A DNA stretch of 64,000 nucleotides from Escherichia phage iGC_PHA_EC001. The DNA lies in the sequence record OR437326.1. The stretch is one strand, 5' to 3'. Below are positions 1 through 64,000 of this stretch, piece by piece. The first letter of the stretch is position 1, and the number at the start of each line of letters is the position of its first letter. The notes beneath the pieces were generated by a model. That model saw only the letters and a list, made by a program, of their open reading frames with translations, searched no databases and was not told where the DNA came from. The position numbers and the translations under genes were made by a program.

Positions 1-878
1 TCATAAGATGTACTAATCCTATCAGTTGGAGTGGTGGTTTTAATGTACTGCGTATTCTGGATAACAACTTCTACGGGGAAAACAATACTACCTGGTATTA
101 CGGTATTCGCATCCTCTTAGCTGCTGCCGGTACTTTGAAAACACTAGCAATTAAAGGTAATACCTTCACTGGATTGTACCGACCTATCATCGTTAATGGT
201 GTACTTGGGTTTGCGGTTGACGATAACGTATTTCAAACATGTGGCGGGACAACACCACCTTCGTCAGGCGGTGTCATTACCGCTGAAAACCCGTTGTCCA
301 TAGTTCGTCTGTCCGGGTGCAAAAGTGGCACAGCAGCAAATAACGTGTTCCAGGATTGCAATGACCCAGTATGTATATCTGTGGCAAGGGACCAAGTAGA
401 TTCGTCATACTCTTCGTCTGTAGAAGTTAATGGGAACATCTCCCGTGCTTCTGGATGCTTGTTGTCGCTACACTATGCGGACCGTTGCACGGCAAGAGAC
501 AACAAATACATTGGCTTGGCAACAGACTTCTACGGCATCTACGTTGGTGAGACATCCTTAGCTTGTGTTATTGATGGGTTCTATTGCTCGCAGGGTAGCG
601 GTCAGGCTGTGCATGTCAATGGTGGCCCCCGTCACGTAGTCCGAGATGTTGTGGCTTTCGGGACTGACACCACAAAGGCAGCAATTGTCTTCCACAACAC
701 CAACACTGCAAGGTCTATGGACAATGTGGTAATGGGGGGTTACTTGTCTTCTGGATACATCTTGTTATCCGGTACTACCGTGAACTACGTTGGTGATGAA
801 CCAAACATGACTATTGCCAAGCAAGATACGGCAACAGGCGTGAAGGTTGTCTACACGAAAGCGGCAGTGCAAAACTAA
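1..878 (+). CDS. Tail fibre/tailspike-like protein, C-terminal part (5' end lies outside window)
   Basis: Frame is open from nt 3 to the stop at 876-878 (the listed 135 start is an internal TTG); Gly/Thr/Asn-rich composition; heads the tail-fibre block. Confidence 0.4.
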   Translation, partial: IRCTNPISWSGGFNVLRILDNNFYGENNTTWYYGIRILLAAAGTLKTLAIKGNTFTGLYRPIIVNGVLGFAVDDNVFQTCGGTTPPSSGGVITAENPLSIVRLSGCKSGTAANNVFQDCNDPVCISVARDQVDSSYSSSVEVNGNISRASGCLLSLHYADRCTARDNKYIGLATDFYGIYVGETSLACVIDGFYCSQGSGQAVHVNGGPRHVVRDVVAFGTDTTKAAIVFHNTNTARSMDNVVMGGYLSSGYILLSGTTVNYVGDEPNMTIAKQDTATGVKVVYTKAAVQN

Positions 879-938
879 GGAGCACCCAGCCATTTACATT
901 GATTGATGAAAGCGCCAACTGCTGTCACTATTGATAAG

Positions 939-966
939 CACCCCGCTCCGGCGGGGTGTTTTAAAA
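939..966 (+). terminator. Rho-independent terminator
   Basis: GC hairpin CACCCCGC-tccg-GCGGGGTG followed by TTTT, just after the first CDS. Confidence 0.5.
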
Positions 967-987
967 CTACAACATGAGGACTAACCC

Positions 988-1293
988 ATGAATAAGATGT
1001 TCACACAGCCCACTGGCCCAGTGGCTAAACAGGTTAATAAACAAGCCATTGCCCGTAAGTTTGGTGTTAAGCAGAATGAAGTAGTCTACTTTGCTGTAGG
1101 TGCTGTACTAAGTGGATATAAGATTATCTATGATAAGGAGACGCAAAGGGCGTATTCCCTACCTGCTGATATTGCCCCAGGTACTACTGCCATTAGTCTT
1201 AGTGCTACTGTACTTGTGCATTCAGCGGGTTCTGTAGACCTTGGGGAATTAGCTGTATATCGTGATTTAAAAAGTAATGAGAACGCACTATGA
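988..1293 (+). CDS. Hypothetical protein; paralogous to an internal segment of the tailspike at 5617..8670
   Basis: QAIARKFGV..VYFAVGAVLSGYKIIYD..YSLP..SAGSVDLGELAV aligns with tailspike QTIARKYGL..AYATAGQSLTGIKALYD..YTLP..SGGSVDLSALAV. Confidence 0.45.
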   Translation: MNKMFTQPTGPVAKQVNKQAIARKFGVKQNEVVYFAVGAVLSGYKIIYDKETQRAYSLPADIAPGTTAISLSATVLVHSAGSVDLGELAVYRDLKSNENAL

Positions 1294-1532
1294 GAAAATT
1301 TTTAATAGGTATGTTCTGTACATATCCTGATAATAAAGTCAGTTCTACGAAAGTCTGGAACGCTGTAGGCATGTCGGTTATGACAGGCATGTTTATCTTT
1401 TTAGGAATAGAAAAAGAAATTCCTGAATGGATGGGTTGGGCTTTTGTTTTCATGATAACTCCTTCTCGCCTCATGAAAAATCTTATTGATTTACGCTGGG
1501 GCAGATCACAATCTACCAAAGAGGATGACTAA
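1290..1532 (+). CDS. Small membrane protein, holin-like (two hydrophobic segments, charged C-terminus)
   Basis: ATG overlaps upstream stop; hydrophobic stretches VGMSVMTGMFIFLGI and WMGWAFVFMI; C-terminal KEDD. Confidence 0.3.
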   Translation: MRKFLIGMFCTYPDNKVSSTKVWNAVGMSVMTGMFIFLGIEKEIPEWMGWAFVFMITPSRLMKNLIDLRWGRSQSTKEDD

Positions 1533-3019
1533 TGGACGAATATGGTTTGACAGATGCGGGATTTGTAATCCCGACTTTTGACGATGTTTTAAACAACTAC
1601 ATGACAGCAGTAAAAAACACATTTGGTGCAGATGCAGCCACTTCGGAAGATACTGTAATCGGACAACTGTTTAGAATAATTGCATACACAGATTACACAT
1701 TGTGGGAAGGTATGCAAGGTGTTTATAATACTCAAACACTAGATGGTGCAGAAGGTATTTATCTTGACGAAATCTTTTCTAAACGCGGTTTCTATCGAGC
1801 AGGGGCAGCAGCAAGTACAGGTTATGCCTATGTTAAGAGTAATAACAAAGCAGCTTGGACTTATGAGCTAGGCACGGATATTTACTTCAACTCTGATAGT
1901 GATATGAACTACTATGTTAGCACACCGACTATGTTGAATGCTAAGATTGCAGCTTATCAAATCTCTCGTGCTAATGCAACTGCTACAGGTGTTCCAAATA
2001 TTACTTTTTATGCACAAAGTGCGGTAGATGGAGGACTAAACAGTAAAACACTTGCACCTGGTTCTTCTACATTTATAACCGATCTTGAAACTTTTATCAA
2101 GGCAAATTTAACAGAAGCTGATCGTAGTCTTGTATTTTCTGATTCAGGTAACTTATCAATTGGTTTTACTTCTTTAACTAGTGATACTCCAGTGGGACTG
2201 GTAACTCCTATTAAATTTTATGCTAGTGTTCCGGTTGGAACCAAGTGGAGTGAGATTCCGGTAGTTGCAGCAGAGAAAGGATACAACCCTGTTGGCGTGG
2301 AGTCTATTACAGGGATATCTTCTACCTTTACAGGTTATCTTGACAGTGGTAACTTTTATTCATTTTCTCCTGGTCGGGATGTTGAGACAGACGCAGAATT
2401 CCGCTCTCGTTTCAATGACAACGTTGATGAAGCTAACGCAGGGACACGAGCAGCTATTGTGAAAGCTCTGCTACTTACAGATGGTGTTACTAAGGTGAAG
2501 ATTTATGATAACCCTACATTACATGATCAAGAACATGCTCCAGCTATGACTTTCCAGACTATAGTTTATGGTGGCAGTGCAGAAGAAATTGCAAATGTTA
2601 TCTATAAAACCAAACCAATCAACACTTTGACACATGGAACAACCAACATAACTGTTACAACAGAAGACGGAGGACAAGAAATTATTCGCTTCTCCCCTGG
2701 TGCTTCTGCTATGTATTCTGTAAAACTTGTTTATCAAACTGTCAACGGAACAACTTTAAGTGGAACAGAAAAACAAAACATCGTAGAAGCTTTACAAAAC
2801 CTGCAAGCTTACTTTGAATTAGGTTCTTCAGTAACGAACGATCAAATCAAAGGTGTTATTTATGCAGCACTTGCTTTTGGACGCTTGACTTCTCTTCGTG
2901 TTTATGTTAAACTTAATACTGAGGATGACAGTAAATATACAGAGAATAATATAGTTCCTGCTTATAATGTTGTCCCTTCTTTTGACCTTGATAACATTTC
3001 TTACGAGTATGGAGTGTAA
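1532..3019 (+). CDS. Baseplate J-like (gp47/gpJ family) protein
   Basis: 495 aa; start overlaps upstream stop; position and size fit a baseplate wedge protein ahead of an I-like protein and tail fibres; family assignment from memory only. Confidence 0.4.
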   Translation: MDEYGLTDAGFVIPTFDDVLNNYMTAVKNTFGADAATSEDTVIGQLFRIIAYTDYTLWEGMQGVYNTQTLDGAEGIYLDEIFSKRGFYRAGAAASTGYAYVKSNNKAAWTYELGTDIYFNSDSDMNYYVSTPTMLNAKIAAYQISRANATATGVPNITFYAQSAVDGGLNSKTLAPGSSTFITDLETFIKANLTEADRSLVFSDSGNLSIGFTSLTSDTPVGLVTPIKFYASVPVGTKWSEIPVVAAEKGYNPVGVESITGISSTFTGYLDSGNFYSFSPGRDVETDAEFRSRFNDNVDEANAGTRAAIVKALLLTDGVTKVKIYDNPTLHDQEHAPAMTFQTIVYGGSAEEIANVIYKTKPINTLTHGTTNITVTTEDGGQEIIRFSPGASAMYSVKLVYQTVNGTTLSGTEKQNIVEALQNLQAYFELGSSVTNDQIKGVIYAALAFGRLTSLRVYVKLNTEDDSKYTENNIVPAYNVVPSFDLDNISYEYGV

Positions 3020-3021
3020 AA

Positions 3022-3651
3022 ATGGCAGTGAGTGTTGACCATGTAACAACTTGGGCCAGTATCAATGAAGACGTTAAAAACCTTCTGATTGAAGATTTTA
3101 AATCTTCTCCTAACATTGTCAAGCTCCTCTACATCGTATCCAGTGAAAAGCAAAAGATAGATCAGGCAATGATCTATCTTGCTAAACACCGCTTGATCTC
3201 TACAGCTACAGGCAAATACCTAGATATTCTAGGGGAAGAAATGGGGATCGAACGTAATGGCTCTGATGATGAAGAGTATAGAACAATATTAAAAATCAGG
3301 GCTTACCGCGTAGCCTCATCGGGGACTCGTGGTGACATAATTGATATCTTCGCCCGTTTCACAGGAACAGAACGTGAAACGCTTAATACTTACGTAGGTT
3401 TGAATAAAACCTTTGATGTGTTTTTCTACAACCTGTGTCTTCAATCTGATCAAGCTTTAGAGCAGTTGCTAAGTGTTTTCCCTATTATTAGTAGCTACCG
3501 TCTTGGAGCAAAAGCAGGATCAGCTTTTGGTTTTAGTTCTTATTATGCTACCAAACCGCCTCATGGTATTGGTGGTTTAGGTTCCCTGTACATGGAATCT
3601 ACTGGGGATGAAACAGGACGCATGTGTACGCTTCTCAAGCAAATAGATTAA
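3022..3651 (+). CDS. Baseplate/tail protein I-like
   Basis: 209 aa directly after the J-like gene, in the J-I-fibre-chaperone order seen in P2-type baseplate modules. Confidence 0.35.
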   Translation: MAVSVDHVTTWASINEDVKNLLIEDFKSSPNIVKLLYIVSSEKQKIDQAMIYLAKHRLISTATGKYLDILGEEMGIERNGSDDEEYRTILKIRAYRVASSGTRGDIIDIFARFTGTERETLNTYVGLNKTFDVFFYNLCLQSDQALEQLLSVFPIISSYRLGAKAGSAFGFSSYYATKPPHGIGGLGSLYMESTGDETGRMCTLLKQID

Positions 3652-3660
3652 GGAGTTTAA

Positions 3661-4722
3661 ATGGCGAAGCCAATATATTATCCTGACTGGGCTACACAAA
3701 CTGTAACGCTCCCAGGAACTTTAAACACAAACAAAATTAGACCTAAAGAAACCATCCGCACAATTGGTATGGATTATGGTCAAATCATGACTTGCGAAGA
3801 GATGAACTGGATTCTTAATAATATCGGTTTATGGATTCGCTATTTGGTGGATGATTTTCTTCCAACTTTACCTAATACCTACTTGCCTTTAGTGGGAACT
3901 AAGATTACAATGGCAGGTGATGCTACTGGTGAGGCCACTTGGAACGGTAACAAAGAAGTTACTTTATCTATCCAAGTTCAAGATAACAGTCATAATCACT
4001 TGTCAGCAAACATTACAGATGCTACTAGTTCAACAGTAACACCAAACGTGTTGGTAAAACGTGATGCGGGTGGTGCTATTTATGGTGGTGATGTTTATGT
4101 TAACGGTACTTCCACAACAGATCCTGCAACACTGTTCTTCAAAAACTTTGCAGGACAAACAAATGGTGAGATTTCTGCCGAATACCAAAGTGGAGGTCAG
4201 CTTTATATTTATCGTAGAAATCCTAGCACAGGTAGTGTATCAGCAGGTGTTCGTTTATATGATGCAGGTTATGTTCTAATAGACAGTCCAAGATCAAACA
4301 GTGGACAAGATACTTCTAACGGAAATGCTTTAGTTCGCTTAGATTATCTGAATTCTCGTTTGACTTCTCTTCAGAACACATTGCAGACGAATATTAACAC
4401 TGTTCAAAACAACCTGAATAGTGTTAACAGCAACCTCTCTTCCCGTATAAACAATGTAGAAAGTAATCATCAAAATCAGATTACAAATAACTACAATTAT
4501 GCTAACGGAACATTTGTAAGAGATATTCGTTATACTAGCCAAGGTGTGTATTATCCACCAGGGAACGAGGTTTCTTGGACTTATATCTGTTCTTCTGGTT
4601 ATGTTCTTTCTGGTATTATTGTACAGGAAACAGGACGTAGCTCTGCGGATAACATCGGTGGGGTTTACTTCAAACGCCTCCAGCGCAACGTTAACGGAAA
4701 CTGGTACGATATTGGAGGCTAA
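3661..4722 (+). CDS. Tail fibre protein
   Basis: 353 aa; Asn/Ser/Thr-rich heptad segment LQNTLQTNINTVQNNLNSVNSNLSSRINNVE; immediately followed by a fibre assembly chaperone. Confidence 0.65.
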   Translation: MAKPIYYPDWATQTVTLPGTLNTNKIRPKETIRTIGMDYGQIMTCEEMNWILNNIGLWIRYLVDDFLPTLPNTYLPLVGTKITMAGDATGEATWNGNKEVTLSIQVQDNSHNHLSANITDATSSTVTPNVLVKRDAGGAIYGGDVYVNGTSTTDPATLFFKNFAGQTNGEISAEYQSGGQLYIYRRNPSTGSVSAGVRLYDAGYVLIDSPRSNSGQDTSNGNALVRLDYLNSRLTSLQNTLQTNINTVQNNLNSVNSNLSSRINNVESNHQNQITNNYNYANGTFVRDIRYTSQGVYYPPGNEVSWTYICSSGYVLSGIIVQETGRSSADNIGGVYFKRLQRNVNGNWYDIGG

Positions 4723-5268
4723 ATGATATTTACAAACTTTAAAAAATATATTCCTGAAGATCCTGAACTAAAAGAATTGGTAGAAGCAAAGAACATTCTT
4801 TTTCTTCGTTGCGATCAAGGTTACGATTGGTATGATTTACGTAGCACAGAATTCAATAACGATAAAATGAAAGTCGTTTTTGATGATCAAAATCGTATTG
4901 TGTTTTGGAATACTGATCCTACACTACTTTGCCCTGAAGATCTTTCTATAGCACAAGTAGACTTTAATATAGATACTTTTGAGGATATTAGGAATAAGGT
5001 TCTGGATTTAGAAACCTTAACTCTTAAGGATAAAGAGTATTCCCGTGAAGAGTTGATGACACAAGCTAGTGCAAAAATTCGCTCTTTACAAGAAACAGCG
5101 GTAGCACTTATAACACCTTTACAGTATGCTAAAGATTTAGAAATGGCTACTGAAGACGAATTAGCTTATCTTAAAAATCTTCAAGTTTATGTGGTTAAAC
5201 TAAATCGTGTTCCGCTTCAAAAAGATTATCCTTACACTATAGATTGGCCTACATTACCGACGGAATAA
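4723..5268 (+). CDS. Tail fibre assembly chaperone (Tfa-like)
   Basis: C-terminal PLQYAKDLEMATEDELAYLKNLQVYVVKLNRVP matches the conserved Tfa C-terminal motif; start overlaps the fibre gene stop. Confidence 0.7.
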   Translation: MIFTNFKKYIPEDPELKELVEAKNILFLRCDQGYDWYDLRSTEFNNDKMKVVFDDQNRIVFWNTDPTLLCPEDLSIAQVDFNIDTFEDIRNKVLDLETLTLKDKEYSREELMTQASAKIRSLQETAVALITPLQYAKDLEMATEDELAYLKNLQVYVVKLNRVPLQKDYPYTIDWPTLPTE

Positions 5269-5277
5269 GGGATCACT

Positions 5278-5613
5278 ATGGAATTTCAAGAAGCATGGGG
5301 ACTTGCAAAGGATGCAATAATCCCTTTAATCGGAGTCATCTGGTTCTTTTTCAAACAAAAAATGGATAAATTCGGCTCTGATCTTGAGGAAATGGAGGAG
5401 AAAAGTCGAGAGCTAGAGAAGAAGTTGGTCTTTGTTGAATCAACTTATGCAACTAAAGCCGAACTTACCCAGATGCTAAATCAAATTAACTCTACATTAA
5501 TGGCAAATAATAACACCCTTGAGCAAAAAATTGAAAAGATTATGGACCTCAAGAATGCGACTATCCAAATGATGCTAGATGACATAGTTAAACGTACACA
5601 GAATAAGGGGTAA
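5278..5613 (+). CDS. Hypothetical protein with N-terminal transmembrane helix and coiled-coil
   Basis: IIPLIGVIWFFF hydrophobic segment then charged heptad-like region. Confidence 0.3.
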   Translation: MEFQEAWGLAKDAIIPLIGVIWFFFKQKMDKFGSDLEEMEEKSRELEKKLVFVESTYATKAELTQMLNQINSTLMANNNTLEQKIEKIMDLKNATIQMMLDDIVKRTQNKG

Positions 5614-5616
5614 TTA

Positions 5617-8600
5617 ATGGCAACATTCCCAACATATCCAGCAACGTCTCTCGAACAGGGCGTAGATCTGGTTATTTTCTCATCTAACCAACTCCATGAT
5701 GTTATTAATGGAAGTGCTACAGAGAGTATTGAAACAGAATCAGGGTTGATACCAACCCTGAGAAAAGCCCTTGTTGACAACTTTTTCTTTAAAAGCCCAT
5801 TAGATTGGGCGCAAGGCACAAACGAAACAGTTTTTAACCAACTTCGTTATTTCCAGAATGGAGTATTGAGCGGTTATTACTATGCTCCTAACGCTACATT
5901 GGTTAACCCAATCCCTATGCAAGGGACTCCAGTAGGAGATAACAACTGGGTATTGTGGGGACTGAAAACAGAACAATTAGCAACAGAAGTCACCCCGTGG
6001 GTATACTCTGGTGCAACTGGTTATGAAACAGTAATTAGTCCTCCTTACATCTTTGATAGTGCTATTGTTACGATCAATGGTGTTATTCAGGTTCTGGGGG
6101 AAGCTTTCCGTATAGAAGACAGTAAGATCATCTTATCTGAACCTTTGGGACACGATCCTGCAACAGGACTGCCAAACAAGCTTTTTGCTTATATTGGTAA
6201 AATCGTAGCTTCAGCAGATACAGATCCTAATCTAGAGAACCGTCTTGTTAGTTTAGAAACAAAAACGGAAGAACTAACAGAAAGCATGGATAAAGTCCCT
6301 CTGCAAACTATTGCTCGTAAGTATGGTTTGTTAGATGATGAGGTGGCTTACGCAACAGCAGGTCAATCGTTAACAGGGATTAAAGCTCTGTATGATCCGG
6401 TAGCACAGTCTTCCTACACATTACCTCCTAACATCACAGGAACTTTAACATCCTTATCTGTTTCTGGAGTAATGACTTATTCTGGAGGATCTGTAGACCT
6501 TTCTGCACTGGCTGTTGAGCGTGGACAGTTTGTTCATTTGCCTACAAGCTTTGGTAATAACGTAACTCTGACAGCTAAAAATCAGACGATTGGACGTGGT
6601 GCTGGTCGTTATCGTTGGGCTGGAAGTTTACCAAAAAGTATTTTGGCCTCTGATACATTGGAGACAAGCGGAGGATTAGGTCCAAATGCATGGGTTCTGA
6701 CTAATACAGAAGGACTGTTAACCCCTCGTGGTGGAACATACAACGATCTATTCGATGTTGTCTACTTGTCAGAATTTGCTAACAATACAACTACCTATAC
6801 CACACCAGAAGCAGCTTTCCAGGCGGCACTGTTAGCAGCAAAAGCTTCGAAAAGCAAGATTCTCGATGCTTACGGTTGCGACATGACTTTCACGACAAGC
6901 TCTTTTGATATTCAAGATATCACTTTGCGTGGTGGTGTGTTCCGTGGTCAACGCGATTATCGTGTGCAGAATGCTACAATAGAAGGCACAACTTTCCGTA
7001 ACTCTCGTGTTATGTATTGGGGTGGTGCTGTGCGCATGTTCGATTGTTTGTGGGACGGTGCTCCTCGCGCAGGTCAAGTTGGTAGCTTGGTATTCCAAGG
7101 CAACCCAATATCAGGTACTTTTGAAATTGATAACTGTACTTTTAAAAACGGGTTGTATGGCATCCTTCAACAAGGAACAGGGGAACCAGTAACACGTGGT
7201 GTCTTCCGTAACCTTACCTTCATGGACATGCAAGGTGATGCAATAGAACTGAACGTCATCAATAAACATTATGACGATGGTTGTGTGATTGAGAATATTT
7301 ACCTGTCTAATATCGATGGGACTAACGCTCCTATTCCTCTGTCCAACTGGGGTATCGGTATCGGTATAGCTGGTAAAGGACCATATGGTTACGGAATCCC
7401 TGATGATCAATATTGCAAGAATATTACAATTCGTAACGTTTTTGCAAAACGTTGTCGTCAGATTGTCCACGTAGAAGTTGGTCGTAATATCTCTATCGAA
7501 AACATTCATGGCGATCCAGACCAGACCGTATCTGTTGGGACAGGTTTGGCAACTGGCGCAGTTGTAATGTATGGAAGTAAAGATTTTACGATTGACGGTG
7601 TTTACGGAGAGCCTAAAACAGACGGTAGCACACTTGCAAGTAATATCCGTATGATTTATTTGGAGTGGGGAACTAACGCAGTTCTGGACGAAGAGGGTAA
7701 TCCGGTAGTTCCGGCACAGGGTAGACCTTCAAACCCATGCTTTAACTATTCTGTTCGTAACATTCACACCAAAACTGGGCGTGTTTTTGCGGGAGTTTCC
7801 GCTGGGCCAGGTTATGAAAACAGAGTTAGCTTTGAAAATATTCGTTGCGCTGCATTGCAGTTGTTCGGTATAGCTTCTTGGCTTTCAATGTCTAACATCA
7901 CCTGTAATATCTTCGACTGTGTTGGTCAACCTGAATCTGGTCCAGGGACATTTTATGATGGATTCTTCCGTAGAGAAAAATCTGTTCTTGAAATGGTTAA
8001 CGTAAACTGTTACCCAGATGGCAAGACGATGGTTACTGGTCGTCCACAGTGGAGCCGTTGCCGTTACTCGGATATTCATCGTGTCAACTGTAATGTTGAA
8101 GCTAATATGTATACCAATATCGCAGGTGGTATTGGAGCTATTGTAGGGACAACGGGCAAAGTTTATTACTTAGAGCCTAATCCTAGTCGAAACATTGATG
8201 GAATGCATTTCCCAACAGGGAAAGAGTTTGACAAAGGTGATATGATAGTCAAGGCGGATAATACGTTCTTCCTTGTAACAACAAGTGGGGCATATATTCC
8301 AGATATCCCAGCTTTCGGTATTCGAGCTACACAGGCAGGAGATACCTTCCTGACACAGAACTTGACTCCTAACGGGACAGCAACAAATGCTTCTTGGTTG
8401 TATCATTACCCTCTGTCAGCAGGGACACGTATCCGTATTCCTGGTGCTGGCGTAGGTGGAGCAGATTTGGACACAGTTATTACTCGTGCACCTTATCAAG
8501 ATAATGATACGTGGACTAACCCAGTTAAAATAGACATTGCAGATCCAATTGTAACGCCTACAAGTGCTGGAGTTAGAATTAAAACCATACCTAATGATTC

Positions 8601-8670
8601 CAGTAATGTTTCTGTAGGTAATACTGCGGTTATTCGCCCAACGCCAGTAGTAGATGTGCCAACAACCTAA
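5617..8670 (+). CDS. Tailspike protein with right-handed beta-helix (putative polysaccharide depolymerase)
   Basis: 1017 aa; repeated N-x-T/S-[IV]-x-N rungs (NCTFKNG, ITIRNV, ISIENI, YSVRNI, VSFENI) typical of pectate-lyase-like beta-helices. Confidence 0.6.
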   Translation: MATFPTYPATSLEQGVDLVIFSSNQLHDVINGSATESIETESGLIPTLRKALVDNFFFKSPLDWAQGTNETVFNQLRYFQNGVLSGYYYAPNATLVNPIPMQGTPVGDNNWVLWGLKTEQLATEVTPWVYSGATGYETVISPPYIFDSAIVTINGVIQVLGEAFRIEDSKIILSEPLGHDPATGLPNKLFAYIGKIVASADTDPNLENRLVSLETKTEELTESMDKVPLQTIARKYGLLDDEVAYATAGQSLTGIKALYDPVAQSSYTLPPNITGTLTSLSVSGVMTYSGGSVDLSALAVERGQFVHLPTSFGNNVTLTAKNQTIGRGAGRYRWAGSLPKSILASDTLETSGGLGPNAWVLTNTEGLLTPRGGTYNDLFDVVYLSEFANNTTTYTTPEAAFQAALLAAKASKSKILDAYGCDMTFTTSSFDIQDITLRGGVFRGQRDYRVQNATIEGTTFRNSRVMYWGGAVRMFDCLWDGAPRAGQVGSLVFQGNPISGTFEIDNCTFKNGLYGILQQGTGEPVTRGVFRNLTFMDMQGDAIELNVINKHYDDGCVIENIYLSNIDGTNAPIPLSNWGIGIGIAGKGPYGYGIPDDQYCKNITIRNVFAKRCRQIVHVEVGRNISIENIHGDPDQTVSVGTGLATGAVVMYGSKDFTIDGVYGEPKTDGSTLASNIRMIYLEWGTNAVLDEEGNPVVPAQGRPSNPCFNYSVRNIHTKTGRVFAGVSAGPGYENRVSFENIRCAALQLFGIASWLSMSNITCNIFDCVGQPESGPGTFYDGFFRREKSVLEMVNVNCYPDGKTMVTGRPQWSRCRYSDIHRVNCNVEANMYTNIAGGIGAIVGTTGKVYYLEPNPSRNIDGMHFPTGKEFDKGDMIVKADNTFFLVTTSGAYIPDIPAFGIRATQAGDTFLTQNLTPNGTATNASWLYHYPLSAGTRIRIPGAGVGGADLDTVITRAPYQDNDTWTNPVKIDIADPIVTPTSAGVRIKTIPNDSSNVSVGNTAVIRPTPVVDVPTT

Positions 8671-8676
8671 TGGAAT

Positions 8677-8702
8677 AGAGGGGGAATCCCCCTCTTCTTC
8701 CA
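8677..8702 (+). terminator. Rho-independent terminator
   Basis: Hairpin AGAGGGGGA-atc-CCCCCTCT followed by TCTTCC, 7 nt after the tailspike stop. Confidence 0.5.
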
Positions 8703-8731
8703 ATAGAATGGTCTAACGATAGGAGAGATAA

Positions 8732-10738
8732 ATGAATTTAACAAGACCTAATAGTGCGATAGCCGATCTGGTAGAAGCTACTTATCGAAAACGTCGCAGC
8801 TTTGAGGCAGGTTTTACATTACGTAATTCCCGTGAAGTGTTGCTGTTAGCAGCAGAAGGGAATTATTACCAATGGAAAGGAACTTTTCCTAAAGTAGTTC
8901 CAGCAAACTCTACGCCAGCCGCCACAGGTGGTATTTCTTCCCTTGCATGGCAAAGTGTTGGGACCGCTGATGATATAGCAATTATCAATGCCAAGTTTAC
9001 GGCAATGCAGCAACAAATTGATGATCTGTCGGAAACAATACCTGAAGCTGGTAAATCGGCTTATCAGATCGCACTTGATAATGGTTTTGTTGGAACAGAA
9101 GCACAATGGCTTGCCTCTTTGAAAGGGGATACTGGTGCTCAACTTAATATTAAAGGATCATTAGCAAGCACTAGTGAACTACCATCCACAGGTAACGTTG
9201 CAGGGGACGGTTATATCGTAGGCGATGTAATCTACGCTTGGGATGGTTCTGTTTGGAAACTTATTTCTTCTCTTGGGCCAGAAGGTAAATCAGCTTACGA
9301 GGTATGGTTGGCAGATGGTAATACAGGATCTGTTTATGATTTTCTTACCTCTATAAAAGGTGATAAAGGTGATGTTGGTCCTACAGGGCCACAGGGAGCA
9401 CCTGGTGTTAACGCCAACGGTTTTGATTATCGTGGGGATTTGCCTTCTACAAGTAACTTACCACAACCTAACTCGGAAAACGTAAGCCAAGCTTATTCTA
9501 TCAATGGTAATCTTTATGTCTCTAACGGGACAGCTTGGGTCAACATGGGTAATATTGTTGGTCCTCAAGGTCCACAAGGTGAGGCAGGTAAAGACGGTCT
9601 TGATGGAACAGATGGAGATGAAGGGAAATCTGCATATCAAAGTTGGCTGGATGCTGGTAATGAAGGGACAGAAGTAGATTTTATTGCCTCACTTAAAGGT
9701 CCAAAAGGAGACAAGGGTGATCAAGGAGAGCGAGGTCCACAAGGTGAACTAGGTCCACAAGGACCAGTGGGTGCAACAGGATCAGGCTTAGAGATTATCG
9801 GGGTTCTGAACAGTGAAGCTGAACTTCCTCCTACTGGAGAAGTAGGCGATGCATATAAAATTAATAATGATTTGTATGTTTGGGTTCAAGATGCTACGGA
9901 ATGGATGAATGTTGGCAGTCTTGGAGGAATATCAATTACAGCTAAAGGTCATGTTCCGAACAGTGAAGCTCTCCCTGTTTACAATAACTATGGTGATGCT
10001 TACTTAACTGAAGACACTAGTAATCTTTACATCTATACTTACGATCAAGACACCAATTCCGCATCTTTTGTTGACATGGGAAGTATTAAAGGTGACAAAG
10101 GTGAGAAGGGTGATCCTGGAACAAACGGAACCAACGGTACTGATGGGACCAACGGTAAGGACGGCGCACAGTGGTTTGTAGCAACAACTAATCCAGTCGC
10201 AGGAGACGGTGTTATCAATGATTACGCCTTCAATACTAACACTGGAGCAGTGTTTAAGAAAACAGATTCTTCTACGTGGACACTTATAGGAACTCTTCCT
10301 AGTATACCAGAAGCCCCTCAAGATGGCTTGACGTATGGTCGTTCTGATGGAAACTGGATCGAAATATCAGGATCAGACCCTACAGAAGCTATAACACCGA
10401 CTAGAGTTACAGCAGGTTTCATGGAACTTGAAACAACTACTGCCAACTCTGGAGCATCTTGGACTCCTTCTGGAACTTCCAATATGTATGTTGTTACAGT
10501 AACTGACGCTCTGACAGTTGGAGCATGGCCTGGTGTCACTGGCTCTACAAAACCTAAAGCGTTTTCAGCAATGATTTATTTGATTCAAGATACAACGGGA
10601 CACACGGTTACACTAGATGCGTCTTATGGAGCACTAAATGATACAGAAATAGCAACTACTGCTAACGCAGTAACAATTTTGCAATTAACGTATCCTGGTG
10701 TGGGTGATATCGTGGACATGGTTGTTGTAACACGATAG
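8732..10738 (+). CDS. Tail fibre protein with collagen-like Gly-X-Y repeats
   Basis: GDKGDVGPTGPQGAPG, GPQGPQGEAGKDGLDGTDGDEG, GPKGDKGDQGERGPQGELGPQGPVGATG, GDKGEKGDPGTNGTNGTDGTNGKDG; three copies of a GKSAY..W(L)..G..V.F(I/L)ASLKG module. Confidence 0.65.
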   Translation: MNLTRPNSAIADLVEATYRKRRSFEAGFTLRNSREVLLLAAEGNYYQWKGTFPKVVPANSTPAATGGISSLAWQSVGTADDIAIINAKFTAMQQQIDDLSETIPEAGKSAYQIALDNGFVGTEAQWLASLKGDTGAQLNIKGSLASTSELPSTGNVAGDGYIVGDVIYAWDGSVWKLISSLGPEGKSAYEVWLADGNTGSVYDFLTSIKGDKGDVGPTGPQGAPGVNANGFDYRGDLPSTSNLPQPNSENVSQAYSINGNLYVSNGTAWVNMGNIVGPQGPQGEAGKDGLDGTDGDEGKSAYQSWLDAGNEGTEVDFIASLKGPKGDKGDQGERGPQGELGPQGPVGATGSGLEIIGVLNSEAELPPTGEVGDAYKINNDLYVWVQDATEWMNVGSLGGISITAKGHVPNSEALPVYNNYGDAYLTEDTSNLYIYTYDQDTNSASFVDMGSIKGDKGEKGDPGTNGTNGTDGTNGKDGAQWFVATTNPVAGDGVINDYAFNTNTGAVFKKTDSSTWTLIGTLPSIPEAPQDGLTYGRSDGNWIEISGSDPTEAITPTRVTAGFMELETTTANSGASWTPSGTSNMYVVTVTDALTVGAWPGVTGSTKPKAFSAMIYLIQDTTGHTVTLDASYGALNDTEIATTANAVTILQLTYPGVGDIVDMVVVTR

Positions 10739-10741
10739 CAG

Positions 10742-10768
10742 AAGCCCCGAAAGGGGCTTTCTTTTTAT
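10742..10768 (+). terminator. Rho-independent terminator
   Basis: AAGCCCC-gaaa-GGGGCTT followed by TCTTTTTAT. Confidence 0.6.
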
Positions 10769-10779
10769 GGAGGGTTTAA

Positions 10780-11814
10780 ATGTTTCCAATTCCAATATTT
10801 ACTATTATGACCAGCACTGGTGTCGTTCCTCTGCCAGCAGGTATTGTTAAAAAAGTAATCACTTTAGATTACCCAGATAATGCTGGTAATTCTAACAGCA
10901 GTTTAGCAATTTTGCTTAATGATGGTAGATTGTTCACTCAAGGCGCAAACCTTTTTGGTGAGATTGCAGATGGAACTCGTAGTGCACGATTCAATAATTT
11001 CCACTTGGCTTCTACTGTAGCAGCGGATGTGTTTACCGCAGATCGTTGTTTTGTTATTAAAACTAACAGTGGGGGATGGCAATATTCAGGATTGACAGCA
11101 GGGTTGGTAGGATCTATAGCAGCAGGTGGTACGGACGCATGTGTAACTACTTGGACCAGCTTTCCATCTGTAATAACAGGGACTATCTCTTTAGCCAATC
11201 TTAAAGAGGTTAAGGGAGGATATAACAACACTCTCTGGTTAATGAATAGTGGTGTTCTTTACGGATCTGGTCAAAACACAGTAGGCAGTTTAGGTGCAAG
11301 TAATACTAACGAAGTTTCTACTCCTCGTCAGATAACAAGTGCAGCAGTTGCTTTTGATGCAGGTTACAACCAATGCTCTTATGTCAACAATGTGGGAACC
11401 TTGCGTGTTTGTGGAGCTAGTAAAGGCTTAGCAGGTAATAATAACACAACAACAGCTTTTGTCAATGCCAAGATATCCGCTACTGAAACAGTGTATGTCA
11501 AAGATTACATCAATACGGTTTCCCAGACAATAGTTGTAGGAGATACCTCCGGTGGCACGGGTACAGTAAACTACTTATATGTTAGATCTAATACAGAAAC
11601 AACCTACACTAAACTGGATACCTTTGCAGCAGGTTTCTCAACATGGAAGTTTCCACCAAGCCGCCACTCTTTTTTCGTTGGGATCAATAATTCCTTGTGG
11701 GCTATTGGTAAGAACTACACTGCAAACTTAGGTTTGGGGTATGATTCTGCGAGCGGAGATCCACTCCAAGTGGAAAACCAGTTAAACCTGAAGGAGTGGG
11801 TTCCTGGGATATAA
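10780..11814 (+). CDS. Hypothetical tail-associated protein
   Basis: 344 aa Gly/Thr/Asn-rich ORF between fibre genes; 19-nt overlap with the next gene. Confidence 0.35.
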   Translation: MFPIPIFTIMTSTGVVPLPAGIVKKVITLDYPDNAGNSNSSLAILLNDGRLFTQGANLFGEIADGTRSARFNNFHLASTVAADVFTADRCFVIKTNSGGWQYSGLTAGLVGSIAAGGTDACVTTWTSFPSVITGTISLANLKEVKGGYNNTLWLMNSGVLYGSGQNTVGSLGASNTNEVSTPRQITSAAVAFDAGYNQCSYVNNVGTLRVCGASKGLAGNNNTTTAFVNAKISATETVYVKDYINTVSQTIVVGDTSGGTGTVNYLYVRSNTETTYTKLDTFAAGFSTWKFPPSRHSFFVGINNSLWAIGKNYTANLGLGYDSASGDPLQVENQLNLKEWVPGI

Positions 11815-13451
11815 ACAAGCTCACAAGCGTTCATACGCTGAATATGGATGTTACTAACCAATTAGGTTATCAAGGAACCTTTTTCGTTTATAATGGAGAT
11901 ATGTATTATTCCGGTATTTGGAAAGATGGGAAAGCCTCGTATCTGTTCAATAGTGGTCTAAACTATAATAAATTCACACCAATAGCAAGCTCCGTGATTA
12001 CGGGTGATATTCTGGCAACTGGTTTAACTACAGATTCTTTAGGAATTTGTATTGTAGGTGGAACTAAACAGTTGACACATTCTGTTAGCCCAGAAGGAGG
12101 TAAACTTTTCAATATTAAATACACTTCTTCTGCCCCTGCAAACATGACAATATCATCTACTGGTTTAATGACTTTCCATGCAGAAGGTGGTTTTGATGCA
12201 GGTATGACAGCCTTAAACGCTGAAGGAACAACTTTATCAGATACCTCTGGAGGATATGCTTCAACATTGAGTGTTTACACCCCTAGCTTATCTGCGATGG
12301 ATGTAGGAACAACACAAACAATGGTAGCAGAAATAACGCCAACAGGAGCAGCAAGCTTACCTGGTATGGTTGTTGAGTATACAACTACAGATCCTAATGT
12401 TGCTACAGTAGATCCTACAACTGGTGTAATAACTGGTGTTGGTGATGGTGGTTGTAGAATTGGTTGCACAGCTACGTATCAAGGTGTTGTTACCGCTTCT
12501 GATAGTTCTTATTTAACGGTGAACGCTGTTGCGGGAAAGGAGTTAGCTCCATCTCCGAGTAGTAGTTTAACGGTTCTAAACGGATATTTCAACCACTCGG
12601 CAGATGGGGCAATCACGTTCCCAATTTTATCGGGTACTGTCACACCAGCTAACTTTGTAGTTAAGGTGGATGACGTTGTAATACCTTCAAATAAAGTAAT
12701 ATTTAGAAATAAAGCTTTCTCTACAGTGGATAGTTATCCAGCAGGAGAATATAGACTGGCTATTGAATTTGCAAGTGCTTCGGTAGTGAATAGTGTTGAT
12801 GTGTCTATGGAAGCAAATCCAGATCTTTTAGAATTATGGGGCGGCAACAGAATTGGTTATTCTACAAGCCCAGCCTCACAATTCTTAAAAGGTTGTGCTA
12901 ACTTAAGACGAATAACTTCTGATTGTTTTAGTAACACATCTTACACCGGAACATCTATAAGTGGTATCTTCTCTGGCTGTACAAGTTTGACAGCTATCCC
13001 TGAAGGATTATTCAGTGATGCTTTATTTCCTTCAATGACAACAATGTCAAGCACGTTTGAAGGTTGTACATCTTTAACATCTATTCCTTCAGATTTATTT
13101 AAGAATCTATCAAAAGTTACAAGATATTCTTACACCTTTAAAGATTGCACCTCTCTTGCAGAAGTTCCAGCAGGAATGTTTGATAATATTCCAACGAAAG
13201 TGACCTCCTTAACAGCTACATTCCAAGGTTGTTTAGCACTTACAGATTTTAATAAAATCTTTAATGACAATCCAGGGTTAACTGTTTGTGGTAAACGTGG
13301 AGCATTATCTTCTTTCTTTAGTGGATGCACAAATCTTACAGGAACAGGAACAACATTAACAAATACATTAGGCGGAGTAGCTAATAGTTACCTATTCAGG
13401 TATTGCACAAAACTTTCTGATTATAATAATATTCCTTCGGGTTATAAATAA
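11796..13451 (+). CDS. Tail fibre/adhesin-like protein with Big_2 Ig-like domain and BspA-type leucine-rich repeats
   Basis: GTG start 7 nt after AAGGAG; Big_2-like TTDPNVATVDPTTGVITGVGDGGCRIGCTA; repeated C-T-S-L-T-x-I-P-x-x-L-F units (CTSLTAIPEGLF, CTSLTSIPSDLF, CTSLAEVPAGMF). Confidence 0.5.
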   Translation: MGSWDINKLTSVHTLNMDVTNQLGYQGTFFVYNGDMYYSGIWKDGKASYLFNSGLNYNKFTPIASSVITGDILATGLTTDSLGICIVGGTKQLTHSVSPEGGKLFNIKYTSSAPANMTISSTGLMTFHAEGGFDAGMTALNAEGTTLSDTSGGYASTLSVYTPSLSAMDVGTTQTMVAEITPTGAASLPGMVVEYTTTDPNVATVDPTTGVITGVGDGGCRIGCTATYQGVVTASDSSYLTVNAVAGKELAPSPSSSLTVLNGYFNHSADGAITFPILSGTVTPANFVVKVDDVVIPSNKVIFRNKAFSTVDSYPAGEYRLAIEFASASVVNSVDVSMEANPDLLELWGGNRIGYSTSPASQFLKGCANLRRITSDCFSNTSYTGTSISGIFSGCTSLTAIPEGLFSDALFPSMTTMSSTFEGCTSLTSIPSDLFKNLSKVTRYSYTFKDCTSLAEVPAGMFDNIPTKVTSLTATFQGCLALTDFNKIFNDNPGLTVCGKRGALSSFFSGCTNLTGTGTTLTNTLGGVANSYLFRYCTKLSDYNNIPSGYK

Positions 13452-13454
13452 GAA

Positions 13455-13482
13455 AAGGAGCCATTTGGCTCCTTTCTTTTAT
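13455..13482. terminator. Bidirectional terminator between convergent gene blocks
   Basis: AAGGAGCCA-tt-TGGCTCCTT hairpin flanked by T-runs, between the + tail module and the - replication module. Confidence 0.55.
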
Positions 13483-13507
13483 AAAAACTCTTTATAAATC
13501 AATAAGA

Positions 13508-14395
13508 TCAGAACGGAATATCATCGTCGAAGTCCATTGGAGGTTCTTCTTGATTACTTGGAGTTGGTTCTGGTTGTGGTTCAGGCTTCTTAACTTCTTT
13601 CTTCTCTTCTTTCTTAGGTTGTTCTACGGAACCACGAATGGCAGCAGCAACTTTATCAGACAGAGCCAGAACTTTACGAGCAGAGTCAATCAGATCTTCT
13701 ACAGATACAGTTTTAATGGTATGGTCTTTACAAGCATTGAGAATAGCGTGACCAACAGATGCCCCAAGATCATAATCATTAATATCAACGCCACGAGATT
13801 CAGCAATTTCAGATTTCAGCGTGACAGTTGCAGATTGAACAACCCCAGCGATATCGAAAGCATCGCCTTTAACACCATTACGAATCAGTTCCAGTGCACC
13901 ATTTACTGCGTGACCAGTTTCCAGACCTACAGTATCACGTTTTTTATAGGACTGCTTAGGAGCAGCATCGTTGGAACCTTTATTGCCAGAAGATTTGTTA
14001 GACTTCTGAACACCATCGGTAGACAATACTGTAATACGAGATTTTTTAGTATTGTAGTAAGTCTTACCGCCTTTATTATCAACGCGATCAATATCAATAC
14101 TTACTTCTACACCTTTTTCAATAGTGATCCAATTATCACCTTCTTTGACTTGCAGGTTTTCATAACCTTCTTTCAGTTCAATGTCACCAAGAGAAATCCA
14201 AACACCTTTCTCATCTGGTTTAGCACCTTTCTCTTTCAGAACAAGAGAAGCTCGGTGAGTTGAAACAATCGTTTTTCCTTCCCAATGAAAAGTTTTAGGT
14301 TCAGCGAATTTATCCAGTTTAACGTAGTCTACGATACCAGTTGCATAAGTTACGGTTTTGCCTTTACGATCAGTTTCAGTATTAATTACGGACAT
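13508..14395 (-). CDS. Single-stranded DNA-binding protein
   Basis: C-terminus PPMDFDDDIPF is identical in its tip to the acidic SSB tail (DFDDDIPF); Pro/Glu/Lys-rich linker before it. Confidence 0.6.
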   Translation of the reverse strand: MSVINTETDRKGKTVTYATGIVDYVKLDKFAEPKTFHWEGKTIVSTHRASLVLKEKGAKPDEKGVWISLGDIELKEGYENLQVKEGDNWITIEKGVEVSIDIDRVDNKGGKTYYNTKKSRITVLSTDGVQKSNKSSGNKGSNDAAPKQSYKKRDTVGLETGHAVNGALELIRNGVKGDAFDIAGVVQSATVTLKSEIAESRGVDINDYDLGASVGHAILNACKDHTIKTVSVEDLIDSARKVLALSDKVAAAIRGSVEQPKKEEKKEVKKPEPQPEPTPSNQEEPPMDFDDDIPF

Positions 14396-14411
14396 TATTA
14401 TCTCCTCTATA

Positions 14412-14804
14412 TTACATTAATTTTGCACAGAAAGAGCGGAGTCTTTCCATATCATCTTGCTCTAACAGGTATTTACCTTTACCTATTCCAACTCCAATTT
14501 CACCATTAGGAAAATGAACTATTTGCACTGGGAAACCTCCGAGTTTAATTGTGGCAGCTTTGCCTTCTTCGTCTATAACGTTTCGGATTGTATCTTGCAG
14601 TGAAATGAATTCTTTGTTTGTAACAGTGGTTTCAATTATTTCAGATGTTCCAACACGAGCGGTTAGCTTCTTGTCGCCACCTTGAATAACCAAAATTTGA
14701 AAATAAAAAGAGTTGTCAAGACCTACAACATTTTTCTCAACTAGTGTCAAACTGGTGTAGTTTCCATAAACAGTTTCAACAGCTATCTTAGAACGTTCAG
14801 TCAT
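14412..14804 (-). CDS. Hypothetical protein
   Basis: 130-aa ORF in same-strand block. Confidence 0.35.
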   Translation of the reverse strand: MTERSKIAVETVYGNYTSLTLVEKNVVGLDNSFYFQILVIQGGDKKLTARVGTSEIIETTVTNKEFISLQDTIRNVIDEEGKAATIKLGGFPVQIVHFPNGEIGVGIGKGKYLLEQDDMERLRSFCAKLM

Positions 14805-14849
14805 TGAATGCTATCCTATCATAAAATGTTTAATATTGTCAAGCTTTAA

Positions 14850-15443
14850 TTACCAAGGAATATCATCTTCTTCCAATCGGGTATCTACTTGAGGTGGACG
14901 TGGAACCTTAACCTCTTTCACAAAACGAAGATACGGGAAACGTGTAGCAATTTTAATAACGTGTTTGGCATCTTCTCTAACATCTTTGTGCAAGAAGCAG
15001 ATCCCTGTTTCCAAAGTTGTTTCAAAATCTTTAGAGTAATAACAATCCTTTCCATCAAATGCAGCCTGGCAGATGGACAGATCAAACTCATTTAGAAAGG
15101 TTGTCATTACGCTTGGTTCCATAATCATAAGGTTGCAAAGCTGACCATCACGTTCAAACTCAAAAACGTGTTTAAGACCAGTAACACCTTCATAATTGTC
15201 AGAAGCCTCTTTGTTTCCTAGTTTACGAATATTGGTTCCCATTAAAGCAGATGCAATTAATCCTTGTATTTGTTCTTCAGTCCGATGTGCAGGAAGGGAC
15301 GTATAGAAATCCAGATCACGTCCAGCAATATCAAGAATACGCCAATCACGAACAGCACCGCCAGCCAAGACAGAATTAGGATCAGCGATCTTTAATACGG
15401 TAAGAATTTCTTTGGCAATATTGATTTGTTTTGATTTAGTCAT
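14850..15443 (-). CDS. Nucleotidyltransferase-fold protein with SSB-tail-like C-terminus
   Basis: AGGAVRDWRILDIAGRDLDF fits the Pol-beta-type hG[GS]-x(9-13)-DxD motif; ends in EEDDIPW resembling the SSB tip. Confidence 0.35.
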   Translation of the reverse strand: MTKSKQINIAKEILTVLKIADPNSVLAGGAVRDWRILDIAGRDLDFYTSLPAHRTEEQIQGLIASALMGTNIRKLGNKEASDNYEGVTGLKHVFEFERDGQLCNLMIMEPSVMTTFLNEFDLSICQAAFDGKDCYYSKDFETTLETGICFLHKDVREDAKHVIKIATRFPYLRFVKEVKVPRPPQVDTRLEEDDIPW

Positions 15444-15654
15444 TGATACGCTCCACAGTTACTTTTACAACATCGTCCATATTAATCTCATCCCCCAAGA
15501 CCTCAATAACACCTTCCTCATAAAGTCGAGCACATTCTTCCCACACTTCAGCTTCCGTCATTCCACCTGCAATCTTATTTGCAAGACCTTTAATAACATC
15601 TTCATTTTGTTCATCAACAAGAATTGAAACATTAAAGCTCACTAATTTACGCAT
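15436..15654 (-). CDS. Hypothetical acidic protein
   Basis: 72-aa ORF overlapping neighbour by 8 nt. Confidence 0.3.
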   Translation of the reverse strand: MRKLVSFNVSILVDEQNEDVIKGLANKIAGGMTEAEVWEECARLYEEGVIEVLGDEINMDDVVKVTVERIND

Positions 15655-15831
15655 TGTTTTCTCCTTATACTTCTAAACGGAAAGTTTCTTTAGATACAAA
15701 ATCGTATCCACCTTTTTCAAGCCAGTCATTGTAAACCTCATCGGCTTGAGACTCTATCATAAAATACCGAGTGGTAACTTCGTCTCCGACAATACGCACA
15801 ATTTTATAGCAAATCATGATACCATTTCCCA

Positions 15832-16044
15832 TTAATCTTCCTCCAGATCAATTTCATTATAACAATGTATACAGAAACCATCATTGTGCATATGTTGTTC
15901 ATAAGACATATCTTTACCACAAGACCAACAACGGATATCCCCATCGTCCCATTCACGTTCTTCTTCGCCTTCAAATTCATCTGGTAGGTAAGGCATACCA
16001 AAATAATCTAAATCGTAACTCATATCTTCTCCTACCGAGTCCAC
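15832..16044 (-). CDS. Small acidic zinc-ribbon protein
   Basis: CWSCG..x18..CIHC four-Cys arrangement; acidic termini. Confidence 0.3.
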   Translation of the reverse strand: MDSVGEDMSYDLDYFGMPYLPDEFEGEEEREWDDGDIRCWSCGKDMSYEQHMHNDGFCIHCYNEIDLEED

Positions 16045-16622
16045 TCCTTACGTTGTTCAATATGTTCAAGCATATCGTTATACAATGTTTTAAGATGTGG
16101 AACAACTCTTTGATCTTCTGTTTCAAAAAACTTTGTAAGCTGTTCTGCTTTAGCTTTCAACCAACAAAGATGTGCCTCAAGTTCAGTATCAAAACGTCCG
16201 AGCGTTATAATACGACCATCTACTTTTATATGGGCTTTATATTTCTTACGATCTTTTTCGTAATAGAAGCCTACCATAGTGCCATGAGATCTTTTACTTA
16301 CCCTGTAAGCTAAAAACTTGTTAAGATCCCCTGTTACTAAAAGGCAGGTGGCGGGAGAGTAAACTCTCCCTCCTATGATATCTTTATCGAGTTCTAAGTT
16401 TTCCCAGTTATCCCAAGTTTTCAACCAAGTATAGAAGTTGGAAAACAGTTTCCATTCTTCACAGACCGTCACTCCATGATAACAAGGATCACGTTCTTGT
16501 TGGCAAGGGGAGTAACATCTCCCCAACATAGCCATCCATTTCATATAAGCAGGATGAGTTCCATGTTTATCCTTCACCACAATATGTCCATCGAAAACAC
16601 CAACACCATATACTGTTCGCAT
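16032..16622 (-). CDS. AP2-like DNA-binding protein (homing-endonuclease-associated type)
   Basis: YMKWMAMLGRCYSP..YHGVTVCEEW and MVGFYYEKDRKKYKAHIKVDGRIITLGRFDTELEAHLCW resemble phage DNA-binding modules of AP2 type. Confidence 0.35.
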   Translation of the reverse strand: MRTVYGVGVFDGHIVVKDKHGTHPAYMKWMAMLGRCYSPCQQERDPCYHGVTVCEEWKLFSNFYTWLKTWDNWENLELDKDIIGGRVYSPATCLLVTGDLNKFLAYRVSKRSHGTMVGFYYEKDRKKYKAHIKVDGRIITLGRFDTELEAHLCWLKAKAEQLTKFFETEDQRVVPHLKTLYNDMLEHIEQRKEWTR

Positions 16623-16648
16623 AAAACTCCTTTAAAATCAAGTAGATA

Positions 16649-19600
16649 TCAATGACATGTGGCCCAAGAGTTACCCACATCATATCCGGCAGTAAGCTGA
16701 ACGTTAAGATTGTAAAATTCTCCAGCCTTAGTAACAGCTAAAGCAGCAAGTTCTCCTGCCCGACTATAAGCTGTAAACCATCCACCTTTGGGAGATTCAT
16801 GAATGTTAGCCCAAATTTGTCCCGTTTCTTTTTCCTTATTATGCTTCCATTCTTCAACTTTAGCAAGGCATTCTTTATCAATTTTCTTTTGTTCTTCGGG
16901 ATCGTCTACTTTCTTCCAACCTAATGATTCAGGTGAAAACCATTTAAATTCTACAAGGTTACGAGAAACTTCAAGCTGGGCTTCATCGTGATATGCAATC
17001 ATTTGTTGCACGAAATCTTTATTCTTCCAGTCATCTTTAAAGAAGTCAACACTTAGTCCTTCTTCTTCGATCATGTCGTCATAAATAACCATTGCACGTT
17101 TAGCACAGATAACCCCACCACTTTGGAACAGAGAGTTAAGAATCGCGTGAGCAGAACGAGTAGGAACCTTACGACCGTCAATACCCAAAACATATTGTTT
17201 ACCAGTCTTAACCCAAAAATCGTTTAAACGTTCTTTAAGACGCGCCAATGGGAATGCAGCTTCCCAGAAAGCATCAAACACCAATTGACCTGTAAACTTA
17301 TCGCTACCAATTGTTTTAGCAACCTTGTCGGCTTGTGCACCATAGGTAATACCATACTTAACAGATTTAGCAGGACTACGTTCAAATTTACGTCCAATAG
17401 TTTCAGTAATACGTTTTGCCATCATTGTGTGAACATCATTAGGTTTCTCTAACAACAGAGCGTTACAATACTCGTGTGGCTCCGGCTCGTACCGCCAACA
17501 GTTTCCTGTGATGGTAATGCAGTCTTTCTGACGCATGACCCACGTACCAAGTTCTGTTTGTGGACACCAAACATCCTCTACACCCCACTCTTCAATAGTC
17601 AAACTTTGAACAGGAATGTGAGAGCGGTTAGTCAATGTTGCCACTTTTACTTTCTGCTCTTTTGTATTGAAAGCTACAGAGATATTGCCTCCATGCACCA
17701 GGTACGAGGCAGTTAAAGCTGCTTCAAAAAGTTCACCTGGGTTCTGCGCCCAACGCCAAACAGGTTTTTGTTTATGTTCGTGCCAGTAACCATCTGCAAT
17801 CAAGAAACCTTCCAAGAAAGCTACACGCTCGGCATGAGACATATTAACTACACGTTCTACCCACGGAACATCCCATTTACCTTGTTGAACAGAAGTTAAA
17901 CTATTTACCTGATCTTGTTCCATGTTAAATGGAGCATTACAAATAATGTTATCTCCTGTGCAAAGCTCGGCAGTTGTTCTGACTTTAGGCACATAAGTAT
18001 TCCCTTTACTACGGGTATTAACATACCAACGGTGATCTGCTGTTGCACGGTAAGTGTGTGATTTCCCTTTAATCTCAAACGTCTTACTATTTTTATAGAA
18101 GACCTTACCTTTTACTTTAGTCCATTCTTTCAGACCTGTTTCAGCATTGTACCCTAAAATCTCATCCCCTTCCTTCAGGTCGTGATATCCTACCCAACCT
18201 TTACGAGTCAAAGCTTGAGCATCCATCGGCACACAGTAGTGTGATTCAATTTTTGCTTCCAAAGAGTCGAAGTCGTAGCCGATCTGGAAGTATTTAGGAA
18301 CCTCTACACCAAACAAGTTACGCATCTCCCACCCAAACAAAGATGTGACACGAGGAATATTAGCTACAGATCTATGCTTCATACGAGAGGTTGCAGCATC
18401 ACATGTAGCGGCTGGGGTAGGAATACGCCCATCCGCCCTTACTGCGGCTAAGAAACCTTTATCGTATTCTTGATCTTCTTCATCTTCTTCCCAATCAGCA
18501 CCGCCACCTAAAATAGAGTTCCTACGATGCTTATACGTTAAGTATTCTACAATCTGTGTAGCATAAGGAAACTTCTCACTCAAAGCTTGCAGGTTAGGAC
18601 AAATTTCTTTTTCCTGACCTTTGGTAAAACACGGGTTAGTCAATACTTTAAGACCGCGACCTTTACCTTTTGCTATACGCTCTTGAATCTTCCTTTCCAG
18701 GGTTTCCGGTGTGCACTCCAGATGATCACAACGATCCTGACAAAAATTAGAAGATAGAGTTTGCTCAACGTAAGCTCGGATACCTTTCTGAAGTTCTTCC
18801 TCGCTCTTTTTAATCTTGGTGCCAGATTTAAGAGTCAAGTCTTTATCTTTATATTCAGACGGTACCCAACCTAATCCTACAAGCCAGTTTTTAATATGGG
18901 TTGTATCGTTTAATGTTGCAGGAATGTTAGGATCACATAGAGGTTCATCTGCTGCAACTGGCAGTTTCCACTCTTTCCCCAACATAACTAACCACCAATC
19001 GCCATCCCTCTCTTCCAAATGACCATCATGTTTCTTAGCAAAATTGATCATATGGTTAGTTGGCTCTAAGTTCTTTTTAATTTGCAACTTAGGTGGAATA
19101 AAAGCCTTAAGATAACCTTTTGTTGCTGGTTTAGGTGGCAAAATAGGCTCAACGAGTAAACGAAGACGCTCCATTTCTGCATCCAAAAAAGCAAGGTTCT
19201 CTTCTGCTTGTTTCATGTTAAAAGCAAACCCACGGTGTTCCTGGCGTGTAATAATGTCTGCTACACGTTGTTCAAGTTCAAATGGACCTTCCCATTTATC
19301 ATAATCACCCCATTCTTCCATAAGGTAATTATATACACTTGTATTGGCTTTGTTGTCATAGATACAGTAATAAAGCATATCCGCAGCAAAAGTCTTAAAT
19401 CGATCTTCTTCTGGAATCTCTTTACGGAAATCTATTTTTACATCACCACCTGCTTTTCGAGAAAGTGCTGCCAAACTATGTCCTGATTTGCCCTCAATCT
19501 TTCGATCTGGGTTTAACACTTTACTCAAAATCAAGGAGTCAATAAGTTTTACCTTATTTTTGCCCCACGTATTATATTTAACACTGTAATCTAATCCATA

Positions 19601-19981
19601 AAACAGTTTTGTAGCCAACCAGTCGTAGTTGATACCGTTGTGAGCCACAGCCATTTCAACCAGATATTCAGGCTTGTCTTTAAAATAACCTTCATGATTA
19701 ATAAAATCTGGGAAATCTTTTAGTTGAAAATGTGTGTAATCTTGCGCCACATACTCTTTAAGAACATATGTGTATTTACCATCTGACTCTTCATAAGGAC
19801 GCCCATCAAAGATGTATTTAGGGCCATCGTGGAAAGCTACTATTTCTCCTGTTTCATGGTTCTCTAAGACAATACAGTGCATTTGAAATGTGTCTTTGAG
19901 ACGATAAGGACTAGCTAAATAATCAATAGTGTCATTATTCAACAATCCGTTTGCTTCAATATCCCATGTAAACTTACTCAC
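16649..19981 (-). CDS. DNA polymerase, family A, with 3'-5' exonuclease domain and an intein insertion
   Basis: Exo I WDIEANGL, Exo II HNGINYDWL, Exo III YYCIYDN; motif A DFDSLEAKIESHY; motif B RSPAKSVKYGITYG; about 245 extra aa between motifs A and B. Confidence 0.85.
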   Translation of the reverse strand: MSKFTWDIEANGLLNNDTIDYLASPYRLKDTFQMHCIVLENHETGEIVAFHDGPKYIFDGRPYEESDGKYTYVLKEYVAQDYTHFQLKDFPDFINHEGYFKDKPEYLVEMAVAHNGINYDWLATKLFYGLDYSVKYNTWGKNKVKLIDSLILSKVLNPDRKIEGKSGHSLAALSRKAGGDVKIDFRKEIPEEDRFKTFAADMLYYCIYDNKANTSVYNYLMEEWGDYDKWEGPFELEQRVADIITRQEHRGFAFNMKQAEENLAFLDAEMERLRLLVEPILPPKPATKGYLKAFIPPKLQIKKNLEPTNHMINFAKKHDGHLEERDGDWWLVMLGKEWKLPVAADEPLCDPNIPATLNDTTHIKNWLVGLGWVPSEYKDKDLTLKSGTKIKKSEEELQKGIRAYVEQTLSSNFCQDRCDHLECTPETLERKIQERIAKGKGRGLKVLTNPCFTKGQEKEICPNLQALSEKFPYATQIVEYLTYKHRRNSILGGGADWEEDEEDQEYDKGFLAAVRADGRIPTPAATCDAATSRMKHRSVANIPRVTSLFGWEMRNLFGVEVPKYFQIGYDFDSLEAKIESHYCVPMDAQALTRKGWVGYHDLKEGDEILGYNAETGLKEWTKVKGKVFYKNSKTFEIKGKSHTYRATADHRWYVNTRSKGNTYVPKVRTTAELCTGDNIICNAPFNMEQDQVNSLTSVQQGKWDVPWVERVVNMSHAERVAFLEGFLIADGYWHEHKQKPVWRWAQNPGELFEAALTASYLVHGGNISVAFNTKEQKVKVATLTNRSHIPVQSLTIEEWGVEDVWCPQTELGTWVMRQKDCITITGNCWRYEPEPHEYCNALLLEKPNDVHTMMAKRITETIGRKFERSPAKSVKYGITYGAQADKVAKTIGSDKFTGQLVFDAFWEAAFPLARLKERLNDFWVKTGKQYVLGIDGRKVPTRSAHAILNSLFQSGGVICAKRAMVIYDDMIEEEGLSVDFFKDDWKNKDFVQQMIAYHDEAQLEVSRNLVEFKWFSPESLGWKKVDDPEEQKKIDKECLAKVEEWKHNKEKETGQIWANIHESPKGGWFTAYSRAGELAALAVTKAGEFYNLNVQLTAGYDVGNSWATCH
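17501..18235 (-). mobile_element. Intein with LAGLIDADG homing-endonuclease domain, inside the DNA polymerase
   Basis: Starts at Cys583 right after motif A (CVPMDAQAL, then GDEIL); block B TADHRW; AELCTGDNII; LAGLIDADG-like FLEGFLIADGYW; ends ITGN followed by Cys (aa 583-827). Confidence 0.55.
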
Positions 19982-20775
19982 TATTCCTCCTTTCTAATGT
20001 TCTCCAGAACCCACTGAAGTTCTTTTAAACTTAAACTTCTTACTCCCGCAGTTTTACTAGCTTCAGCTTTAAGTAACGGGTAAGCCTCAATGATACGCGT
20101 TTTAAGATCAGAAGTCAAGGCTTTTAAAAAGTAGGTAGATGCTTCAGATAAAGAATCTTCTTCTGATAACACTTTACCTGCACTTGCTCCCGCTCTCCTA
20201 ACGGCTATATCGTAGTCTTTACTGTTACCTAATACGAACAGTTGATTCTCTCCTAAAACAACGGGAGAACGCTTCTCGTTGCGTTTAATCCATATCTGGA
20301 ATACACAAGGAACATCCCAAGGTTCTCCATGAAGAATAAAAGATCCTTTTGGACATTCTTCTTCGTAAAGAAGATGCATGTGGGGATTTAGTTTGTGTGC
20401 AAAAAAGATTTTTTGAAATGTGCGAGGCAAGATAAAACAAATACCACCTTCGTTATCCAACATTTCAGCACAATGGTTAAAGAACTTAATGGCAAGACTA
20501 GCATTTTTTCCAAACGGAGGATTACCGACAAAAGCAGTTACACTACCAACAGACTCAACAGATTGAGCTAAAAAATCTGCCTCAATACAATCTTCAAACT
20601 TAGGGTCAATATCAAAAGAAGTTATGTTTTTAAAACAAGAAGAGAAAGCCCCTTCTCCCGCAGATGGTTCTACGTAGTTAGCTTCCTCTCCAAAAATTTC
20701 TTTGATCTTATCACATAAGAACCCCGCATAAGCGGGGTTAGTGTAATATTGATCAAGTGTGTTCAACTTGCTCAA
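19981..20775 (-). CDS. DNA N6-adenine methyltransferase
   Basis: DQYYTNP, SAM-binding VEPSAGEGAF, catalytic GNPPFG (NPPF). Confidence 0.7.
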   Translation of the reverse strand: MSKLNTLDQYYTNPAYAGFLCDKIKEIFGEEANYVEPSAGEGAFSSCFKNITSFDIDPKFEDCIEADFLAQSVESVGSVTAFVGNPPFGKNASLAIKFFNHCAEMLDNEGGICFILPRTFQKIFFAHKLNPHMHLLYEEECPKGSFILHGEPWDVPCVFQIWIKRNEKRSPVVLGENQLFVLGNSKDYDIAVRRAGASAGKVLSEEDSLSEASTYFLKALTSDLKTRIIEAYPLLKAEASKTAGVRSLSLKELQWVLENIRKEE

Positions 20776-20784
20776 TAGTCCTCC

Positions 20785-21216
20785 TTAGTTGTTAGCGAAC
20801 TCAATAGTGAGGTCAACTTTACCATCGTCAGAAATAACCATGTTTTTGGTATTTTTAAAGATGATATCTACTTTACCTTCACTTACACGACAGAATGCAA
20901 CACCATCTGCAACTTTATCGATATAATATTTGTAAGAAAGAATACCCACTTTACTACGACCAGCACCTTTTGTGAAAGAAGGGTTTACATCGAAACGGAA
21001 ACCTTTAGAAGAAACAACACGGTAAGAACGTCCAGTTGGAAGATGTTCAATAACAGAGACATTATTCTCAACAACTTTTACAGCAAACTCTTCAGGATGA
21101 TCCTCAACAATCACATGTGGGATGGCAAATGCCAACGCTTGTTTGTGTTTAATAACACCAGCACCCAGAGCACCAGCAGCTTTAACTTTTGCATTCAGAT
21201 CGATTGTCATACGCAT
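20785..21216 (-). CDS. Hypothetical protein
   Basis: 143-aa ORF between methyltransferase and primase-helicase. Confidence 0.35.
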   Translation of the reverse strand: MRMTIDLNAKVKAAGALGAGVIKHKQALAFAIPHVIVEDHPEEFAVKVVENNVSVIEHLPTGRSYRVVSSKGFRFDVNPSFTKGAGRSKVGILSYKYYIDKVADGVAFCRVSEGKVDIIFKNTKNMVISDDGKVDLTIEFANN

Positions 21217-21308
21217 TTTTACTTCTCCTCTTGTTTGGTTGATGAGACAAGTATAAGTCCCTTCCGTAAAGTTGTCAACAGGTATTTTTAATAAAAGGGC
21301 CGAAGCCC

Positions 21309-23087
21309 TTAATAGTTGCTATCCGTAGGCAAATTAGCAGGATTGTTGAAATACTGCTCTTTGTCATGCAGAGTTGCAGTTCTAATGTCATAGTAAAACT
21401 GCCCTGCCGGACCAGTTTCCGAGAACTCACGGTTTTTTAGGATAAAGCAATGAGTCGTATTGCGTTCTACAGGGTCTTCAGCGGCTTTATCTCGTTCCAA
21501 AGCTAAGGTAATACCAGCACCTTTAGCCAAGAAACTACTACCCATTGCATCGTCCTCTGTTAAGTGTTCATTGCCACCATTAGCCGATTTCTTAACGTGC
21601 GAGATGACGATAATAGTTATAGCATACTCTTTCATGATGCGCTTCAACCATGTTGCTAACTCTTCCTGGGCTTGAACATCCATACCAGAAAGCAAATCAG
21701 AATAAGGGTCGATAACAAGAATTGTTACTCCAAAATAGATGATCATCTCCAAAACTTTTTCTTTGATAGACTCCACATCTGCTCCACGATCATCACACAC
21801 ATAAAAACGTGGTGATCCATCTTCTCTTTCGTAAAAATCTAGGATTTTTTCTTTATTCTCTTCCAAGATTTGAAATTTCTCTTCCGGTGTTTTCCTGTGT
21901 AGAGGAATATGCAGGAACGAGGACAACAGGTTACGAGAATATTTCTTATAAGTTGCTTCCAAGGACAGAATACCTAGGGTATGTTCTGGGTGCGCAACAA
22001 TAATATGTTTGGTGATCTCGTTCACCATCAAAGTTTTACCGATACTGGTCTTTGCCAGGATGACTGTAATCTCTTCCTCTACTAAACCACCACCCAGCAT
22101 ATTTGCAGCAACACGCATAAAAGGAGGCAAGGTAATCATCTTGGATTCCAAGCATTCTAATGCAGCTTCATACAAGACATTAGAAGCATAAACACCTGCT
22201 GGGGTGTATAGACGAGCACTCCAAAAAGCTTTTACGAAATCTTTTGCACGACCTTCTTCCAGATACTGATTGGCATCCTTAAGATCCATCTGCATACGGT
22301 AGACTTTGTTACGAGGTAGCACCTTAACAATATTTTCAAATGCCTCATTACCTGCTTTGTCATTATCCATGCAAACAATAATCTTCTTAAATTTTTCAAA
22401 GAAAGGATATTGTGCCTGAACTTGTTTATACATACTGGTTTCACCAGTTGTGCCACTAACTACTGCTGGAAGTTCATATTTGTTGTCCAAGTTTTCAGAC
22501 AGCATTTGATAAGCTGCCAGAGCATCGTGTTCACCACCTGTAATTACCACAGTATGAGAACGGTCTGCAAAACGAATTTGTCCAAAAAGATCTACATCTT
22601 TACCTACTTGACCAATAGGTTTACTGAAATCTTTAGGATGAATACGACGCTTAAAACCAACCAATTCTTTACCGATGGTAGTTGGATATAAACAACTTTC
22701 TACTACCATCTGATCCCCTTCCTGACGGTATTCATAACGCACACCATAGAAAGATGAAACTTTTTCTTTAATGCCTCGATAACCACGTGGGTTGGTTGAT
22801 GTTTCTTGAACAATTTTACGATGAATCTGTTTATTAAATTCCGAACCCACAATCTCCTCCTCTTCTTCTAAAACTTCACCATTTTCTCGTAACCATTCTA
22901 CGCTAGGAATAGTGTATTCACACGCAAAGCACTTAGCACCTTTATGCTCTCCATTAGAATCTAATCCATAAACCATCAGGTTATTACGAGAGCGATCCTT
23001 GCCATTTTTCATGCAGCGCGGACAACCTGTATGCCCTTCCTTGCTAAGATCAACATCAAATCCATATTTAGTTATAATGTGCGACAC
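21309..23087 (-). CDS. Bifunctional DNA primase/helicase (T7 gp4-like)
   Basis: N-terminal Cys4 zinc ribbon (CPRC..CFAC); C-terminal helicase P-loop ILAKTSIGKT; 592 aa. Confidence 0.8.
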   Translation of the reverse strand: MSHIITKYGFDVDLSKEGHTGCPRCMKNGKDRSRNNLMVYGLDSNGEHKGAKCFACEYTIPSVEWLRENGEVLEEEEEIVGSEFNKQIHRKIVQETSTNPRGYRGIKEKVSSFYGVRYEYRQEGDQMVVESCLYPTTIGKELVGFKRRIHPKDFSKPIGQVGKDVDLFGQIRFADRSHTVVITGGEHDALAAYQMLSENLDNKYELPAVVSGTTGETSMYKQVQAQYPFFEKFKKIIVCMDNDKAGNEAFENIVKVLPRNKVYRMQMDLKDANQYLEEGRAKDFVKAFWSARLYTPAGVYASNVLYEAALECLESKMITLPPFMRVAANMLGGGLVEEEITVILAKTSIGKTLMVNEITKHIIVAHPEHTLGILSLEATYKKYSRNLLSSFLHIPLHRKTPEEKFQILEENKEKILDFYEREDGSPRFYVCDDRGADVESIKEKVLEMIIYFGVTILVIDPYSDLLSGMDVQAQEELATWLKRIMKEYAITIIVISHVKKSANGGNEHLTEDDAMGSSFLAKGAGITLALERDKAAEDPVERNTTHCFILKNREFSETGPAGQFYYDIRTATLHDKEQYFNNPANLPTDSNY

Positions 23088-23099
23088 TTTGTTCTCCTG

Positions 23100-23378
23100 T
23101 TAAAATGGTTCGTTAGTCTCCATCATATATTCTGCTTCTAGTTCTTCCATATGCTTTCTAAATTGGAAAGCAATTTCTGCTACAGTTACATTTAAATCTT
23201 TTTCAAAAACTTCTGTAGAGCCTTCATAAAAACGAATACCGTCAATTAAAAGCCCTCCGTGGTAATCCCAATCACTTTCACGAGAAAGCGGGTTAGGCTC
23301 TTCATAATAGTAATCCACCTCCACAACTAAGGCTTTCCCGTTACGAGTGGTGTATTCAAAATCAAAAGTGTTAATCAT
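23100..23378 (-). CDS. Hypothetical protein
   Basis: 92-aa ORF abutting neighbours. Confidence 0.3.
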   Translation of the reverse strand: MINTFDFEYTTRNGKALVVEVDYYYEEPNPLSRESDWDYHGGLLIDGIRFYEGSTEVFEKDLNVTVAEIAFQFRKHMEELEAEYMMETNEPF

Positions 23379-24322
23379 TATAGCTCCTCAAATAAAAGTC
23401 TACGACGCTCATTCAACACATCAATGTGATAATGAGTCCTGACATACTTAGCTAATGCTAATCCTTTCTCCATGCAAACATCGGGAGCACTTAATAAGTA
23501 TTCCGTAATATCTTTCCACTCGGAAGGTGTTTCAGCAAAGAATAACAAATCTTTAAACTCTTGTGGATGATAATTCTCACGAGGAGAACAGATCAAAGGT
23601 AAACCCTTAGCACCTGCCTCAAGAATTTTAAGATTGCTTTTTGCATTATTAAACACGTTATCAATCAATGGCGCAAGACTGATTTGATGACCATCGTAAG
23701 ATTCCATGTAGTTGGCATATGGTCTTACACCTTCATAAACACAAGTTGGTGCTACATTTTCTCTGATCACAGACCATTCACGACTACTTAAAACTTCAGA
23801 ATCCCTACGAAAACCACATATTGTAAGATCTTTACCAAAATCGGGCAAGATAGCCAAATCTTGTTTATGTGTTTCACTTCCAGCCCAGACTAATGGAGTT
23901 TTGGAGTAGCGATCACGGGTCAACACAAATTGACCTTCATCGTAAGGAAGTCCATTAGGGATTATGTGCACATTATCATTGTATTGTGAAAGTTCAACTT
24001 GCAAAGCAGGTGTCGTAGTTGTAACAAGATCGCTGTGCTCTAAAAACCATTTTAAATGTTCACGAATACCTGATTCAAAAATACCTTCTAGCATGTGTCC
24101 TTTTGGAATAACTAAAGAGTCATCCAAATCCATAACCATTTTAAAACCTAGGTTTTTAAGGGCTAAAAAGCCCTCTTTACCTTTTGTTGGCACCCCGTTA
24201 AAAACGAAAACGTTGTGTTTAGGTTGTGAAGAGAACTGCCTTGAGTAAGGCAGCACTACCCTATGGAAATCGCAGACACTATAATTGATTCCGTTACGAT
24301 TGTCAAGAATTATTTGTCCCAT
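23378..24322 (-). CDS. Glycosyltransferase, GT-B fold (GT4-like)
   Basis: C-terminal NLKILEAGAKGLPLICS resembles the GT4 E-x-F-G..LEAMA-x-G-x-P-VI motif; paralog of the next gene. Confidence 0.45.
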   Translation of the reverse strand: MGQIILDNRNGINYSVCDFHRVVLPYSRQFSSQPKHNVFVFNGVPTKGKEGFLALKNLGFKMVMDLDDSLVIPKGHMLEGIFESGIREHLKWFLEHSDLVTTTTPALQVELSQYNDNVHIIPNGLPYDEGQFVLTRDRYSKTPLVWAGSETHKQDLAILPDFGKDLTICGFRRDSEVLSSREWSVIRENVAPTCVYEGVRPYANYMESYDGHQISLAPLIDNVFNNAKSNLKILEAGAKGLPLICSPRENYHPQEFKDLLFFAETPSEWKDITEYLLSAPDVCMEKGLALAKYVRTHYHIDVLNERRRLLFEEL

Positions 24323-24329
24323 ACTTCAC

Positions 24330-25277
24330 CTACAAACTTTCAATAACCTGGCGTCGCAACTCGTTTGCATCTGCCAGATTATAATGTGTTCGAACATGTT
24401 CAGCCAAGAACAAGCCACGATCTTCCCGATAGTTTGGATTGCGAAGAAGCTTAACAATTTCGTAATGCCATTCTGCTTTATTCTCTGCGTAAGCAACAGC
24501 GCGAGCATCTACAGGGTTAAAATAAGGTAATACCTTAGAACAAACAATTGGAATACCTTTTGCTCCAGCTTCCAGGATTTTGAGATTACTTTTACAATTA
24601 TTAAAATCGTTATCTACCAAAGGAGCTATAGCAATAGCATGACTTTCGTAAACACTCATGTAATTATCTAAATCTTTTACAGCGGCTTTATATTTGGCAT
24701 TTGGTAAATTTCTGCGAATCTTAATCCACTCTTGTCCCGTGATGCTTTGTGATGCTTCATATCCCGCAATAGTAAGAAGTTCATCATCGAAAGTATTAGA
24801 GACTAATCGTAAATCTGGTTCGTGACTAGCACCGCCAGCCCATACAACAGGGGTACCGGATGAACGATCATTTGACAAAGTGAATTGTCCGCTATCAAAA
24901 GGAAGTGCATTTCGGATCACAACGACATTTCTATTTAAGTGACGGATCTTATATGCCAAATATTCTGTAGTCACAATAACCACATCAGCAAGCTTAACCA
25001 TAGCTACAATAGCATGAGTGTTTGACTCGTATAGACTTGCTAAATAATGCTCTGGATTAAGTTGGTAAAAATCATCTAAATCTACAACAACCTTAACACC
25101 TTGACGTTTCAAAGATAAAACGTATTCTGCACCTTTAGAGTGGATACGGTTAAACACAACAATATCTTTCTTAGGTTGAAAATTATTGTTGTTAAATGGC
25201 ATAACAATACGATGATAGTCACAACCGCTATGAGGTTTTGCATCAATTTTTAGTTTAGACCATTTTTTATTTGACAT
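24330..25277 (-). CDS. Glycosyltransferase, GT-B fold (paralog of 23378..24322)
   Basis: NLKILEAGAKGIPIVCS; alignable with neighbour; start set at ATG 25277 (AGGAGG upstream) rather than overlapping 25316. Confidence 0.45.
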   Translation of the reverse strand: MSNKKWSKLKIDAKPHSGCDYHRIVMPFNNNNFQPKKDIVVFNRIHSKGAEYVLSLKRQGVKVVVDLDDFYQLNPEHYLASLYESNTHAIVAMVKLADVVIVTTEYLAYKIRHLNRNVVVIRNALPFDSGQFTLSNDRSSGTPVVWAGGASHEPDLRLVSNTFDDELLTIAGYEASQSITGQEWIKIRRNLPNAKYKAAVKDLDNYMSVYESHAIAIAPLVDNDFNNCKSNLKILEAGAKGIPIVCSKVLPYFNPVDARAVAYAENKAEWHYEIVKLLRNPNYREDRGLFLAEHVRTHYNLADANELRRQVIESL

Positions 25278-25950
25278 GTGCCAGTGCCTCCTCATAGGAA
25301 ATTCGGATTTTCCCATTTTTAATATCCTCTAAAGATGCTTTATATTCTTCCCAGTTAATCCCGATAGCAGCTTCTTTCTCTTCTTTTGTCAGATTAGCAA
25401 AAGGCATAGGGTTGTTTCCAAAAACATCGTCTGGGTGGATATAAGCCATGATACGAAGTGGACAAGGTGTTGCCTGAATACCATGATTCAAACCAGCAGC
25501 TTGCAAACGGTGTCCCCATTCAGCATCTTCAAAACCATAGCCGTGAGTGTAAGGACGGAAATAACCCATCTTCTCAACAACGGCACGAGAATACATTGCA
25601 AATTGACACATTGCAAGTTCCCAGAGAATAACTTCTCCTTTGCTTCCAACAACTTTATCTTTGAAATACTCCGGCATACCAAAGAAATCCCATCCTCCAG
25701 AGACAGCTTGATCTACAAAGTATGTTTCCCATCCCTCCATGACTGGGTAGCAATCGTCGTCAAAAATAAACCAATAATCATAACCTTCTTCATAAAACTG
25801 GTGCATAAGTTCATTCCTGGCATAAGCTACACCTTTACGATCTGGATCGTTGAATACTCGAAAATCTGCACGTGGATCTGTTACAAGGTAGTCTTTAAGT
25901 GGACGGACACCTACAGTGATAACACCCACTCCAATTTTAATATTTTCCAT
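25267..25950 (-). CDS. Glycosyltransferase-like protein (GT-A/DxD type)
   Basis: GVAYARNELM and FDDDCYP acidic motif; YGFEDAEWGHR. Confidence 0.35.
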   Translation of the reverse strand: MENIKIGVGVITVGVRPLKDYLVTDPRADFRVFNDPDRKGVAYARNELMHQFYEEGYDYWFIFDDDCYPVMEGWETYFVDQAVSGGWDFFGMPEYFKDKVVGSKGEVILWELAMCQFAMYSRAVVEKMGYFRPYTHGYGFEDAEWGHRLQAAGLNHGIQATPCPLRIMAYIHPDDVFGNNPMPFANLTKEEKEAAIGINWEEYKASLEDIKNGKIRISYEEALAHVK

Positions 25951-25958
25951 TTTCTCTC

Positions 25959-26522
25959 CTAAATAGTTTTACTGTGATCATGACAGTGTAATAAATGATG
26001 TATAGACCGTTGAGGATTTGTTTGACCTAATCTGTAAATGTGAAACAGATACATTCCCCGCATCAATCCTAACCTCTTTCCTTTTTCATGTAAAGTGCGA
26101 GAGAAAATTAAGTCGAATTGGATAGATTTTTCTTCGAAAGGAATTTCATTCCACAATGATTTTCTAAAAAGCAAGAAGAAACCTGCCAGAGGTGTTCCGA
26201 AAGGAACTTCTTCAACACTCACTTTATGATATTCTCTTGCAATCTTAGCATATTCTATATGGTTTAGAATATCTGGATCATCATTAATTTGGTTAGAGAA
26301 AAGCTGATAACCACTGCCTAACCTGTTACAAGTTGCACCTATTACATCAAAAGGCGGGTTTGACATAACAAGCTCTTCAAGCATAGATGGTTGATCAGGT
26401 AGGAGGAACATTGTATCGGTATCTCTTAAACACACCCAACTATCATCTGGAAGAACGGCAATGGCTTCATTGATAGCCTTGCCGATATTTCCTGTCAGAT
26501 AGGGAGTAATATAATAAATCAT
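25959..26522 (-). CDS. Glycosyltransferase-like protein (tentative)
   Basis: CLRDTDTMFL acidic D-x-D-like motif; fourth member of the contiguous cluster. Confidence 0.25.
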   Translation of the reverse strand: MIYYITPYLTGNIGKAINEAIAVLPDDSWVCLRDTDTMFLLPDQPSMLEELVMSNPPFDVIGATCNRLGSGYQLFSNQINDDPDILNHIEYAKIAREYHKVSVEEVPFGTPLAGFFLLFRKSLWNEIPFEEKSIQFDLIFSRTLHEKGKRLGLMRGMYLFHIYRLGQTNPQRSIHHLLHCHDHSKTI

Positions 26523-26539
26523 TCTCCCCCTCCGTTATA

Positions 26540-26731
26540 TTAACTGTCAGCTACAATCCCACGTTTAATCATTTCTTGTTGAATCTGGATCACACGATCT
26601 CGTGCTTCCATATATTCTTTAAAAGATTCTTGGAGATGGTCACGGGCTACGTCCCGTAGTTTAATCAGTTTGTCGTTTGTCACTTCTTGAAGAGAGATCT
26701 CGCCAGTTTCATTGGTCCCAAGCGTTTTCAT
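26540..26731 (-). CDS. Hypothetical small protein
   Basis: 63-aa ORF in operon context. Confidence 0.25.
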   Translation of the reverse strand: MKTLGTNETGEISLQEVTNDKLIKLRDVARDHLQESFKEYMEARDRVIQIQQEMIKRGIVADS

Positions 26732-26987
26732 TTACAACCTCCTTAATAGCTACTGCACAGTTCTTACAAATACATTGACCTTTGTTCTTAGAAATTTCAA
26801 TGTAAGGTTCATTTTCGTTTTCTCCGCGTCGTGAGTCGTATATTACTGTATTGAAGCAGACAACGCAAATGTTTTTAATAACGACATATTTTTGCACTTT
26901 CTGTTTAGTGCGAAAATTGACTTCAATGACTTCTCCCATCAATGAATCTCCCCTAAAATGTTGTTTTGAGACATTACTGCGGAGCAT
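26709..26987 (-). CDS. Hypothetical Cys-rich small protein
   Basis: CVVCF..x..CICKNC pattern. Confidence 0.3.
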   Translation of the reverse strand: MLRSNVSKQHFRGDSLMGEVIEVNFRTKQKVQKYVVIKNICVVCFNTVIYDSRRGENENEPYIEISKNKGQCICKNCAVAIKEVVNENAWDQ

Positions 26988-27223
26988 TCTACAGCATCAT
27001 GAGTCCTTGCAAAACGCTCCCACAACACAGCATCTACTTTAAGAACCATACAAGGATAAATACTGTCGTTGATCATATCAATGCTATATTTATCTACATC
27101 CTTTTCATCTTCCATAAACAAAGTAGCGTATGCTTCTAAATGCTTACGGGTGTAGTATACATCCTCTTCAGTAAGACCGACAACCAGGTAACTTGCTACA
27201 ACAACAGTATTATCTTCTTGCAT
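26939..27223 (-). CDS. Hypothetical protein
   Basis: Start placed at ATG 27223 (GGGGAG upstream) directly after the upstream stop; the longer listed ORF overlaps the hydrolase gene. Confidence 0.3.
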   Translation of the reverse strand: MQEDNTVVVASYLVVGLTEEDVYYTRKHLEAYATLFMEDEKDVDKYSIDMINDSIYPCMVLKVDAVLWERFARTHDAVECSAVMSQNNILGEIH

Positions 27224-27224
27224 T

Positions 27225-27746
27225 TTAACTCCCCTTTGGTAGATAGAAACCATGCACTTTATCTCGATAAACAAGACGCATATCACGTTCCCAGTGTGTC
27301 CTTATATTCCGTTTCTTGAAGTATAGAGCACCTTTAGTAACATCTAAAACAGACCGCAATTCAGGAAAATGTTTCTCTAAATAAAGTAAACGCTCCGCTA
27401 TTGCTTTTGCTTCCTGCCACTTATCTTTCTCTGTTACGTTAAAAGTTTTCGCATATGAGAATTGTCCTTTCTGGAACAAGACTCCTCTGACTGTGTTAGG
27501 GAAGTAGGTATCATTTCTTCTGTTGATTACCACATTCCCAACGGCATTCATTCCTTTTTTACCCAGACCGCGACCTTCTGCGTAAATTGCACAAGCTAAT
27601 AGAATTTTATCATTATATTGCTTTGTACATTTGTGAACTACTTTAGCGGTTTTTACGTTTGCAGCTTCGGCTTTCGCCACAACAGGTGTAAATGTAAAAG
27701 CAGTTAAGGATAGTAACGCAACTGTTACAAAGTTTTTTATCAGCAA
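27225..27746 (-). CDS. Cell-wall hydrolase, SleB/Hydrolase_2-like, with signal peptide
   Basis: N-terminal LLSLTAFTFTPVVAKA; AIYAEGRGLGKKGMNAVGNVVINRRND..FPNTVRGVLFQKGQFS matches the SleB-type motif; TTG start 7 nt after AAGGAGG. Confidence 0.55.
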   Translation of the reverse strand: MLIKNFVTVALLSLTAFTFTPVVAKAEAANVKTAKVVHKCTKQYNDKILLACAIYAEGRGLGKKGMNAVGNVVINRRNDTYFPNTVRGVLFQKGQFSYAKTFNVTEKDKWQEAKAIAERLLYLEKHFPELRSVLDVTKGALYFKKRNIRTHWERDMRLVYRDKVHGFYLPKGS

Positions 27747-27774
27747 ATTTTGCCTCCTTTTTAAGTTAACGAAT

Positions 27775-27806
27775 TTCTAGTATAACACGATAGAGGCTTT
27801 ATTGCA
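27775..27806 (-). promoter_or_regulatory. Sigma70-like promoter for the cell-wall hydrolase gene
   Basis: On - strand: TTGCAA, 17 bp, TATACT, about 25 nt upstream of the AAGGAGG site. Confidence 0.35.
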
Positions 27807-27807
27807 A

Positions 27808-27827
27808 GAGGGGGATTTCTCCCCCTC
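27808..27827. other. GC hairpin GAGGGGGA-tttc-TCCCCCTC
   Basis: Perfect 8-bp stem, near-identical to the terminator stem at 8677..8695; lies between TerD and the hydrolase promoter. Confidence 0.4.
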
Positions 27828-27845
27828 AAAATCATTTGTTAATTA

Positions 27846-28448
27846 TTATGGACATTCATACCATTCTTTTTTACCACCGAAGGCCATCACCACATCACAA
27901 ATATCCAGACCAGCTTTACCTACACCATATGCTTTCAGCTTCCATTCCCCATCTTCACGAACCAAGGAAGCCACGTGGCAGATTGTGTTGCCAGCTACTT
28001 CAGGAGCCAGGAAGTCAAAATCCAGAATTTCCACATTGCGCTCGGAGTCGAAGATTTTAAGCATACCTTCAGAAGCATGACCAAAACGTTTCAGACCTGT
28101 ATCATCATCAATGGTCAGAACAAAGGCAATCTCTTGTGCATCAGGAGAGATTTTAGCCAGAGTAATATCAATCTGCTCCATGCTGCCAGTTCCATCACGA
28201 ACATCGTCACCAGCGAAGGTAGAACGTTCAGGATCAAACTTGTTAGCATAGCAAACCAGATGACGTGCAGACAGCATTTCAGGATTACCAGCGGCATTGT
28301 GACGACAAACCAGTGCACTTACATCCAGATCCAGTTTAGAATCAGATTTCCAAGAGAATTCCAGGCGCAGTTCTTTCAGAGCCGGAGCAACTTTCTTCAG
28401 GGAAATTTTTTCGCTAGAGCCTTTTTTCAGGGAAATTTTATCAGTCAT
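27846..28448 (-). CDS. terD: TerD-family protein
   Basis: ISLKKGSSEKISLKK, DLDVSALVC and GEWKLKAYGVGKAGLDICDV match the TerD fold (E. coli TerD SLSKGGNVSLSK / DLDASAFLL / GEWKFRAVGQGYAGGLASVC). Confidence 0.8.
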   Translation of the reverse strand: MTDKISLKKGSSEKISLKKVAPALKELRLEFSWKSDSKLDLDVSALVCRHNAAGNPEMLSARHLVCYANKFDPERSTFAGDDVRDGTGSMEQIDITLAKISPDAQEIAFVLTIDDDTGLKRFGHASEGMLKIFDSERNVEILDFDFLAPEVAGNTICHVASLVREDGEWKLKAYGVGKAGLDICDVVMAFGGKKEWYECP

Positions 28449-28463
28449 CTTTTGTCTCCTCTA

Positions 28464-28733
28464 TTATTTAAGTGTAATACCAGTTACAGTCAATTCTACT
28501 TCCAAAAGCTTAGATGTGTTTTGGATTGATACTAATTGTGCATGATGGTTTAGTTCTACAGCAGAATAATCATTTTCCCCATCATCTACTTTTAAATAAA
28601 CAATGATTTCACTAAGGTCTAAACCATTTTCGTCAAATGCATTTTCATAGACGAAAGTATCTCCTACATCCAAATCTTTAATGGTAAGGCATCGTTTATT
28701 TACTTTTTGCTCATCAATTTCGAAGTTTAACAC
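28464..28733 (-). CDS. Hypothetical small protein (paralog of 29755..30033)
   Basis: Shares L-x-I-x-DLDVG-x-TF-x-Y..A..E-x-GLD and a C-terminal VEL-x-VT-x-ITLK motif with its paralog. Confidence 0.35.
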   Translation of the reverse strand: MLNFEIDEQKVNKRCLTIKDLDVGDTFVYENAFDENGLDLSEIIVYLKVDDGENDYSAVELNHHAQLVSIQNTSKLLEVELTVTGITLK

Positions 28734-28962
28734 TTCTTCCTCCTAATGTTATCTCCGGTTTGTATATACGAAGAATTATAGCATTTTCATTTTCTTTGTC
28801 AACCCATTCTTCATAATCGGGCCATACATGAATCTCTACTCTACTTACAATATCTTCCATTCGCACAGTCCCAATGAAATACTCTTTGAGACTGCGCATA
28901 ATGAAAGCTTCTCTCTCGCGCCAATAATTTTCTATGACTTGAGAGGCAAGCTCGTCGATCAT
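28714..28962 (-). CDS. Hypothetical protein
   Basis: 82-aa ORF overlapping both neighbours by a few codons. Confidence 0.3.
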   Translation of the reverse strand: MIDELASQVIENYWREREAFIMRSLKEYFIGTVRMEDIVSRVEIHVWPDYEEWVDKENENAIILRIYKPEITLGGRSVKLRN

Positions 28963-29753
28963 TTTTTAGCACCCACTTTAACAACCCACTCTCCGAACTC
29001 TTCAGATAAGAGTTTGTCATAAAGCTCTGAATCTGTCAAGTCTAAATCTTTAATGCCAATAAAACCAACATTATCATAAGCATTTGCCAGTTCTTTCAGG
29101 AAGCCAAACTTCTCATTACCAACGCCAACCATGAACCAATAAATAGGTTTATTCTTATTCTCTTCGATAAGACGACGAACAGCACTAGGATCACCATTCT
29201 CACCATCCGTCTGGAAGAATACAACACTAGGGGTAACGTCAGCACCTGGTTCAGATACAGCTACAACTTTTTCACGCTCTACAGACACTGTTTCAGTTTT
29301 ACCAAGCAGACGATTAAAGAAGCCTTTCTTTGGAGCCTCCTCTTGTACCACTTGTTTAGTGGTAATATATTTAGTAACAGTGCCAAAATACTCATCGTAG
29401 ATATCCGCCATTACAGGGGCGTAATTTGTTCCACCTCCGATACGAACATTACGCATACATTTACCAACATAGTCATCGTAAACATCTGCTGTTGCTGGAG
29501 TAAGCTCTTGGGAACTCGTATTGAAGGCCCACATATCAATTTGTTGATTATCGTCGAACAGCATACCAAAAGGAAGCAGTTTACCTACAAAATCACTCAC
29601 TACCCCACTAGAATATAGACCATGCATACTACCAGAAATATCTAGAGCACATGCTACACGAAGAACAATCTTACCTTCATTCAGGTTCTTATTCTTTTTC
29701 AGAGAGAAAGCAAGGTTTTCTTGACGTTTTTTCAGGCTGATTTTCTCGGACAT
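28959..29753 (-). CDS. von Willebrand factor A domain protein, TerF/TerY-like
   Basis: MIDAS motif ALDISGSM; N-terminal EKISLKK shared with the TerD gene; 264 aa. Confidence 0.65.
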   Translation of the reverse strand: MSEKISLKKRQENLAFSLKKNKNLNEGKIVLRVACALDISGSMHGLYSSGVVSDFVGKLLPFGMLFDDNQQIDMWAFNTSSQELTPATADVYDDYVGKCMRNVRIGGGTNYAPVMADIYDEYFGTVTKYITTKQVVQEEAPKKGFFNRLLGKTETVSVEREKVVAVSEPGADVTPSVVFFQTDGENGDPSAVRRLIEENKNKPIYWFMVGVGNEKFGFLKELANAYDNVGFIGIKDLDLTDSELYDKLLSEEFGEWVVKVGAKK

Positions 29754-29754
29754 A

Positions 29755-30033
29755 TTATTTCTCCTTTTTAAGTGTAATATTGGTAACTTCTAAATCTACT
29801 TCCACCATATTTGTATCTGGTGGGATGCAATGAGTATAGCCTCGTTGTGCTAGTGATCCATTAATACAAATCGCACTGTTTGTGGAATTTTTAATGAACA
29901 CCAAGTTACGGTAGGTATCCAACCCTGCGTCTTCATAGGCATCATAATACATGAATGTTGCCCCTACGTCAAGATCTTCGAAAGCAATAGGTAAATCTTG
30001 ACTTTTTTCTTCTTGAATATTGAATCTAAACAC
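29755..30033 (-). CDS. Hypothetical small protein (paralog of 28464..28733)
   Basis: Start placed at GTG 30033 (GAGGAGG 5 nt upstream) to match the paralog's length; the listed 30099 start overlaps the upstream gene by 74 nt. Confidence 0.35.
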   Translation of the reverse strand: MFRFNIQEEKSQDLPIAFEDLDVGATFMYYDAYEDAGLDTYRNLVFIKNSTNSAICINGSLAQRGYTHCIPPDTNMVEVDLEVTNITLKKEK

Positions 30034-30589
30034 GCATACCTCCTCTACCAATTTTGAAGCCCAAATCGTAAGCTTCCTTAGTGATCTTTTGTAACTCACT
30101 TATAGGAAGTGTTACAAGAGGATCATCTTCTTCAATTTCCATCTTGTCATCTTCTGTTTCAATGAGAGTATTATGCACTTTGTGATAAGGGTTGTCAACA
30201 CGTTTAAACTTATTCTTTTCTGTGCTGAAAAAACAATCTGGATCTTCTTCACCATCACCCCAACCTTGGTTAGGATCTCCGTCAGATTGTTCTGTAGGGA
30301 TTTCACCTGTAAAGTACTCTTCCAGCACCATAGCGATACCGTCCCTTGGATTTGAGGAATGCATCAAATCACAAACCTTACTCCAATCCATAGCCCATTC
30401 AAATCGTTCACGAACGCCGTTTTCATCCTCCTTTCCAGAGAAAACACAACCATAACTATCATAGTTGCCATACATCTCTTCAATAACAACACCGTCCTTC
30501 AAAAGAAAAAGATAACAAGGTGATCCGTCGAAAGAAGTAGAAAGGGCAGCTTTGCCCGATTCTTTGCACAAAAAGCTAAAACAACCCAT
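30026..30589 (-). CDS. Hypothetical acidic protein
   Basis: 187-aa ORF in operon. Confidence 0.3.
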   Translation of the reverse strand: MGCFSFLCKESGKAALSTSFDGSPCYLFLLKDGVVIEEMYGNYDSYGCVFSGKEDENGVRERFEWAMDWSKVCDLMHSSNPRDGIAMVLEEYFTGEIPTEQSDGDPNQGWGDGEEDPDCFFSTEKNKFKRVDNPYHKVHNTLIETEDDKMEIEEDDPLVTLPISELQKITKEAYDLGFKIGRGGMRV

Positions 30590-30792
30590 TACAAACCCTC
30601 CTTCAGATTATCAAGAGCTATAGTGGTTTCACAAGAGTCTCCATAAGTTTTATGATGTTCCAGAAAAGCTTCGGGTCCACCCCAGTCATTATCTTGCGTA
30701 TTCCAGCCATCAATAAAAGCATCTTCAATGATTGTGATCAGTTCTTGTCGGGTTAACTGGATAATATTAGGATCGTTATCGTAGTTAAACAT
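30589..30792 (-). CDS. Hypothetical small protein
   Basis: 67-aa ORF, start overlaps downstream stop. Confidence 0.3.
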   Translation of the reverse strand: MFNYDNDPNIIQLTRQELITIIEDAFIDGWNTQDNDWGGPEAFLEHHKTYGDSCETTIALDNLKEGL

Positions 30793-30957
30793 CTTCTTCC
30801 TCCTCTAAAATATGGAACCCGTAATTACAATAATCCTGAAAGGTTTCGTGCGCAAGATCTTCTATATCCTCTTGAGACATATCATCTTCAATTTCGATAT
30901 CCACAACCTCATTGCATCCACACCAAGCAGTTTCAATATTCACTCGTAATATTTTCA

Positions 30958-31158
30958 TTACTCCTCCTCCTCCTCATTGAAGTCAATATCTGCAATGAGT
31001 TCGAATTTACGGAAGTTACGACAACCTTCATAAATATAACAATCACGACAAACTGCTAGAACACTTGGGGGATATATACCTCCCATCGGTGCGAATCGTT
31101 TTTCGTCATCATAACGGACACCAATGTCTTCATCAATTATATAGATACGGATTCTCAT
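30958..31158 (-). CDS. Hypothetical small Cys-containing protein
   Basis: 66 aa with CRDCYIYEGC and poly-Glu C-terminus. Confidence 0.3.
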   Translation of the reverse strand: MRIRIYIIDEDIGVRYDDEKRFAPMGGIYPPSVLAVCRDCYIYEGCRNFRKFELIADIDFNEEEEE

Positions 31159-32267
31159 TTACCAAGCCCTCGTTTCACAGCAGCTACCATCCCGTCTTCC
31201 AGAGATTGAACTTCATTAATATAATCAACACGAGCAGCACGGGCTTCCGTATTGATGCGGTTAGTTTCTTCCAACATCTTAACCAAGTTTTCCTGATCGT
31301 GACGCAGAGTTTCAATATCCAACACTTGACGGTTAGCCAGTGCTGCTGCTTCGATCTGATTCTGTGTGGCAAGATCGCTACCCAGTTTAATTGCTAGGTT
31401 AAATTCATCAAGAACGTTATTCTGCGTCTCTGCTGCTTTCATTTGACGTAAGCTCTCGATATACATTGAGAAGTTAGCAGAGTAAGCAGGAATAACATTA
31501 TTTACTATGTTACGCGCAGATCGCATTAAGCTTGCAGAAACTTTTTGCATACCTTGTACACGCGGTCCCATTTGGACACACAGTAGGCGCAATGCTTTTA
31601 AATCTGCAATACGAATCTCCAGAAGATCCAAAGTATCTCGGATCACTTGTCGCTGTTCTACTGCATCTTCTGGAAGAGCAGCCAAAGCTTGTTCTTCTTT
31701 TTCATAGGTTGCTGTTAGAAGCTGCATATCTCGGTTCAAACTTGCAGCATATTGTCCAATAGCTTGATGTAGCTTTTCAAGATATACCAAGGAATCTTCT
31801 TCTTTGCGAATATCCATTTGAAGGTTCTTTACCAACTCTTCAATACGGTTATTAACATTATCAAACTCCCCAAACAGGTCTTCTTTCATACCCATAACTT
31901 TTTTAATGAGTTTAGTAATACCCTTGCTTTGTTTAATAGAGTTTGGATCAAGTTGTTTTGCCTGTTTAATCAAAGCTGTGAGTCGTTCACTCATCTGATC
32001 GCCTTGATTACTACGTTGATGTTTTAATACCTCGGCATTCAAGGAGCGCAAGGTTGTTCCTGCCTCTGCCCCAATCTCTTCGATCTCTTGTCGGGTCATA
32101 GAAGGCAAAACTGGAACTTCTTGCGGTGCCGCTGGTGCATAAACAGGACTGGCATCTAACACGCTTGGAGCGAATACAGATTTACTTGCATCTGTTGTTG
32201 CAGCAAATACGCTCATTTCAGGCTTCTTCTGACCACCAGTAGCTGCTTTTAAAAATGGACTTGTCAT
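31155..32267 (-). CDS. TelA-like toxic-anion-resistance family protein (tentative)
   Basis: 370 aa, all-helical/coiled-coil character; QVLDIETLRHDQENLVKMLEE resembles the TelA C-terminal region as I recall it; sits inside the Ter gene context. Confidence 0.4.
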   Translation of the reverse strand: MTSPFLKAATGGQKKPEMSVFAATTDASKSVFAPSVLDASPVYAPAAPQEVPVLPSMTRQEIEEIGAEAGTTLRSLNAEVLKHQRSNQGDQMSERLTALIKQAKQLDPNSIKQSKGITKLIKKVMGMKEDLFGEFDNVNNRIEELVKNLQMDIRKEEDSLVYLEKLHQAIGQYAASLNRDMQLLTATYEKEEQALAALPEDAVEQRQVIRDTLDLLEIRIADLKALRLLCVQMGPRVQGMQKVSASLMRSARNIVNNVIPAYSANFSMYIESLRQMKAAETQNNVLDEFNLAIKLGSDLATQNQIEAAALANRQVLDIETLRHDQENLVKMLEETNRINTEARAARVDYINEVQSLEDGMVAAVKRGLGK

Positions 32268-32854
32268 TCTTCATTCTCCTCTTCTGCATCTCTTATATAT
32301 GGTGAAACACCGTACTCTTTAGCTACTTTAACCCAATCGTCCCATTTATACAACCATAATTTTCCTTCGGTCCCTTCTTTATCTGATTTCAACCACATAT
32401 TAGGTTGCTTACCTGGGTACATGCGATTAGGTTTACGATTATAACCTCTAACACATCTTGTCGCAAACCTATCTACCAGAACAAGAACATATTTATACTC
32501 GTGGTTCAACGGCTCTTTGGAAGTGGCTTTAGGATTAGCCCCTAATTCTGCTGCCAGTTTTTGCCAATGAGCACCGTGCCTACTAAACTTACCCATACAA
32601 CCATCAATAGCATGAGCAATTTCGTGCTTCATTGTATCCACGATCATATCTCTTGTGGAGTTCTTATGCAAGTGCCAATTTACAACAACAATTTTATCTC
32701 GGTAGTTGCACCAACCGAAAGAGTTATTCACTTTGTTTCTAACACAAGCTTTATATCCTGCTTCACGTAACATGTTGTAGTAAACAGGAAAATCTTCTTT
32801 TATTTCCTGCATCACTTCCCACCACAAGAGTTGCAAGTCTCTCTCGGTATGCAT
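32264..32854 (-). CDS. SprT-like zinc metallopeptidase domain protein
   Basis: HEIAHAI (HExxH) followed by HGAHWQKL, the SprT-like arrangement. Confidence 0.5.
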   Translation of the reverse strand: MHTERDLQLLWWEVMQEIKEDFPVYYNMLREAGYKACVRNKVNNSFGWCNYRDKIVVVNWHLHKNSTRDMIVDTMKHEIAHAIDGCMGKFSRHGAHWQKLAAELGANPKATSKEPLNHEYKYVLVLVDRFATRCVRGYNRKPNRMYPGKQPNMWLKSDKEGTEGKLWLYKWDDWVKVAKEYGVSPYIRDAEEENEE

Positions 32855-32857
32855 AAC

Positions 32858-33451
32858 TTACACCTTAAAAGCGAAATGCGTGGTCGTGGCTTCAAAATCA
32901 GGGCCAGATAAACTTGCACTGAAATCTGAAATATTTGTAATTAAAAAGCTTTTATGCATACCTAACACAGCCACGCTTTCAATATCTTCTACTAACATTT
33001 CAATCATGTTAGAAACATGGCTGAACGTATAGTTTTGTTTTTTGATGGTGTAGAAAGAAAGACTCCCACCTGCTGTATAAGATACCTCTTCAAAATCTTT
33101 AATCGTATATTGTGTGCCATCAGTAAAGAAAATGGTAGCTTTATTAGTAGCACGTTTCTTGTTTTTTGGTCCTTTTTTACGTTTACTGCGAGTAGGCAAA
33201 CCGTTTGGAAATACTGTAGCTACAAATTCTTCAGGAGAAACCTCCTTACCGAAATCATAACCGTAAGAAACAGCGTCTATAAACTCGTCGTCTTCATTTT
33301 TAAAATAATGGAAATAGGGCCAATTTGAGAGATTATCGAGCATCTTATGCTCATCCACAGCAGAGAACGTATCCCTCAAAGCGCGTGTGATTTGCAAAGC
33401 ATTAGGCAAACTTTTAACACCTGTAATGGAAGTACGAATAGAAATTGTCAT
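32858..33451 (-). CDS. Hypothetical protein
   Basis: 197-aa ORF in operon. Confidence 0.3.
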   Translation of the reverse strand: MTISIRTSITGVKSLPNALQITRALRDTFSAVDEHKMLDNLSNWPYFHYFKNEDDEFIDAVSYGYDFGKEVSPEEFVATVFPNGLPTRSKRKKGPKNKKRATNKATIFFTDGTQYTIKDFEEVSYTAGGSLSFYTIKKQNYTFSHVSNMIEMLVEDIESVAVLGMHKSFLITNISDFSASLSGPDFEATTTHFAFKV

Positions 33452-33465
33452 TGTTTTTCTCCTTA

Positions 33466-33903
33466 TTAACGTCGCTTGCTACGAGATGAACTCTTTTTAC
33501 TTAAAGGGCTATTGTAAGATTTGCGAGTTGTATAGCTACTATTTGTTTTAAAAGTTTGTCTCGGCTTTTCATAAGTTTTTATCTCTTGTTTAGGCTTACC
33601 ATAAAAATTAGTTTTCGGTTTAGGTGTATTATAATGCTTATTAATAATCGTTCTGTTATCGTTATAATCCCCACTGTTACGATTACTACCACCACTCATC
33701 ATATGCCCTAACAACATACCTGTAGCAAACTCACCAACACCGCTACTACTAGAACCGCCACCATTGTTGATAATAGTTGTATCTCCGTCAGATCCTTGTT
33801 GAGCGTATTGTTGAGGAGGTTGTTGGTATTGTGCAGGATTTGTTTCATCCTCGCAAGCTGTTAAAAAGATACAACCAATTAAAATCAGGGCTAGTTTTTT
33901 CAT
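33466..33903 (-). CDS. Lipoprotein (Gln/Pro-rich, Gly/Ser-rich, basic C-terminus)
   Basis: Start set at ATG 33903 (GAGGA upstream): MKKLALILIGCIFLTAC has a lipobox L-T-A-C. Confidence 0.45.
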   Translation of the reverse strand: MKKLALILIGCIFLTACEDETNPAQYQQPPQQYAQQGSDGDTTIINNGGGSSSSGVGEFATGMLLGHMMSGGSNRNSGDYNDNRTIINKHYNTPKPKTNFYGKPKQEIKTYEKPRQTFKTNSSYTTRKSYNSPLSKKSSSRSKRR

Positions 33904-34090
33904 ATTTGCTTTCCTCATTTTGACTATTAATACATCTGTGTTTGAAATCTCCAGAGAAGCAATAAAGTTGCTCTCCATCTCGGTATAAACTCACTTTACT
34001 GCCGTTGATTACGCTTGTCAATACAAAAATTACAACAAACAACCCTATTGCAAAACAAATATTTTCAAACACAATCAACAAGTATTTCAT
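33845..34090 (-). CDS. Small membrane protein overlapping the lipoprotein gene start
   Basis: N-terminal hydrophobic LLIVFENICFAIGLFVVIFVLTSVI; 3' end overlaps the lipoprotein start by about 60 nt in another frame. Confidence 0.3.
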   Translation of the reverse strand: MKYLLIVFENICFAIGLFVVIFVLTSVINGSKVSLYRDGEQLYCFSGDFKHRCINSQNEESKYEKTSPDFNWLYLFNSLRG

Positions 34091-34437
34091 TTTAAAAATA
34101 CCTCATCATCAGTTTCATTATCCCAGAAGAACAAATCCCAACCATTCGGATCATTCCATTTGGCTGCTGGAGAAGTCCATATTTGTTCGATATCAATATT
34201 CAAAACTTCACCGTTTCGTTTTGAAACAGCTTTAGTTAATTCCCAACGAGATACAGGCTCTACTTCCCCTGAACCACTCCCACAACAAGCTACCACGTTA
34301 GGAGGCAAATTAATTGGATCTTTGGTCACGATCATAACGCTTACCCCAGGGTAAACTTTTGAAAGATAATCTAAAACGTAATCCACATCACCAGATAAAT
34401 CCCAAACAAGTTCTTGAATTTCATCAAAATTATTCAT
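34087..34437 (-). CDS. Hypothetical acidic protein
   Basis: 116-aa ORF; ATGA overlap with downstream gene. Confidence 0.3.
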   Translation of the reverse strand: MNNFDEIQELVWDLSGDVDYVLDYLSKVYPGVSVMIVTKDPINLPPNVVACCGSGSGEVEPVSRWELTKAVSKRNGEVLNIDIEQIWTSPAAKWNDPNGWDLFFWDNETDDEVFLK

Positions 34438-34479
34438 AAGTCTCTCCTATAAAATAGCCTCCCGAAGGAGGCTCATCTA

Positions 34480-35454
34480 TTAAACAGCAGCTTCTTCTTT
34501 TTCAGGGAAGATAAAGCTTGCAATAACACCAAGAGCTAATGTGCCTAGAACAATCATCAGACTTACGTTAGGGGAAATATCATGCGGGAGGAATGACCAC
34601 TTGGCATGAAGTGTTTCACCGAACGGGTGATACATAAGTTTAGCACCGACAAATACCAGAACCACAGCAACAGCTTTCTCTAAGTGAACCAGATATTTCA
34701 CAGCCACACTTAACACAAAGAAAAGTGCACGTAAACCAAGAACAGCCATCAGCATTGCAGAATAAACTAGCAGAGGTTCTTGTGTCACACCGATCACAGC
34801 CGGAACTGAATCAAAAGAGAAGACAATATCTGTAAGCTCAATAACAAACACACAAAGAAGAGCAGGAGTTGCATATTTAATACCATTCTTAATGGTGATG
34901 AACTTTTCACCATCCAGTGCATTGTGCACAGGCAGAACTTTACCTACTAAACGAACAGCCCAATGCTTAGAGTAATCAATATCCTCTTCTTCGTCACCAC
35001 CTTTGATGATAGCCACGGCAGACCAAGCTACAATCAAACCGAACAACACTTGGACCGACCAATGAAGGTTAAACAAAGCGGTCCCTGCTGCAACAAAAAT
35101 ACCTCGGAAGACAATGGCTCCTGCAATTCCCCAAAGTAAAATCTTATGTTGGAGATGTGTGCTCTTAATTCCAAAGCTTGCAAAAATTGCCATGAACACC
35201 ATCAGGTTATCTACAGAAAGACTCTTTTCCAACACATAGCCACTTAGGAAAAGCGCGGCAAACTCTTTACCATGTTCTACCCAAATGAATGCGTAATATC
35301 CTAAAGCTAAAGCAATCCAAAAAACAGACCAAAGCAAAGCAGATTTAATTCCAATTTCTTTATTCTCTTTATGACCAAAGAAATCAATACCAATAGACAA
35401 TGCTAAAATACCAACTAAAACAACTACATCAATAATGGGGAAACCGAGTTGCAT
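34480..35454 (-). CDS. terC: TerC-family integral membrane protein
   Basis: Multiple TM helices; EKSLSVDNLMVF signature; 324 aa. Confidence 0.8.
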   Translation of the reverse strand: MQLGFPIIDVVVLVGILALSIGIDFFGHKENKEIGIKSALLWSVFWIALALGYYAFIWVEHGKEFAALFLSGYVLEKSLSVDNLMVFMAIFASFGIKSTHLQHKILLWGIAGAIVFRGIFVAAGTALFNLHWSVQVLFGLIVAWSAVAIIKGGDEEEDIDYSKHWAVRLVGKVLPVHNALDGEKFITIKNGIKYATPALLCVFVIELTDIVFSFDSVPAVIGVTQEPLLVYSAMLMAVLGLRALFFVLSVAVKYLVHLEKAVAVVLVFVGAKLMYHPFGETLHAKWSFLPHDISPNVSLMIVLGTLALGVIASFIFPEKEEAAV

Positions 35455-35455
35455 T

Positions 35456-35530
35456 CTTTTCTCCTCTCTTTGCGGGGAACTATTCCCCGCTTCATGTGAT
35501 ATATCTTACTCTTTTTAAGAACTATGTCAA
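35456..35530 (-). promoter_or_regulatory. Promoter plus 5' stem-loop cassette upstream of terC
   Basis: On - strand: TTGACA, spacer, TAAGAT, then hairpin GCGGGGAA-tag-TTCCCCGC, then AGAGAGGAG and ATG; same architecture as the early-region cassettes. Confidence 0.5.
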
Positions 35531-35533
35531 CAC

Positions 35534-35755
35534 TTATTTTGTTGAATGAGAGGAAAAGATTCCTCGTAATACAGCCAGAATAAACGAAACACAAACCACG
35601 GTCCAGAAGGTTACTGGGACAGTGATATCTGCATGACCCATAACTTCAGCAACATAGTTGTAAGCCAGCAACAGTAACCAAGCTGGAATCAAACTAAGCA
35701 TAAAAGCAATAACAAAAAAGCTTACCACTGCAACAATACCTGCAAAAACACCCAT
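35534..35755 (-). CDS. Small two-helix membrane protein
   Basis: 73 aa, two hydrophobic segments. Confidence 0.35.
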   Translation of the reverse strand: MGVFAGIVAVVSFFVIAFMLSLIPAWLLLLAYNYVAEVMGHADITVPVTFWTVVCVSFILAVLRGIFSSHSTK

Positions 35756-35767
35756 ACTAATCTCCTC

Positions 35768-36241
35768 TTAAAGTTTATAAATAGTCACATCGTGACCTGT
35801 TTTTACTAAAGTTTCTTCAATCATCACTTGGATGATAGCCCAATTACCTCCAGCATATCCAGCGCCAATCATAGGTAAGCCGATCTTACATTTTTGGTCA
35901 CGGAGAAGCAAATCATTAGCCATAGCTATTAGTGCATCATAAAGTGCATCATAGTCCAACTGACGACCTTTAGCATTGTATCCGTAACGGTATTGCCCGT
36001 ATAGATTATATACCAAAGGGTCTGATTGTTCGTCTGGCACCCCTAAACTAAAACAACCTAGTTTACTTTGATCACCAGCCATTGTGTCTAAGTCTGCTGC
36101 ATATGCGTAAGGAAATGCTCGTTTGATTTGTGGGGCAATACCTGCCCCCATATTACACATACAATTGCAACAATGAGCAATAACAGTTACTTCACCTGCT
36201 TTAGCGGCATCAATAAGATTACCTGTTTTAATTTTAAGCAT
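35768..36241 (-). CDS. Macro-domain protein (ADP-ribose binding/processing)
   Basis: Start at ATG 36241 with AAGGAG 8 nt upstream; VIAHCCNCMCNMGAGIAPQI and GLPMIGAGYAGGNWAIIQ match macro-domain glycine-rich loops. Confidence 0.7.
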   Translation of the reverse strand: MLKIKTGNLIDAAKAGEVTVIAHCCNCMCNMGAGIAPQIKRAFPYAYAADLDTMAGDQSKLGCFSLGVPDEQSDPLVYNLYGQYRYGYNAKGRQLDYDALYDALIAMANDLLLRDQKCKIGLPMIGAGYAGGNWAIIQVMIEETLVKTGHDVTIYKL

Positions 36242-36254
36242 TTTTAGCTCCTTA

Positions 36255-37082
36255 TTACAGAATGTGTTGTTTTGTGTAACGATCCAAGAATTCAAAGTTT
36301 TCAGCATACTTTGAAATTCGGTTGTAACCTTCTCCCAAGCATCCAAAGAAAAGTTGCTCTACATAGTAATGTGGCAATTGGCTAAGAATGATTTTGAAGT
36401 CTTCATGATTTTGGCCCATAAGATACTTAATAGGACGAACAAGACACTGTGCATCACGTTCTTCATTAATCATTTTAACAAACGCTTCTGGTGTATTAAT
36501 GTAGTTAAAATTCAGTTTAGCTTCGGTATCTGCTTGATTACCTTCGTATTTTGCAAAATACAGGAAGTAAACATCATTTTTAACTTGATTTTCATCAAGG
36601 ATCTCAATCAGTTTGTCTTCATGCGTTCCAGTGATATTTACATCATCAATGAATACAAGCTTCTTATCACCCCAGAATTCTTTGTTGCAGTAGAATGTAT
36701 CCCCATCAATAAGTTTCTTACGACTAGCTTTATCCAAGAAACCATAATCGTTGATATAGCTAACTTTACGATGAATAATGTCCAGTTCTGCTGAACGACC
36801 TTGATCATATTGTGATTGCAACATATTAAAGTAATTAATAAAATGATCTGTCATCATTGTTGCAGCATTATGCACATGGTTATAAGGAGAAGGAATGATA
36901 ACAAATTGTTCCCCAATATGTTTCATTGCCACTTGAGCAAAAAACTGAAGTGCCAATTCTTTACCCATACGACGCGCAGCTTGGTTACTACCAAATTTCA
37001 ATTTTGAATAATCTTGGATATCAAAAGTAGCAGTTTCCAGGTCATCAAATTTATTTGCAAAAATTTGAGTTTGATTACGCAT
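36255..37082 (-). CDS. Phosphoribosyltransferase-like protein (type I PRTase fold)
   Basis: KKLVFIDDVNITGTHE fits the PRPP-binding motif (hydrophobic run, DD, then T-G-T); ATG overlaps the HAD gene stop. Confidence 0.5.
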   Translation of the reverse strand: MRNQTQIFANKFDDLETATFDIQDYSKLKFGSNQAARRMGKELALQFFAQVAMKHIGEQFVIIPSPYNHVHNAATMMTDHFINYFNMLQSQYDQGRSAELDIIHRKVSYINDYGFLDKASRKKLIDGDTFYCNKEFWGDKKLVFIDDVNITGTHEDKLIEILDENQVKNDVYFLYFAKYEGNQADTEAKLNFNYINTPEAFVKMINEERDAQCLVRPIKYLMGQNHEDFKIILSQLPHYYVEQLFFGCLGEGYNRISKYAENFEFLDRYTKQHIL

Positions 37083-37731
37083 TTACAATTTCTCCTCTTT
37101 TAAGTTTCTCTAGTAAGTCGTTAGGGTTCTTAATATGACAGAAGTTAAATCCTAAGTCAACACATTTTCCATCATATTCTTCACTATCGCCTACGTGCAA
37201 CACTTCGTGCCCTAACAGAGGGATCGGAGAATACGTGAGCGTGCGAGCAAAGAATCGCGGATCTGGTTTACAAAGTAAAGCTTCATCCGAGAAATGGGTG
37301 AACTCAAAACAATTCCAACTATCAAACTTACAAGCACGACGCAGGATATCCCCTGATATGAAGTTGGTATTGCTCTTAATACTCAAATCATAACGCCCCG
37401 AAAGATACAGCAAGTACATCGGCAGATCCACGGCTACGTGTGGTGGAAACTTAAGGAACCACTGTTCACACTCGAAACGAAGCTTTGCAGACTTCCAAGG
37501 CGTTATCCCAAGTTCAGAACCAAGTCTTTCCCAGGCATATGCTGCACACTCGGCTTTGCCTTGAAGTGCTGCATTATCCAGTTCCTTTTTGATCTTTTTA
37601 TAAGCTGCTCTTGCTTCCACTTCCGTAATATCTCCATATTTTGCGATAGTCCAGGCTCGCATGTCTGCATAATTGGAGTTTGCTGTGATCAGTGTGTTCC
37701 ATACATCAAAAGAGATATGTTTAATAGTCAT
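37075..37731 (-). CDS. HAD-superfamily hydrolase (phosphatase)
   Basis: N-terminal ISFDVWNTLI (HAD motif I DxDx[TV]); 218 aa. Confidence 0.55.
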   Translation of the reverse strand: MTIKHISFDVWNTLITANSNYADMRAWTIAKYGDITEVEARAAYKKIKKELDNAALQGKAECAAYAWERLGSELGITPWKSAKLRFECEQWFLKFPPHVAVDLPMYLLYLSGRYDLSIKSNTNFISGDILRRACKFDSWNCFEFTHFSDEALLCKPDPRFFARTLTYSPIPLLGHEVLHVGDSEEYDGKCVDLGFNFCHIKNPNDLLEKLKRGEIVNA

Positions 37732-37732
37732 A

Positions 37733-38338
37733 TTAAGCCCACCATGCGTCTAAGTTAAGATTACTGTCCACTACCACTTGTTCTATGTGGTAGCCTTTTA
37801 TCTGTATCCCACTGTTCAAGAGCATATCATACGCTTCATTGAAACGCAACTTATCTTCTGCGGAATATAAGCGAGCATTATAAAATCGGTAATCAACTTC
37901 TTCAGCATTAGAAGAAATACGGAAGAAGTTTGTTTCTACTTCGGGATCACTTGCTGAAGTCTTAATGTGAACTTCTCCGTAATTTTCTTTACTTAGATCC
38001 ATGAAAAGAACACAGGCAACATGTTTAAACATTCGTTCCAGTTTGTAACGAACAACATTGAAACCTGCATTCTCAAGTTTTTCTACACACTGCAACATTA
38101 AAGTAGTGTCGAGATCGCTTTGATACTTTGTTAACATACGATCACGTTGAGACTTTGTATCCCGATGTAAATCAATTGTTGTGCATTTGGCACCAATAAT
38201 CTTAGCTGCTTTCATCAACTCTTCAGAACTAACGTTAGATAAAGTAAGATGAAAATGGGCTTTCCACACTTTTTTAGCAGGGACACCAAAAGATTTATCC
38301 CCACTATTCGGCATGTTGACTACTACACTATGTTGCAT
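37733..38338 (-). CDS. Hypothetical protein, first gene of the macro/PRTase/HAD operon
   Basis: 201 aa; contains HFHLTL and VHIKTS, only weakly reminiscent of the two H-x-T/S-x motifs of 2H phosphoesterases. Confidence 0.35.
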   Translation of the reverse strand: MQHSVVVNMPNSGDKSFGVPAKKVWKAHFHLTLSNVSSEELMKAAKIIGAKCTTIDLHRDTKSQRDRMLTKYQSDLDTTLMLQCVEKLENAGFNVVRYKLERMFKHVACVLFMDLSKENYGEVHIKTSASDPEVETNFFRISSNAEEVDYRFYNARLYSAEDKLRFNEAYDMLLNSGIQIKGYHIEQVVVDSNLNLDAWWA

Positions 38339-38558
38339 TACTTATCTCCTCACTTAAAATGGAAGTCTTTGAAGTTCATCTCCTCCGATATCAAGTAATT
38401 TAGCAACATCTCGATCAGAAAGCAACTCTTTTCTTTGTAAAATATCCACAAGGGTTGCAAGAATGTCCTTAACGTCCCGATCACTGTTCTTCAAAAGTTC
38501 TCCTGCCGTCCCTACTCTATCTCCTACAGCAAAATATGTAACCATGAAACCTCCTAAG

Positions 38559-39029
38559 TTAATCTGATTGCCAACCACTTGCCGTTTTGGTCCATAATCT
38601 TTGATTATCTGACCCTCTGAAAGGTTTTGTAGTTGGATTGTTTATTTCATACTTTCCGTCTACAATAATGTCAACAAGATTTTTAATATACAAAGGCACT
38701 TCCTCAAAAGTATATCCTGTATACACCATTATATCTTTGCTTGACCCATAAACGTCTCTAACCTTTTCTATAAGGTTTTTAACATTGTAAATATTCTGCG
38801 GATCTAATGGCTCTCCTCCTAAAATTGTTAAACCTTTTACAAACGGTCTTGACAAATCTTTTAAAACTTGCTCTACATTTTCGTGAGTGAACGGTTTCCC
38901 ATAAGAATAAGACCAGGCTTTTTGGTTAAAACAGCCACGACAACCGTGGCTACAACCACTAACCCAGAGGGAGCACCTAACTCCCTCACCATTAATAAGA
39001 TCTACAGGTTCATATCCTGCAAAATTCAA
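38559..39029 (-). CDS. nrdG: Anaerobic ribonucleotide reductase activating protein
   Basis: Radical-SAM-type Cys cluster SGCSHGCRGCFN; 156 aa directly downstream of nrdD with a 4-nt overlap. Confidence 0.75.
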   Translation of the reverse strand: MNFAGYEPVDLINGEGVRCSLWVSGCSHGCRGCFNQKAWSYSYGKPFTHENVEQVLKDLSRPFVKGLTILGGEPLDPQNIYNVKNLIEKVRDVYGSSKDIMVYTGYTFEEVPLYIKNLVDIIVDGKYEINNPTTKPFRGSDNQRLWTKTASGWQSD

Positions 39030-40840
39030 AAATGTTTCTCCCTTTGCAAAACTTCCTGCATTTTACCTTTGTTGTAAGGGCGTGAATTAGGGGCAGAAAG
39101 ATACCCTGACACACGTCTAACTACAGAAATAGTTTCTTCTTCATGGTTGCCACAATCAGGACACTCAAACCCTTTAGCCGTTGCCTTAAATTCTCCATGA
39201 AAACCACACTTAAAGCATTGATCCACGGGCTGATTAATACCAAAATAGTGAATATGTTCATAAGCGTAGTCTACTAAAGTCTCCAAAGCTTCTAAGTTAT
39301 TCTTTAAGTTTGGTGTTTCGACATAACTTATGTTACCACCATTACTAATCTGTGCAAAACCTGCTTCATAATCCCATTTTTCAAAAGGATTTGTTACCAA
39401 CCACACAGGTTGATGAAAAGAGTTAGTAAGATAGTCTCTTTCTACCAAACCTGGGTATTTTTCATTTAAAGCTGTTGCAAACTTATAGCACAAAGATTCT
39501 GCTGGAGTTCCATAGAGACTAAACGCCAAATTAGATCGTTCTTTAAACACAGCACACACATCTTTCATATGTTGCAGAATGCTTTTACCAAGTTCCTTTT
39601 TATCTTTTTCTTCTGGATAAAGGATTTCCAAAGCTTCGGCAAGACCTACATAACCAATACTAATAGAAGCATAACCACCTTCAAACAAAACACCAATTTC
39701 ATCATTGGCATTTAAACGCGCTAAAGCCCCTTCCATGAAAAGAATAGGGTTTTCAGATGCTTTGGTATGTCTGATACGGTTTACACGTAGCATGTGAGCA
39801 TCGTAGGCTATCTCCATATGTTTATTAAGAAGATCGGTGAAAGATTCTCCTTTACTTCTCGCTTCCGCAGCGATCAGAGGTAAGTTGATAGAAACTACTC
39901 CAAGGTTGAATCGTCCATCGTATTTTTCTCCTTGTTCGGTGGCATAGTACGACAAAAAGGAACGACAACCCATACTCGTAACAGTACCATCTGCTGATCC
40001 CGTAACTTCTTTGTTCAAAGGAACAGAAATAAAATCTGGATAAATACGATCAGCACAACATGCCAAAGCTTGTTGCTTAAGGTCATAGTTAGGATCACTA
40101 GGTTTCATGTTAACACCTTCTTGTAAAAAGAAAATAACTTTAGGGAATACAGGCGTTACATGATCTTTGCCTAGACCGTTACTATGCACTTTAAGATAGT
40201 TAGCTGTAATCATTCTGCCAAAAACAGAGGTATCCAGACCCATACTGATTGTAATAAAAGGAGATTGTCCATTAACACTCATTAAAGTATTAACCTGATA
40301 CAAGAGAGTTTGCATAGCATCATATACATCTTGTTCGGTCATTTCCAGGGCTTCTTTCCTTGCATAACAACCGTAGCGACGTTTGGTTATCTCCATGTTT
40401 TTAAGGAAACTAGCTTCAACATAAGGACTAAGACCTTTATCAATGTGCGCACACGTCTGACCTCCATACTGACTGGAGGCAACAGCTTGGATGATTTGAG
40501 TTAGCACTGTGGTAGCTACTCCAATAGATTTTGGTTTTTCTATCTGTGCGGCTCCGATCTTAAAACCATTCTCTAACATATCTTGATAATTAACAAGACA
40601 ACAGTTTGTAAGAGGAGAGAGTAGATAATCCAAGTCGTGAATATGTCCAAAACCTTCTGTATGCCACTCTGACAAGTTTTTTGGCAGTATCTGTGTCATT
40701 GCCATATGTTTGCTTAAAATCCCCGCCAAGAGATCCCTATGCGTGTTAACGAGGTGGGAAGGTTTGTTTGCATTCTCTCTAGTGTATGTTTCTGAAGTGC
40801 GATCTAAAAAAGAAAAAACATCTTGGTACAAATCTTTCAT
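39026..40840 (-). CDS. nrdD: Anaerobic ribonucleoside-triphosphate reductase (class III)
   Basis: 604 aa; C-terminal zinc ribbon CFKCG..CPDCG and glycyl-radical-type tail RRVSGYL. Confidence 0.85.
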   Translation of the reverse strand: MKDLYQDVFSFLDRTSETYTRENANKPSHLVNTHRDLLAGILSKHMAMTQILPKNLSEWHTEGFGHIHDLDYLLSPLTNCCLVNYQDMLENGFKIGAAQIEKPKSIGVATTVLTQIIQAVASSQYGGQTCAHIDKGLSPYVEASFLKNMEITKRRYGCYARKEALEMTEQDVYDAMQTLLYQVNTLMSVNGQSPFITISMGLDTSVFGRMITANYLKVHSNGLGKDHVTPVFPKVIFFLQEGVNMKPSDPNYDLKQQALACCADRIYPDFISVPLNKEVTGSADGTVTSMGCRSFLSYYATEQGEKYDGRFNLGVVSINLPLIAAEARSKGESFTDLLNKHMEIAYDAHMLRVNRIRHTKASENPILFMEGALARLNANDEIGVLFEGGYASISIGYVGLAEALEILYPEEKDKKELGKSILQHMKDVCAVFKERSNLAFSLYGTPAESLCYKFATALNEKYPGLVERDYLTNSFHQPVWLVTNPFEKWDYEAGFAQISNGGNISYVETPNLKNNLEALETLVDYAYEHIHYFGINQPVDQCFKCGFHGEFKATAKGFECPDCGNHEEETISVVRRVSGYLSAPNSRPYNKGKMQEVLQREKHF

Positions 40841-40940
40841 TATTAATCCTTATTTTGTGAGTAGAACTATTATTCTACCTCTTCCAACCGAAAAAAGCTT
40901 TGAGGAAAATCAAAAAAGGCGCAAAGTGCGCCTTTAAGTT

Positions 40941-42359
40941 TTATTGTTTGGAGAGGAATTGTCTTCCCATGATCTTACCGTTCTTTACAGCGGTCCCATC
41001 GTGTCCATTATAATCCCAAGTTCCATCAATGTTACGCAAGAAGCTATCACGAACAGTGTAGGCTTTACCGTTCTCTACTTTACTTTCTTCAACAATAATC
41101 GCCATAACAAGCTTATTTTCAATTTCGGTAGTAACCGATTCTTTAATACCCTCTGTAACTTCACGATCATATTGGATATAAACTCGCTCCTCGGTCACTT
41201 GCACGTCTACCACATTTTTAAATGTGTATGTCTGCTGTGTAGTGTAAAGGACACGAACAACACTCTTCTTACCTACTGGCGGCTTCTTACGAGGCTTACG
41301 GTAACGTGGTTTAGGGTTGTTAGTTGGAAGCCAACCAACAATATCCCGCTCATATCCAACATGACCCCAAGTGAAATGCGTAGCCGATCCACTATCCGTA
41401 GTTCCGTCACGAAAGAGAACTTCTACGTGACCACCACAAGGGCGGTGTCCACCATTATTATAGTTGTATTTTGCCGTGCGCGGGAGAATGAAGTATTCTT
41501 TAATCGCCCACTCTTCCAGATTGTCGATATTCCAAGTGAATACTGTTCCCTTAGCAACATCTGTTTGACCATTGTTGAAGCGAACCTGCACGAAATCTTC
41601 TGAAGGCATAACACCTGTGTTCGGCAGATATTCAAATGCAGTATCTTCCGCTACAAACTGTTCTTCCTCTTGCTCCTCAATACTTGGCACAGGCGCAGCT
41701 TCATCGTATTTCGCAGCAAACATATTTTTAAATTCTTGGGCCGTGACTTGTACAAGGCCGCGATCACCAGTAGCAGCAGAGTGTGGGCGTGGTAAATCCC
41801 CAACTTCAATATGCATTGCATCTAAACCTGCTTGACGATCAAAGAAGATAACCTTGCGGAATTGTTTATCTTTATATTGTGGCAGTTCATACATACTTGG
41901 GTCGATTGTCTTCAAACGTTCAGCATCTTCTGGCTTCCAGAAGCTTTTACCTGTTGCAAATCTAAAGTCTACCAGTAGTTTAACAACATCTCCTAATGAT
42001 AAACTATCTGCATCTACGAAAACGTCTTCGATTCCCAATAACCCTGATTTCTTAAGAATCAGATCTAACATGTAACCTCCTGTGGTTTGTTCTGCGTCTG
42101 GATAACGATCAACACTGGTGCTGGTTACACCGTTTATTTCACCAGTGGAGGCATTGTAGGAAATATATGGGAAGGTCATATCGTTCATTGCAAAATCACC
42201 TGAACAGGTTGGATCATCTTCTCCCTCCCAGCCATACACCTTCACAATACCTTCACACAATTTGTCATACACACCAGCGCGACGTGCTGCTTCAGCAACT
42301 TCCTGTTTACGGGCAAATTTATTAATCATGATTCCTCCTGTTAATTGCCATAGATGCAC
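40941..42359 (-). CDS. Hypothetical protein
   Basis: 472-aa ORF; true start may be the internal MINKFARKQ; Lys/Arg/Pro-rich internal segment. Confidence 0.35.
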   Translation of the reverse strand: MHLWQLTGGIMINKFARKQEVAEAARRAGVYDKLCEGIVKVYGWEGEDDPTCSGDFAMNDMTFPYISYNASTGEINGVTSTSVDRYPDAEQTTGGYMLDLILKKSGLLGIEDVFVDADSLSLGDVVKLLVDFRFATGKSFWKPEDAERLKTIDPSMYELPQYKDKQFRKVIFFDRQAGLDAMHIEVGDLPRPHSAATGDRGLVQVTAQEFKNMFAAKYDEAAPVPSIEEQEEEQFVAEDTAFEYLPNTGVMPSEDFVQVRFNNGQTDVAKGTVFTWNIDNLEEWAIKEYFILPRTAKYNYNNGGHRPCGGHVEVLFRDGTTDSGSATHFTWGHVGYERDIVGWLPTNNPKPRYRKPRKKPPVGKKSVVRVLYTTQQTYTFKNVVDVQVTEERVYIQYDREVTEGIKESVTTEIENKLVMAIIVEESKVENGKAYTVRDSFLRNIDGTWDYNGHDGTAVKNGKIMGRQFLSKQ

Positions 42360-42879
42360 GAGGTTCGGCTATGGCTGTTGCATAAATATATGGATGACCT
42401 TGTGGGGACAATCTTGTTCCGAATGACCCTAATTCTAAACCATTCATGTCTTCCACGTCAAGCCCTATTTCTGTTTCTACAATTCTTGTTTGGACTTTGT
42501 AGTAGGTCCAGAAGAAGTATCGCATTTCTTCGGCATACTCTTTCACTTCACCAAAGCTGGGATAGAACTCAATCAACTCCAGCTTCAAGAAGATGTTGAA
42601 GTGAGAATCATCCAACACTTCCTCTGTGCGGTAACATGGTGTCAGGGCCATGTAGGGATGACCAGCGATAAACTCGTAGCCATCCTTTTCCATTTGCAAG
42701 AATGATTGCTCGGCACTGGCAACATAAAACTTCCCATTAGGATGCCCCAAAGGAGCATCTTCTTTGCCAGGTGGCAGTGTGAATGCCAAAATATCTGCAT
42801 CCACTAAATAAGGAACATCTAACATTTCAGCAAAGCGTCCATAACTCTGGATGGCTTCGGCAATCACACCTGTGTTCAT
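42322..42879 (-). CDS. Hypothetical protein with class-II aminoacyl-tRNA-synthetase-like motifs (tentative)
   Basis: ALTPCYRTEE (motif-2-like) and GLELGSFGTRL (motif-3-like); 185 aa. Confidence 0.25.
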   Translation of the reverse strand: MNTGVIAEAIQSYGRFAEMLDVPYLVDADILAFTLPPGKEDAPLGHPNGKFYVASAEQSFLQMEKDGYEFIAGHPYMALTPCYRTEEVLDDSHFNIFLKLELIEFYPSFGEVKEYAEEMRYFFWTYYKVQTRIVETEIGLDVEDMNGLELGSFGTRLSPQGHPYIYATAIAEPRASMAINRRNHD

Positions 42880-43127
42880 GACCTTCCTCCTGTGCGAAAC
42901 GCACGTTTAGTAATGCTGGACATAATGATTAAATCTTGTAAAGTCATATCTGGGAACTGTTGTTCTAAAACTCCCTCAACAGCACCTATAATATCTGATA
43001 ATTCAACAAGTTGCATTATTTTGCAATCCTGTTCAACAGCATCAAAAAGTTCTTCTACTTCCTCTTTAATCTTTTCTATGCTGCCATAAGGTTGTTTCTT
43101 AATGTCTGTTATGTGATACCCCGCCAT
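42876..43127 (-). CDS. Small all-alpha protein, possibly MazG-like nucleotide pyrophosphohydrolase
   Basis: Acidic helical motifs KEEVEELFDAVEQD..ELSDIIGAVEGV. Confidence 0.25.
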   Translation of the reverse strand: MAGYHITDIKKQPYGSIEKIKEEVEELFDAVEQDCKIMQLVELSDIIGAVEGVLEQQFPDMTLQDLIIMSSITKRAFRTGGRS

Positions 43128-44720
43128 TTAACGATCCTCTCTGATTTGATTAATCTTACGAGCAAGGGCAGCTATAAGCTTATCTTCTTCGGATACAGGA
43201 GCCGTGCTCTTACCTAAACGATGCATGTCTAGAATCTCTTGAACAGTCCGGTTCCATTGTAGACATTTAATACAACGTGTATGTGCAACATACAGAAGGT
43301 TTCGTTCTGATTCTTCAAGACCTACCCACTCACCCTTCTTATCATAATTAGAAGGAAAGTCATTTGCAACAATAACCTGATCCCACTCCAAACCTTTTGA
43401 TTTGTGGGCTGTAGTTAAAGTAACTTTAGCCGTTGGAGAGTTACGGTGCATACGTAAAGTATATGCAATATTATTAGCTTTACCAGAAACAACAATGTTT
43501 AAAAGTCGTTTTGCATCAGGATCTGATTCTGCACACTCTACAAATTCTTCCCAAGAAGTGTAAGGGAGAACTGTCTCATGCTTAACTTTGTCCAAATCAC
43601 CTCTACGTAAAGCATTAACACTATCAACCATAGAAATGAAATCTTTGGTATCTACGTTAATAATAATCTCTTCTCCGTTAGCGATTCGGTCCATAGCTTC
43701 GAGCAACAGAGTCAAATTCTTACGGAAAATAATGGTGTAAGGTTTACTATAATCTACCACATCAGAATGAAAACTTCCAGTGACAGTATCATAACCTTTG
43801 CCTACCAGCGGATGCTTCAGAGGTGAACGATCAGAAAGGATCGCATTAGCAATTTCCGCAACTTTAGGACCAAAGCGAAAACAAGCTGTCAGAGGCAACT
43901 CAACCCCATATGTAGCCGTTTGCTTCATCATGTTCTGGCTTCCACGGAACTGATAAATACTCTGAAATTCATCACCCACAACAACAATACGTTTAGCCGA
44001 TTTAGCATTGCGAAGGATAGACAGGAATGCAGGGTTAACATCCTGGAATTCATCTCCGAAAATAATATCATATCCTAAGTCTTCTTTGCTCAATTCAAAT
44101 AGTTTCACATAGGTGTCATGAGTCATAATTGTTTCTGATTTAGGATCAATACGCTCACGCCAAAGTTGCTTCGCATATTTAACAACTTCGTTAATAAGTT
44201 TTTGTTCGTTGATGTTTTTACGTTTTAGGTCTGACATGTGCACTTTAGGAAAATGTTTATGTCCAATATGTTCATCGTCAGAAAACTCATATTTAGCTAA
44301 AGTTTGTTTTACCATTAACCCGATCATTGCACGAGTCAGTAGCACTTTACCATTCTTATCGATCAAGTTCTGAATCTTGAATTTCTTGGCAATCTCACTA
44401 CCAGTTCCAGCTACGTTAACATATTGACCTTCTGGACGAGATAATTTGTGTCGAAGGTTTTGTGGAAGACGCTGGTAACAGATTGAATGTAGCGTTCGGC
44501 ACATAACGTTAGGCGGCATTTTACGCCGAGCTTCCTCTGCCATACTTTTGTTAAACGCCAAGTATAGAATACTATCATTTGTGCCATTAGCCAACATATA
44601 CAGTGTTGACGTTTTACCTGATCCAGATTTAGCTTGAATTGTAACGAAACGATTTTCTTTATACCCGCTTTCAATAGCGTATTGTTCCTCGGTAGGTGTA
44701 AAACTCAATTGTGTAGACAC
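43128..44720 (-). CDS. Superfamily 1 DNA helicase (UvrD/PcrA-like)
   Basis: FTPTEEQ..x..IQAKSGSGKTSTL (motif I/Walker A) and FGDEFQD (motif II). Confidence 0.6.
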   Translation of the reverse strand: MSTQLSFTPTEEQYAIESGYKENRFVTIQAKSGSGKTSTLYMLANGTNDSILYLAFNKSMAEEARRKMPPNVMCRTLHSICYQRLPQNLRHKLSRPEGQYVNVAGTGSEIAKKFKIQNLIDKNGKVLLTRAMIGLMVKQTLAKYEFSDDEHIGHKHFPKVHMSDLKRKNINEQKLINEVVKYAKQLWRERIDPKSETIMTHDTYVKLFELSKEDLGYDIIFGDEFQDVNPAFLSILRNAKSAKRIVVVGDEFQSIYQFRGSQNMMKQTATYGVELPLTACFRFGPKVAEIANAILSDRSPLKHPLVGKGYDTVTGSFHSDVVDYSKPYTIIFRKNLTLLLEAMDRIANGEEIIINVDTKDFISMVDSVNALRRGDLDKVKHETVLPYTSWEEFVECAESDPDAKRLLNIVVSGKANNIAYTLRMHRNSPTAKVTLTTAHKSKGLEWDQVIVANDFPSNYDKKGEWVGLEESERNLLYVAHTRCIKCLQWNRTVQEILDMHRLGKSTAPVSEEDKLIAALARKINQIREDR

Positions 44721-44734
44721 GTATTTCTCCTCTC

Positions 44735-45250
44735 TTAATAAAAACTCTTGACAATCCTCATCATTTCCTTAGCTCTGCTGGCATAAGGTTCTTTTAGATT
44801 AGGTGGCAAATGTGCATTAATGTACCCCATTTGTTTTTCCCATGTCCACTTATCTTTAAATCTTGGCATGGTGTCTCCTGCTAAACTGTTTTCTTTTCGT
44901 GTTTGAATAATCCAATTACATGGAAAATGCACACCACCTTTACGGAAAGGAATATAATGTCCCAATGTGAATGCCTTATTGTTCTTTAAACGTCCAGCTA
45001 AATTAAGATTAACAATAAGACTACGAAACACGTAGTATTGATAAAGATTGTCAACAGTATATACAGAGTAGTATGCTCTAAGTGCATTATCTCGACTAAG
45101 ATTACCAACATCCAAACTACACCAGTTTAAATTACTTGGATCGTAGTTGTGATTATCAATCCATTCTTCTCTTTCCTCAAATTCTGCATTAACAGCAGAC
45201 TGCCCTGCTGTAGATACAAAAAGAGAATTTGCATCAAAGAACATACTCAC
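44735..45250 (-). CDS. HNH-endonuclease-like protein (tentative)
   Basis: GHYIPFRKGGVHFPCNWIIQTRKENSLAGD resembles an HNH core. Confidence 0.3.
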   Translation of the reverse strand: MSMFFDANSLFVSTAGQSAVNAEFEEREEWIDNHNYDPSNLNWCSLDVGNLSRDNALRAYYSVYTVDNLYQYYVFRSLIVNLNLAGRLKNNKAFTLGHYIPFRKGGVHFPCNWIIQTRKENSLAGDTMPRFKDKWTWEKQMGYINAHLPPNLKEPYASRAKEMMRIVKSFY

Positions 45251-45257
45251 TCCCCCT

Positions 45258-45611
45258 TTAGTTTACATCGTTTAGAGCATTACCAATCTTTAAGATAATA
45301 ACATCATTAAGAGCTTCTTCTCCATTAAGGCCAGAGAAAGCAGGAGTAACGAAAGTTACCATATAATAATGGTCTTCTTGTAGAATTGCGATAACGCCGT
45401 CTAGTTTAACATCTCCTGTGAAACGAAAAACTTTCAACTTTTGTTCTAAAGGAAGATCTCCTTCAACATTTAAAACCATATCTCCGACACCAAACTTTTC
45501 TGCCCCGATGTAGATGTAAGCTTGGTCCTCTTTTTTATGATAATACAATGTTGCTTGTTTGTCTTGTAGTGTTGTGATACCAAACACATCTACATCAATA
45601 ATATTTTTCAA
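45258..45611 (-). CDS. Hypothetical protein
   Basis: 117-aa ORF. Confidence 0.3.
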   Translation of the reverse strand: MKNIIDVDVFGITTLQDKQATLYYHKKEDQAYIYIGAEKFGVGDMVLNVEGDLPLEQKLKVFRFTGDVKLDGVIAILQEDHYYMVTFVTPAFSGLNGEEALNDVIILKIGNALNDVN

Positions 45612-45623
45612 AAAATTCTCCTC

Positions 45624-46166
45624 TTATTTTGTGTTGACCTTATTTCGCATTAACCTGTGGGATACAGAGTTGCGAGATCTGTTTAGAACCTTACCAATCC
45701 CTGCATGACTATACCCTTCACTATTTAACTTTTCAAGAATCTGGTCTTCTTCCTCTGTCCAGTAGCGGCGTTTAGCTTGTCTATCATCCACACCATACAT
45801 GATAGGTTGCTTTACATCCATCACTTTTAGCAATCTGACAGCCTCTTCCGCTTTCTCTTTTTTGAAACGGAGATAAGGGATTAAATTCTCAAGCAATCTT
45901 ATCACACTTTCTCTGCTGCTAACATTGATATTATACATCAAATTATCATATTTTTCAGCCCAAGCTACGCGCGATGTGAAAGAGACAGTATATCCATAAC
46001 TTTCCAACTCTTTAGCCAAATCGGTCATTTCTTCTGCCGATCTCTCGTGTTGTGTAAGGTTTACTGTGTAGGAGTCTGAAGTCTCCCTGTTTCTGCTTAT
46101 AATAGATCCATCACAATCTATGCAACCTGCGTAGTAAGCATAAAACAGTTGTTCTTTTATGTCCAC
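45624..46166 (-). CDS. LAGLIDADG-like homing endonuclease with C-terminal helix-turn-helix (tentative)
   Basis: N-terminal YYAGCIDCDGSI resembles LAGLIDADG; C-terminal RRYWTEEEDQIL..HRLMR resembles a Myb/HTH module. Confidence 0.35.
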   Translation of the reverse strand: MDIKEQLFYAYYAGCIDCDGSIISRNRETSDSYTVNLTQHERSAEEMTDLAKELESYGYTVSFTSRVAWAEKYDNLMYNINVSSRESVIRLLENLIPYLRFKKEKAEEAVRLLKVMDVKQPIMYGVDDRQAKRRYWTEEEDQILEKLNSEGYSHAGIGKVLNRSRNSVSHRLMRNKVNTK

Positions 46167-46170
46167 AATA

Positions 46171-46533
46171 TTAACCTAAACACATACGTGCGATCAGACC
46201 ATGGATGAGCTTATCTGCTTCTTCACGATCATAGTCGGTATCTTCTATACCACCATCTTCGTCACGATAAACTTTACCTTCCAGGTACCCAGCATCGATC
46301 AAACCAATAATCAAATCGAACTGCCAGCAAGAGTTACCGAAAGGGCGTTTTCCACTGAAGCTATCTTCTTCTTCCCAAAGCGTAGAGAGCAGTCGTCTGA
46401 AATATTCACGCACAGTAACAGTGCCAAGATCATCGTCTTCAAAAACAACATCTAAAGCATCTGGTTCAGCTTTCTCTACAACAGGCACATAACGTTGACC
46501 ATTAATAACAACATCTACGATTGTTTCTCTCAT
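46171..46533 (-). CDS. Hypothetical acidic protein
   Basis: 120-aa ORF. Confidence 0.3.
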   Translation of the reverse strand: MRETIVDVVINGQRYVPVVEKAEPDALDVVFEDDDLGTVTVREYFRRLLSTLWEEEDSFSGKRPFGNSCWQFDLIIGLIDAGYLEGKVYRDEDGGIEDTDYDREEADKLIHGLIARMCLG

Positions 46534-46892
46534 TTTTCCTCCTTTTTGTATTCAATGAACATATCTGCATAGTAAGCTTTACGTTCTTCAAATTTAGCAG
46601 GGTTTACCACAATGAACAACACCTTTCTGTTGTCTTGTGGTTCTTTGACTGTAATATATAAATCTTTTGTGCAATAGAAACCTGTGGCTTTGTAAGCGTC
46701 ACCCCAATTATCCACTCCACGATCTATACGATCAAACTTGCAGTTATACTTTTTATCATCCACTTGGTAGACAGCCTCCCCACCATACCAAGTGAAGAAT
46801 TGGCTACCTTCCACCCCAATCTTGAAACCATCACGGGCGGCTGTAGCATTGGTGGCAATCATCAACATCATGACACAAGGTAGCCTTTTCAT
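46530..46892 (-). CDS. Secreted hypothetical protein (signal peptide)
   Basis: N-terminal MKRLPCVMMLMIATNATAA. Confidence 0.35.
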   Translation of the reverse strand: MKRLPCVMMLMIATNATAARDGFKIGVEGSQFFTWYGGEAVYQVDDKKYNCKFDRIDRGVDNWGDAYKATGFYCTKDLYITVKEPQDNRKVLFIVVNPAKFEERKAYYADMFIEYKKEEK

Positions 46893-47198
46893 TTAGAATT
46901 CCTCTTCAGTCTTCTGTCGGTTTTTGAAGAATACTACGTCATATACCTCTCCGTAACCATCATTTACACAGAACATAATAAAACGATCATCTTCTGCTGT
47001 TGGTGCGCGATGTTCAAGTTCAAAACTTTCAATAAAACCGCGTGAATTTACGTAGTAGATTTCATCCTCGCCAGAGAACATCCAATCCCTGTCTATCAGA
47101 TAGAAAGCTAAACTCACAGGCGACAACTCATCCTTCACAGAATCATTGTACAGCATGTGGGCTGCAACTGCCAAGCTTAAAGTCGGGTTATACAACAT
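46893..47198 (-). CDS. Hypothetical protein (tandem paralog A)
   Basis: Shares EIY..ELE-x-R-x-P..ED..FIM-x-VN-x-G-x-GE..VVF-K with 47198..47545. Confidence 0.35.
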   Translation of the reverse strand: MLYNPTLSLAVAAHMLYNDSVKDELSPVSLAFYLIDRDWMFSGEDEIYYVNSRGFIESFELEHRAPTAEDDRFIMFCVNDGYGEVYDVVFFKNRQKTEEEF

Positions 47199-47545
47199 TA
47201 CACCTCCTCGTCAGACTCATCTGCTTTAGAGAATACAACATTAAACGTTTCACCGCAACCATTATTTACGAAATACATGATAAAGTTTTCATCTTCGTCT
47301 ACAGGGCCACGGTATTCCAGTTCGTAGCTATACAGAGAACTATCGCTTGTGGCTCCCTGCGGATACCAGAAATAGATCTCATCGAAAGATTTAACCCACT
47401 TCAAACCTGTACGATCCTCAAACACTAATGAGGAAGGATTGTCAGCATCTTTGACAGCTTCTTCATAATCTTGGTGGAACTTGACTGCTGTTGATAATGT
47501 GCTCATTATGCCTCCTCGTAATGTTTGCAAACAACGTGTCTCCAC
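47198..47545 (-). CDS. Hypothetical protein (tandem paralog B)
   Basis: Alignable with 46893..47198; stop/start overlap. Confidence 0.35.
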   Translation of the reverse strand: METRCLQTLRGGIMSTLSTAVKFHQDYEEAVKDADNPSSLVFEDRTGLKWVKSFDEIYFWYPQGATSDSSLYSYELEYRGPVDEDENFIMYFVNNGCGETFNVVFSKADESDEEV

Positions 47546-47698
47546 GTCTTCTTATAATGTTCTCGCTTCGTCATAGCTTCTTGATAAGAGGGAATACGCT
47601 GTAACAGAAGTCTCCATTCACAATCTACGCCCATACGTCCGTACAAAGCATAACGAACATTGTTTTTCTTGTCTTGCATACTCCCTCCGATCAGTTAA

Positions 47699-47896
47699 TT
47701 AAACTTTTCCCCAAGTACCAAAAGCACAGGAAGGGTAGATTCCAACTTGAGGGTTTCCGTTATCATCTTTGAAAGTAAAACTGTTATTGTCTTTATCAAG
47801 AACTGTAGAATAAATCTTACCAACAGTAACGCAGTTGGAAGCTTGACCCAGTTCAGTGAGAGTAAGACATTTCATTTTCTGTTTCTTTGTAGCCAT
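47699..47896 (-). CDS. Hypothetical small protein
   Basis: 65-aa ORF preceded by GGAG and a sigma70-like promoter. Confidence 0.3.
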   Translation of the reverse strand: MATKKQKMKCLTLTELGQASNCVTVGKIYSTVLDKDNNSFTFKDDNGNPQVGIYPSCAFGTWGKV

Positions 47897-47926
47897 TTAT
47901 AAAATCTCCTTAGTAAGTGAATCTTT

Positions 47927-47956
47927 ATTCTACACAAAGAGCTTTGCACATGTCAA
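47927..47956 (-). promoter_or_regulatory. Sigma70-like promoter
   Basis: On - strand: TTGACA, about 18 bp, TAGAAT, upstream of 47699..47896. Confidence 0.4.
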
Positions 47957-47978
47957 GTAACTCTTTGTCAGATTAGTC

Positions 47979-48248
47979 TTAATGATTAGTGATGTTGATG
48001 ACAATCTTAGTTTCAACCTTAGCCCAACAGTAATCTGCTTCATTAAAACGACTAGTCACAATGTATTCTCCTGCACGAGAACCTGTTAAGCACACTGCAC
48101 CTGTATCTGTAGCTAAGTAGTAGTCCCGTTCTTGTTCACTTACTTCTGAATCGTAGTAGTAGAAAACAGACATAGGTTCAATTTCAGATAAACGGTATAA
48201 CTTTGGAACAGGGGATTTCTCGATAAACTCAACAGAAGTTTTACTCAT
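47979..48248 (-). CDS. Hypothetical protein
   Basis: 89-aa ORF. Confidence 0.3.
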   Translation of the reverse strand: MSKTSVEFIEKSPVPKLYRLSEIEPMSVFYYYDSEVSEQERDYYLATDTGAVCLTGSRAGEYIVTSRFNEADYCWAKVETKIVINITNH

Positions 48249-48481
48249 TTGTTTTCTCCTAGATCTAAACTAATTAAGAAGTCACGAAGGATGATCATTT
48301 GTTCTGTAGACAATGATAATACACCTTCTCCATAAATATCACCAGACCATTCGGTAGTTAGATCTAGTGTACCAGTACCAGGAAACCAATCAATAGTGAT
48401 CTGATTACCATTAGAGTCAGGTAGTATTTCACTGACTAACATAACACACTCTCCTATTATTGTTCTTGATCTTACGATCAT
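48245..48481 (-). CDS. Hypothetical protein
   Basis: 78-aa ORF, 4-nt overlap with downstream gene. Confidence 0.3.
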   Translation of the reverse strand: MIVRSRTIIGECVMLVSEILPDSNGNQITIDWFPGTGTLDLTTEWSGDIYGEGVLSLSTEQMIILRDFLISLDLGENK

Positions 48482-48611
48482 CTACCGATAAGAACAAGTA
48501 CTTAAATCTCTGTTCTTCGAACATCTAACGATAGAGATTAATCTATTACATAATCTATACTCGCTATCGCTCGACCCTTCGGGGTTAGGGTAGCATATTT
48601 TTTGAAAAAAG

Positions 48612-48968
48612 TCAACACTTATTTTTGGTAAGTAGATAAATCAATTGTTCACCTGCTTCTGGTGCATATAGTGCTTTAGTATCGAAGTCAAAGAAGTGAG
48701 TGACTCCTGTTACTTTGGATGCATGAATAGATGATCGTGCAAGCTTAAGCAGATTATCCATTTCCGCAATCTTTGCACGAAATACTGCACGTGTAGCGTC
48801 AAAAGCTGCATGTGGCATGTATTTACGATTTAGACTACTACGTTTAAATTTACGATAGTCTGCAATGATCCTGTTACGTTCTTTGTTCAAGTGCTTTACC
48901 AGTGCAGTATATACATGTGGTTCTTTGTTAGCCATTGTTAATCTCCTCTTCATATGTTGGTAGTGCAT
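48612..48968 (-). CDS. Hypothetical basic protein
   Basis: 118-aa ORF. Confidence 0.3.
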   Translation of the reverse strand: MHYQHMKRRLTMANKEPHVYTALVKHLNKERNRIIADYRKFKRSSLNRKYMPHAAFDATRAVFRAKIAEMDNLLKLARSSIHASKVTGVTHFFDFDTKALYAPEAGEQLIYLLTKNKC

Positions 48969-49140
48969 GGTATGCGATCACAGGTGCCAAGTCAAAATAA
49001 AAATGACCATTGATAACAGCTATCGTGCCATTGCGTGTTTTGTTAACTTCACAGAATCCCTTCTTGCCGTTTGCCATGATTACAAGCCACTCTCCGATAG
49101 GAACATCCTCGGTACCAGATACTTTAATCCATCCAATCAC
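48928..49140 (-). CDS. Hypothetical protein
   Basis: 70-aa ORF. Confidence 0.3.
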   Translation of the reverse strand: MIGWIKVSGTEDVPIGEWLVIMANGKKGFCEVNKTRNGTIAVINGHFYFDLAPVIAYHALPTYEEEINNG

Positions 49141-49397
49141 TTTACTTCCCCTTTGTAATCGGACACTATACCAGGTCTTACTTTTGCCTTAAGATGTTTC
49201 AACTCTGCCATAGGAGTTGCCACTTGTATAAGGTTAATAATTTCAACCTCGTAGATAGTATACTCATAACCCGCATACTTCCCGATGGAATGCAGGTATT
49301 TGATAGCATGTTCAGGTGAATCTGCTTCAACATACCCCAAATCTTTTGTAGTGCGGCCTTCACAGTCGCCTTCTGTAGTTACGTGATAAAGTGTCAT
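49137..49397 (-). CDS. Hypothetical protein
   Basis: 86-aa ORF. Confidence 0.3.
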   Translation of the reverse strand: MTLYHVTTEGDCEGRTTKDLGYVEADSPEHAIKYLHSIGKYAGYEYTIYEVEIINLIQVATPMAELKHLKAKVRPGIVSDYKGEVK

Positions 49398-49539
49398 AAA
49401 ACCTCCTCATAGTAAGGTAAAGCCTTGATCAATTGTTCTGAAGCACCATTCTCTATCCATGTAGCCCCGTTGTCAAGAGAAACATACCCTTTCTTATCGA
49501 TAAATTTACGAAGACAACCAGTGAACTTGTTTTTGTAGA

Positions 49540-49983
49540 TCATTTCTTCTTTCCTTTCTTTAATTTGTTGTGACCTTTACCCTTATAAAGCTTGTGATTA
49601 CGAGCAGACGGGTTATTTTGGTTCTCCAGTCGGCTAACAGGTGTATTCCAAAGGTTTCCTGCTACAAAAGATGCTGCCACAAGTTCTTCCAGGTATACAA
49701 AATCCAAAGCAGGTATCTTTGTTTCCCTAACCTCGCGTTCTACATTAGACAACACGCCTTCTTCCTTACTGTCTTCTTTTTCAATTACAGACCAACCCTC
49801 TTCCTGCCAAGCTTCCCCTCTGAACCAAGTTTCCATGTTATAACCTTGTTCGTCGAGAATAACACCATCTCGCATCTCAAACCATTCGCCACCACAAAAA
49901 TGGCGGTGCTCAACACGTCTACCTTCCTTCATTGCTTCTTTAGCTTCGGGCCAAGTCAGTTTGATGTTTTGGATGTTTTGCAT
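49540..49983 (-). CDS. Hypothetical protein with Lys-rich C-terminus
   Basis: 147-aa ORF; last gene of the - block before the divergent region. Confidence 0.3.
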   Translation of the reverse strand: MQNIQNIKLTWPEAKEAMKEGRRVEHRHFCGGEWFEMRDGVILDEQGYNMETWFRGEAWQEEGWSVIEKEDSKEEGVLSNVEREVRETKIPALDFVYLEELVAASFVAGNLWNTPVSRLENQNNPSARNHKLYKGKGHNKLKKGKKK

Positions 49984-50097
49984 TTGTTTTCTCCTTTTGT
50001 TTGGTAGTAGTTGATCTTAACAAGATTAAAAAGTATGTCAATACTTGATCTGAAATTATTTTCAGGTATCATATATGAACATTAACAAGAGAGGTAG

Positions 50098-50391
50098 ATG
50101 ATGAACATTACTTTAGCAACTAAGAATATTTCTGAAACAATTAACGGTTTTGGTGTGATTGTAGCCTTGCACGGTAACAATGAGAAATGGTTGGCTTCTT
50201 TTGAAGAGGATCGTCAGCACAACATCATTTTAGATGCTCCTATAAAAGTTATGCATATTGTTGGTGAAAGCAAAGTGCTCACTTCCTCCCGTTCAAAGGA
50301 ACAAATTACAAACGAATTAGTAAAACTGCTTGACAATGTTCTTAACATGTTTGATAATGCACCCATCGACACAAAACGTGTCTTAATGTGA
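50098..50391 (+). CDS. Hypothetical protein
   Basis: First gene of + block after divergent intergenic region; GAGAGG upstream. Confidence 0.3.
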   Translation: MMNITLATKNISETINGFGVIVALHGNNEKWLASFEEDRQHNIILDAPIKVMHIVGESKVLTSSRSKEQITNELVKLLDNVLNMFDNAPIDTKRVLM

Positions 50392-50403
50392 AAGGAGAAC
50401 AAA

Positions 50404-50691
50404 ATGTACTATTCACAAGACGAAGTAGCAAACATTAAACTGGCAGTGGGAGATCTTATTGTGTCACCTAACTACTATTGGGATAACAGAGATTTGGTTG
50501 AAGTAGTAACCTATGTTGGAGTTGAAGGTATTGTGCTCTACACACTAGGTGGAGGTGTTGTTGGGGAAATGGAACGTTATACGACAACGAAGAAACTGGT
50601 AAGCTCTTATCACATGTTTTTACACCAAGGTTCGGAAGAGTATACAGCTTTCTTGTTGAAATTAGATGCAGATCGGGAGAAGGCACGATGA
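50404..50691 (+). CDS. Hypothetical protein
   Basis: 95-aa ORF, GGAG upstream. Confidence 0.3.
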   Translation: MYYSQDEVANIKLAVGDLIVSPNYYWDNRDLVEVVTYVGVEGIVLYTLGGGVVGEMERYTTTKKLVSSYHMFLHQGSEEYTAFLLKLDADREKAR

Positions 50692-51044
50692 AAATTGTAC
50701 ACGATGAAATTCAAATAGAAGAAAGTGACCTGATGGATTTGGATGCAGTTTTGGGGAAGGTAATCTATGCAGGAATTAAAGCCTTCCGTGAGAAGGCAAA
50801 CAATAGCACGTTTGTCATGATCCCCACTAAACTGATGCGTGTTTTGTATCCAAATAGAAGTGCGCCGTATACAGATGAAGAAGAGGAGACAGGTAGAAGA
50901 GAGTGGTTAAATATTTTAGAAAAGATGGAGAATGCTTTTATTGATAGTGGTAATCCAGAAATCGTGTATGCTGAAGATCAAAGGAAGGCACGATTAGAGG
51001 GCCGTCTTTTATTCGCTAGTTATTTTGATAATCTTTGGAGCTAA
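50688..51044 (+). CDS. Hypothetical protein
   Basis: 118-aa ORF, ATGA overlap. Confidence 0.3.
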   Translation: MKIVHDEIQIEESDLMDLDAVLGKVIYAGIKAFREKANNSTFVMIPTKLMRVLYPNRSAPYTDEEEETGRREWLNILEKMENAFIDSGNPEIVYAEDQRKARLEGRLLFASYFDNLWS

Positions 51045-51223
51045 ATATGTCTGAATTCTTCACAATGGCTTTCTTAGGGATCTATCTGATTATTAGTGCT
51101 GTTGGCTTAATCATGTCTCTAATAGAGGAAATGGGAATTAAGTGGAATTGTGTATTCGGTATAGCTCTTATGCTCACTCCGGTTTGGATCTACATCTGCA
51201 AAGCAGTTGAACTAATTGGTTAA
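51035..51223 (+). CDS. Small membrane protein
   Basis: 62 aa, two hydrophobic segments. Confidence 0.3.
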   Translation: MELNMSEFFTMAFLGIYLIISAVGLIMSLIEEMGIKWNCVFGIALMLTPVWIYICKAVELIG

Positions 51224-51234
51224 TATGGGGTAAT

Positions 51235-51486
51235 ATGATTCAGTTCCAAAAAGGTCAAAAGATGACGGTATACGACGCAAAAGATATGGAATTTGCACTT
51301 GAACTTCTCGAAGATGCAGGTTTTGTGTGGATCAACGGCGGAGAGAAGCCTACGGCTTGGCTTCCACATGAAAAAGTAGTCAACCACACCTTTCCTGACA
51401 GTATCAACTGGCATTCTGATGGTAAGATTTGCCGTGGAAGTTACCCAACAGGTGTCGAGTGGACCATTAAATTAGGAGGGCTTTAA
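51235..51486 (+). CDS. Hypothetical protein
   Basis: 83-aa ORF. Confidence 0.3.
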   Translation: MIQFQKGQKMTVYDAKDMEFALELLEDAGFVWINGGEKPTAWLPHEKVVNHTFPDSINWHSDGKICRGSYPTGVEWTIKLGGL

Positions 51487-51487
51487 T

Positions 51488-51826
51488 ATGTTTAGTAAAG
51501 AGATGAGAGACGTAATTGCCACTCTGGTAGTTGATCATGGTGTTGAAGTTGAGCGTCACGTTTGGAAAGATGAGCCTCCTTTCTTTGATTTGGCATCACG
51601 GGCTAAAAGTCACATGTATCTCCTTGAAGATGATAAGGATTTTATTCTGCGTATGCGTTATGATCGAGAGTTTAGAATTCCTCTTGACACAGATCCTGAT
51701 GATGTAGTATTGTGGTTGGCAGAGCATTTCGCATTTAACGCTCTACATGGAAGAAGTTTTGGTAATGAACGTTGGGATACCATTTGTCGTAAACATAATA
51801 TTGAACCAGAATACGGGAGTATGTAA
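51488..51826 (+). CDS. Hypothetical protein
   Basis: 112-aa ORF. Confidence 0.3.
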   Translation: MFSKEMRDVIATLVVDHGVEVERHVWKDEPPFFDLASRAKSHMYLLEDDKDFILRMRYDREFRIPLDTDPDDVVLWLAEHFAFNALHGRSFGNERWDTICRKHNIEPEYGSM

Positions 51827-52077
51827 TGTTAAGCGTTAAGCCTAAGATGATCAGTGAAGACCAGAAAGATTTCATTTACAAGTGTGGACGAATCTGGAGA
51901 GAGTATACCAAGGGTAACGAGGTCGTGGTGGTTACTGAACACCAGATTGAAATCTCTGATCTTTTCGGTGATTATTTGCAAGTGATCAAATTAGGCATTG
52001 ACAGAGGTTTGGTGCAGGTGTTAACATTATCCCAAGTTGAAGCAGAACACTTAGACAAAATCATTGTCGAGTTCTAA
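51826..52077 (+). CDS. Hypothetical protein
   Basis: 83-aa ORF. Confidence 0.3.
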   Translation: MLSVKPKMISEDQKDFIYKCGRIWREYTKGNEVVVVTEHQIEISDLFGDYLQVIKLGIDRGLVQVLTLSQVEAEHLDKIIVEF

Positions 52078-52255
52078 GAGGAGAAAGAATATGATCTCTT
52101 TAGAATCAATAGCTTTTAAGAAAGGGTATACCGCAGGGTTCAAGTTTGGTATGTTTAATAAAGTAAATCCATACTGTCCAATGACACACAAAAAGGAATT
52201 CGAAGAATGGGAAGATGGATTTTCTAAAGGCTACCAGGCAAAGGGTTGGTTGTAA
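52064..52255 (+). CDS. Hypothetical protein
   Basis: 63-aa ORF. Confidence 0.3.
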   Translation: MSSSKRRKNMISLESIAFKKGYTAGFKFGMFNKVNPYCPMTHKKEFEEWEDGFSKGYQAKGWL

Positions 52256-52410
52256 GGAGAGAATATGATTTTAAACTTCATCATCAACTTGTGTTTGACA
52301 TTGGGACTACTCTGTGCAATAGTATCCCCTCTGGTTGGTGAATATTGTTCTGAACTGGCGATGTTTATAGTTCTTGGTGCAGCTATTGCTAATATGTTTG
52401 TCGCTGCGAT

Positions 52411-52770
52411 TTGTATGTTGTGGGAATAGGAGGGAAGTTTATGAAAAAATTAATCTTAGCCACATTGCTGGCTACCGTAAGCTTCACCACTTACGCTCAA
52501 AAATTTGTAGCAGTTAAAACGGATATTGGTAAAGATGTTGTGATCACAGGCAACAAATTTTACTATACCCCTGGAAATGGTGTTCTAGAAGAGTGCCAAG
52601 ATGTTGAGGCATATACAGGAAAAGAAGATAACACGGAACGTCCTTTTTATTCGATTATAGCTACTTGCAAAAATGAAATAGTAGCTATTAAACAATACAA
52701 AGATGCCCCTGGAGGAGAGTACTTATTAATCAAGAATATTAAGAGTGAAAAACTACAAAGTTTACAGTAA
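52411..52770 (+). CDS. Secreted hypothetical protein (signal peptide)
   Basis: MKKLILATLLATVSFTTYAQ. Confidence 0.35.
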   Translation: MYVVGIGGKFMKKLILATLLATVSFTTYAQKFVAVKTDIGKDVVITGNKFYYTPGNGVLEECQDVEAYTGKEDNTERPFYSIIATCKNEIVAIKQYKDAPGGEYLLIKNIKSEKLQSLQ

Positions 52771-52795
52771 TTATTTTAAAAGGAGAAACGTTCTA

Positions 52796-53935
52796 ATGAA
52801 ATACACTATTTTTGGAGATGTGGCTGTTGTAAATAAGGAATATGGTGTTGAAGCTAATAAACTTCCTGCTGGAGTTTGGGTTGTCAACTGCGATCCGCAC
52901 GGTAACTACTCTTTAGTGCGTGGCGAAAGTTTCTCTCTTCCGAACACTCTTTATGGGGAAACTAAAGACCGCGCCGCACATGTTATTAAAACATTTGCTC
53001 GTCGTAGTAAAGAAGGTAAAAATACTGGGGTGTTACTGACAGGAACAAAGGGCAGTGGTAAGACGATGTTAGCTAAACTGATTAGCATGTCCCTAATGTC
53101 CACAGAAGGTTTAGGTATTCCAACCATTTTGGTGACACAGCCTTACACAGATGCTGGATTCTTAGAATTTATGAGTAAAATTACAGATCGTGCTGTTGTT
53201 TTATTTGACGAGTTTGATAAAGTGTACGCTAAGAAAGAAGATCAGGAAGCACTGTTGACCTTGTTGGATGGAACAGGAAGTGGAAATAAACTTTACATCC
53301 TCACTAAAAATAGTGGCTATATCTCGGAATATTTTGTAAACCGTCCTAGTCGTATCTACTACAGTTTCAATTACGATAAACTGTCTAGTGAAACTATGTT
53401 AGATTACTTGGATAAGAACTTGGTAAATAAAAAGCACGTAGATAACTTCCAACGTTTATGGGATGTTAGCACAGAGTTGTCTTTCGATGTTATTCAAGGC
53501 ATTGTAGAAGAATTGAATTTCTATCCAAAAATGACTTTTAAAGAATGTCTTGAAATGATGGGTATTTCTTTAGGGAACGATGCTAAATGGAATGTGGCTT
53601 CTATCGTAGCTAATGGCAAAACCTTGAAGGTGAATTGGATCAATAACTGGCACGACTTCACCCCTACTAAGTTTTTGTCGGGTGCTTGTTCCCTGAACAT
53701 CTATCTACAAAGTTTGAAAGATGATGAAGTGGAAGCAATAGAAACCAACAGTTATGTTATCCTGGATGAAGATGGTGATCCACATATTGATCTATGTGCA
53801 ACGGCGGATGGTCTAACTTGCGATCTGATTGAAGGTGGTAAGATTCTTGTGATGAGCACTACACCAGGAAACACTCTGCGAGTGGTGCTGGAGCCTGTAA
53901 CACAACGTTCCACCACACTTGGTAGCGTGTTCTAA
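52796..53935 (+). CDS. AAA+ ATPase
   Basis: Start at ATG 52796 after AAAGGAG; Walker A GVLLTGTKGSGKTMLAKL; Walker B VVLFDEFDKV. Confidence 0.55.
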   Translation: MKYTIFGDVAVVNKEYGVEANKLPAGVWVVNCDPHGNYSLVRGESFSLPNTLYGETKDRAAHVIKTFARRSKEGKNTGVLLTGTKGSGKTMLAKLISMSLMSTEGLGIPTILVTQPYTDAGFLEFMSKITDRAVVLFDEFDKVYAKKEDQEALLTLLDGTGSGNKLYILTKNSGYISEYFVNRPSRIYYSFNYDKLSSETMLDYLDKNLVNKKHVDNFQRLWDVSTELSFDVIQGIVEELNFYPKMTFKECLEMMGISLGNDAKWNVASIVANGKTLKVNWINNWHDFTPTKFLSGACSLNIYLQSLKDDEVEAIETNSYVILDEDGDPHIDLCATADGLTCDLIEGGKILVMSTTPGNTLRVVLEPVTQRSTTLGSVF

Positions 53936-53940
53936 TAAAG

Positions 53941-53965
53941 ATGCCCCGCAAGGGGCATTTCTTAT
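53941..53965 (+). terminator. Rho-independent terminator
   Basis: ATGCCCC-gcaa-GGGGCAT followed by TTCTT. Confidence 0.55.
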
Positions 53966-53976
53966 AGGATGAAATC

Positions 53977-55185
53977 ATGAGTAAAGCTAAAAGTTGGGAA
54001 GAATATAAAGCAGAATGCGAGATCATAGCTCTCTCTAAAGGATATAAAATTTTAGGCCATAAAGAATGGAAAGGGTGTGAGACTAAACTCCTGATAGAAT
54101 GTCCTGTGCACGGTGTATGGGATACTTGTAAAATATCTAACTTTAAAAGTGGGAAGTCTTGCCCTTCTTGTGGTGAATTAACAAAAAGGGAGAAGAGAAC
54201 GAAGAGCAGAGAGGACCAAGAGAAAGAGTGTGAAGAAGAAGCGTTAAAAAGAGGTTGGCGCTTCTTGGGTATCTATGGAGAATGGCTGAAAGCTAAAAAG
54301 ACACGAGTAATCTTACGTTGTGATAGGGGTCACGAGTTTAACACATCTACCATAGACAACTTTAAGAATAATAAACAAGGTTGTCCAGTTTGTCGTTTAG
54401 AGGATATAGGTAAACACAATAAGCTTTCAGACGATCAGCACATACAAGATTTCATGAGTACGGGTGTGTTTCCCGAAGGCACTACCTTCACTAATACAGG
54501 GGAAAAAGCTGGGAGGAGCGAAATACTTTGGAGTGTATTTTGCCCTATCTGTGCTATAGATGAGTTTTCCAAAGCTGGGGTAGGAACGGGATATTTTATC
54601 GGTAGAGGTAGTTCATTAAAACAGGGTATGCGCCCTTGTCGTTGTTCTGCCAGTTACAAATATTCTGAAGAAGAGATGACATTTAGAGCAAAAAGTGACG
54701 TAGAACGTAGAGGGTACGTGTGGTTGGGGTGGATCGGGAAAGCTTCTATACTTGGGGATTTTGAATATGGTTGCAAGGATCATGGGAAACATGTGTGTAG
54801 TGCTAACAATTGGTTAAATAAGGGGTGTGGTTGCCCTGGTTGTGCAGGTATGAATCAACAACAAGCCTACATTAATTATATTTACGATGAGCAAGATATT
54901 ATCTGTGCACTGAAGTTTGGTATTGCTAATAATAGTAATCGCCGTATCAAAGAACAAAATAGTCGTAATGTGTTTACTATGAAACAGAGCCAAGTGTGGC
55001 ACTTCCCTACTGTGAAGCAATGCAAAGATGCAGAAAAGCGTTGTAAGCGTGTCCTTCACACGGAAGCAGTGAGCAAATATTCTATGCCAGATGGCTACAC
55101 AGAGACAGTGGAGTTATCTTGCATGGCATCAATACAAAATATTTATAAACTTTATGGTGGAACATTACAGGAGGAAACATGTTAG
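53977..55185 (+). CDS. Cys-rich protein with three tandem zinc-ribbon-like repeats
   Basis: Three repeats of G-[YW]-x-[IF]-LG..W..x..C..HG..x..NF..G..CP-x-C (from aa 20, 90 and 236). Confidence 0.4.
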   Translation: MSKAKSWEEYKAECEIIALSKGYKILGHKEWKGCETKLLIECPVHGVWDTCKISNFKSGKSCPSCGELTKREKRTKSREDQEKECEEEALKRGWRFLGIYGEWLKAKKTRVILRCDRGHEFNTSTIDNFKNNKQGCPVCRLEDIGKHNKLSDDQHIQDFMSTGVFPEGTTFTNTGEKAGRSEILWSVFCPICAIDEFSKAGVGTGYFIGRGSSLKQGMRPCRCSASYKYSEEEMTFRAKSDVERRGYVWLGWIGKASILGDFEYGCKDHGKHVCSANNWLNKGCGCPGCAGMNQQQAYINYIYDEQDIICALKFGIANNSNRRIKEQNSRNVFTMKQSQVWHFPTVKQCKDAEKRCKRVLHTEAVSKYSMPDGYTETVELSCMASIQNIYKLYGGTLQEETC

Positions 55186-55544
55186 TTGACGTTCAAATTA
55201 TGCGCAACGAAAGAATGGACTTCTTTGAAGCAGTAGAGAAACATCTGATCAGATGGGACTATGAATTTGTTCCTGCTGGATGTGGACCAGTAGAGCATTT
55301 AGCGGAAGACGACGATGTATACATGATCATTCGTCAAGTGTACCAGACAGACCAGTGTGAAGAAACTCCCGAACTAATTTTGTTTGAGTGCAAAGATCTT
55401 GCAAAATATTTTGACTATGGCGGAAAAGAGGGTCATAATCTCTCCAGATACAATAAACGTCTACTTATCTTAGACTACATGCGGAACAACAAACACAAAC
55501 TCATCGACGCAGACGCAGTTTATGGCTACTGGTGGATGGACTAA
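55179..55544 (+). CDS. Hypothetical protein
   Basis: 121-aa ORF. Confidence 0.3.
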   Translation: MLVDVQIMRNERMDFFEAVEKHLIRWDYEFVPAGCGPVEHLAEDDDVYMIIRQVYQTDQCEETPELILFECKDLAKYFDYGGKEGHNLSRYNKRLLILDYMRNNKHKLIDADAVYGYWWMD

Positions 55545-55737
55545 CAAAGGAGAAACTATGGCACGTTTAGCAGATCATGAAATCTTTAAACCTATTCTGA
55601 ACCACTATGATGAACTTAAAGCAGTGTTGGATTGTTATAAAGAGGATGAAGAACGCTTGGAAGTCAATCTTAAGATAGTTCTGATGAAAGCTTTTCAAGA
55701 CGGGCAAGCTAAAGTCTTAGAAGGTATGAAAAAATGA
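55522..55737 (+). CDS. Hypothetical protein
   Basis: 71-aa ORF. Confidence 0.3.
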   Translation: MATGGWTNKGETMARLADHEIFKPILNHYDELKAVLDCYKEDEERLEVNLKIVLMKAFQDGQAKVLEGMKK

Positions 55738-56276
55738 GAATAACTGACGAATATGTATTCTTCTTTTCACATAAAGATGTTTTTAGTAATTGGTATATTG
55801 CACCCTTTACAGAAACCGAACCAGGTTACAATCAGACATTTAATTGTGTCGAACAATACATGATGTGGCGTAAAGCTTTGCTTTTTAATGACCACAACAC
55901 TGCACAGGCTATTCTGACTCATAGTTTGATACGGAAAGATGAGAAGATCCAAGCTTATTACAAACGTATGGGTAGGGCAGTGTCGGATTTTGATAACAAT
56001 ATGTGGGAAGAGAACCGTGAGCGTATTGTTATGCGAGGTTTATGCTTGAAATATGTACAGAATCCAGATTTGTATGCAGACTTACACCTTTACCAATACA
56101 AAACGTTTGTTGAAGCAAGCCCCTACGATAAGGTTTACGGAATTGGAATGGGGATGTATGAACCAGGGGTGCTAAACCCTGCCACCTGGAAAGGACAGAA
56201 TCTTTTAGGCAAATATCATAATAAACTGATCGAAATACTTTTCCCAGACAAAATACCGCAAAGACGATATTTGTGA
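55734..56276 (+). CDS. NADAR-domain (YbiA-like) protein
   Basis: VFFFSHKDVFSNWY..PF..x..FNCVEQYMMWRKALLF..x..NPDLYADL..x..EASPYDKVYGIGMG matches the NADAR family pattern. Confidence 0.6.
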   Translation: MRITDEYVFFFSHKDVFSNWYIAPFTETEPGYNQTFNCVEQYMMWRKALLFNDHNTAQAILTHSLIRKDEKIQAYYKRMGRAVSDFDNNMWEENRERIVMRGLCLKYVQNPDLYADLHLYQYKTFVEASPYDKVYGIGMGMYEPGVLNPATWKGQNLLGKYHNKLIEILFPDKIPQRRYL

Positions 56277-56330
56277 TATTTTAACTTTTTTCATTTTTAG
56301 AACAAAGGTGTCACTTTGTAGCACAGAAAT

Positions 56331-56368
56331 AAGGCTCCTACAGCACCGTAGAGAGCCTGTTATTTTGT
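56331..56368 (+). terminator. Rho-independent terminator ending the + gene block
   Basis: AGGCTC-ctacagcaccgtaga-GAGCCT hairpin followed by GTTATTTTGTCC. Confidence 0.5.
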
Positions 56369-56520
56369 CCTATACAAACCCTTGTCTTTTTCAGTTTGCA
56401 TCACTAGGATTCGATCTGAGTGGGTTCCTGAAGGTCTGCCAATAAGATTAAAGGTTATCTCAAACTCCCATTACCTATTATCTCAAAAATCCCTCAAATT
56501 ATTTAAACTTTTTAAGAATT

Positions 56521-56566
56521 TACAAAAGTGAAAGTTGAAAACCAAAATTTAAAGTTTAGGAAAATT
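56521..56566. repeat. AT-rich direct repeat, copy 1 (iteron-like)
   Basis: TACAAAAGTGAAAGTTGAAAACCAAAATTTAAAGTTTAGGAAAATT; about 80% identical to copy 2. Confidence 0.45.
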
Positions 56567-56658
56567 ATCTTAAAATGTCAGATACAAAACAAAACTCAAA
56601 AGTCAAGGAAAATTTTAAAAATTTTGCGCGCCCACAGTATTTAAAGTTTTTTTGCTTT

Positions 56659-56704
56659 TACAAAAATGAAAGTACAAAAGCAAAATTTAAAGTTTACAAA
56701 AATT
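56659..56704. repeat. AT-rich direct repeat, copy 2 (iteron-like)
   Basis: TACAAAAATGAAAGTACAAAAGCAAAATTTAAAGTTTACAAAAATT. Confidence 0.45.
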
Positions 56705-56714
56705 TATGCAGATG

Positions 56715-56825
56715 GGAATGAGAAGAGTTCTCATATGGAAATGCAAATGATAATGATTCGCATTTAGGTTTATAAATGAGATTGATTCTTATTTGATAAG
56801 GTAAATGATAATCATTCTCATTTAG
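56715..56825. promoter_or_regulatory. Cluster of Fur-box-like palindromes
   Basis: AATGAGAAGAGTTCTCAT (56717..56734), AAATGATAATGATTCGCATT (about 14/19 to GATAATGATAATCATTATC), AATGATAATCATTCTC (about 16/19 including an exact AATGATAATCATT 13-mer). Confidence 0.4.
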
Positions 56826-57055
56826 AGAATGACGCGCAGGGGCGGTGTTTGTCTCGCGCTCCCGTGTCCCCTCGCCATGTAATAAGAATAACAGATCCAG
56901 CCAGGAAAGCAAGCGATTATTTTATCTTTACATTTCTTTACAAATATATAGCGCCCAGCCTACCGGCGATCAACCTTCCAACCAGTGCCCCTGGTATGTT
57001 AGCCCCGCCTTTACGCCGTGGGGTGGCGCTTCCTCTTCTGTATGTAAAACAGTAT

Positions 57056-57095
57056 AAGCCCGATCCCTGGGCTTGTCAAGATTATTTTTTGTTTT
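57056..57095. terminator. Bidirectional terminator
   Basis: AAGCCCGATCCCTGGGCTT hairpin; T-run ATTATTTTTTGTTTTC on + side; lies at the 3' end of - gene 57082..57348. Confidence 0.5.
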
Positions 57096-57348
57096 CTTGC
57101 CAGGTCAGGACACCTAGCCAAAAATGAATATCACCTTTTCCCCAATGTGGTATATTGCTTTCTTTCCCACCTTCACGCGCCCAGGTAAAACCGCCCGTGT
57201 AACTTTGTAATTGATAACTATCCTCGACCTTATAATCTGATAGGTTGAGAACGGTTTCAACCTTTAAGCCCGTTGCGCTTGCTACCTGGTGCACCGTGCC
57301 GCCTTGCCAGCCCAATGAGTGCATAAGATGTAATGTAGTATTTGTCAT
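57082..57348 (-). CDS. Hypothetical protein
   Basis: 88-aa ORF, the only - strand gene in the early region. Confidence 0.3.
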   Translation of the reverse strand: MTNTTLHLMHSLGWQGGTVHQVASATGLKVETVLNLSDYKVEDSYQLQSYTGGFTWAREGGKESNIPHWGKGDIHFWLGVLTWQENKK

Positions 57349-57456
57349 GGTGTCGCCCTTTCTTTGTTGTGCGCCCTGGTTGGCGCGGTAGAAAGATGAT
57401 AGCCCTTTCCTTTATATATAGCAAGCAAAAAGAAAATAAAAAAGATTGAAAAAGTG

Positions 57457-57514
57457 GTTGACGTTCGCCAGGTGGCGGCATAATATTTACCACGTAGCGC
57501 GGCAATGGTGCCGC
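57457..57514 (+). promoter_or_regulatory. Early promoter plus 5' stem-loop cassette
   Basis: TTGACG, 17 bp, TAATAT, then hairpin GCGGCAATGGTGCCGC, then GGAG and ATG. Confidence 0.5.
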
Positions 57515-57535
57515 TCACTATTTGGAGTTAAGATC

Positions 57536-57733
57536 ATGGCAACATTGCACATTGTGGCGAAAGCTGGACAAATCAACGTAATAGTAAACGGTTTTACTGA
57601 GTTCAGTCATCCCCAGGATGATCATGAAACGGTTTTATCTTTCATTGATTCCCTGTTAGAAATGGGAGTCATTACAGAAGACCAGCACGCTACAAAATGC
57701 AAGCGCGTTAATCAAATTGCAGGGATAGAATAA
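57536..57733 (+). CDS. Early hypothetical protein
   Basis: Start set at ATG 57536 downstream of the cassette (the listed 57446 start would run through the promoter). Confidence 0.4.
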   Translation: MATLHIVAKAGQINVIVNGFTEFSHPQDDHETVLSFIDSLLEMGVITEDQHATKCKRVNQIAGIE

Positions 57734-57739
57734 AAAGTA

Positions 57740-57798
57740 TTGACAACAAACAACAACCTGATAAGATGTATCACATAGGGCGGGAAGTGGTTTCCCGC
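57740..57798 (+). promoter_or_regulatory. Early promoter plus 5' stem-loop cassette
   Basis: TTGACA, 16 bp, TGaTAAGAT extended -10, hairpin GGGCGGGAA-gtggt-TTCCCGC. Confidence 0.55.
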
Positions 57799-57823
57799 TC
57801 GTAACAGAAGAGAGATTATCATC

Positions 57824-58096
57824 ATGGCATCATATAGCGCAACAATGATCGTAGCTGGCACAACTGGTAAACCTATGAGCGGTGTCGGATCTTTCGCTAA
57901 TATCAATATTGACGGGCGTTTATCCCTGGACGCAGCGATTGCCATTGCACGGGAAACATTTAAGAAAGAATGTAATTTCAACAAGCAAGATTATCTCGGT
58001 TTCGCTATTGAAAAAACCGCGCGCTTTGTTGATTATAAAAGCCCGAAAATGGTTGATACTACACTAAAAGCGCAAGATGTAGCGTTTTTGCTTTAA
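57824..58096 (+). CDS. Early hypothetical protein
   Basis: 90-aa ORF after cassette; AGAGAG site. Confidence 0.4.
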   Translation: MASYSATMIVAGTTGKPMSGVGSFANINIDGRLSLDAAIAIARETFKKECNFNKQDYLGFAIEKTARFVDYKSPKMVDTTLKAQDVAFLL

Positions 58097-58099
58097 GGC

Positions 58100-58156
58100 T
58101 TGACATTAACGAATAATTTGTTAATATGTTACATAAAGCGGGAATAGTTCCCGCTA
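58100..58156 (+). promoter_or_regulatory. Early promoter plus 5' stem-loop cassette
   Basis: TTGACA, 16 bp, TAATAT, hairpin AGCGGGAA-tag-TTCCCGCT. Confidence 0.55.
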
Positions 58157-58172
58157 TTTGTAAGGTGGTAGA

Positions 58173-58430
58173 ATGTTTTACATCAAATTAAAAGGTCACG
58201 TGATCGCGTTCAAAGATAACGCTTTTTACAGATTAGCAAAATATGCGTTAATACATCCCCACTATGTTTATATAAGGGGGCGTGACGAAATAAATATCTT
58301 TGATCAAACAACATGCGAAAACATCGAGATCCGCAAGGTTGGCGTACGTGATTATCGTACATCTTTCTACCCTTGCAAGGATTCAGCAAGTCTTTTTAAG
58401 GTATGTCAATTGTTGAAAAAAGGTGGTTAA
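58173..58430 (+). CDS. Early hypothetical protein
   Basis: 85-aa ORF after cassette. Confidence 0.4.
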   Translation: MFYIKLKGHVIAFKDNAFYRLAKYALIHPHYVYIRGRDEINIFDQTTCENIEIRKVGVRDYRTSFYPCKDSASLFKVCQLLKKGG

Positions 58431-58431
58431 T

Positions 58432-58989
58432 ATGGGCCGCGAATATGTGATCCAGTCTTGGGTAAAACATGAAGCAGATGATCCGCGCATCATTCCCGAT
58501 CATCTTATCGATGAATCCACGGGATATAGCGGTGAGCAAATAGGTAACAGATTAGCACGTAGTAACGGCAACATAAAAGCGCGTTATGTGCGCCCTGGCT
58601 GGCTGGCAAATGGTAACGCTGATTTATCCAGTGCGGAAGATGCGAGCGACGGCGCGAAAGATAATCCTTTGTACAAAATTGATCCGGCTTTTCGTGTCCT
58701 GGATGAATACCCCAGCAAGATAGCGGCGCTTGATGAAGCATTGGAAAGTAAGCGCATCTCCTGGACCGCTTACAACATGGCAAAAAACGTACTTGATGGT
58801 AAATTGATTCAAGCTGAAAGAAAATTAGCCAAAATTGCAGCCATAGCCCAGGAGGAAGACGAGGAGACAACGGAAGAGGAAGAGTACGAAGAGATCCCGC
58901 CGTTGTTGTGTGTTGATGCTTTTCCTGATTATCAGCCGACAGAGGAAGAAAAAAGGATCGCACTAGAAAACTTTGAAAATAGTCTTTGA
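58432..58989 (+). CDS. Early hypothetical protein with acidic C-terminal region
   Basis: ATG 58432 after AAAGGTGG; 185 aa. Confidence 0.4.
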   Translation: MGREYVIQSWVKHEADDPRIIPDHLIDESTGYSGEQIGNRLARSNGNIKARYVRPGWLANGNADLSSAEDASDGAKDNPLYKIDPAFRVLDEYPSKIAALDEALESKRISWTAYNMAKNVLDGKLIQAERKLAKIAAIAQEEDEETTEEEEYEEIPPLLCVDAFPDYQPTEEEKRIALENFENSL

Positions 58990-59044
58990 CATATCGCCGC
59001 CACTGGCATAATATTTACCACGTAGGGCGGCAATGGTGCCGCTC
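58986..59044 (+). promoter_or_regulatory. Early promoter plus 5' stem-loop cassette
   Basis: TTGACA, 17 bp, TAATAT, hairpin GGGCGGCAATGGTGCCGCTC. Confidence 0.55.
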
Positions 59045-59071
59045 ATAGTGAAATTATGCAAGAGGTTTACA

Positions 59072-59167
59072 ATGATTGATAAAGAAAATAGCTTGACGGT
59101 TGGAACGATTAACGCTATCATTCTTGCCGTTCCATTTTGGATTGTATTAGCGGCTATTATTTTCTAA
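59072..59167 (+). CDS. Possible 31-aa hydrophobic peptide
   Basis: Short ORF MIDKENSLTVGTINAIILAVPFWIVLAAIIF between two cassettes; below the ORF-track size cutoff. Confidence 0.2.
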   Translation: MIDKENSLTVGTINAIILAVPFWIVLAAIIF

Positions 59168-59176
59168 AAAATATTC

Positions 59177-59237
59177 TTGACAACGTTTTTTAATCTGATA
59201 AGATGTATCACATAGGGCGGCGGAATACTTCCCCGCC
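59177..59237 (+). promoter_or_regulatory. Early promoter plus 5' stem-loop cassette
   Basis: TTGACA, 16 bp, TGaTAAGAT, hairpin GGCGGGGAA-gta-TTCCGCCGCC read on either strand. Confidence 0.55.
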
Positions 59238-59258
59238 AAAACAAAAAAGGGTAACACA

Positions 59259-59621
59259 ATGAGCAAGCAAATCAATACTATCATGTTTAATCTGGTATCT
59301 TTCCGCGATGATATGAAAAATTTACCACGTGAAACGGTTGATATTCATGTTTCAGCTTATCGCGCCCTTATTGATATGTTACCGCTAAAACGTGATCAAC
59401 ATGCCGCTAATATGATGCTTAATGCTATGCTTAAAAAGATGATTCAAACGGATCTTACTCTGGCGTATGAGTATCAAGGGCGCTTATATGCTACTTACAA
59501 CAAAGCGGTACCTGGTCTGGGAAGTACCGAAGAGTTGCACGGCTTAAACCTGGATCAAAACACTTGGGATAGTATGCGCCGCGTTATGGTATGGGCCGAA
59601 AGCGGTAAAATTTACGAATAA
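59259..59621 (+). CDS. Early hypothetical protein
   Basis: 120-aa ORF after cassette. Confidence 0.4.
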   Translation: MSKQINTIMFNLVSFRDDMKNLPRETVDIHVSAYRALIDMLPLKRDQHAANMMLNAMLKKMIQTDLTLAYEYQGRLYATYNKAVPGLGSTEELHGLNLDQNTWDSMRRVMVWAESGKIYE

Positions 59622-59626
59622 AAACG

Positions 59627-59685
59627 GTTGACACTGTTTAAAATTCTGGTATAGTTTATCACGTAGGGCGGCAATGGTGCCGCCA
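59627..59685 (+). promoter_or_regulatory. Early promoter plus 5' stem-loop cassette
   Basis: TTGACA, 17 bp, TGgTATAGT, hairpin GGCGGCA-atg-GTGCCGCC. Confidence 0.55.
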
Positions 59686-59704
59686 ATAATGAAAGGTTAA
59701 CATC

Positions 59705-59884
59705 ATGGCTATCATTGCAAAAACTGAGATTATAGGTTTAGATCCGATCCTCCTGGCTTATGAGGAAACTTTAAAAATGTATGTAGTGACCTATGGTGAT
59801 TATGTGCGTGAATACGAATACATTGATCTTGCTTTCGAATGTTACATTCGCCAGGTCAATAAAGCCTATAACGATTATCGTTAA
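59705..59884 (+). CDS. Early hypothetical protein (59 aa)
   Basis: ORF after cassette, below the ORF-track size cutoff. Confidence 0.35.
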   Translation: MAIIAKTEIIGLDPILLAYEETLKMYVVTYGDYVREYEYIDLAFECYIRQVNKAYNDYR

Positions 59885-59902
59885 AAGTTTTAGTCTTATA
59901 CT

Positions 59903-59931
59903 ATTGACAATGAGTGATAGTATAAGCATAA
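59903..59931 (+). promoter_or_regulatory. Early promoter (no GC stem-loop; degenerate cassette)
   Basis: TTGACA followed by AT-rich -10 region (TATAAG/CATAAT) upstream of 59980. Confidence 0.35.
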
Positions 59932-59979
59932 TAACTTTTATCGGGAATACTCCTAACTAATCAAAAGAGATTAAAGACT

Positions 59980-60345
59980 ATGGCTAAAAATATCAATGTT
60001 TCTGCTTATGCTACCCTGGCTAACACTGCTAAAATTGAACTATCCAGCATTGAAGCGGTACATATTAGCGCCCGTCGCTGGTTTCAAAAGTCTTATGGTA
60101 ATACTTATTTCTCTTTGATGGTTGACGTTGAGATCGGCGGTAAACTGATCGAAGTGGTTAACGTTCCGTTTCAATATGGCTATGGGGATCATTTTGATAC
60201 CGTCGCCCTAGAAGAGTTTAGCAAGGTTATCAACCTGGAAGGTAAAGAGTTTTCAAATTATGCCTACCTTTCCCGTTTTTGCCGTGACAATGGGATCACT
60301 GTATACAGTCATGCGAGCGATGTAAAACGTAAAAAAGATTTATAA
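59980..60345 (+). CDS. Early hypothetical protein
   Basis: 121-aa ORF. Confidence 0.4.
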   Translation: MAKNINVSAYATLANTAKIELSSIEAVHISARRWFQKSYGNTYFSLMVDVEIGGKLIEVVNVPFQYGYGDHFDTVALEEFSKVINLEGKEFSNYAYLSRFCRDNGITVYSHASDVKRKKDL

Positions 60346-60351
60346 AAAGCA

Positions 60352-60411
60352 TTGACAGCACGAATAAAAAGAGTAAACTGTATTACATAGAGAGCGGGAA
60401 CACTTCCCGCC
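60352..60411 (+). promoter_or_regulatory. Early promoter plus 5' stem-loop cassette
   Basis: TTGACA; GAGTAAACTGTATTACATAG box; hairpin GCGGGAA-cac-TTCCCGC. Confidence 0.55.
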
Positions 60412-60434
60412 TCACTGAAAAAGAGAGAAAAATC

Positions 60435-60674
60435 ATGGCTAAATCTAAAATGTACAACGGTCACAAAAACAAAACTCATTGGAATGTAAGCCTTTGGATT
60501 AATAACGATGAATCGTTATACCGGTTGGCCCAAGATTTTATTAACGCTAATGCTAATCGTAATGATGCGGCGCGGGATATGATGCTTTTTCTGGAACAAA
60601 CTGGACAAGATAAAACGCCAGACGGTTTCAAATATAGCACTACTGCGATCCGTGCCGCGATGGTTGGAATGTAA
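60435..60674 (+). CDS. Early hypothetical protein
   Basis: 79-aa ORF after cassette. Confidence 0.4.
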   Translation: MAKSKMYNGHKNKTHWNVSLWINNDESLYRLAQDFINANANRNDAARDMMLFLEQTGQDKTPDGFKYSTTAIRAAMVGM

Positions 60675-60684
60675 TAAAAACAGT

Positions 60685-60744
60685 TGACAACGTTTAAAAT
60701 TAGTGTAAGATGTATCACATAGGGCGGGAAGTGGTTTCCCGCCA
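60685..60744 (+). promoter_or_regulatory. Early promoter plus 5' stem-loop cassette
   Basis: TTGACA; GTGTAAGATGTATCACATAG box; hairpin GGGCGGGAA-gtggt-TTCCCGCC. Confidence 0.55.
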
Positions 60745-60764
60745 AAACAGAGAGATTAAAGATT

Positions 60765-60992
60765 ATGGCTATCAATATTGTTCGCGTATCCGGCACCGTT
60801 GGCACTTCCCAGGTTATTGCAGTTGTAACAAACAAAAAGATTAATGATGTATGTGAGATCTTGAATAAGTGGGCTATTGCTAATTTTGGGGAATATGCAA
60901 GCGTCGAGTACATCGAATCCTACCAGGTGCCAACCATCAGCCTAACCGATCTCAACGTTGATCGCCTGTTATGCCTGGATGAATTGATCTGA
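60765..60992 (+). CDS. Early hypothetical protein
   Basis: 75-aa ORF after cassette. Confidence 0.4.
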   Translation: MAINIVRVSGTVGTSQVIAVVTNKKINDVCEILNKWAIANFGEYASVEYIESYQVPTISLTDLNVDRLLCLDELI

Positions 60993-61001
60993 AAAAGATT
61001 G

Positions 61002-61059
61002 TTGACACCGGAAAGAAAAAGAGTAAACTGTATTACGTAGGGCGGCAATGGTGCCGCTC
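61002..61059 (+). promoter_or_regulatory. Early promoter plus 5' stem-loop cassette
   Basis: TTGACA; GAGTAAACTGTATTACGTAG box; hairpin GGGCGGCAATGGTGCCGCTC. Confidence 0.55.
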
Positions 61060-61082
61060 ACAACAAAAGAGAGATTATTACG

Positions 61083-61295
61083 ATGGCTAATATCCGCACA
61101 CTGTTAAAAAATGCAAGTCAAGTTTTATTTTCTGATCACGATCATTTTAATAAAGATATTACAGGCGTGAAGAATATCAAAGATGTAAAAAGTGTTATGG
61201 GTATATATTGCAATGTTAAACGTGTTGGAACTTTCGGTGATAAAGTATTGTACCAATCAGGGGATTACAATTTTACTTTGACAATTATTTCATAA
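61083..61295 (+). CDS. Early hypothetical protein
   Basis: 70-aa ORF after cassette. Confidence 0.4.
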   Translation: MANIRTLLKNASQVLFSDHDHFNKDITGVKNIKDVKSVMGIYCNVKRVGTFGDKVLYQSGDYNFTLTIIS

Positions 61296-61301
61296 AACCG
61301 C

Positions 61302-61363
61302 TTGCAATCTTAATAAAATAAAGTAAACTGTATTACATCAAGGCGGCGGAATGGTCCACCGCC
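61302..61363 (+). promoter_or_regulatory. Early promoter plus 5' stem-loop cassette
   Basis: TTGCAA; AAGTAAACTGTATTACATCA box; hairpin GGCGGTGGA-ccatt-CCGCCGCC read on either strand. Confidence 0.5.
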
Positions 61364-61387
61364 TAACAAAGAGAAGAGGAAAATATC

Positions 61388-61609
61388 ATGATCACTTTCG
61401 CTATTGTCGCCGTTGTCGCTGGTCAGGTTTACGTAAACGATACATTCACCACAGAAGACAAGGCCGCAGGAGACATAACCGCCGTTTACAACGAGTGCAA
61501 GGCAGTAGAAAGGATGTTAGCGCCTTGTATGTTAATGAGTGAACGCCAGGACGGGATAACAGTGTTTACTAACATTGAAACAGGGTACCAAATGGTAGTA
61601 ACAAAATAA
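61388..61609 (+). CDS. Early hypothetical hydrophobic/acidic protein
   Basis: 73-aa ORF with AGAGAAGAGGA site upstream; preferred over the overlapping Arg-rich frame 61351..61542. Confidence 0.4.
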   Translation: MITFAIVAVVAGQVYVNDTFTTEDKAAGDITAVYNECKAVERMLAPCMLMSERQDGITVFTNIETGYQMVVTK

Positions 61610-61612
61610 AGC

Positions 61613-61670
61613 TTGACACGGATTTAATTTTCAGTAAACTGTTACACGTAGGGCGGGAATAGTTCCCGCT
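61613..61670 (+). promoter_or_regulatory. Early promoter plus 5' stem-loop cassette
   Basis: TTGACA; CAGTAAACTGTTACACGTAG box; hairpin GGGCGGGAA-tag-TTCCCGCT. Confidence 0.55.
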
Positions 61671-61687
61671 AAAAAGAGAGAAAGACC

Positions 61688-62041
61688 ATGAAAGCACAAA
61701 ATGCAATTAAAGAGTACATCCTTGCCGCTATCGATTTTAATGATTACGGTATTACAACCGAAAAAGAGAAGATCGCGGAATTGATGCGCCGTTTTAATTC
61801 CGAGTACTGGTACCCTGATAATCAATCACGTTTTAATTATAGTATTGTTAAAGCACTTGCATCATGGTTACAAGGCTTGCCATCAGATATTAACATAGCT
61901 TTCGAATATTGGGAAATTGATCGTTTGTTAACATCCTGGGGATACATTAAAGAGAATAGCAGCGATGATAAAATCCAACGAGAAAGGGAAAATTATTGGC
62001 TTTATATTGCAGGCGTGATCCTTGCTTGCTCTTATGAATGA
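61688..62041 (+). CDS. Early hypothetical protein
   Basis: 117-aa ORF after cassette. Confidence 0.4.
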   Translation: MKAQNAIKEYILAAIDFNDYGITTEKEKIAELMRRFNSEYWYPDNQSRFNYSIVKALASWLQGLPSDINIAFEYWEIDRLLTSWGYIKENSSDDKIQRERENYWLYIAGVILACSYE

Positions 62042-62047
62042 TAAACC

Positions 62048-62102
62048 TTGACAATTTTACAAAACAGTTTAAATTAATAATATAGCGGCAATGGTGCCGC
62101 TC
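62048..62102 (+). promoter_or_regulatory. Early promoter plus 5' stem-loop cassette
   Basis: TTGACA, AT-rich -10 region (TAATAATAT), hairpin AGCGGCAATGGTGCCGCT. Confidence 0.5.
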
Positions 62103-62120
62103 ATATAAAGAGGAAACAAA

Positions 62121-62267
62121 ATGAATACATCTAATCGCGCAGAAAAAATTCAATCTTCCAAGATCCGCAAGGCCTGGAACGAGGAAGTGATCCGCAAAGG
62201 CGACAAGCGTAATAAAACAAAGCGCGGGAAGAGTGACAAATATAATTGGATGGATTTAGAGGATTAA
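62121..62267 (+). CDS. Early small basic protein (48 aa)
   Basis: ORF MNTSNRAEKIQSSKIRKAW..; AAAGAGGAAA site; followed by terminator. Confidence 0.35.
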   Translation: MNTSNRAEKIQSSKIRKAWNEEVIRKGDKRNKTKRGKSDKYNWMDLED

Positions 62268-62274
62268 CATAACA

Positions 62275-62302
62275 AGGGCGCACCAAGCGCCCTTTCTTTT
62301 TA
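62275..62302 (+). terminator. Rho-independent terminator
   Basis: AGGGCGC-accaa-GCGCCCT followed by TTCTTTTTAC. Confidence 0.55.
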
Positions 62303-62322
62303 CATGTAGAGGATAAACAAAA

Positions 62323-62508
62323 ATGACTTTAAACGAGCTTAAAACAGCCTACAACGCAACATTAAAAATAGCCGTGCGTTACCGTGACGAATACGGTTTT
62401 ATTGCGCAGGGCGTTATCCTGGGCTTTTCTGACGATGGTTTGATCTATGTTGATGCACATCACAACAAGGTTAAACCGGAAAACGTTATCAGTATAAAAT
62501 ATCTTTAA
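62323..62508 (+). CDS. Early hypothetical protein
   Basis: 61-aa ORF. Confidence 0.35.
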   Translation: MTLNELKTAYNATLKIAVRYRDEYGFIAQGVILGFSDDGLIYVDAHHNKVKPENVISIKYL

Positions 62509-62514
62509 AAGTGG

Positions 62515-62573
62515 TTGACACCATAACCGGACCTGTTAAACTGTATTACATCAGGCGGGGAATAGTTCCCACC
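62515..62573 (+). promoter_or_regulatory. Early promoter plus 5' stem-loop cassette
   Basis: TTGACA; TGTTAAACTGTATTACATCA box; hairpin GGCGGGGAA-tag-TTCCCACC. Confidence 0.5.
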
Positions 62574-62592
62574 ATACAAAAAGGTAAATATT

Positions 62593-62799
62593 ATGATCAC
62601 CGCAAAACAAGAAAAAATCATTATCGACGTTGCAGCCGTAGCCGCTATTGCTATTATCGGTACCTACTATGACACCGCGCGTCCTTCCTCCTTGCATGAG
62701 ATCGCCGCCGTTGCATCAGTTGGCGTACTGTTTTACGTTGGTAAACGCTATTTATCACCAATGATTAACAAGCTGACACCGTGGAAAAATAAAGGTTGA
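62593..62799 (+). CDS. Early small membrane protein
   Basis: 68 aa with hydrophobic IIDVAAVAAIAIIGTYY and IAAVASVGVLFYV. Confidence 0.4.
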   Translation: MITAKQEKIIIDVAAVAAIAIIGTYYDTARPSSLHEIAAVASVGVLFYVGKRYLSPMINKLTPWKNKG

Positions 62800-62852
62800 T
62801 CCTGTTTTATATTGTGTTATAGTTATCGTGTAGGGCGGCAATGGTGCCGCGC
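62796..62852 (+). promoter_or_regulatory. Early promoter plus 5' stem-loop cassette
   Basis: TTGATC; TGTTATAGT -10-like; hairpin GGGCGGCAATGGTGCCGCGCCC. Confidence 0.45.
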
Positions 62853-62870
62853 CCCTTTGAGGATGCAATC

Positions 62871-63155
62871 ATGAGTAAAGCTAACACCGTGCTAATGTTT
62901 TCCCTGATTAATGATCCCGCTTACTTGTCCAACATGACGCAGGAGGGTAACACATTAACGGCAACATTCACCAATAAGCTTGACCGAGTGATCATCATCT
63001 CACTGAAAACAGTTAGTAAAGGCTTTTACTCGTTAGCTTATCATTGGATCACTGATACCGATGAGACAAGCCAGGACTATAGCGCCCCTTTCCCTGAATC
63101 AATGGCACGGGAGATCATCGCCGCCGTTGTAAATGATGGTTTGTTTACTGGATAA
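62871..63155 (+). CDS. Early hypothetical protein
   Basis: Start set at ATG 62871 after GAGGATG; the listed 62841 start would translate the cassette hairpin. Confidence 0.4.
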   Translation: MSKANTVLMFSLINDPAYLSNMTQEGNTLTATFTNKLDRVIIISLKTVSKGFYSLAYHWITDTDETSQDYSAPFPESMAREIIAAVVNDGLFTG

Positions 63156-63173
63156 AATAATTCAGAAAAAGGC

Positions 63174-63230
63174 TTGCAATCATTTTGGGATAATGTATAT
63201 TTAATGCATAGGGCGGCGGGAATAGTTCCC
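63174..63230 (+). promoter_or_regulatory. Early promoter plus 5' stem-loop cassette
   Basis: TTGCAA, spacer, TAATGT; hairpin GGCGGCGGGAA-tag-TTCCC. Confidence 0.45.
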
Positions 63231-63253
63231 AAAGCAAACGAGAGGATTACACG

Positions 63254-63373
63254 ATGAGCAAGTACACAGTAGAATACACGGTAGAGAATCCGGCAGTATC
63301 CGAAGGTAAAAAGATGACATTTGCCATCAGTATAATCGCTTTCGTTGTCACTATCTTATCAATCATCTTATAA
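63254..63373 (+). CDS. Possible 39-aa membrane peptide
   Basis: MSKYTVEYTVENPAVSEGKKMTFAISIIAFVVTILSIIL; GAGAGGA site. Confidence 0.3.
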   Translation: MSKYTVEYTVENPAVSEGKKMTFAISIIAFVVTILSIIL

Positions 63374-63383
63374 GGTGCACACC

Positions 63384-63545
63384 ATGAAAACAACAGATAT
63401 TATCAAAGAGATCGCCCTTGCCGCTGACGTTGAGATCGAGGAAGTGATCGCGCTCAATCTTACAGAAAACGATCTGCGCAACTATGAAGCGGAAAGCGTG
63501 AAAGCAAGTGGCGCGGTCCTGGCATATAATCCGGCTAACAAATAG
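63384..63545 (+). CDS. Early hypothetical acidic protein (53 aa)
   Basis: ATG 63384 directly after the previous stop; the listed ORF 63345 starts upstream in the same frame. Confidence 0.35.
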   Translation: MKTTDIIKEIALAADVEIEEVIALNLTENDLRNYEAESVKASGAVLAYNPANK

Positions 63546-63602
63546 TTTGACAAGCTGAATCAACCTGATAAGATGTATCACATAGGGGCGACAAGCGCCC
63601 CG
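63546..63602 (+). promoter_or_regulatory. Early promoter plus 5' stem-loop cassette
   Basis: TTGACA; TGaTAAGATGTATCACATAG box; hairpin GGGGCG-acaa-GCGCCCC. Confidence 0.55.
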
Positions 63603-63625
63603 CCTAACAGAAGAGAGAAAAAATC

Positions 63626-63904
63626 ATGACCATCGTTAAATTAACAACCGAAGAAATGAAAACAATGTTAACCACTAATTTACAAAATTGGAAAATTGGT
63701 GTTGACGTTGAAACAGTGTGCAAGTTGAACGACAAACTAACACCGGACGACATTGAAACGATCATCCGTGCAGATTTCTATGATGCTTTATACGATGATT
63801 CCACAGTCCTTGAAACGATGTTGGATAACGCTTGGATCAATCCCGATTTGGCGGCTTATGGTCATCTTGCCTTTGAAGCCATCCATAATGTTTATAATCG
63901 TTAA
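63626..63904 (+). CDS. Early hypothetical acidic protein
   Basis: 92-aa ORF after cassette. Confidence 0.4.
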   Translation: MTIVKLTTEEMKTMLTTNLQNWKIGVDVETVCKLNDKLTPDDIETIIRADFYDALYDDSTVLETMLDNAWINPDLAAYGHLAFEAIHNVYNR

Positions 63905-63914
63905 GGGGGATAAC

Positions 63915-64000
63915 ATGAATCCGAAAGATATGCAAGCATGGAAAGGGTACGACGATCTAAGCGCCTTGCGCAATAAGTCAAGCCGTAACCTTAGACGGTT
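63915..64000 (+). CDS. Hypothetical protein, 5' part (3' end outside window)
   Basis: ATG 63915 after GGGGGA; frame open to window end. Confidence 0.3.
   Translation, partial: MNPKDMQAWKGYDDLSALRNKSSRNLRR

What the first reader, a model, noticed from the sequence alone, without database searches (positions are those of the whole stretch)
988..1293. Free-standing 101-aa ORF homologous to an internal segment of the large tailspike
About 70 residues of this small protein align along their length with a segment roughly 215-300 residues into the 1017-aa tailspike (shared ..IARK(F/Y)G.., ..Y(S/T)LP.., ..GSVDL..LAV..). It may be a remnant of fibre-module exchange or a separately expressed adaptor that competes with or assists tailspike attachment.
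Basis: seen in the sequence. Interest (0 to 1): 0.35.

Follow-up and report, generated by a model that had tools for sequence, protein, structure and literature searches.

The report
Orphan tailspike head-domain stub gene
This 101-codon gene is the leftover first domain of a foreign tailspike gene, sitting at the spot where these E. coli phages swap host-recognition spikes; it looks like a decaying recombination scar, not a working adaptor.

Summary
ORF 988-1293 (101 aa) aligns with residues 226-302 of the 1017-aa colanidase tailspike (45% identity, E=1e-17). That paralogy is secondary, though. The ORF is 65-80% identical over residues 1-93 to the N-terminal D1/TD1 "head" domain of CBA120 TSP1/TSP3 and G7C gp63.1-type tailspikes. 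It keeps their start codon and ribosome-binding site, and the homology stops at the D1/D2 boundary.

The window is a phi92/phAPEC8-like myophage (Stephanstirmvirinae). The stub lies between a hypervariable tailspike slot and the conserved membrane-protein/baseplate genes. Only about a third of relatives carry it. Others show nested 5' erosions, in-frame deletions, a frameshift, or no stub at all (phi92, ESCO13).

In several relatives its 5' part is replaced by the 5' end of a different gene carried in with a new spike: a T7-type holin, a G7C gp69-like gene, or another spike type. Its shared 3' 40 codons show 10 nonsynonymous versus 1 synonymous variant. The neighbouring membrane gene shows 17 versus 40.

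My verdict is a recombination-junction relic, a truncated secondary receptor-binding protein of the kind already described in Klebsiella podophages. A docking or decoy role for the protein is not excluded but is unsupported. Interest is low to moderate.

The parts
1..878 (+). 3' end (292 codons, open to the window edge) of the variable upstream beta-helix tailspike. This is the exchangeable cassette whose right-hand junction is the stub.
   Evidence: Open frame; weak NosD/beta-helix Pfam hit. Megablast similarity to relatives starts only at 940-1308. No homologue in the phage genome collection or the protein collection.
939..962 (+). GC-rich hairpin (CACCCCGC-TCCG-GCGGGGTG) plus TTTT. It is a terminator-like element that travels with the stub's 5' region.
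   Evidence: Fold -25.9 kcal/mol, z=-5.2. The same hairpin, ribosome-binding site and start arrangement occurs in front of gp63.1-like genes of N4-like phages (L037, L017) and after spike genes in relatives.
976..980 (+). Shine-Dalgarno GAGGA, 7 nt upstream of the ATG.
   Evidence: Read from the sequence. The stretch TTAAAACTACAACATGAGG..TAACCC is nearly identical in front of the tail-fibre gene of Klebsiella N4-like phage phi1_146050.
988..1293 (+). Stub ORF, 101 aa. Codons 1-14 are the N-terminal peptide, codons ~15-93 are a complete D1/TD1 head domain, and codons 94-101 (LKSNENAL) are a non-homologous tail.
   Evidence: E=1e-34 to 4qnl/4oj5, residues 1-93; PHROG tailspike families, profile positions 1-92; about 130 of the 150 best cluster representatives are long spikes matched at residues 1-95.
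1180..1200 (+). GTTAISL motif (residues 65-71). This is the conserved distal-TD1 motif proposed as a recombination site in Ackermannviridae spikes.
   Evidence: Read from the sequence. The motif GTTAVSL is described in PMC8432352. The ECGD1/W22/L009 breakpoints fall immediately 5' of it.
1036..1231 (+). Zone of left-hand breakpoints seen in relatives, at about 1036, 1100-1112, 1155, 1170 and 1229.
   Evidence: Megablast/blastn match starts and the nucleotide alignment of 17 loci.
1265..1267 (+). End of homology to tailspike genes (codon 92/93). This corresponds to the D1/D2 boundary of TSP1.
   Evidence: Ackermannviridae and Gamaleyavirus blastn matches end at query position 88-95 of window:1171-1532. 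Protein alignments end at residue 92-93.
1290..1532 (+). 80-aa membrane-protein gene whose ATG overlaps the stub's stop (ATGA). It is the first gene of the conserved baseplate block (BpJ-like 1532-3019 and onward).
   Evidence: phrog_1322. Its N-terminus is remodelled in stub-bearing phages compared with stub-less ones.
6292..6522 (+). Internal D1 domain (residues 226-302) of the 1017-aa colanidase tailspike.
   Evidence: residues 226-366 match D1-D2 of 4qnl/5w6f/5w6h/4oj5. PF18668 (D2) at residues 302-361.

Best explanation
The ORF is an orphan 5' stub of a TSP1/gp63.1-class tailspike gene. It carries that gene's own ribosome-binding site, start codon, N-terminal peptide and complete D1 (TD1) head domain, and nothing else. 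It sits at the right-hand junction of a hypervariable tailspike cassette slot in phi92/phAPEC8-like myophages.

Inferred mechanism: a new spike module is captured from a co-infecting phage that carries spike genes in tandem (Ackermannviridae, G7C/N4-like podophages, or other multi-spike myophages). The intergenic hairpin and the first codons of the donor's next gene come along, and the right-hand crossover falls in or just after that fragment. Once a D1 fragment is resident, it acts as a homology patch for further exchanges. This explains its mosaic 5' alleles and the nested erosions.

The protein itself is most likely dispensable and drifting. The ORF persists because it is short, is renewed by homologous exchange with intact D1 sequences, and is read into the start of the downstream membrane/baseplate genes (ATGA overlap).

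Shown here: homology, domain limits, distribution, breakpoints, the foreign 5' fragments and the substitution pattern. Inferred: the co-transfer mechanism, the homology-arm role, and the lack of protein function.
For: (1) Identity. 3.8e-34 and 9.7e-34 to G7C gp63.1 (4qnl) and CBA120 TSP1 (4oj5) over residues 1-93. In a scan of 1.84 billion representatives, nearly all hits are 500-900-aa spikes matched at their residues 1-95. Homology ends at codon 92/93.

(2) Imported regulatory region. The hairpin, ribosome-binding site and 5' codons are 76-92% identical at the nucleotide level to the junction in front of gp63.1-like genes of N4-like phages. The Ro121c4YLVW-type allele is 100% identical in protein and 91% in nucleotides to CBA120 orf210 over 58 codons, plus 33 nt upstream.

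(3) Sporadic presence. About 45 of roughly 128 Stephanstirmvirinae-like records keep at least the stub's 3' end (an estimate). The stub is absent from phi92, ESCO13/phAPEC8-type phages and more distant relatives.

(4) Decay series. In-frame deletion of codons 10-61 (ECGD1, W22). Loss of the start plus a 1-nt insertion (L009). Break at codon ~56 (ESCO9). Only 18 codons left (AV125).

(5) Three other kinds of donor-derived 5' gene fragments at the same junction. The 5' half of a T7/K1F holin 17.5 is fused in frame in SKA64. A G7C gp69-like 5' part is present in Ec-G1 and P0029. In AV125, 45 codons of another spike type are 90.6% identical in nucleotides to L034.

(6) At least four different 5' alleles are joined to the same 3' 40 codons.

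(7) The 3' 40 codons carry 10 nonsynonymous versus 1 synonymous variant (pN/pS 3.5). The membrane gene has 17 versus 40 (0.10) and BpJ has 11 versus 107 (0.03). Fisher p=2e-4 and 1e-8.

(8) No full-length D1-headed spike was found at this slot in any of the loci I examined.

(9) Published precedent: truncated second receptor-binding proteins of 61-69 aa in KP32/KP34-like phages, interpreted as non-functional remnants or docking sites for new acquisitions (PMC6872550).
Against: The ORF is intact, with a good ribosome-binding site, in many genomes of two genera. It contains a complete domain ending exactly at a domain boundary. Several independent rearrangements keep the reading frame (ECGD1/W22, SKA64, P0004, P0026, P0028, P0029). 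The TSP1-like allele differs from CBA120 by 15 synonymous and 0 nonsynonymous changes, which would also fit selection on the protein, although that divergence may have occurred in functional donor genes. The substitution test rests on only 11 variable sites. It includes copies from truncated versions, and some changes could be conversion tracts. No expression or virion data were available.
Confidence: 0.75

Rival explanations
1. The stub is a functional free-standing D1 head. It trimerises and docks onto a T4 gp10-like (XD) site of one of the phage's own fibres, for example the acidic 120-225 region of the colanidase. There it would act as a cap, plug or assembly factor for a docking site that has no spike.
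For: In CBA120 the TSP1 head (D1-D2) binds TSP4 XD3 with a Kd of about 0.06-0.08 uM (PMC8825819). The stub keeps the whole D1 plus the N-terminal peptide. The colanidase has a TSP4-like layout: a phiTE-gp241-like baseplate anchor at residues 11-124, an uncharacterised 120-225 region with net charge -10, then D1-D2. There is a weak similarity of residues 126-178 to the XD3 region of a TSP4-like protein (domain E=3.6, not significant). The ORF is intact in about 30-40 genomes.
Against: About two thirds of relatives with the same colanidase or baseplate lack the stub or carry wrecked versions. The 3' half of D1 accumulates nonsynonymous changes and indels. In CBA120 even the D1-D2-neck fragment needed Zn2+ to trimerise, and the stub lacks D2 and the neck. 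No XD domain could be demonstrated: phmmer against PDB found none, and the AF2 model of colanidase 1-310 had pLDDT below 50 from residue 118.
Confidence: 0.12
2. The stub is an inter-phage weapon. It would be a soluble decoy D1 head, nearly identical to that of Kuttervirus TSP1 or G7C gp63.1. During co-infection it would occupy the XD3/gp66 docking sites of competitors and poison assembly of their branched spike complexes.
For: The alleles are 100% (58 aa) or 70-80% identical to the heads of phages that share the same hosts and evidently recombine with this lineage, so co-infection does occur. There are 15 synonymous and 0 nonsynonymous differences from CBA120 TSP1 in the 5' part. The several alleles could track different competitors.
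Against: There is no direct evidence. The same decay, dispensability and relaxed 3' selection apply as above. Mosaic alleles are explained more simply by homologous exchange. A monomeric D1 without D2 and the neck is unlikely to compete with a trimeric head.
Confidence: 0.04
3. The stub is what remains, in place, of a once full-length D1-headed second spike encoded at this position. That is retrograde evolution by internal deletion, not import as a fragment.
For: This matches the interpretation of KpV767 and KP-Rio/2015 in PMC6872550. The stub ends exactly at the D1/D2 module boundary. Split or truncated D1 ORFs occur in other phages (P0025 in U1G, L032/L033).
Against: No relative examined has a full-length D1-headed spike here. 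The other fragments at the same junction (holin 17.5, gp69-like, the MLNYTT-type spike 5' end) can only be imports. Stub-less relatives have the upstream gene abutting the membrane gene.
Confidence: 0.15
4. The stub arose by duplication of the internal D1 segment of this phage's own 1017-aa colanidase tailspike.
For: 45% identity over 78 aa, E=1e-17.
Against: The stub is 65-80% identical to foreign spike N-termini. It also shares with them 14-20 N-terminal residues, the ribosome-binding site and the hairpin, none of which the colanidase has. Justusliebigvirus phages with a D1-less 804-aa colanidase still carry the stub.
Confidence: 0.01

Closest known systems
D1 (TD1) head domain of Ackermannviridae TSP1/TSP3 and of G7C gp63.1 / phage B2 gp48 tailspikes (PDB 4oj5, 5w6f/6nw9, 4qnl, 9d84)
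   Same: 65-80% sequence identity over residues 1-93. Same start, same N-terminal peptide and the same GTTA(I/V)SL motif. In those phages the domain is the docking head that attaches the spike to a gp10-like XD domain of a scaffold spike or adaptor (TSP4 XD3, gp66, B2 gp49).
   Different: Here the domain stands alone. It has no D2, no neck and no catalytic beta-helix; an 8-residue unrelated tail follows and then a stop. The host phage belongs to a different family (Stephanstirmvirinae), and no partner XD domain has been demonstrated in it.
Truncated second receptor-binding proteins of Klebsiella podophages: KP32virus group C (KpV767, 69 aa) and KP34virus group C (KP-Rio/2015, 61 aa), Latka et al. 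2019 (PMC6872550)
   Same: A short ORF in a receptor-binding-protein slot that keeps only the N-terminal docking element of a secondary spike. It has a sporadic distribution and has been interpreted as a non-functional remnant and a possible landing pad for new spikes.
   Different: Those stubs keep a 29-aa docking peptide, and relatives carry the full-length gene at the same locus. Here the retained module is a whole ~80-aa folded domain, no full-length version is seen at the locus, and the stub seems to have been imported as a fragment.
Internal D1-D2 head of CBA120 TSP4 / TSP2 and of this window's colanidase (residues 226-361)
   Different: These are paralogues at about 45% identity, embedded in a full spike behind a baseplate-anchor region. 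They are not the source of the stub.

Membership tests
TSP1/TSP3/gp63.1-type tailspike (D1-D2-neck-beta-helix) | N-terminal D1/TD1 domain homologous over its full length | tested here: met
   phmmer against PDB gives E=3.8e-34 (4qnl), 9.7e-34 (4oj5) and 2.7e-31 (5w6f), residues 1-93 against 1-95. PHROG tailspike families match at profile positions 1-92.
TSP1/TSP3/gp63.1-type tailspike (D1-D2-neck-beta-helix) | D2 domain (Pfam PF18668 Tail_spike_N), helical neck and catalytic beta-helix body following D1 | tested here: not met
   The ORF stops 8 codons after D1, with no Pfam hit. The downstream gene is an 80-aa membrane protein in another frame, with stop codons before its ATG. This is therefore not a tailspike.
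TSP1/TSP3/gp63.1-type tailspike (D1-D2-neck-beta-helix) | Conserved distal TD1 motif GTTAVSL | tested here: met
   GTTAISL at residues 65-71 (read from the sequence). The motif is described in PMC8432352.
TSP1/TSP3/gp63.1-type tailspike (D1-D2-neck-beta-helix) | Trimeric head that binds a T4 gp10-like XD domain of a partner protein | not testable with these tools
   No multimer prediction or binding assay was available. The literature shows the TSP1 head binds TSP4 XD3 and needs Zn2+ to trimerise.
Truncated secondary RBP stub (Latka et al. 2019 groups C) | Short ORF in an RBP slot that keeps only the docking N-terminus of a secondary spike | tested here: met
   101 aa, D1 only, immediately after a tailspike gene.
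Truncated secondary RBP stub (Latka et al. 2019 groups C) | A partner primary RBP with a T4 gp10-like branching domain is present in the same phage | tested here: inconclusive
   No XD domain was found by phmmer against PDB in colanidase residues 1-225 or in three upstream fibre proteins of a relative. There is a weak, non-significant match to the TSP4-like XD3 region. The AF2 model was unusable beyond residue 118.
Truncated secondary RBP stub (Latka et al. 2019 groups C) | Close relatives carry the full-length spike at the same locus | tested here: not met
   None of the 17 Stephanstirmvirinae loci aligned, nor phi92 (L028) or L029, has one. All stub-cluster proteins are 49-116 aa.
Gene under purifying selection for its protein product | Excess of synonymous over nonsynonymous variation, and universal presence in the clade | tested here: not met
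   10 nonsynonymous versus 1 synonymous variant in the 3' 40 codons, against 17 versus 40 and 11 versus 107 in neighbouring genes. The stub is present in about a third of relatives.

The most novel reading that the evidence does not exclude
The free D1 head is a deliberately retained soluble mimic of other phages' spike-docking heads. It would either cap an empty docking site on this phage's own colanidase, or sabotage assembly of the branched spike complexes of co-infecting Kuttervirus or G7C-like phages that share its hosts. In the second case its mosaic alleles would track those competitors.
Probability: 0.05. Interest if true: 0.75.

Novelty: new member of a known kind. Interest (0 to 1): 0.25.

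Why it matters
As a protein it probably does not matter. As a sequence feature it is informative in three ways.

- It marks the right-hand crossover zone of a tailspike cassette slot in a therapeutically relevant group of broad-host-range E. coli phages.
- The fragments that accumulate there (a D1 head, a T7-type holin, a G7C gp69-like gene, another spike's 5' end) act as a fossil record of the donors. They show that spike modules move between myophages, Ackermannviridae, N4-like and T7-like podophages.
- For annotation, it warns that the labels 'tail protein', 'tailspike' and 'tail spike protein 3' on these ~100-aa ORFs should not be counted as extra receptor-binding proteins when predicting host range. 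For engineering, it points to a natural insertion site and homology arm for swapping spikes.

Tried and rejected
- **AlphaFold2 model of colanidase residues 1-310** (9-sequence alignment), made to look for a gp10-like docking domain. Mean pLDDT was 51.5 and below 50 from residue 118, including the known D1. The model was unusable, so I ran no fold search.
- **phmmer of G7C-like gp66, a Klebsiella gp66-like protein and a TSP4-like protein** against all ORFs of the window and upstream regions of relatives. Only D1/D2 matches were significant, with no XD match.
- **PDB sequence searches** of three upstream fibre proteins of a relative. There were no hits for two of them and N4 gp64/gp65-type hits for the third, with no docking domain.
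- **Word-indexed protein search.** It returned almost only short proteins. The exhaustive representative search was needed to see the full-length spikes.
- **Fusion of the stub to the downstream membrane protein by -1 frameshifting** at T_TTA_AAA (1264-1270). Rejected, because the -1 frame hits TAA immediately and has TAA/TGA before the ATG.
- **Selection for translational coupling** as the reason rearranged versions stay in frame. About 6 are in frame and 4 out of frame, with ascertainment bias, so this is not significant and I make no claim.
- **Rfam scan of 700-1700.** Only sub-threshold terminator-like hits.
- **Sigma-70 promoter scan.** Nothing between the hairpin and the ATG.
- **Within-allele dN/dS for the 5' 60 codons.** Too few differences to be informative.
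- **Search for a near-identical donor of the TSP1-like allele.** The best non-Stephanstirmvirinae match is CBA120 at about 89%, so the donor is unsequenced or the transfer is not recent.
- **Testing co-transfer for this very window** by finding the upstream spike's receptor-binding domain in a donor. There was no homologue at all.
- **Literature search for virion proteomics of stub-bearing phages.** Nothing found. The phi92 cryo-EM paper does not cover it, and phi92 lacks the stub.

Full report
**What is there.** The window is from a phi92/phAPEC8-like E. coli myophage (Stephanstirmvirinae). Positions 1036-6000 are 96-98% identical to many Phapecoctavirus genomes. ORF 988-1293 (+) encodes 101 aa. 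GAGGA lies 7 nt before its ATG. A strong GC hairpin plus TTTT lies just upstream at 939-962. Its TGA overlaps the ATG of an 80-aa membrane-protein gene, which is followed by the conserved baseplate genes: Baseplate_J-like, DUF2612/wedge, short fibre and chaperone. Upstream, the window opens inside a beta-helix tailspike gene (1-878).

**Checking the observation.** BLASTP of the small protein against the 1017-aa tailspike (5617-8670, annotated 'colanic acid-degrading' in relatives) gives 45% identity over 78 residues, 15-92 against 226-302, E=1e-17.

**What the domain is.** The small protein matches solved structures much more strongly than it matches the colanidase:
- G7C gp63.1 (4qnl), E=3.8e-34
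- CBA120 TSP1 (4oj5), E=9.7e-34
- CBA120 TSP3 (5w6f/6nw9), E=2.7e-31
- phage B2 gp48 (9d84)

In each case residues 1-93 of the query align to residues 1-95 of the spike. In CBA120 nomenclature this is D1 (TD1), the first of the two 'head' domains. The TSP1 head binds the XD3 domain of TSP4 with a Kd of about 0.06-0.08 uM (PMC8825819). TD1 is defined as residues 1-96 in TSP1/TSP3, 157-257 in TSP2 and 344-421 in TSP4 (PMC8432352).

The colanidase residues 226-366 are an internal D1-D2 head, as in TSP4. They sit behind an N-terminal domain homologous to the baseplate-attached phiTE fibre (9cuy; PF26208 Phage_phiTE_241_N).

An exhaustive scan of 1.84 billion representatives found 214 relatives. 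Nearly all of the best 150 are 500-900-aa spikes matched at their extreme N-terminus. tblastn finds the domain in 484 phage genomes, mostly Kuttervirus, Gamaleyavirus and Klebsiella phages. Homology to these genes stops at codon 92/93 (window ~1265), the D1/D2 boundary. The last eight codons (LKSNENAL) are unrelated.

**It carries the donor gene's start region.** The window's hairpin, ribosome-binding site and first 20 codons closely match the junction in front of gp63.1-like genes in N4-like phages. The match is 91.6% over 95 nt to Klebsiella phage phi1_146050, and 75.9% over 261 nt to metagenomic contig L037, including the hairpin. A second allele, found in Ro121c4YLVW, PD06, tuntematon and Ec-G1, is identical in protein to CBA120 TSP1 over 58 residues (91% nucleotide identity, 15 synonymous differences). 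It also shares 33 nt upstream of the ATG. KKP 3954, anhysbys and contig L029 carry further hybrid or divergent 5' alleles. All of them are joined to the same 3' 40 codons. The stub therefore did not arise from the colanidase.

**Distribution and decay.** In an alignment of the region upstream of the membrane gene from 17 loci (translations), the stub shows these states:
- Full length: window, PaulScherrer, anhysbys, KKP 3954, Ro121c4YLVW, tuntematon, Ec-G1, PD06.
- Codons 10-61 deleted in frame, leaving 49 aa: ECGD1, W22.
- Cut at codon ~62 with no start and a 1-nt insertion: L009.
- Cut at codon ~56: ESCO9.
- Reduced to its last 18 codons: AV125.
- Absent: ESCO13 and IMG/VR locus L007. It is likewise absent from six more distant IMG/VR relatives L010-L016, which were not in that alignment (tblastn and translations).

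phi92 itself has only a 48-nt spacer between endosialidase gp143 and membrane protein gp144. From evenly spaced rows of a blastn search, I estimate that about 45 of ~128 Stephanstirmvirinae-like records keep at least the 3' end of the stub. The public protein collection adds further in-frame deletions, frameshifts and fusions (P0004, P0019, P0026-P0029).

**The junction collects 5' ends of donors' downstream genes.**
- In SKA64 the first ~50 codons are the 5' half of a T7/K1F-type holin (gene 17.5), fused in frame at stub codon ~39.
- In Ec-G1 and in P0029 the 5' part comes from the small gene that follows gp63.1 in G7C-like phages (EC1-UPM gp69).
- In AV125 a 45-codon ORF is the 5' end of a different spike type. 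It is 90.6% identical in nucleotides to the first spike of a tandem array in metagenomic contig L034, whose last spike is D1-headed and 81% identical to the window's stub.

These fragments have no plausible function where they lie. They show that each replacement of the upstream spike drags in the start of whatever followed it in the donor, with the right-hand crossover falling in or near the stub. The D1 stub is most simply the same kind of object. Being homologous to many circulating spike genes, it then serves as a recombination patch. Several breakpoints lie next to the GTTAISL motif, which was proposed as a recombination site in Ackermannviridae. The membrane gene's first codons also differ between stub-bearing (MRKFLIG...) and stub-less (MPKESGFKKFIRG...) phages, so the junction extends into that gene.

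**Selection.** In the 3' 40 codons shared by all copies, 10 variable states are nonsynonymous and 1 is synonymous (pN/pS about 3.5), and L029 adds one more nonsynonymous change. In the same genomes the membrane gene shows 17 versus 40 (0.10). The BpJ gene shows 11 versus 107 (0.03) in the Phapecoctavirus-backbone set. Fisher tests give p=2e-4 and 1e-8. This fits neutral drift of the protein, not constraint. The sample is small, and the 5' part offers no power within alleles. The 15:0 synonymous pattern against CBA120 can be explained by divergence among functional donor genes before transfer.

**Could the protein still work?** A free D1 could in principle dock on a gp10-like domain. The colanidase has a TSP4-like layout and an acidic 120-225 region (net charge -10). 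I could not demonstrate an XD domain. The stub lacks D2 and the neck, and even D1-D2-neck needed Zn2+ to trimerise in vitro. Most relatives do without the stub. I found no proteomic data. I rate a role in the phage's own virion at about 0.12 and an anti-competitor decoy role at about 0.04.

**Comparison with known cases.** The closest described phenomenon is the truncated second receptor-binding protein of KP32/KP34-like Klebsiella phages (69 and 61 aa). [quoted passage not shown] The present case is the same kind of thing in a different phage family. It retains a different module (a whole D1 domain), no full-length version is seen at the locus, and there is direct sequence evidence for the recombination process. 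Databases label these ORFs 'tail protein', 'tailspike' or 'tail spike protein 3'. That over-states what they are.

**Verdict.** The feature is real but ordinary: a new member of a known kind. Interest is about 0.25.

Noticed in passing
window 1-878: The C-terminal 292 residues of the upstream beta-helix tailspike have no detectable relative. tblastn against 50,697 phage genomes found nothing, and the word-indexed search of 5.8 billion proteins found nothing. This looks like an orphan receptor-binding domain.
   Followed up: partly
L019 (Escherichia phage SKA64) 2838-3182: A 114-aa chimeric ORF. The 5' half of a T7/K1F-type holin (gene 17.5) is fused in frame to stub codon ~39. The record annotates it as 'hypothetical protein CKV1F_gp37'.
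   Followed up: yes
L021 (phage AV125) 2872-3009; L034 1450-1587: A 45-aa ORF that is the 5' end of a 'MLNYTT...' type tailspike gene. It is 90.6% identical in nucleotides to the first spike of a three-spike tandem array in a metagenomic myophage contig. The last 18 codons of the D1 stub follow it.
   Followed up: yes
L024 (phage vB_Ec-G1) 3501-3944; L023 (EC1-UPM) 6001-6330: Ec-G1 carries, just upstream of its intact stub, the 5' part of the small membrane-protein gene that lies between gp63.1 and the holin in G7C-like phages. After that part the ORF continues out of frame. P0029 is an in-frame fusion of the same gene to the stub's 3' end.
   Followed up: yes
L032 4001-5789 and L033 3172-4960 (metagenome contigs): A 113-aa D1 ORF overlaps a 497-aa D2-plus-body ORF, so the tailspike is split at the D1/D2 boundary. 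Two independent assemblies show it. It could be a real frameshift, a pseudogene or a recoding site.
   Followed up: no
window 1290-1320, compared with L022 2965-3010 and L028 4570-4620: The membrane protein starts MRKFLIG in stub-bearing phages. In stub-less ESCO13 it starts MPKESGFKKFIRG and in phi92 MVKEKNGFKKFIRG. The 5' end of this conserved gene was remodelled together with the junction.
   Followed up: partly
L002 (phage KKP 3954) 9677-12732: The colanidase gene is annotated as two ORFs (107 aa and 905 aa). This indicates a frameshift or stop in that genome or its assembly.
   Followed up: no
L018 (phage anhysbys) 4611-6761: The 717-aa protein two genes upstream of the stub is homologous to phage N4 gp64 and the gp65 non-contractile sheath (9lc0; E=7e-30 and 2e-12). 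This fits reports that Justusliebigvirus phages and N4 both use the NGR glycan.
   Followed up: no
hit tables: Records named Campylobacter, Acinetobacter, Pseudomonas and Klebsiella phage (for example A110a/A145, ABPW7, ZCKP1) match this locus at 82-98% nucleotide identity, like E. coli Stephanstirmvirinae genomes. The host labels may reflect contamination or misassignment.
   Followed up: no
window 5974-6291 (colanidase residues 120-225): This region lies between the phiTE-like baseplate anchor and D1. It has net charge -10 and only a weak, non-significant similarity to the XD3 region of a TSP4-like protein. It is a candidate docking platform that I could not confirm.
   Followed up: partly
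window 1264-1270: T_TTA_AAA, a heptamer of slippery-site form, lies in the stub's frame. A -1 shift runs straight into TAA. Relative L009 has a 1-nt insertion in this same A/T run.
   Followed up: yes

What the first reader, a model, noticed from the sequence alone, without database searches (positions are those of the whole stretch)
11796..13451. Tail protein combining a Big_2 Ig-like domain with BspA-type leucine-rich repeats
BspA-type LRRs (CTSLTxIPxxLF units) are typical of bacterial surface adhesins and uncommon in phage fibres. Coupled to a Big_2 domain and placed last in the fibre cluster, this is a candidate receptor-binding or host-range determinant with an atypical fold, possibly acquired from a bacterial adhesin.
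Basis: partly seen in the sequence, partly recalled or inferred. Interest (0 to 1): 0.45.

Follow-up and report, generated by a model that had tools for sequence, protein, structure and literature searches.

The report
Frameshift-split phage tail adhesin gene
The flagged ORF is the back two-thirds of a known phAPEC8-type coliphage "tail protein" gene (propeller, Ig-like domains, leucine-rich-repeat tip) that one missing G has cut in two in this phage; the Ig and repeat domains are real, but the gene is probably inactive here.

Summary

The ORF is not a whole gene. In all 64 related Phapecoctavirus records the span 10780-13451 is one 890-aa CDS (PHROG 11922, called "TfpM1"). It encodes an RCC1-like propeller, two Ig-like domains, a β-sandwich and the LRR. 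This window comes from Escherichia phage iGC_PHA_EC001 and has lost one G (GGG to GG at 11772-11773). That splits the gene into a 344-aa fragment and a C-terminal fragment with no usable ribosome-binding site. The deletion is almost certainly real: Illumina coverage was 368x, and an independent re-assembly of the same reads shows it too.

Relatives swap the C-terminal cassette after a conserved junction. The three alleles are this LRR, a GTA-head-spike-fibre-like domain and a canonical DUF285 domain. A Klebsiella P2-like phage carries Big_2 plus LRR_5 on a baseplate gpI protein.

Best reading: an accessory, exchangeable adhesin or host-range protein of the tail. It is probably knocked out in this viable phage. 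Virion location and ligand are untested.

The parts
10741..10760 (+). Terminator-like hairpin between the 668-aa fibre gene and the start of the split gene
   Evidence: Consensus scan, 8-bp stem with 5 G-C pairs followed by a T-run.
10769..10782 (+). True translation start of the gene: Shine-Dalgarno GGAGGG (10769-10774), a 5-nt spacer, then ATG 10780
   Evidence: Read from the sequence. It is the same start as the 890-aa CDS in EF1-1 and ESCO5.
10780..11771 (+). Native-frame part encoding the RCC1-like β-propeller (full-length aa 1-331)
   Evidence: Pfam RCC1 scores 28.6 bits against a 21.7 cut-off, and WD40_RLD gives E=4.6e-12. PHROG 11922 profile positions 1-320 match. 99% identical to aa 1-331 of P0001. 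Foldseek matches UVR8, RPGR and HERC2 RCC1-like domains at E about 1e-9.
11772..11773 (+). Frameshift site: the G-run is GG here and GGG in every relative (1-nt deletion)
   Evidence: Alignments. All 64 of 64 phage records carry the extra base. A Logan re-assembly of the same reads shows the same deletion.
11773..11814 (+). Out-of-frame tail of the upstream fragment (ENQLNLKEWVPGI) and its TAA stop at 11812-11814
   Evidence: P0121.
11772..12005 (+). Native downstream frame, full-length aa 332-409: a linker and possibly the last propeller blade. It contains the mechanical GTG 'start' at 11796 and the depositors' ATG at 11844, neither with a usable SD
   Evidence: The AF2 model places strands at aa 348-377, but pLDDT is low (35-59) for 312-402.
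12006..12530 (+). Two Ig-like (Big_2) domains, full-length aa 410-584 (ORF aa 71-245)
   Evidence: Pfam Big_2 E=3.3e-11 with two stretches. AF2 pLDDT is about 90. This module is shared at 94-95% identity with the alternative-allele proteins P0015-P0017 (72-79% for P0018-P0020).
12531..12884 (+). β-sandwich domain (ORF aa 246-363), which begins the exchangeable C-terminal cassette
   Evidence: AF2 pLDDT 93 for the cassette. The cassette junction ...ASDSSYLxVNAV... is. Only weak Ig-like or β-sandwich Foldseek hits.
12885..13448 (+). Seven-unit LRR solenoid of the BspA/TpLRR-like, DUF285-related type (ORF aa 364-551)
13449..13451 (+). Stop codon
13453..13476 (.). Bidirectional intrinsic-terminator hairpin shared with the convergent SSB gene

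Best explanation
The finding is the 3' 62% of one gene (10780-13451) of the phAPEC8-like myovirus Escherichia phage iGC_PHA_EC001. In relatives this gene encodes an 890-aa protein annotated as a tail protein (PHROG 11922, 'TfpM1').

The intact protein has four parts:
- an N-terminal RCC1-like β-propeller;
- two Big_2 Ig-like domains;
- a β-sandwich;
- a C-terminal seven-repeat LRR solenoid of the BspA/TpLRR-DUF285 kind.

Inferred mechanism. The protein is probably a monomeric accessory adhesin at the periphery of the multi-fibre baseplate. The Ig domains would act as a spacer arm, and the exchangeable C-terminal cassette (β-sandwich plus LRR) as the ligand-binding tip that tunes host range. 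The propeller end is the candidate docking site to the virion.

Shown for this genome. A private 1-nt deletion (GGG to GG at 11772-11773) shifts the frame. It yields a 344-aa propeller fragment and a downstream ORF with no usable ribosome-binding site.

Inferred for this genome. The adhesin is probably knocked out. The phage is still viable and lytic on its isolation host, so the protein would be dispensable there.
For: Split gene:
- PHROG 11922 is matched at profile positions 1-320 by the upstream ORF and 328-867 by the finding's ORF.
- EF1-1 and ESCO5 have a single 2,673-nt CDS against 2,672 nt here, with one gap at about 11772.
- All 64 phage records have the extra base.

The deletion is real:
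- It is the only isolated 1-nt indel inside a CDS across 40 kb aligned at 98.5% identity.
- The genome was sequenced on Illumina at 368x and Pilon-polished.
- A Logan re-assembly of SRR24776555 carries the same deletion.
- The strong SD sits only at ATG 10780.

Domains:
- Pfam and PHROG hits.
- AF2 models with pLDDT 80.5 (full length) and 93.3 (C-terminal cassette).

Adhesin and host-range role:
- Three C-terminal alleles follow a conserved junction: this LRR, an NF048003 GTA-spike-fibre-like domain (E=2.6e-20), and canonical DUF285 (E about 1e-42).
- GenBank records split about 33 to about 31 between the LRR allele and the alternative allele.
- The neighbouring colanidase tailspike is nearly invariant across the same phages.
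- Klebsiella phage gp35 combines Tail_P2_I, Big_2 and LRR_5, so this domain pair occurs on a baseplate protein elsewhere.
- The gene lies in the tail-fibre cluster.

Dispensability:
- Justusliebigvirus lacks the gene (PMC12695924).
- Other genomes carry independent breaks or in-frame deletions of it.
Against: - No proteomic, microscopy or genetic evidence places this protein in the virion.
- It has no recognisable tail-anchor domain such as Tail_spike_N, unlike its neighbours.
- The ligand is unknown.
- A 58%-identical stand-alone 494-aa Ig+LRR gene with no RCC1 module exists in another phage. The downstream fragment here could therefore retain function if it is translated.
- Breakage of this gene in GenBank (2 of 60 listed records) is not clearly more frequent than for the neighbouring tailspike (1 of 60).
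- The AF2 model is poor for residues 312-402, so where the propeller ends is uncertain.
Confidence: 0.6

Rival explanations
1. The gene is intact in the real phage, and the missing G is a sequencing or assembly error in a short homopolymer cluster.
For: The change is a single base in a GGGAAAACC run. All 64 relatives have GGG. Short homopolymers are classic error sites.
Against: The genome comes from Illumina MiSeq at 368x with Pilon polishing. An independent re-assembly of the same run gives the same sequence. No other CDS-breaking 1-nt indel appears in 40 kb. Both assemblies use the same reads, so a systematic read error is not formally excluded.
Confidence: 0.08
2. The split is tolerated. 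The downstream Ig+LRR fragment (535-551 aa) is still made, by termination-reinitiation or weak internal initiation. It would then work on its own or together with the propeller fragment as a two-subunit protein.
For: The upstream stop (11812-11814) lies between GTG 11796 and ATG 11844, so coupling is geometrically possible. A relative at 58% identity encodes a stand-alone 494-aa Ig+LRR protein with its own ATG and no RCC1 module. An independent metagenome contig is broken 6 nt away, giving the same two-ORF layout.
Against: The AAGGAG sequence abuts GTG 11796 with no spacer, and ATG 11844 has no SD. The break may fall inside the last propeller blade (low confidence). 61 of 64 GenBank records keep one ORF.
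Confidence: 0.15
3. The two ORFs are joined by programmed -1 ribosomal frameshifting or transcriptional slippage.
For: The downstream frame is -1 relative to the upstream frame, and the overlap contains an A4 run.
Against: The overlap between the in-frame stop at 11742 and the stop at 11812 has no X XXY YYZ heptamer in the window. The arrangement is private to this genome, and relatives encode a plain single ORF. A4 is too short for efficient transcriptional slippage (established knowledge).
Confidence: 0.03
4. The intact protein is a virion adhesin that does not recognise the bacterial host receptor. It would bind something else, such as mucus or epithelial glycans or non-host particles, as proposed for Ig-like decoration proteins. 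Alternatively it is not a structural protein at all.
For: The architecture is typical of monomeric adhesins, not trimeric fibres. It has no tail-anchor domain. The closest LRR relatives are gut Bacteroidales surface proteins with BACON or fimbrillin modules. The gene is dispensable for lytic growth.
Against: The gene is embedded in the tail-fibre operon, directly after two Tail_spike_N-bearing proteins. Allele swapping includes a GTA head-spike-fibre domain, a type I recall as capsule-binding; this is from memory and was not checked here. The same Big_2+LRR_5 pair is fused to baseplate gpI in a Klebsiella phage.
Confidence: 0.14

Closest known systems
PHROG 11922, the 'TfpM1' 890/891-aa tail protein of Phapecoctavirus and 'Wecvirus' (e.g. 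YP_009986504 in phage tuntematon, YP_009787159 in ESCO5)
   Same: It is the same gene. The two window ORFs together are 99% identical to it. Position is the same: last in the fibre cluster, before the SSB gene.
   Different: Here a 1-nt deletion splits it into 344-aa and 535/551-aa ORFs. Published work names it only by database similarity, with no domain analysis (PMC12695924).
BspA/TpLRR-type LRR surface proteins (Pfam LRR_5; structures 4fs7, 4h09, 6mlx)
   Different: The window sequence scores only 13.6 bits against the 27.7-bit LRR_5 threshold. Its repeat period is 26-32 aa with a conserved Cys (F-x-G-C-x-x-L). It has only 7 repeats. It sits on a phage protein rather than a bacterial surface protein.
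DUF285 / 'PARCEL' repeat lipoproteins (PF03382, TIGR02167)
   Same: A related repeat from the same broad LRR-like group. Sister alleles of this phage protein (P0022, P0024) carry canonical DUF285 at E about 1e-42 at the same position. NCBIfam gives a weak PARCEL-repeat hit.
   Different: The window copy is below the DUF285 threshold (13.8 against 25 bits). It lacks the canonical W-D/N-V-S-x-V-T-x-M motif visible in P0022 and P0024.
Klebsiella phage ST16-OXA48phi5.4 gp35 (Peduoviridae 'tail protein I')
   Same: A phage tail or baseplate protein that carries Big_2 followed by a BspA-type LRR. It is 32% identical over the LRR.
   Different: It is anchored by a P2 gpI baseplate domain instead of an RCC1-like propeller. 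Its LRR array is longer (7-8 matching places). It belongs to a temperate P2-like phage.
Multi-RBP 'Swiss army knife' adsorption apparatus of phi92, rV5 and Ackermannviridae phages
   Same: The same phage lineage, and the same logic of several co-encoded receptor-binding proteins in one locus. The neighbours carry Tail_spike_N domains.
   Different: This protein has no Tail_spike_N domain and no trimeric fibre or spike features. It is absent from phi92-like Justusliebigvirus.
Lambda side-tail-fibre gene stf, inactivated by a frameshift in laboratory lambda (cited from memory: Hendrix and Duda 1992)
   Same: An accessory tail adhesin gene split into two ORFs by a single-base frameshift in an otherwise viable phage.
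   Different: The proteins are unrelated, since stf encodes a trimeric fibre. This is an analogy only and was not tested here.

Membership tests
Pfam Big_2 (PF02368) | Score above the curated gathering threshold (22.8 bits) | tested here: met
   43.4 bits, E=3.3e-11, ORF aa 167-226 plus a second stretch. AF2 shows two Ig-like β-sandwiches with pLDDT about 90.
Pfam LRR_5 (BspA-type LRR, PF13306) | Score above the curated gathering threshold (27.7 bits) | tested here: not met
   13.6 bits, E=0.062. No Pfam family is reported for the isolated cassette (part A).
Pfam LRR_5 (BspA-type LRR, PF13306) | Homology to bona fide LRR_5 proteins, and structural similarity to solved LRR_5/TpLRR proteins | tested here: met
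Pfam DUF285 / PARCEL repeat (PF03382) | Score above the gathering threshold (25 bits) | tested here: not met
   13.8 bits, E=0.048. The sister alleles P0022 and P0024 do meet it, at 145 and 138 bits.
Leucine-rich-repeat fold (general) | Tandem repeats of 20-30 aa forming a solenoid, each contributing one short β-strand to a parallel sheet | tested here: met
PHROG 11922 'tail protein' | Full-length match to the 870-position profile | tested here: inconclusive
   The finding's ORF covers only profile positions 328-867 (E=1.9e-206). The upstream ORF covers 1-320 (E=3e-189). Together they make up one member, interrupted by a frameshift.
RCC1-like β-propeller (for the whole gene) | RCC1 repeat above threshold, and a propeller fold | tested here: met
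   PF00415 scores 28.6 bits against 21.7 on the upstream ORF. Foldseek matches UVR8, RPGR, HERC2 and RCC1 at E=1e-9 to 1e-7. The C-terminal boundary of the propeller is uncertain.
Canonical trimeric tail fibre or tailspike of this phage group | N-terminal Tail_spike_N anchor, collagen or coiled-coil shaft, or β-helix | tested here: not met
   None of these is detected in either ORF or in P0001. The neighbouring genes do have Tail_spike_N and collagen repeats.
Virion structural protein | Detection in purified virions by mass spectrometry, electron microscopy or cryo-EM | not testable with these tools
   No proteomic or structural report was found for this protein. The phi92 paper is not in the held library, and phi92-like phages lack the gene.
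Programmed -1 ribosomal frameshift | A slippery X XXY YYZ heptamer in the overlap, and conservation of the two-frame layout | tested here: not met
   No heptamer lies in window 11742-11814. The layout is private to this genome: 0 of 64 relatives share it.

The most novel reading that the evidence does not exclude
The intact 890-aa protein could represent a non-trimeric class of myovirus host-recognition accessory. In this reading it is a monomeric arm of propeller, Ig domains and LRR that docks through its RCC1-like propeller onto another fibre or the baseplate. Its BspA-like LRR cassette, shared with gut Bacteroidales adhesins, would bind a protein or glycan ligand. That ligand might not be on the E. 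coli host at all and could be, for example, a mucosal component. Short homopolymer indels in the GGGAAAACC cluster at the propeller/arm boundary would then recurrently switch the adhesin off.
Probability: 0.15. Interest if true: 0.6.

Novelty: new variant of a known kind. Interest (0 to 1): 0.35.

Why it matters
Phapecoctavirus phages have some of the broadest host ranges among coliphages and are used in therapeutic and biocontrol cocktails. Their receptors, and the roles of their many fibre genes, are still unknown (PMC10844046, PMC8594841).

This gene is the allele-swapping member of an otherwise conserved stretch of the locus. About half of the sequenced phages carry the LRR cassette and half carry a GTA-spike-fibre-like cassette. 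That makes it a concrete and testable host-range candidate.

iGC_PHA_EC001 appears to be a natural knock-out, so comparison with its near-identical intact relatives is ready-made. There is also a practical point: the two 'tail protein' CDSs in the GenBank record should be read as one disrupted gene.

Tried and rejected
- Programmed frameshifting: rejected. There is no slippery heptamer and the layout is not conserved.
- General sequencing sloppiness: rejected. The other isolated 1-nt indels relative to EF1-1 are intergenic, and coverage was 368x.
- 'This gene is broken unusually often': not supported in GenBank. It is split in 2 of 60 listed records, against 1 of 60 for the neighbouring colanidase. 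Read-level assemblies do show at least five further break points.
- The 216-aa ORF upstream of the stand-alone homologue in L004 is not an RCC1 remnant and has no Pfam hit.
- Literature searches found nothing on an LRR or RCC1 phage tail protein, virion proteomics for phAPEC8-like phages, or receptor-binding proteins of Stephanstirmvirinae that concerns this protein. The phi92 structural paper is not held.
- No RNA family or tRNA lies on either strand of the locus. The short minus-strand ORFs (60-97 aa) inside the gene have no support.
- Promoter-like sites are not above the shuffled expectation, 15 against 12.8.
Full report
**1. What is at the coordinates**

A 551-aa ORF with a GTG start occupies 11796-13451 on the + strand.
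- Pfam finds Big_2 well above threshold (E=3.3e-11; 43.4 bits against 22.8).
- LRR_5 (13.6 bits against 27.7) and DUF285 (13.8 against 25) are only sub-threshold hints over aa 389-485.
- The repeat is nonetheless real. Seven F-x-G-C-x-x-L units start at aa 364, 392, 421, 448, 476, 508 and 534, spaced 26-32 residues apart. Shuffling the protein gives 0.04 such units on average and never more than 2.

**2. The ORF is a fragment of a larger gene**

- PHROG 11922 ('tail protein', 870 positions) is matched at positions 328-867 by this ORF and at positions 1-320 by the preceding ORF, 10780-11814.
- In Escherichia phages EF1-1 and ESCO5 the same span is a single 2,673-nt CDS of 890 aa. The window span 10780-13451 is 2,672 nt.
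- Alignment places one gap in a G-run: relatives read CAAGTGGGAAAACC and the window reads CAAGTGGAAAACC, at 11772-11773.
- An 81-nt query across the site hits 64 phage records. All of them span 82 nt and none is 100% identical. The deletion is therefore private to this genome.
- GTG 11796 corresponds to an internal Val codon (…KPEGVGSW…).
- The real start is ATG 10780, with a GGAGGG Shine-Dalgarno sequence 5 nt upstream, just after a terminator-like hairpin.
- GTG 11796 has AAGGAG directly abutting it. The next in-frame ATG (11844, the start chosen by the depositors) has no SD.

**3. The deletion is very probably real**

- An exact-sequence look-up identifies the window as Escherichia phage iGC_PHA_EC001. 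Its depositors annotated two 'tail protein' CDSs of 344 aa (WMI32687.1) and 535 aa (WMI32688.1).
- The genome announcement reports Illumina MiSeq sequencing at 368x, SPAdes assembly, Pilon polishing, reads SRR24776555 and accession OR437326 (PMC10793346).
- The Logan re-assembly of the same run carries the identical deletion.
- Across 40 kb aligned to EF1-1 at 98.5% identity, this is the only isolated 1-nt indel inside a CDS. The others, at 26526, 29961 and 36241, are intergenic.
- A sequencing error is therefore unlikely, though both assemblies use the same reads.
- Programmed frameshifting is also unlikely. The overlap has no X XXY YYZ heptamer, and no relative shares the layout.

**4. Architecture of the intact protein**

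An AlphaFold2 model of the 99%-identical P0001 (890 aa; mean pLDDT 80.5) shows these parts:

| Residues | Feature | Confidence |
|---|---|---|
| 1 to about 310 | β-propeller | mostly high, with dips at 207-229 and 289-295 |
| 312-402 | linker, possibly the last blade | low (pLDDT 35-59) |
| 410-580 | two Ig-like domains | about 90 |
| 590-690 | β-sandwich | 81-92 |
| 700-890 | repeat domain | 83-96 |

- Foldseek matches the N-terminal part to RCC1-like propellers (UVR8, RPGR, HERC2, RCC1) at E=1e-9 to 1e-7. Pfam RCC1 passes threshold on the upstream ORF.
- The C-terminal cassette (window aa 246-551) modelled alone reaches pLDDT 93.3 and pTM 0.89, with a 3-residue β-strand about every 28 residues.
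- Foldseek against the PDB was weak for the cassette (best E=0.02), although nearly all hits to the repeat part were LRR ectodomains.
- A PDB sequence search also finds designed and natural LRR proteins (4psj at E=1.4e-6).

**5. Relatives and modularity**

A search of 5.8 billion proteins, mapped by BLAST, shows several classes:
- Full-length 890-aa orthologues at 54-99% identity.
- Proteins of 888-891 aa that share the propeller (78-99%) and the Ig module (72-95%) but carry an unrelated C-terminal stretch of about 305 aa (P0015-P0020). That stretch matches NCBIfam NF048003, 'phage head spike fiber domain', at E=2.6e-20.
- Versions with canonical DUF285 at the C-terminus, at E about 1e-42 (P0022, P0024).
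- All three cassettes follow a conserved junction, …ASDSSYLxVNAV….
- In GenBank, 33 records carry the LRR allele and about 31 carry the alternative allele, including the type phage phAPEC8.
- The neighbouring colanidase tailspike is at least 99.3% identical in 59 of the 60 listed records (98.8% in the other).
- Non-phage hits all map to aa 360-551, at 30-40% identity with multiple offset alignments.
- Of the 70 members of alignment A2, 28 carry LRR_5, 17 DUF285, 15 BACON and 5 a fimbrillin-like domain. Source names include Tannerella, Bacteroidales and Culturomica.
- The LRR-coding segment has lower GC (0.342; GC3 0.19) than the rest of the gene (0.40-0.41). This is weak support for a foreign origin.

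**6. Is this LRR type unusual in phages, and is it found in tails?**

- tblastn of the 197-aa LRR against 50,697 phage records finds 60 records. Of these, 35 are phAPEC8-like or Wec-like phages and 25 are distant.
- In Klebsiella phage ST16-OXA48phi5.4 (Peduoviridae) the match lies in a 1,008-aa 'tail protein I'. That protein is Tail_P2_I (E=3.6e-38) plus Big_2, LRR_5 (41 bits, above threshold) and DUF285.
- The Big_2 plus BspA-type-LRR pairing has therefore been used independently on a baseplate protein. This is the best indirect support for a tail-adhesin role.

**7. Dispensability and breakage**

- A 2025 paper calls the protein 'TfpM1'. It reports the gene in Phapecoctavirus and the proposed 'Wecvirus' and its absence from Justusliebigvirus (phi92-like). 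The paper gives no domain analysis (PMC12695924).
- Other genomes carry independent lesions: Shigella phage SF1-1 at about aa 104, Ro121lw at aa 475 with about 127 extra nt, and read-level assemblies with native sequence ending at aa 117, 124, 248, 299 and 334.
- In-frame variants also exist. P0123 and P0124 lack the two Ig domains (aa 422-578). P0009 fuses the Tail_spike_N anchor of the 668-aa fibre to the last 324 aa of this protein.
- The aa-334 break is a +1 C insertion only 6 nt from the window's deletion, in the same GGGAAAACC cluster.
- In GenBank the breakage rate (2 of 60) is not clearly above that of the neighbouring tailspike (1 of 60). I do not claim enrichment.
- A 58%-identical stand-alone 494-aa Ig+LRR gene with its own ATG and no RCC1 module exists in another phage. 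The propeller is therefore not always needed in cis.

**8. Interpretation**

Shown:
- The gene is split by a genuine-looking private frameshift.
- The domain architecture and the LRR fold.
- Cassette exchange among relatives.
- The rarity of this LRR type in phages.
- A baseplate-anchored precedent for the domain pair.

Inferred:
- The intact protein is a virion-attached, probably monomeric accessory adhesin. Its C-terminal cassette binds the ligand and modulates host range.
- In iGC_PHA_EC001 the protein is inactivated without loss of viability on E. coli ST2089.

Unknown:
- Virion location, docking partner and ligand.
- Whether the downstream fragment is translated at all.

No proteomic or structural study of this protein was found.

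**9. Verdict**

The family is already catalogued and abundant: the 90% cluster has 134 members. This is not a new system. It is an unusual, uncharacterised variant of a modular phage receptor-binding or adhesin protein, seen here as a likely natural knock-out. Interest is moderate to low (0.35).

Noticed in passing
L010 3461-3552 (ENA ERZ27280524 contig k141_593158), compared with window 11772-11779: An independent metagenome contig has a +1 C insertion (CC to CCC) only 6 nt from the window's -1 G deletion. Both fall in the same GGGAAAACC cluster and split the gene at the same domain boundary (335-aa and 570-aa ORFs). This may be a small indel hotspot or may be coincidence.
   Followed up: partly
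L005 6001-7191 (Logan SRR10359460), protein P0009: An in-frame deletion of about 3.5 kb fuses the Tail_spike_N anchor (aa 1-74) of the 668-aa fibre to the last 324 aa (β-sandwich plus LRR) of this protein. The junction lies at a short similar motif (QxVxTAxD). The cluster has 11 member sequences.
   Followed up: partly
Proteins P0123 and P0124 (727 aa; Logan/ENA contigs up to 147 kb): In-frame variants of the gene that lack exactly the two Ig-like domains (aa 422-578) but keep the propeller and the LRR cassette.
   Followed up: no
L004 3929-6076 (Logan SRR17660019, 128-kb contig): A more distant relative encodes the Ig+β-sandwich+LRR part as a stand-alone 494-aa gene. It is preceded by an unrelated 216-aa ORF with no Pfam hit, which might be an adaptor protein.
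   Followed up: partly
window 10093-10106 (inside the 668-aa fibre gene, 8732-10738): The collagen-like Gly-X-Y region is 18 nt (6 aa) shorter than in EF1-1. This is repeat-number variation in the neighbouring fibre.
   Followed up: no
window 26526, 29961, 36241 and 30961: Relative to EF1-1 there are homopolymer length differences in intergenic spacers (C5 vs C4, C4 vs C5, T5 vs T4) and a 6-nt CTC-repeat expansion.
   Followed up: no
window 1-1036, 41309-42334 and 45623-46168: These stretches do not align to the closest genome, EF1-1, by megablast. The first lies in or near a variable tailspike gene.
   Followed up: no
Phage records: Records labelled Campylobacter phage B15, Acinetobacter phage vB_AbaM_ABPW7 and Klebsiella phage ZCKP1 are 97-99% identical to E. 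coli Phapecoctavirus at this locus. Pseudomonas phage PsgM04F is a more distant match (about 81% protein identity). The host labels look doubtful or indicate polyvalence.
   Followed up: no
Intact relatives, e.g. L001 5974-5981: The intact gene contains an in-frame G GGA AAA heptamer (X XXY YYZ form) exactly where the window lost a G. A -1 slip there would stop after 4 codons and give a propeller-only product. There is no evidence that this is used.
   Followed up: no
window about 13,500 and about 50,000: GC skew changes sign at both points, which marks switches of transcription direction between the + strand structural module and the - strand replication module.
   Followed up: no

What the first reader, a model, noticed from the sequence alone, without database searches (positions are those of the whole stretch)
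13508..15443. SSB with canonical DFDDDIPF tail beside a nucleotidyltransferase-fold protein ending in an SSB-tip-like EEDDIPW
The SSB acidic tip is the docking site for many host replication and repair proteins. The phage SSB carries an identical tip, and the gene two positions downstream, a Pol-beta-type nucleotidyltransferase-fold protein, ends in a near-copy of it. A second protein with this tip could be recruited to SSB-binding partners or compete with host SSB for them, a plausible takeover or anti-defence mechanism.
Basis: inference. Interest (0 to 1): 0.5.

Follow-up and report, generated by a model that had tools for sequence, protein, structure and literature searches.

The report
Phage nucleotidyltransferase carrying an SSB-like tip
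In this E. coli phage, a small nucleotide-transferring enzyme next to the phage's single-strand DNA-binding protein (SSB) ends in a conserved near-copy of the peptide SSB uses to recruit partner proteins. The same kind of tip turns up on other phage replication enzymes, so it looks like a reusable docking tag.

Summary
The window is a Phapecoctavirus-like E. coli myovirus.

- **SSB-like protein:** ORF 13508-14395(-) encodes 295 aa ending PPMDFDDDIPF.
- **Not chance:** a second such ending is expected about 0.001 times per genome. DDIPW is kept in relatives down to 34% identity, while the disordered linker before it varies.
- **Not universal:** most of about 1000 family representatives lack it. 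Syntenic sister lineages carry other acidic/aromatic tails.
- **Wider pattern:** genes ending D-D-I-P-W-TAA reach the 120-locus limit in IMG/VR, against 18 and 11 for permuted controls. They include canonical SSBs and an SF2 helicase. A primase and a 3'-5' exonuclease ending ...EIPF sit next to DDIPW-ended proteins.

The best reading is a portable docking peptide that ties the enzyme to SSB-tip-binding sites in a T7-like replication module. The binding partner, the enzyme's substrate and any anti-defence role are untested.

The parts
14850..15443 (-). 197-aa stand-alone class-II (CCA-adding/poly(A) polymerase type) nucleotidyltransferase head domain with a C-terminal tail
15345..15362 (-). Motif GGAVRD (aa 28-33), nucleotide-binding loop of class-II NTases
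   Evidence: Translation. G28 and G29 are invariant; R32, D33 and W34 are at least 90% conserved in 140 family members. This segment aligns to the GGAVRD of CCA-adding enzymes.
15309..15317 (-). DLD (aa 43-45), the two metal-binding carboxylates
   Evidence: Translation. D43 and D45 are invariant in 140 of 140 members.
14853..14903 (-). C-terminal linker plus tip, PRPPQVDTRLEEDDIPW; the last 7 residues (14853-14873) are the SSB-tip-like EEDDIPW
   Evidence: Translation. pLDDT falls to 77 and then 61 over the last 17 residues, with no secondary structure. The tip is conserved and the linker variable in homologues.
14813..14842 (-). Promoter-like site (TTGACA-18-TAGGAT, with TG) between the NTase gene and the 130-aa gene
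   Evidence: A consensus match only.
14412..14804 (-). 130-aa protein of unknown function (phrog_16560), conserved directly upstream of the SSB-like gene
   Evidence: Syntenic in phi92, FKP3, L003 and L010. Kept next to the SSB-like gene where the NTase is elsewhere (L013).
13508..14395 (-). 295-aa SSB-like protein: OB-like beta domain (14021-14395), disordered linker (13931-14020), four-helix domain (13637-13930), disordered acidic tail (13511-13636)
13511..13534 (-). SSB tip DFDDDIPF with a free C-terminus
   Evidence: 103 of 120 homologue clusters end in ...PF; P294 and F295 are invariant in the alignment. The tail aligns to the enterobacterial SSB tail.
13453..13476 (.). Bidirectional intrinsic-terminator-like hairpin between the SSB-like gene and the convergent tail gene
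   Evidence: sequence.
16649..23087 (-). Context: T7-like replication genes upstream in the same orientation. Family-A DNA polymerase (16649-19981), methyltransferase-like ORF, primase-helicase (21309-23087)
   Evidence: Annotation of the 98%-identical EF1-1. Pfam DNA_pol_A and Toprim_2+DnaB_C on the syntenic genes of L003.

Best explanation
The 197-aa protein is probably a catalytically competent stand-alone class-II nucleotidyltransferase head domain that belongs to the phage's T7-like replication module (primase-helicase, family-A polymerase, NTase, 130-aa protein, SSB-like protein). Its roughly 17-residue disordered C-terminus ends in a short linear motif, (E/D)DDIPW-COOH, of the same kind as the SSB tip DFDDDIPF-COOH. 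I infer that this tip is a docking peptide. It would insert its terminal aromatic residue and free carboxylate into the kind of pocket that recognises the SSB tip, flanked by acidic residues that meet a basic rim. That would tether the enzyme to a replication or repair protein, either a phage protein such as the polymerase or a host SSB-interacting protein, at sites where SSB-coated ssDNA is processed. This is how T7 gp4 and gp2.5 both dock on gp5 through similar acidic, Phe-ended tails. Shown here: the fold, the motifs, the low-confidence (disordered) tail, selection on the tip, synteny, and recurrence of the tip on other phage replication proteins. Inferred: binding to a tip pocket, the identity of the partner, and the enzyme's substrate. 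The substrate is probably a nucleic-acid 3' end or a nucleotide, not a full tRNA.
For: Fold and active site. The tail is low-confidence in the model, is not constrained by an overlapping gene, and is conserved as DDIPW (one DSFPW) in 10 homologues at 59-98% identity while the linker changes in length and sequence. It is also kept as ...PDDIPW in a syntenic 34%-identical homologue and as ...SNDIPW in a distant member next to a DNA ligase (E 3.7e-19 to the family profile). Chance expectation is about 0.001 per genome, and only the SSB-like protein and the NTase carry such a tip in the genome. Replication-module synteny. 114 of 118 matches end in-frame ORFs of at least 60 aa, in 26 unrelated clusters. 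These include canonical PF00436 SSBs ending DDDIPW, DUF736- and DUF669-type proteins (the DUF736-type also matches SSB PHROGs) and an SF2 helicase. Adjacent pairs occur: an SSB (..DDDIPW) with a 3'-5' exonuclease (..LDEIPF), and a Pam3_Gp34-like protein (..DDIPW) with a primase (..TEEEIPF). T7 precedent: a gp4-tail peptide (DTDF) bound to gp5 serves as the template for placing the gp2.5 tail (PMC12339929).
Against: No binding was tested or modelled; no multimer prediction was available. The terminal residue is always W in the NTase clade and always F in the SSB-like family, so the two tips may not share a partner. Most NTase family members have no tip. The syntenic sister lineages have different tails: phi92 ...NNEEFKI, FKP3 ...DDAWDDDKI, L155/L156 ...MDEI and ...TDEI, L159-163 ...PDVFNF. 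Exact SSB-tip likeness is therefore not required for the enzyme's core role. The third catalytic carboxylate candidate, E95, is E or D in only 70% of members.
Confidence: 0.5

Rival explanations
1. Decoy or competitor. The free tip lets the NTase occupy the SSB-tip pockets of host proteins such as ExoI, RecQ, PriA or Pol III chi, or of SSB-sensing defence proteins. It would block them, or nucleotidylate them or their substrates, to the phage's benefit.
For: The phage SSB tail matches the host's, so host pockets are a plausible target. A related phage SSB-like protein with an FDDDIPF tip is the trigger of the DRT10 defence system, which is modulated by ExoI/SbcB (bioRxiv 10.64898/2026.04.29.721553). 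Several family members carry precomputed faint-to-weak hits to Pfam PF26128 'Gad2', an anti-Gabija protein predicted to be an NTase. In L011 the tip-bearing NTase (..SNDIPW) sits near a flap-type exonuclease whose tail is different (..DDFDDF). There the tip does not copy that neighbouring protein's tail.
Against: The Gad2 link was not reproduced by hmmscan at E up to 10 or by tblastn. Gad2 is 400 aa and its mechanism is unknown. The gene sits inside the replication module, not among early host-takeover genes. The same or a similar tip on a helicase, a primase and an exonuclease in other phages points to assembly rather than inhibition. The tip is absent in close sister lineages that infect the same hosts.
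Confidence: 0.2
2. The acidic tail acts within the protein or on SSB itself. It mimics nucleic acid and folds back onto the NTase's own substrate groove (autoinhibition), or it binds the OB fold of the SSB-like protein, as the tails of E. coli SSB, T4 gp32 and T7 gp2.5 do with their own DNA-binding clefts (my own knowledge of those systems).
For: All syntenic lineages keep an acidic tail with an aromatic residue even when the IPW ending is lost. That fits a charge-based role. In PMC12339929 the AlphaFold2 model of gp2.5 has its C-terminal tail bound in the positive groove.
Against: A charge-only role does not explain strict conservation of the I-P-W-COOH ending across 34-98% identity, or the enrichment of exactly this ordered peptide over permuted versions. 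The AF2 monomer model gives the tail low confidence rather than a docked pose.
Confidence: 0.12
3. The enzyme is a phage tRNA 3'-end repair enzyme (CCA-adding) or poly(A) polymerase, as GenBank annotations suggest, and its tail has nothing to do with SSB.
For: GenBank relatives are annotated 'putative tRNA nucleotidyl transferase / poly(A) polymerase'. The closest structures are CCA-adding enzymes and PAP. The phage also encodes an RNA ligase and a phosphoesterase elsewhere.
Against: Only the head domain is present: 197 aa against roughly 340-520 aa for the enzymes matched. There is no RRD or EDxxR motif. Pfam and NCBIfam scores are far below their cut-offs (13.9 vs 23 bits; 12.6 vs 438.8 bits). 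The gene lies in the DNA replication module, far from the RNA ligase genes, and relatives neighbour a DNA ligase or a 5'-3' exonuclease.
Confidence: 0.1
4. Coincidence: the ending merely resembles an SSB tip and has no tip-related function.
For: Only five to seven residues are involved. Most family members lack the tip. Sister lineages replaced it.
Against: Chance expectation is about 0.001 per genome. The tip is conserved against a variable linker down to 34% identity. The ordered peptide is at least 7- to 11-fold enriched at viral gene ends over permuted controls.
Confidence: 0.08

Closest known systems
E. coli SSB C-terminal tip (SSB-Ct, ...MDFDDDIPF) and its hub of SSB-interacting proteins
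   Same: The phage SSB-like protein carries the same last residues on a disordered acidic, proline-rich linker. The NTase tip keeps the acidic run, the I-P and a terminal aromatic residue with a free carboxylate.
   Different: The NTase is not an ssDNA-binding protein, and its last residue is Trp, not Phe. The SSB-like protein has no Pfam SSB domain and carries an extra four-helix domain. Binding to any SSB-interacting protein is untested.
Phage T7 gp2.5 (SSB) and gp4 (primase-helicase): acidic, Phe-ended C-terminal tails that dock on gp5 DNA polymerase
   Same: The SSB and a second replication protein of one phage carry similar acidic, aromatic-ended C-terminal tails. The replication module here has the T7-like layout of a Toprim-DnaB-type primase-helicase and a family-A polymerase. 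Precedent cited from PMC12339929 and my own knowledge of the Richardson-laboratory work.
   Different: The second protein is a nucleotidyltransferase, not the helicase. The motif is of the bacterial DDIP[FW] type rather than ...DTDF or ...DEDF. This phage's own primase-helicase ends ...PTDSNY. No docking site on the polymerase has been shown.
Class-II nucleotidyltransferases (CCA-adding enzymes, A-adding enzymes, E. coli poly(A) polymerase I; Pfam PF01743) and the stand-alone head-domain protein PDB 2la3
   Same: Pol-beta-like head-domain fold, the GGxVRD loop and DxD carboxylates. Like 2la3 it is a protein of about 190 aa consisting of the head alone.
   Different: No neck, body or tail domains. 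No RRD or EDxxR motifs. Below the Pfam gathering score. It forms its own family of about 1000 representative clusters, many of them from phage contigs, with a GGAPRDW signature.
Bas52_0087, the phage SSB-like trigger of the DRT10 reverse-transcriptase defence (bioRxiv 10.64898/2026.04.29.721553)
   Same: A phage-encoded protein with SSB-like architecture, a disordered C-terminus and an FDDDIPF tip, discussed there as interfacing with ExoI/SbcB. Homologues of the window's protein at about 35% identity and about 400 aa occur in rV5-like phages.
   Different: Bas52_0087 is described with two OB folds. I did not verify that it belongs to the same family. No tip-bearing NTase is mentioned in that work.
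Gad2 (Gabija anti-defence 2; Pfam PF26128)
   Same: A phage protein predicted to be a nucleotidyltransferase. Family members here carry precomputed faint or weak PF26128 hits.
   Different: Gad2 is 400 aa, from Bacillus phages, with unknown mechanism. The link was not reproducible with the tools here.

Membership tests
Class-II CCA-adding enzyme / poly(A) polymerase (Pfam PF01743 PolyA_pol) | Pol-beta-like nucleotidyltransferase head-domain fold | tested here: met
Class-II CCA-adding enzyme / poly(A) polymerase (Pfam PF01743 PolyA_pol) | Motif A: GGxVRD loop followed by DxD metal ligands | tested here: met
   GGAVRD at aa 28-33 and DLD at aa 43-45. Invariant across 140 family members. Aligned to the same motif of CCA-adding enzymes.
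Class-II CCA-adding enzyme / poly(A) polymerase (Pfam PF01743 PolyA_pol) | Motif B (RRD, ribose recognition) and motif D (EDxxR, base selection); motif definitions from my own knowledge of the family | tested here: not met
   No RRD and no ED..R anywhere in the 197 aa.
Class-II CCA-adding enzyme / poly(A) polymerase (Pfam PF01743 PolyA_pol) | Neck, body and tail domains that hold the tRNA or RNA | tested here: not met
   197 aa in all. The fold ends near residue 176 and the rest is disordered. The enzymes matched are about 340-520 aa.
Class-II CCA-adding enzyme / poly(A) polymerase (Pfam PF01743 PolyA_pol) | Score above the curated family threshold | tested here: not met
   13.9 bits against a 23-bit cut-off. 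NCBIfam CCA equivalog 12.6 against 438.8. 19 of 140 family members give a sub-0.01 hit.
Bacterial-type SSB (Pfam PF00436), for the 295-aa protein | SSB-family OB-fold domain recognisable by sequence | tested here: not met
   No PF00436 hit at E up to 1. NCBIfam and the SSB PHROGs match only the C-terminal 40-48 residues.
Bacterial-type SSB (Pfam PF00436), for the 295-aa protein | OB fold at the structural level | tested here: inconclusive
Bacterial-type SSB (Pfam PF00436), for the 295-aa protein | Disordered linker ending in the acidic tip D-D-D-I-P-F-COOH | tested here: met
   Conserved in 103 of 120 homologue clusters.
Bacterial-type SSB (Pfam PF00436), for the 295-aa protein | Binds ssDNA | not testable with these tools
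   Needs a gel-shift or fluorescence titration.
SSB-Ct-type docking motif, for the NTase tail | Located at the extreme C-terminus of a disordered segment, with a free carboxylate | tested here: met
   A stop codon directly follows W197. pLDDT is 77 and then 61 over the last 17 residues, with no secondary structure.
SSB-Ct-type docking motif, for the NTase tail | Sequence: acidic run, then hydrophobic residue, Pro, terminal Phe | tested here: inconclusive
   E-E-D-D-I-P-W: all positions match except W in place of F. Canonical PF00436 SSBs ending DDDIPW exist in viral contigs, so W is a natural variant of the tip.
SSB-Ct-type docking motif, for the NTase tail | Evolutionary conservation of the tip relative to the linker | tested here: met
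SSB-Ct-type docking motif, for the NTase tail | Binds the hydrophobic pocket and basic rim of an SSB-interacting protein | not testable with these tools
   No complex prediction or binding assay was available.
T7-type shared acidic tails (gp2.5 / gp4 to gp5) | T7-like replisome genes: fused primase-helicase and family-A polymerase | tested here: met
   Toprim_2+DnaB_C and DNA_pol_A on the syntenic genes. Annotation.
T7-type shared acidic tails (gp2.5 / gp4 to gp5) | The SSB and another replication protein carry similar acidic, aromatic-ended tails | tested here: met
   SSB-like ...DFDDDIPF and NTase ...EEDDIPW.
T7-type shared acidic tails (gp2.5 / gp4 to gp5) | Both tails bind one site on the polymerase | not testable with these tools
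   Needs a binding assay or complex modelling.
Gad2 (Pfam PF26128) | Significant match to the family profile | tested here: inconclusive
   Precomputed hits are 'faint' (P0009, P0136, P0279) or 'weak' (P0238). No hit in hmmscan at E up to 10. The local Pfam copy may lack the model.
Gad2 (Pfam PF26128) | Inhibits Gabija defence | not testable with these tools
   Needs phage infection assays.

The most novel reading that the evidence does not exclude
SSB-tip-like C-terminal peptides (DDIP[FW]-COOH) are a widespread, portable docking code in phages. Unrelated enzymes (this NTase, an SF2 helicase, a primase, a 3'-5' exonuclease and several proteins of unknown function) each acquired one, which plugs them into the pockets that normally read the host SSB tip. 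In this phage the tip would deliver a Gad2-like nucleotidyltransferase to host SSB-interacting repair or defence proteins, so that it modifies or blocks them at SSB-coated phage DNA.
Probability: 0.15. Interest if true: 0.75.

Novelty: new variant of a known kind. Interest (0 to 1): 0.5.

Why it matters
The SSB tip is the central recruitment signal of bacterial genome maintenance, and phage SSB-like proteins are emerging as triggers of defence systems. Three things follow from a nucleotidyltransferase, and other phage enzymes, carrying their own copy of the tip.

- It gives a first functional handle on a large uncharacterised family of small phage NTases, about 1000 representative clusters.
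- It extends the T7 'shared acidic tail' principle to the bacterial DDIPF-type motif and to new enzyme classes.
- It offers a simple sequence rule for finding phage proteins that dock at SSB-tip pockets, for example as tools or as inhibitors of SSB-partner interactions.

If the tip turns out only to tether an accessory enzyme to the phage replisome, it is a modest but useful addition to phage replication biology.

Tried and rejected
2. **Gad2 link.** It rests only on precomputed faint or weak Pfam hits. It was not reproduced by hmmscan or by tblastn with the best bridging member, and I found no newer literature on its mechanism. I keep it as a lead, not a result.
3. **tRNA-repair reading.** I rate it low for lack of motifs and domains and for genomic position.
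4. **Co-variation between the two tips.** There is no simple rule. Phapecoctavirus nieznany has a masked SSB tip and a tipped NTase. phi92 has a masked SSB tip and an untipped NTase. FKP3 has a free SSB tip and an untipped NTase.
5. **Recent copying of the NTase tip from the SSB gene.** The two share only the 11 nucleotides GATGATATTCC, as expected from the shared codons.
6. **Literature.** 'DDIPW' occurs in none of the 8 million texts searched. Searches for SSB-Ct mimicry by phage proteins found no precedent for a non-SSB enzyme with the tip.
7. **Other tip-bearing proteins in this genome.** None were found. There are only weak look-alikes: a 92-aa protein ending ...NEPF, the helicase ending ...DSNY and a 95-aa ORF ending ...LQRLPF.
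Full report
**What is in the window.** The window is a Phapecoctavirus-like E. coli myovirus (Stephanstirmvirinae). The 3.7 kb around the finding is 98% identical to Escherichia phage EF1-1 and 94-99% identical to about 60 other Phapecoctavirus records. Three minus-strand ORFs fill the reported interval:
- a 295-aa protein (13508-14395) ending ...PSNQEEPPMDFDDDIPF;
- a 130-aa protein (14412-14804);
- a 197-aa protein (14850-15443) ending ...TRLEEDDIPW.

In transcription order the 197-aa gene comes first. Upstream in the same orientation lie three small ORFs, an HNH endonuclease, a family-A DNA polymerase, a methyltransferase-like gene and a Toprim/DnaB-type primase-helicase. This is the phage's T7-like replication module. 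A hairpin terminator follows the 295-aa gene.

**Is the observation more than chance?** Among 1017 stop-to-stop ORFs in the window, only these two end in an acidic run plus IP[FW]. The same holds across 3419 ORFs when the rest of the EF1-1 genome is added. From the window's amino-acid composition, [DE][DE]IP[FWY]-COOH is expected about 0.001 times per 260-gene genome. No overlapping gene constrains the NTase tail codons.

**The 197-aa protein.**
- Pfam gives only a sub-threshold PolyA_pol head-domain hit over residues 26-65. PHROGs place it in 'nucleotidyltransferase' families.
- An exhaustive profile search finds a family of 1034 representative clusters, mostly 170-240 aa. G28, G29, D43 and D45 are invariant; R32, D33, W34, Y84 and K164 are nearly invariant.
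- AlphaFold2 on a 140-sequence alignment gives pLDDT 92. The fold ends near residue 176, and the last 17 residues have low confidence.
- Sequence similarity to those enzymes is confined to motif A. There is no RRD or EDxxR motif, and no neck, body or tail domain.
- Similar small NTases are common in phages, including T7/phiKMV-like ones.

The protein is not a bona fide CCA-adding enzyme.

**The tail of the 197-aa protein.**
- Ten homologues at 59-98% identity all end in DDIPW (one in DSFPW), while the 10-15 residues before it vary in sequence and length.
- A 34%-identical homologue in the same gene order ends ...PDDIPW.
- A distant member (E 3.7e-19 to the family profile) that directly follows an ATP-dependent DNA ligase gene ends ...SNDIPW.
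- Most family members have no such tail.
- Within the syntenic group, sister lineages carry other acidic/aromatic endings: phi92 ...NNEEFKI, FKP3 ...DDAWDDDKI, L155/L156 ...MDEI and ...TDEI, L159-163 ...PDVFNF.

The tip is thus selected in one lineage. It is a fast-evolving accessory peptide, not part of the catalytic core.

**The 295-aa 'SSB'.**
- It has no Pfam SSB domain. Profile matches to SSBs cover only its last 40-48 residues.
- AlphaFold2 (pLDDT 78) predicts an N-terminal beta domain, a disordered linker, a four-helix domain and a disordered acidic tail.
- Of 120 homologue clusters, 103 end in ...PF, mostly DFDDDIPF.
- The tail's DNA is 80% identical to the 3' end of E. coli ssb and 92-95% identical to plasmid ssb genes.
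- Relatives in rV5-like phages share the OB domain.
- A recent preprint reports that an SSB-like protein of the BASEL phage Bas52, with an FDDDIPF tip, triggers the DRT10 defence system, with ExoI/SbcB as modulator.

Calling it 'SSB-like with a canonical tip' is fair. 'SSB' remains an inference.

**The tip is a recurrent module.**
- I scanned IMG/VR for the codons D-D-I-P-W-TAA. The scan stopped at its 120-locus limit. Two permuted controls gave 18 and 11 loci.
- Of 118 matches, 114 end in-frame ORFs of at least 60 aa, falling into 26 unrelated clusters.
- The clusters include canonical PF00436 SSBs ending DDDIPW, so Trp is a natural variant of the SSB tip. They also include DUF736- and DUF669-type proteins (the DUF736-type also matches SSB PHROGs), Pam3_Gp34-like and DUF6511 proteins, several unknown families, and a 570-600-aa SF2 helicase ending ...TTEDDIPW.
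- In 5 of 120 loci, two adjacent genes both carry tips. One pair is an SSB (..DDDIPW) beside a 3'-5' exonuclease (..LDEIPF). The other is a Pam3_Gp34-like protein (..DDIPW) beside a primase (..TEEEIPF).

An SSB paired with a neighbouring replication enzyme that has a similar tip is therefore not unique to this phage.

**Interpretation.** The best-supported reading is that the NTase tip is a docking peptide of the SSB-Ct type. It would tether an active small NTase to a protein that reads such tips, within or next to the phage replisome. The known parallel is T7, where the acidic, Phe-ended tails of gp4 and gp2.5 dock on gp5 (plus my own knowledge). The shown steps are the fold, the motifs, the low-confidence tail, conservation, synteny and recurrence. 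The inferred steps are binding, partner identity and substrate.

Supporting it are the host-identical SSB tip, the DRT10/SbcB story and the faint Gad2 hints. It has no direct support, and the Gad2 link could not be reproduced. An autoinhibitory acidic tail, a tRNA-repair role and coincidence are less likely, for the reasons given under the rival explanations.

**Novelty and score.** The two genes are already annotated in GenBank as SSB and nucleotidyltransferase. SSB tips on phage SSB-like proteins are known. I found no description of the SSB-like tip on the NTase, nor of its recurrence on other phage enzymes; 'DDIPW' occurs in no text of the library. I rate it a new variant of a known kind, namely shared C-terminal docking tails. 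Interest is moderate at 0.5.

Noticed in passing
window 13508-13534; L009 2449-3381 (phage nieznany), L006 5026-5973 (phi92), L013 5001-5930, L014 5001-6161: In 17 of 120 homologue clusters the SSB-like protein continues past ...DDIPF with about 15 conserved residues (APIGLQYGRNFLHCF and variants), which would bury the tip. This includes a cluster of 110 sequences that is 99% identical to the window's protein. In 3 of 3 such loci checked, a phrog_2340 HNH/EndoVII-type endonuclease gene directly follows or overlaps the 3' end. That suggests a homing endonuclease inserted at the SSB stop codon. phi92 has the extension without that gene. The window and EF1-1 have the free tip.
   Followed up: partly
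window 16649-19981 (-): The family-A DNA polymerase is 1110 aa here, against 865 aa in the syntenic locus L003 and 829 aa in L014. The extra roughly 245 residues (from about ...SHYCVPMDAQALTRKGW...) look like an intein or another inserted element. phi92 and L010 also have the long form.
   Followed up: no
window 16032-16622 (-): An HNH endonuclease (phrog_953) lies between the polymerase and the small ORFs. Most close relatives match only about 83% of this region, in 2-3 pieces, consistent with a mobile homing endonuclease gene that is present in some and absent in others.
   Followed up: partly
window 14412-14804 (-): The 130-aa protein (phrog_16560, no Pfam match) sits directly upstream of the SSB-like gene in every syntenic relative examined. 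This holds even where the NTase is encoded elsewhere (L013). It may be a partner of the SSB-like protein.
   Followed up: partly
window 23100-23378 (-) and 21309-23087 (-): Two more replication-module proteins end in weakly acidic, aromatic C-termini. A 92-aa protein (phrog_4240) ends ...EYMMETNEPF, and the primase-helicase ends ...LPTDSNY, which recalls the T7 gp4 tail.
   Followed up: no
window 38354-38641 (-): A 95-aa ORF (phrog_17780, unknown function) ends ...DIGGDELQRLPF. It is a loose match to the tip pattern and probably unrelated.
   Followed up: no
L011 413-1486 and 5655-7608: In an unrelated viral contig, a tip-bearing NTase homologue (305 aa...SNDIPW) overlaps the end of an ATP-dependent DNA ligase gene. 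A flap-type exonuclease (phrog_107) nearby ends in a T7-like acidic tail...DALDDFDDF.
   Followed up: partly
L003, L010, L011, L012 (NTase homologues P0009, P0136, P0238, P0279): Precomputed Pfam annotation gives faint or weak hits to PF26128 'Gad2' (Gabija anti-defence 2, a predicted NTase) for several members of this family. The local hmmscan did not reproduce them.
   Followed up: partly
window 13511-13585 (-): The last roughly 40-50 nt of the SSB-like gene are 80% identical to the 3' end of chromosomal E. coli ssb and 92-95% identical to ssb genes on plasmids of about 95 kb. The rest of the gene has no SSB sequence similarity. This suggests the tail was captured from, or exchanged with, a host or plasmid gene.
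   Followed up: partly
window 1-64000: GC skew changes sign near 13-14 kb and near 50 kb. The first change coincides with the convergent junction between the plus-strand tail genes and the minus-strand replication genes. Strand orientation around 50 kb was not examined.
   Followed up: no
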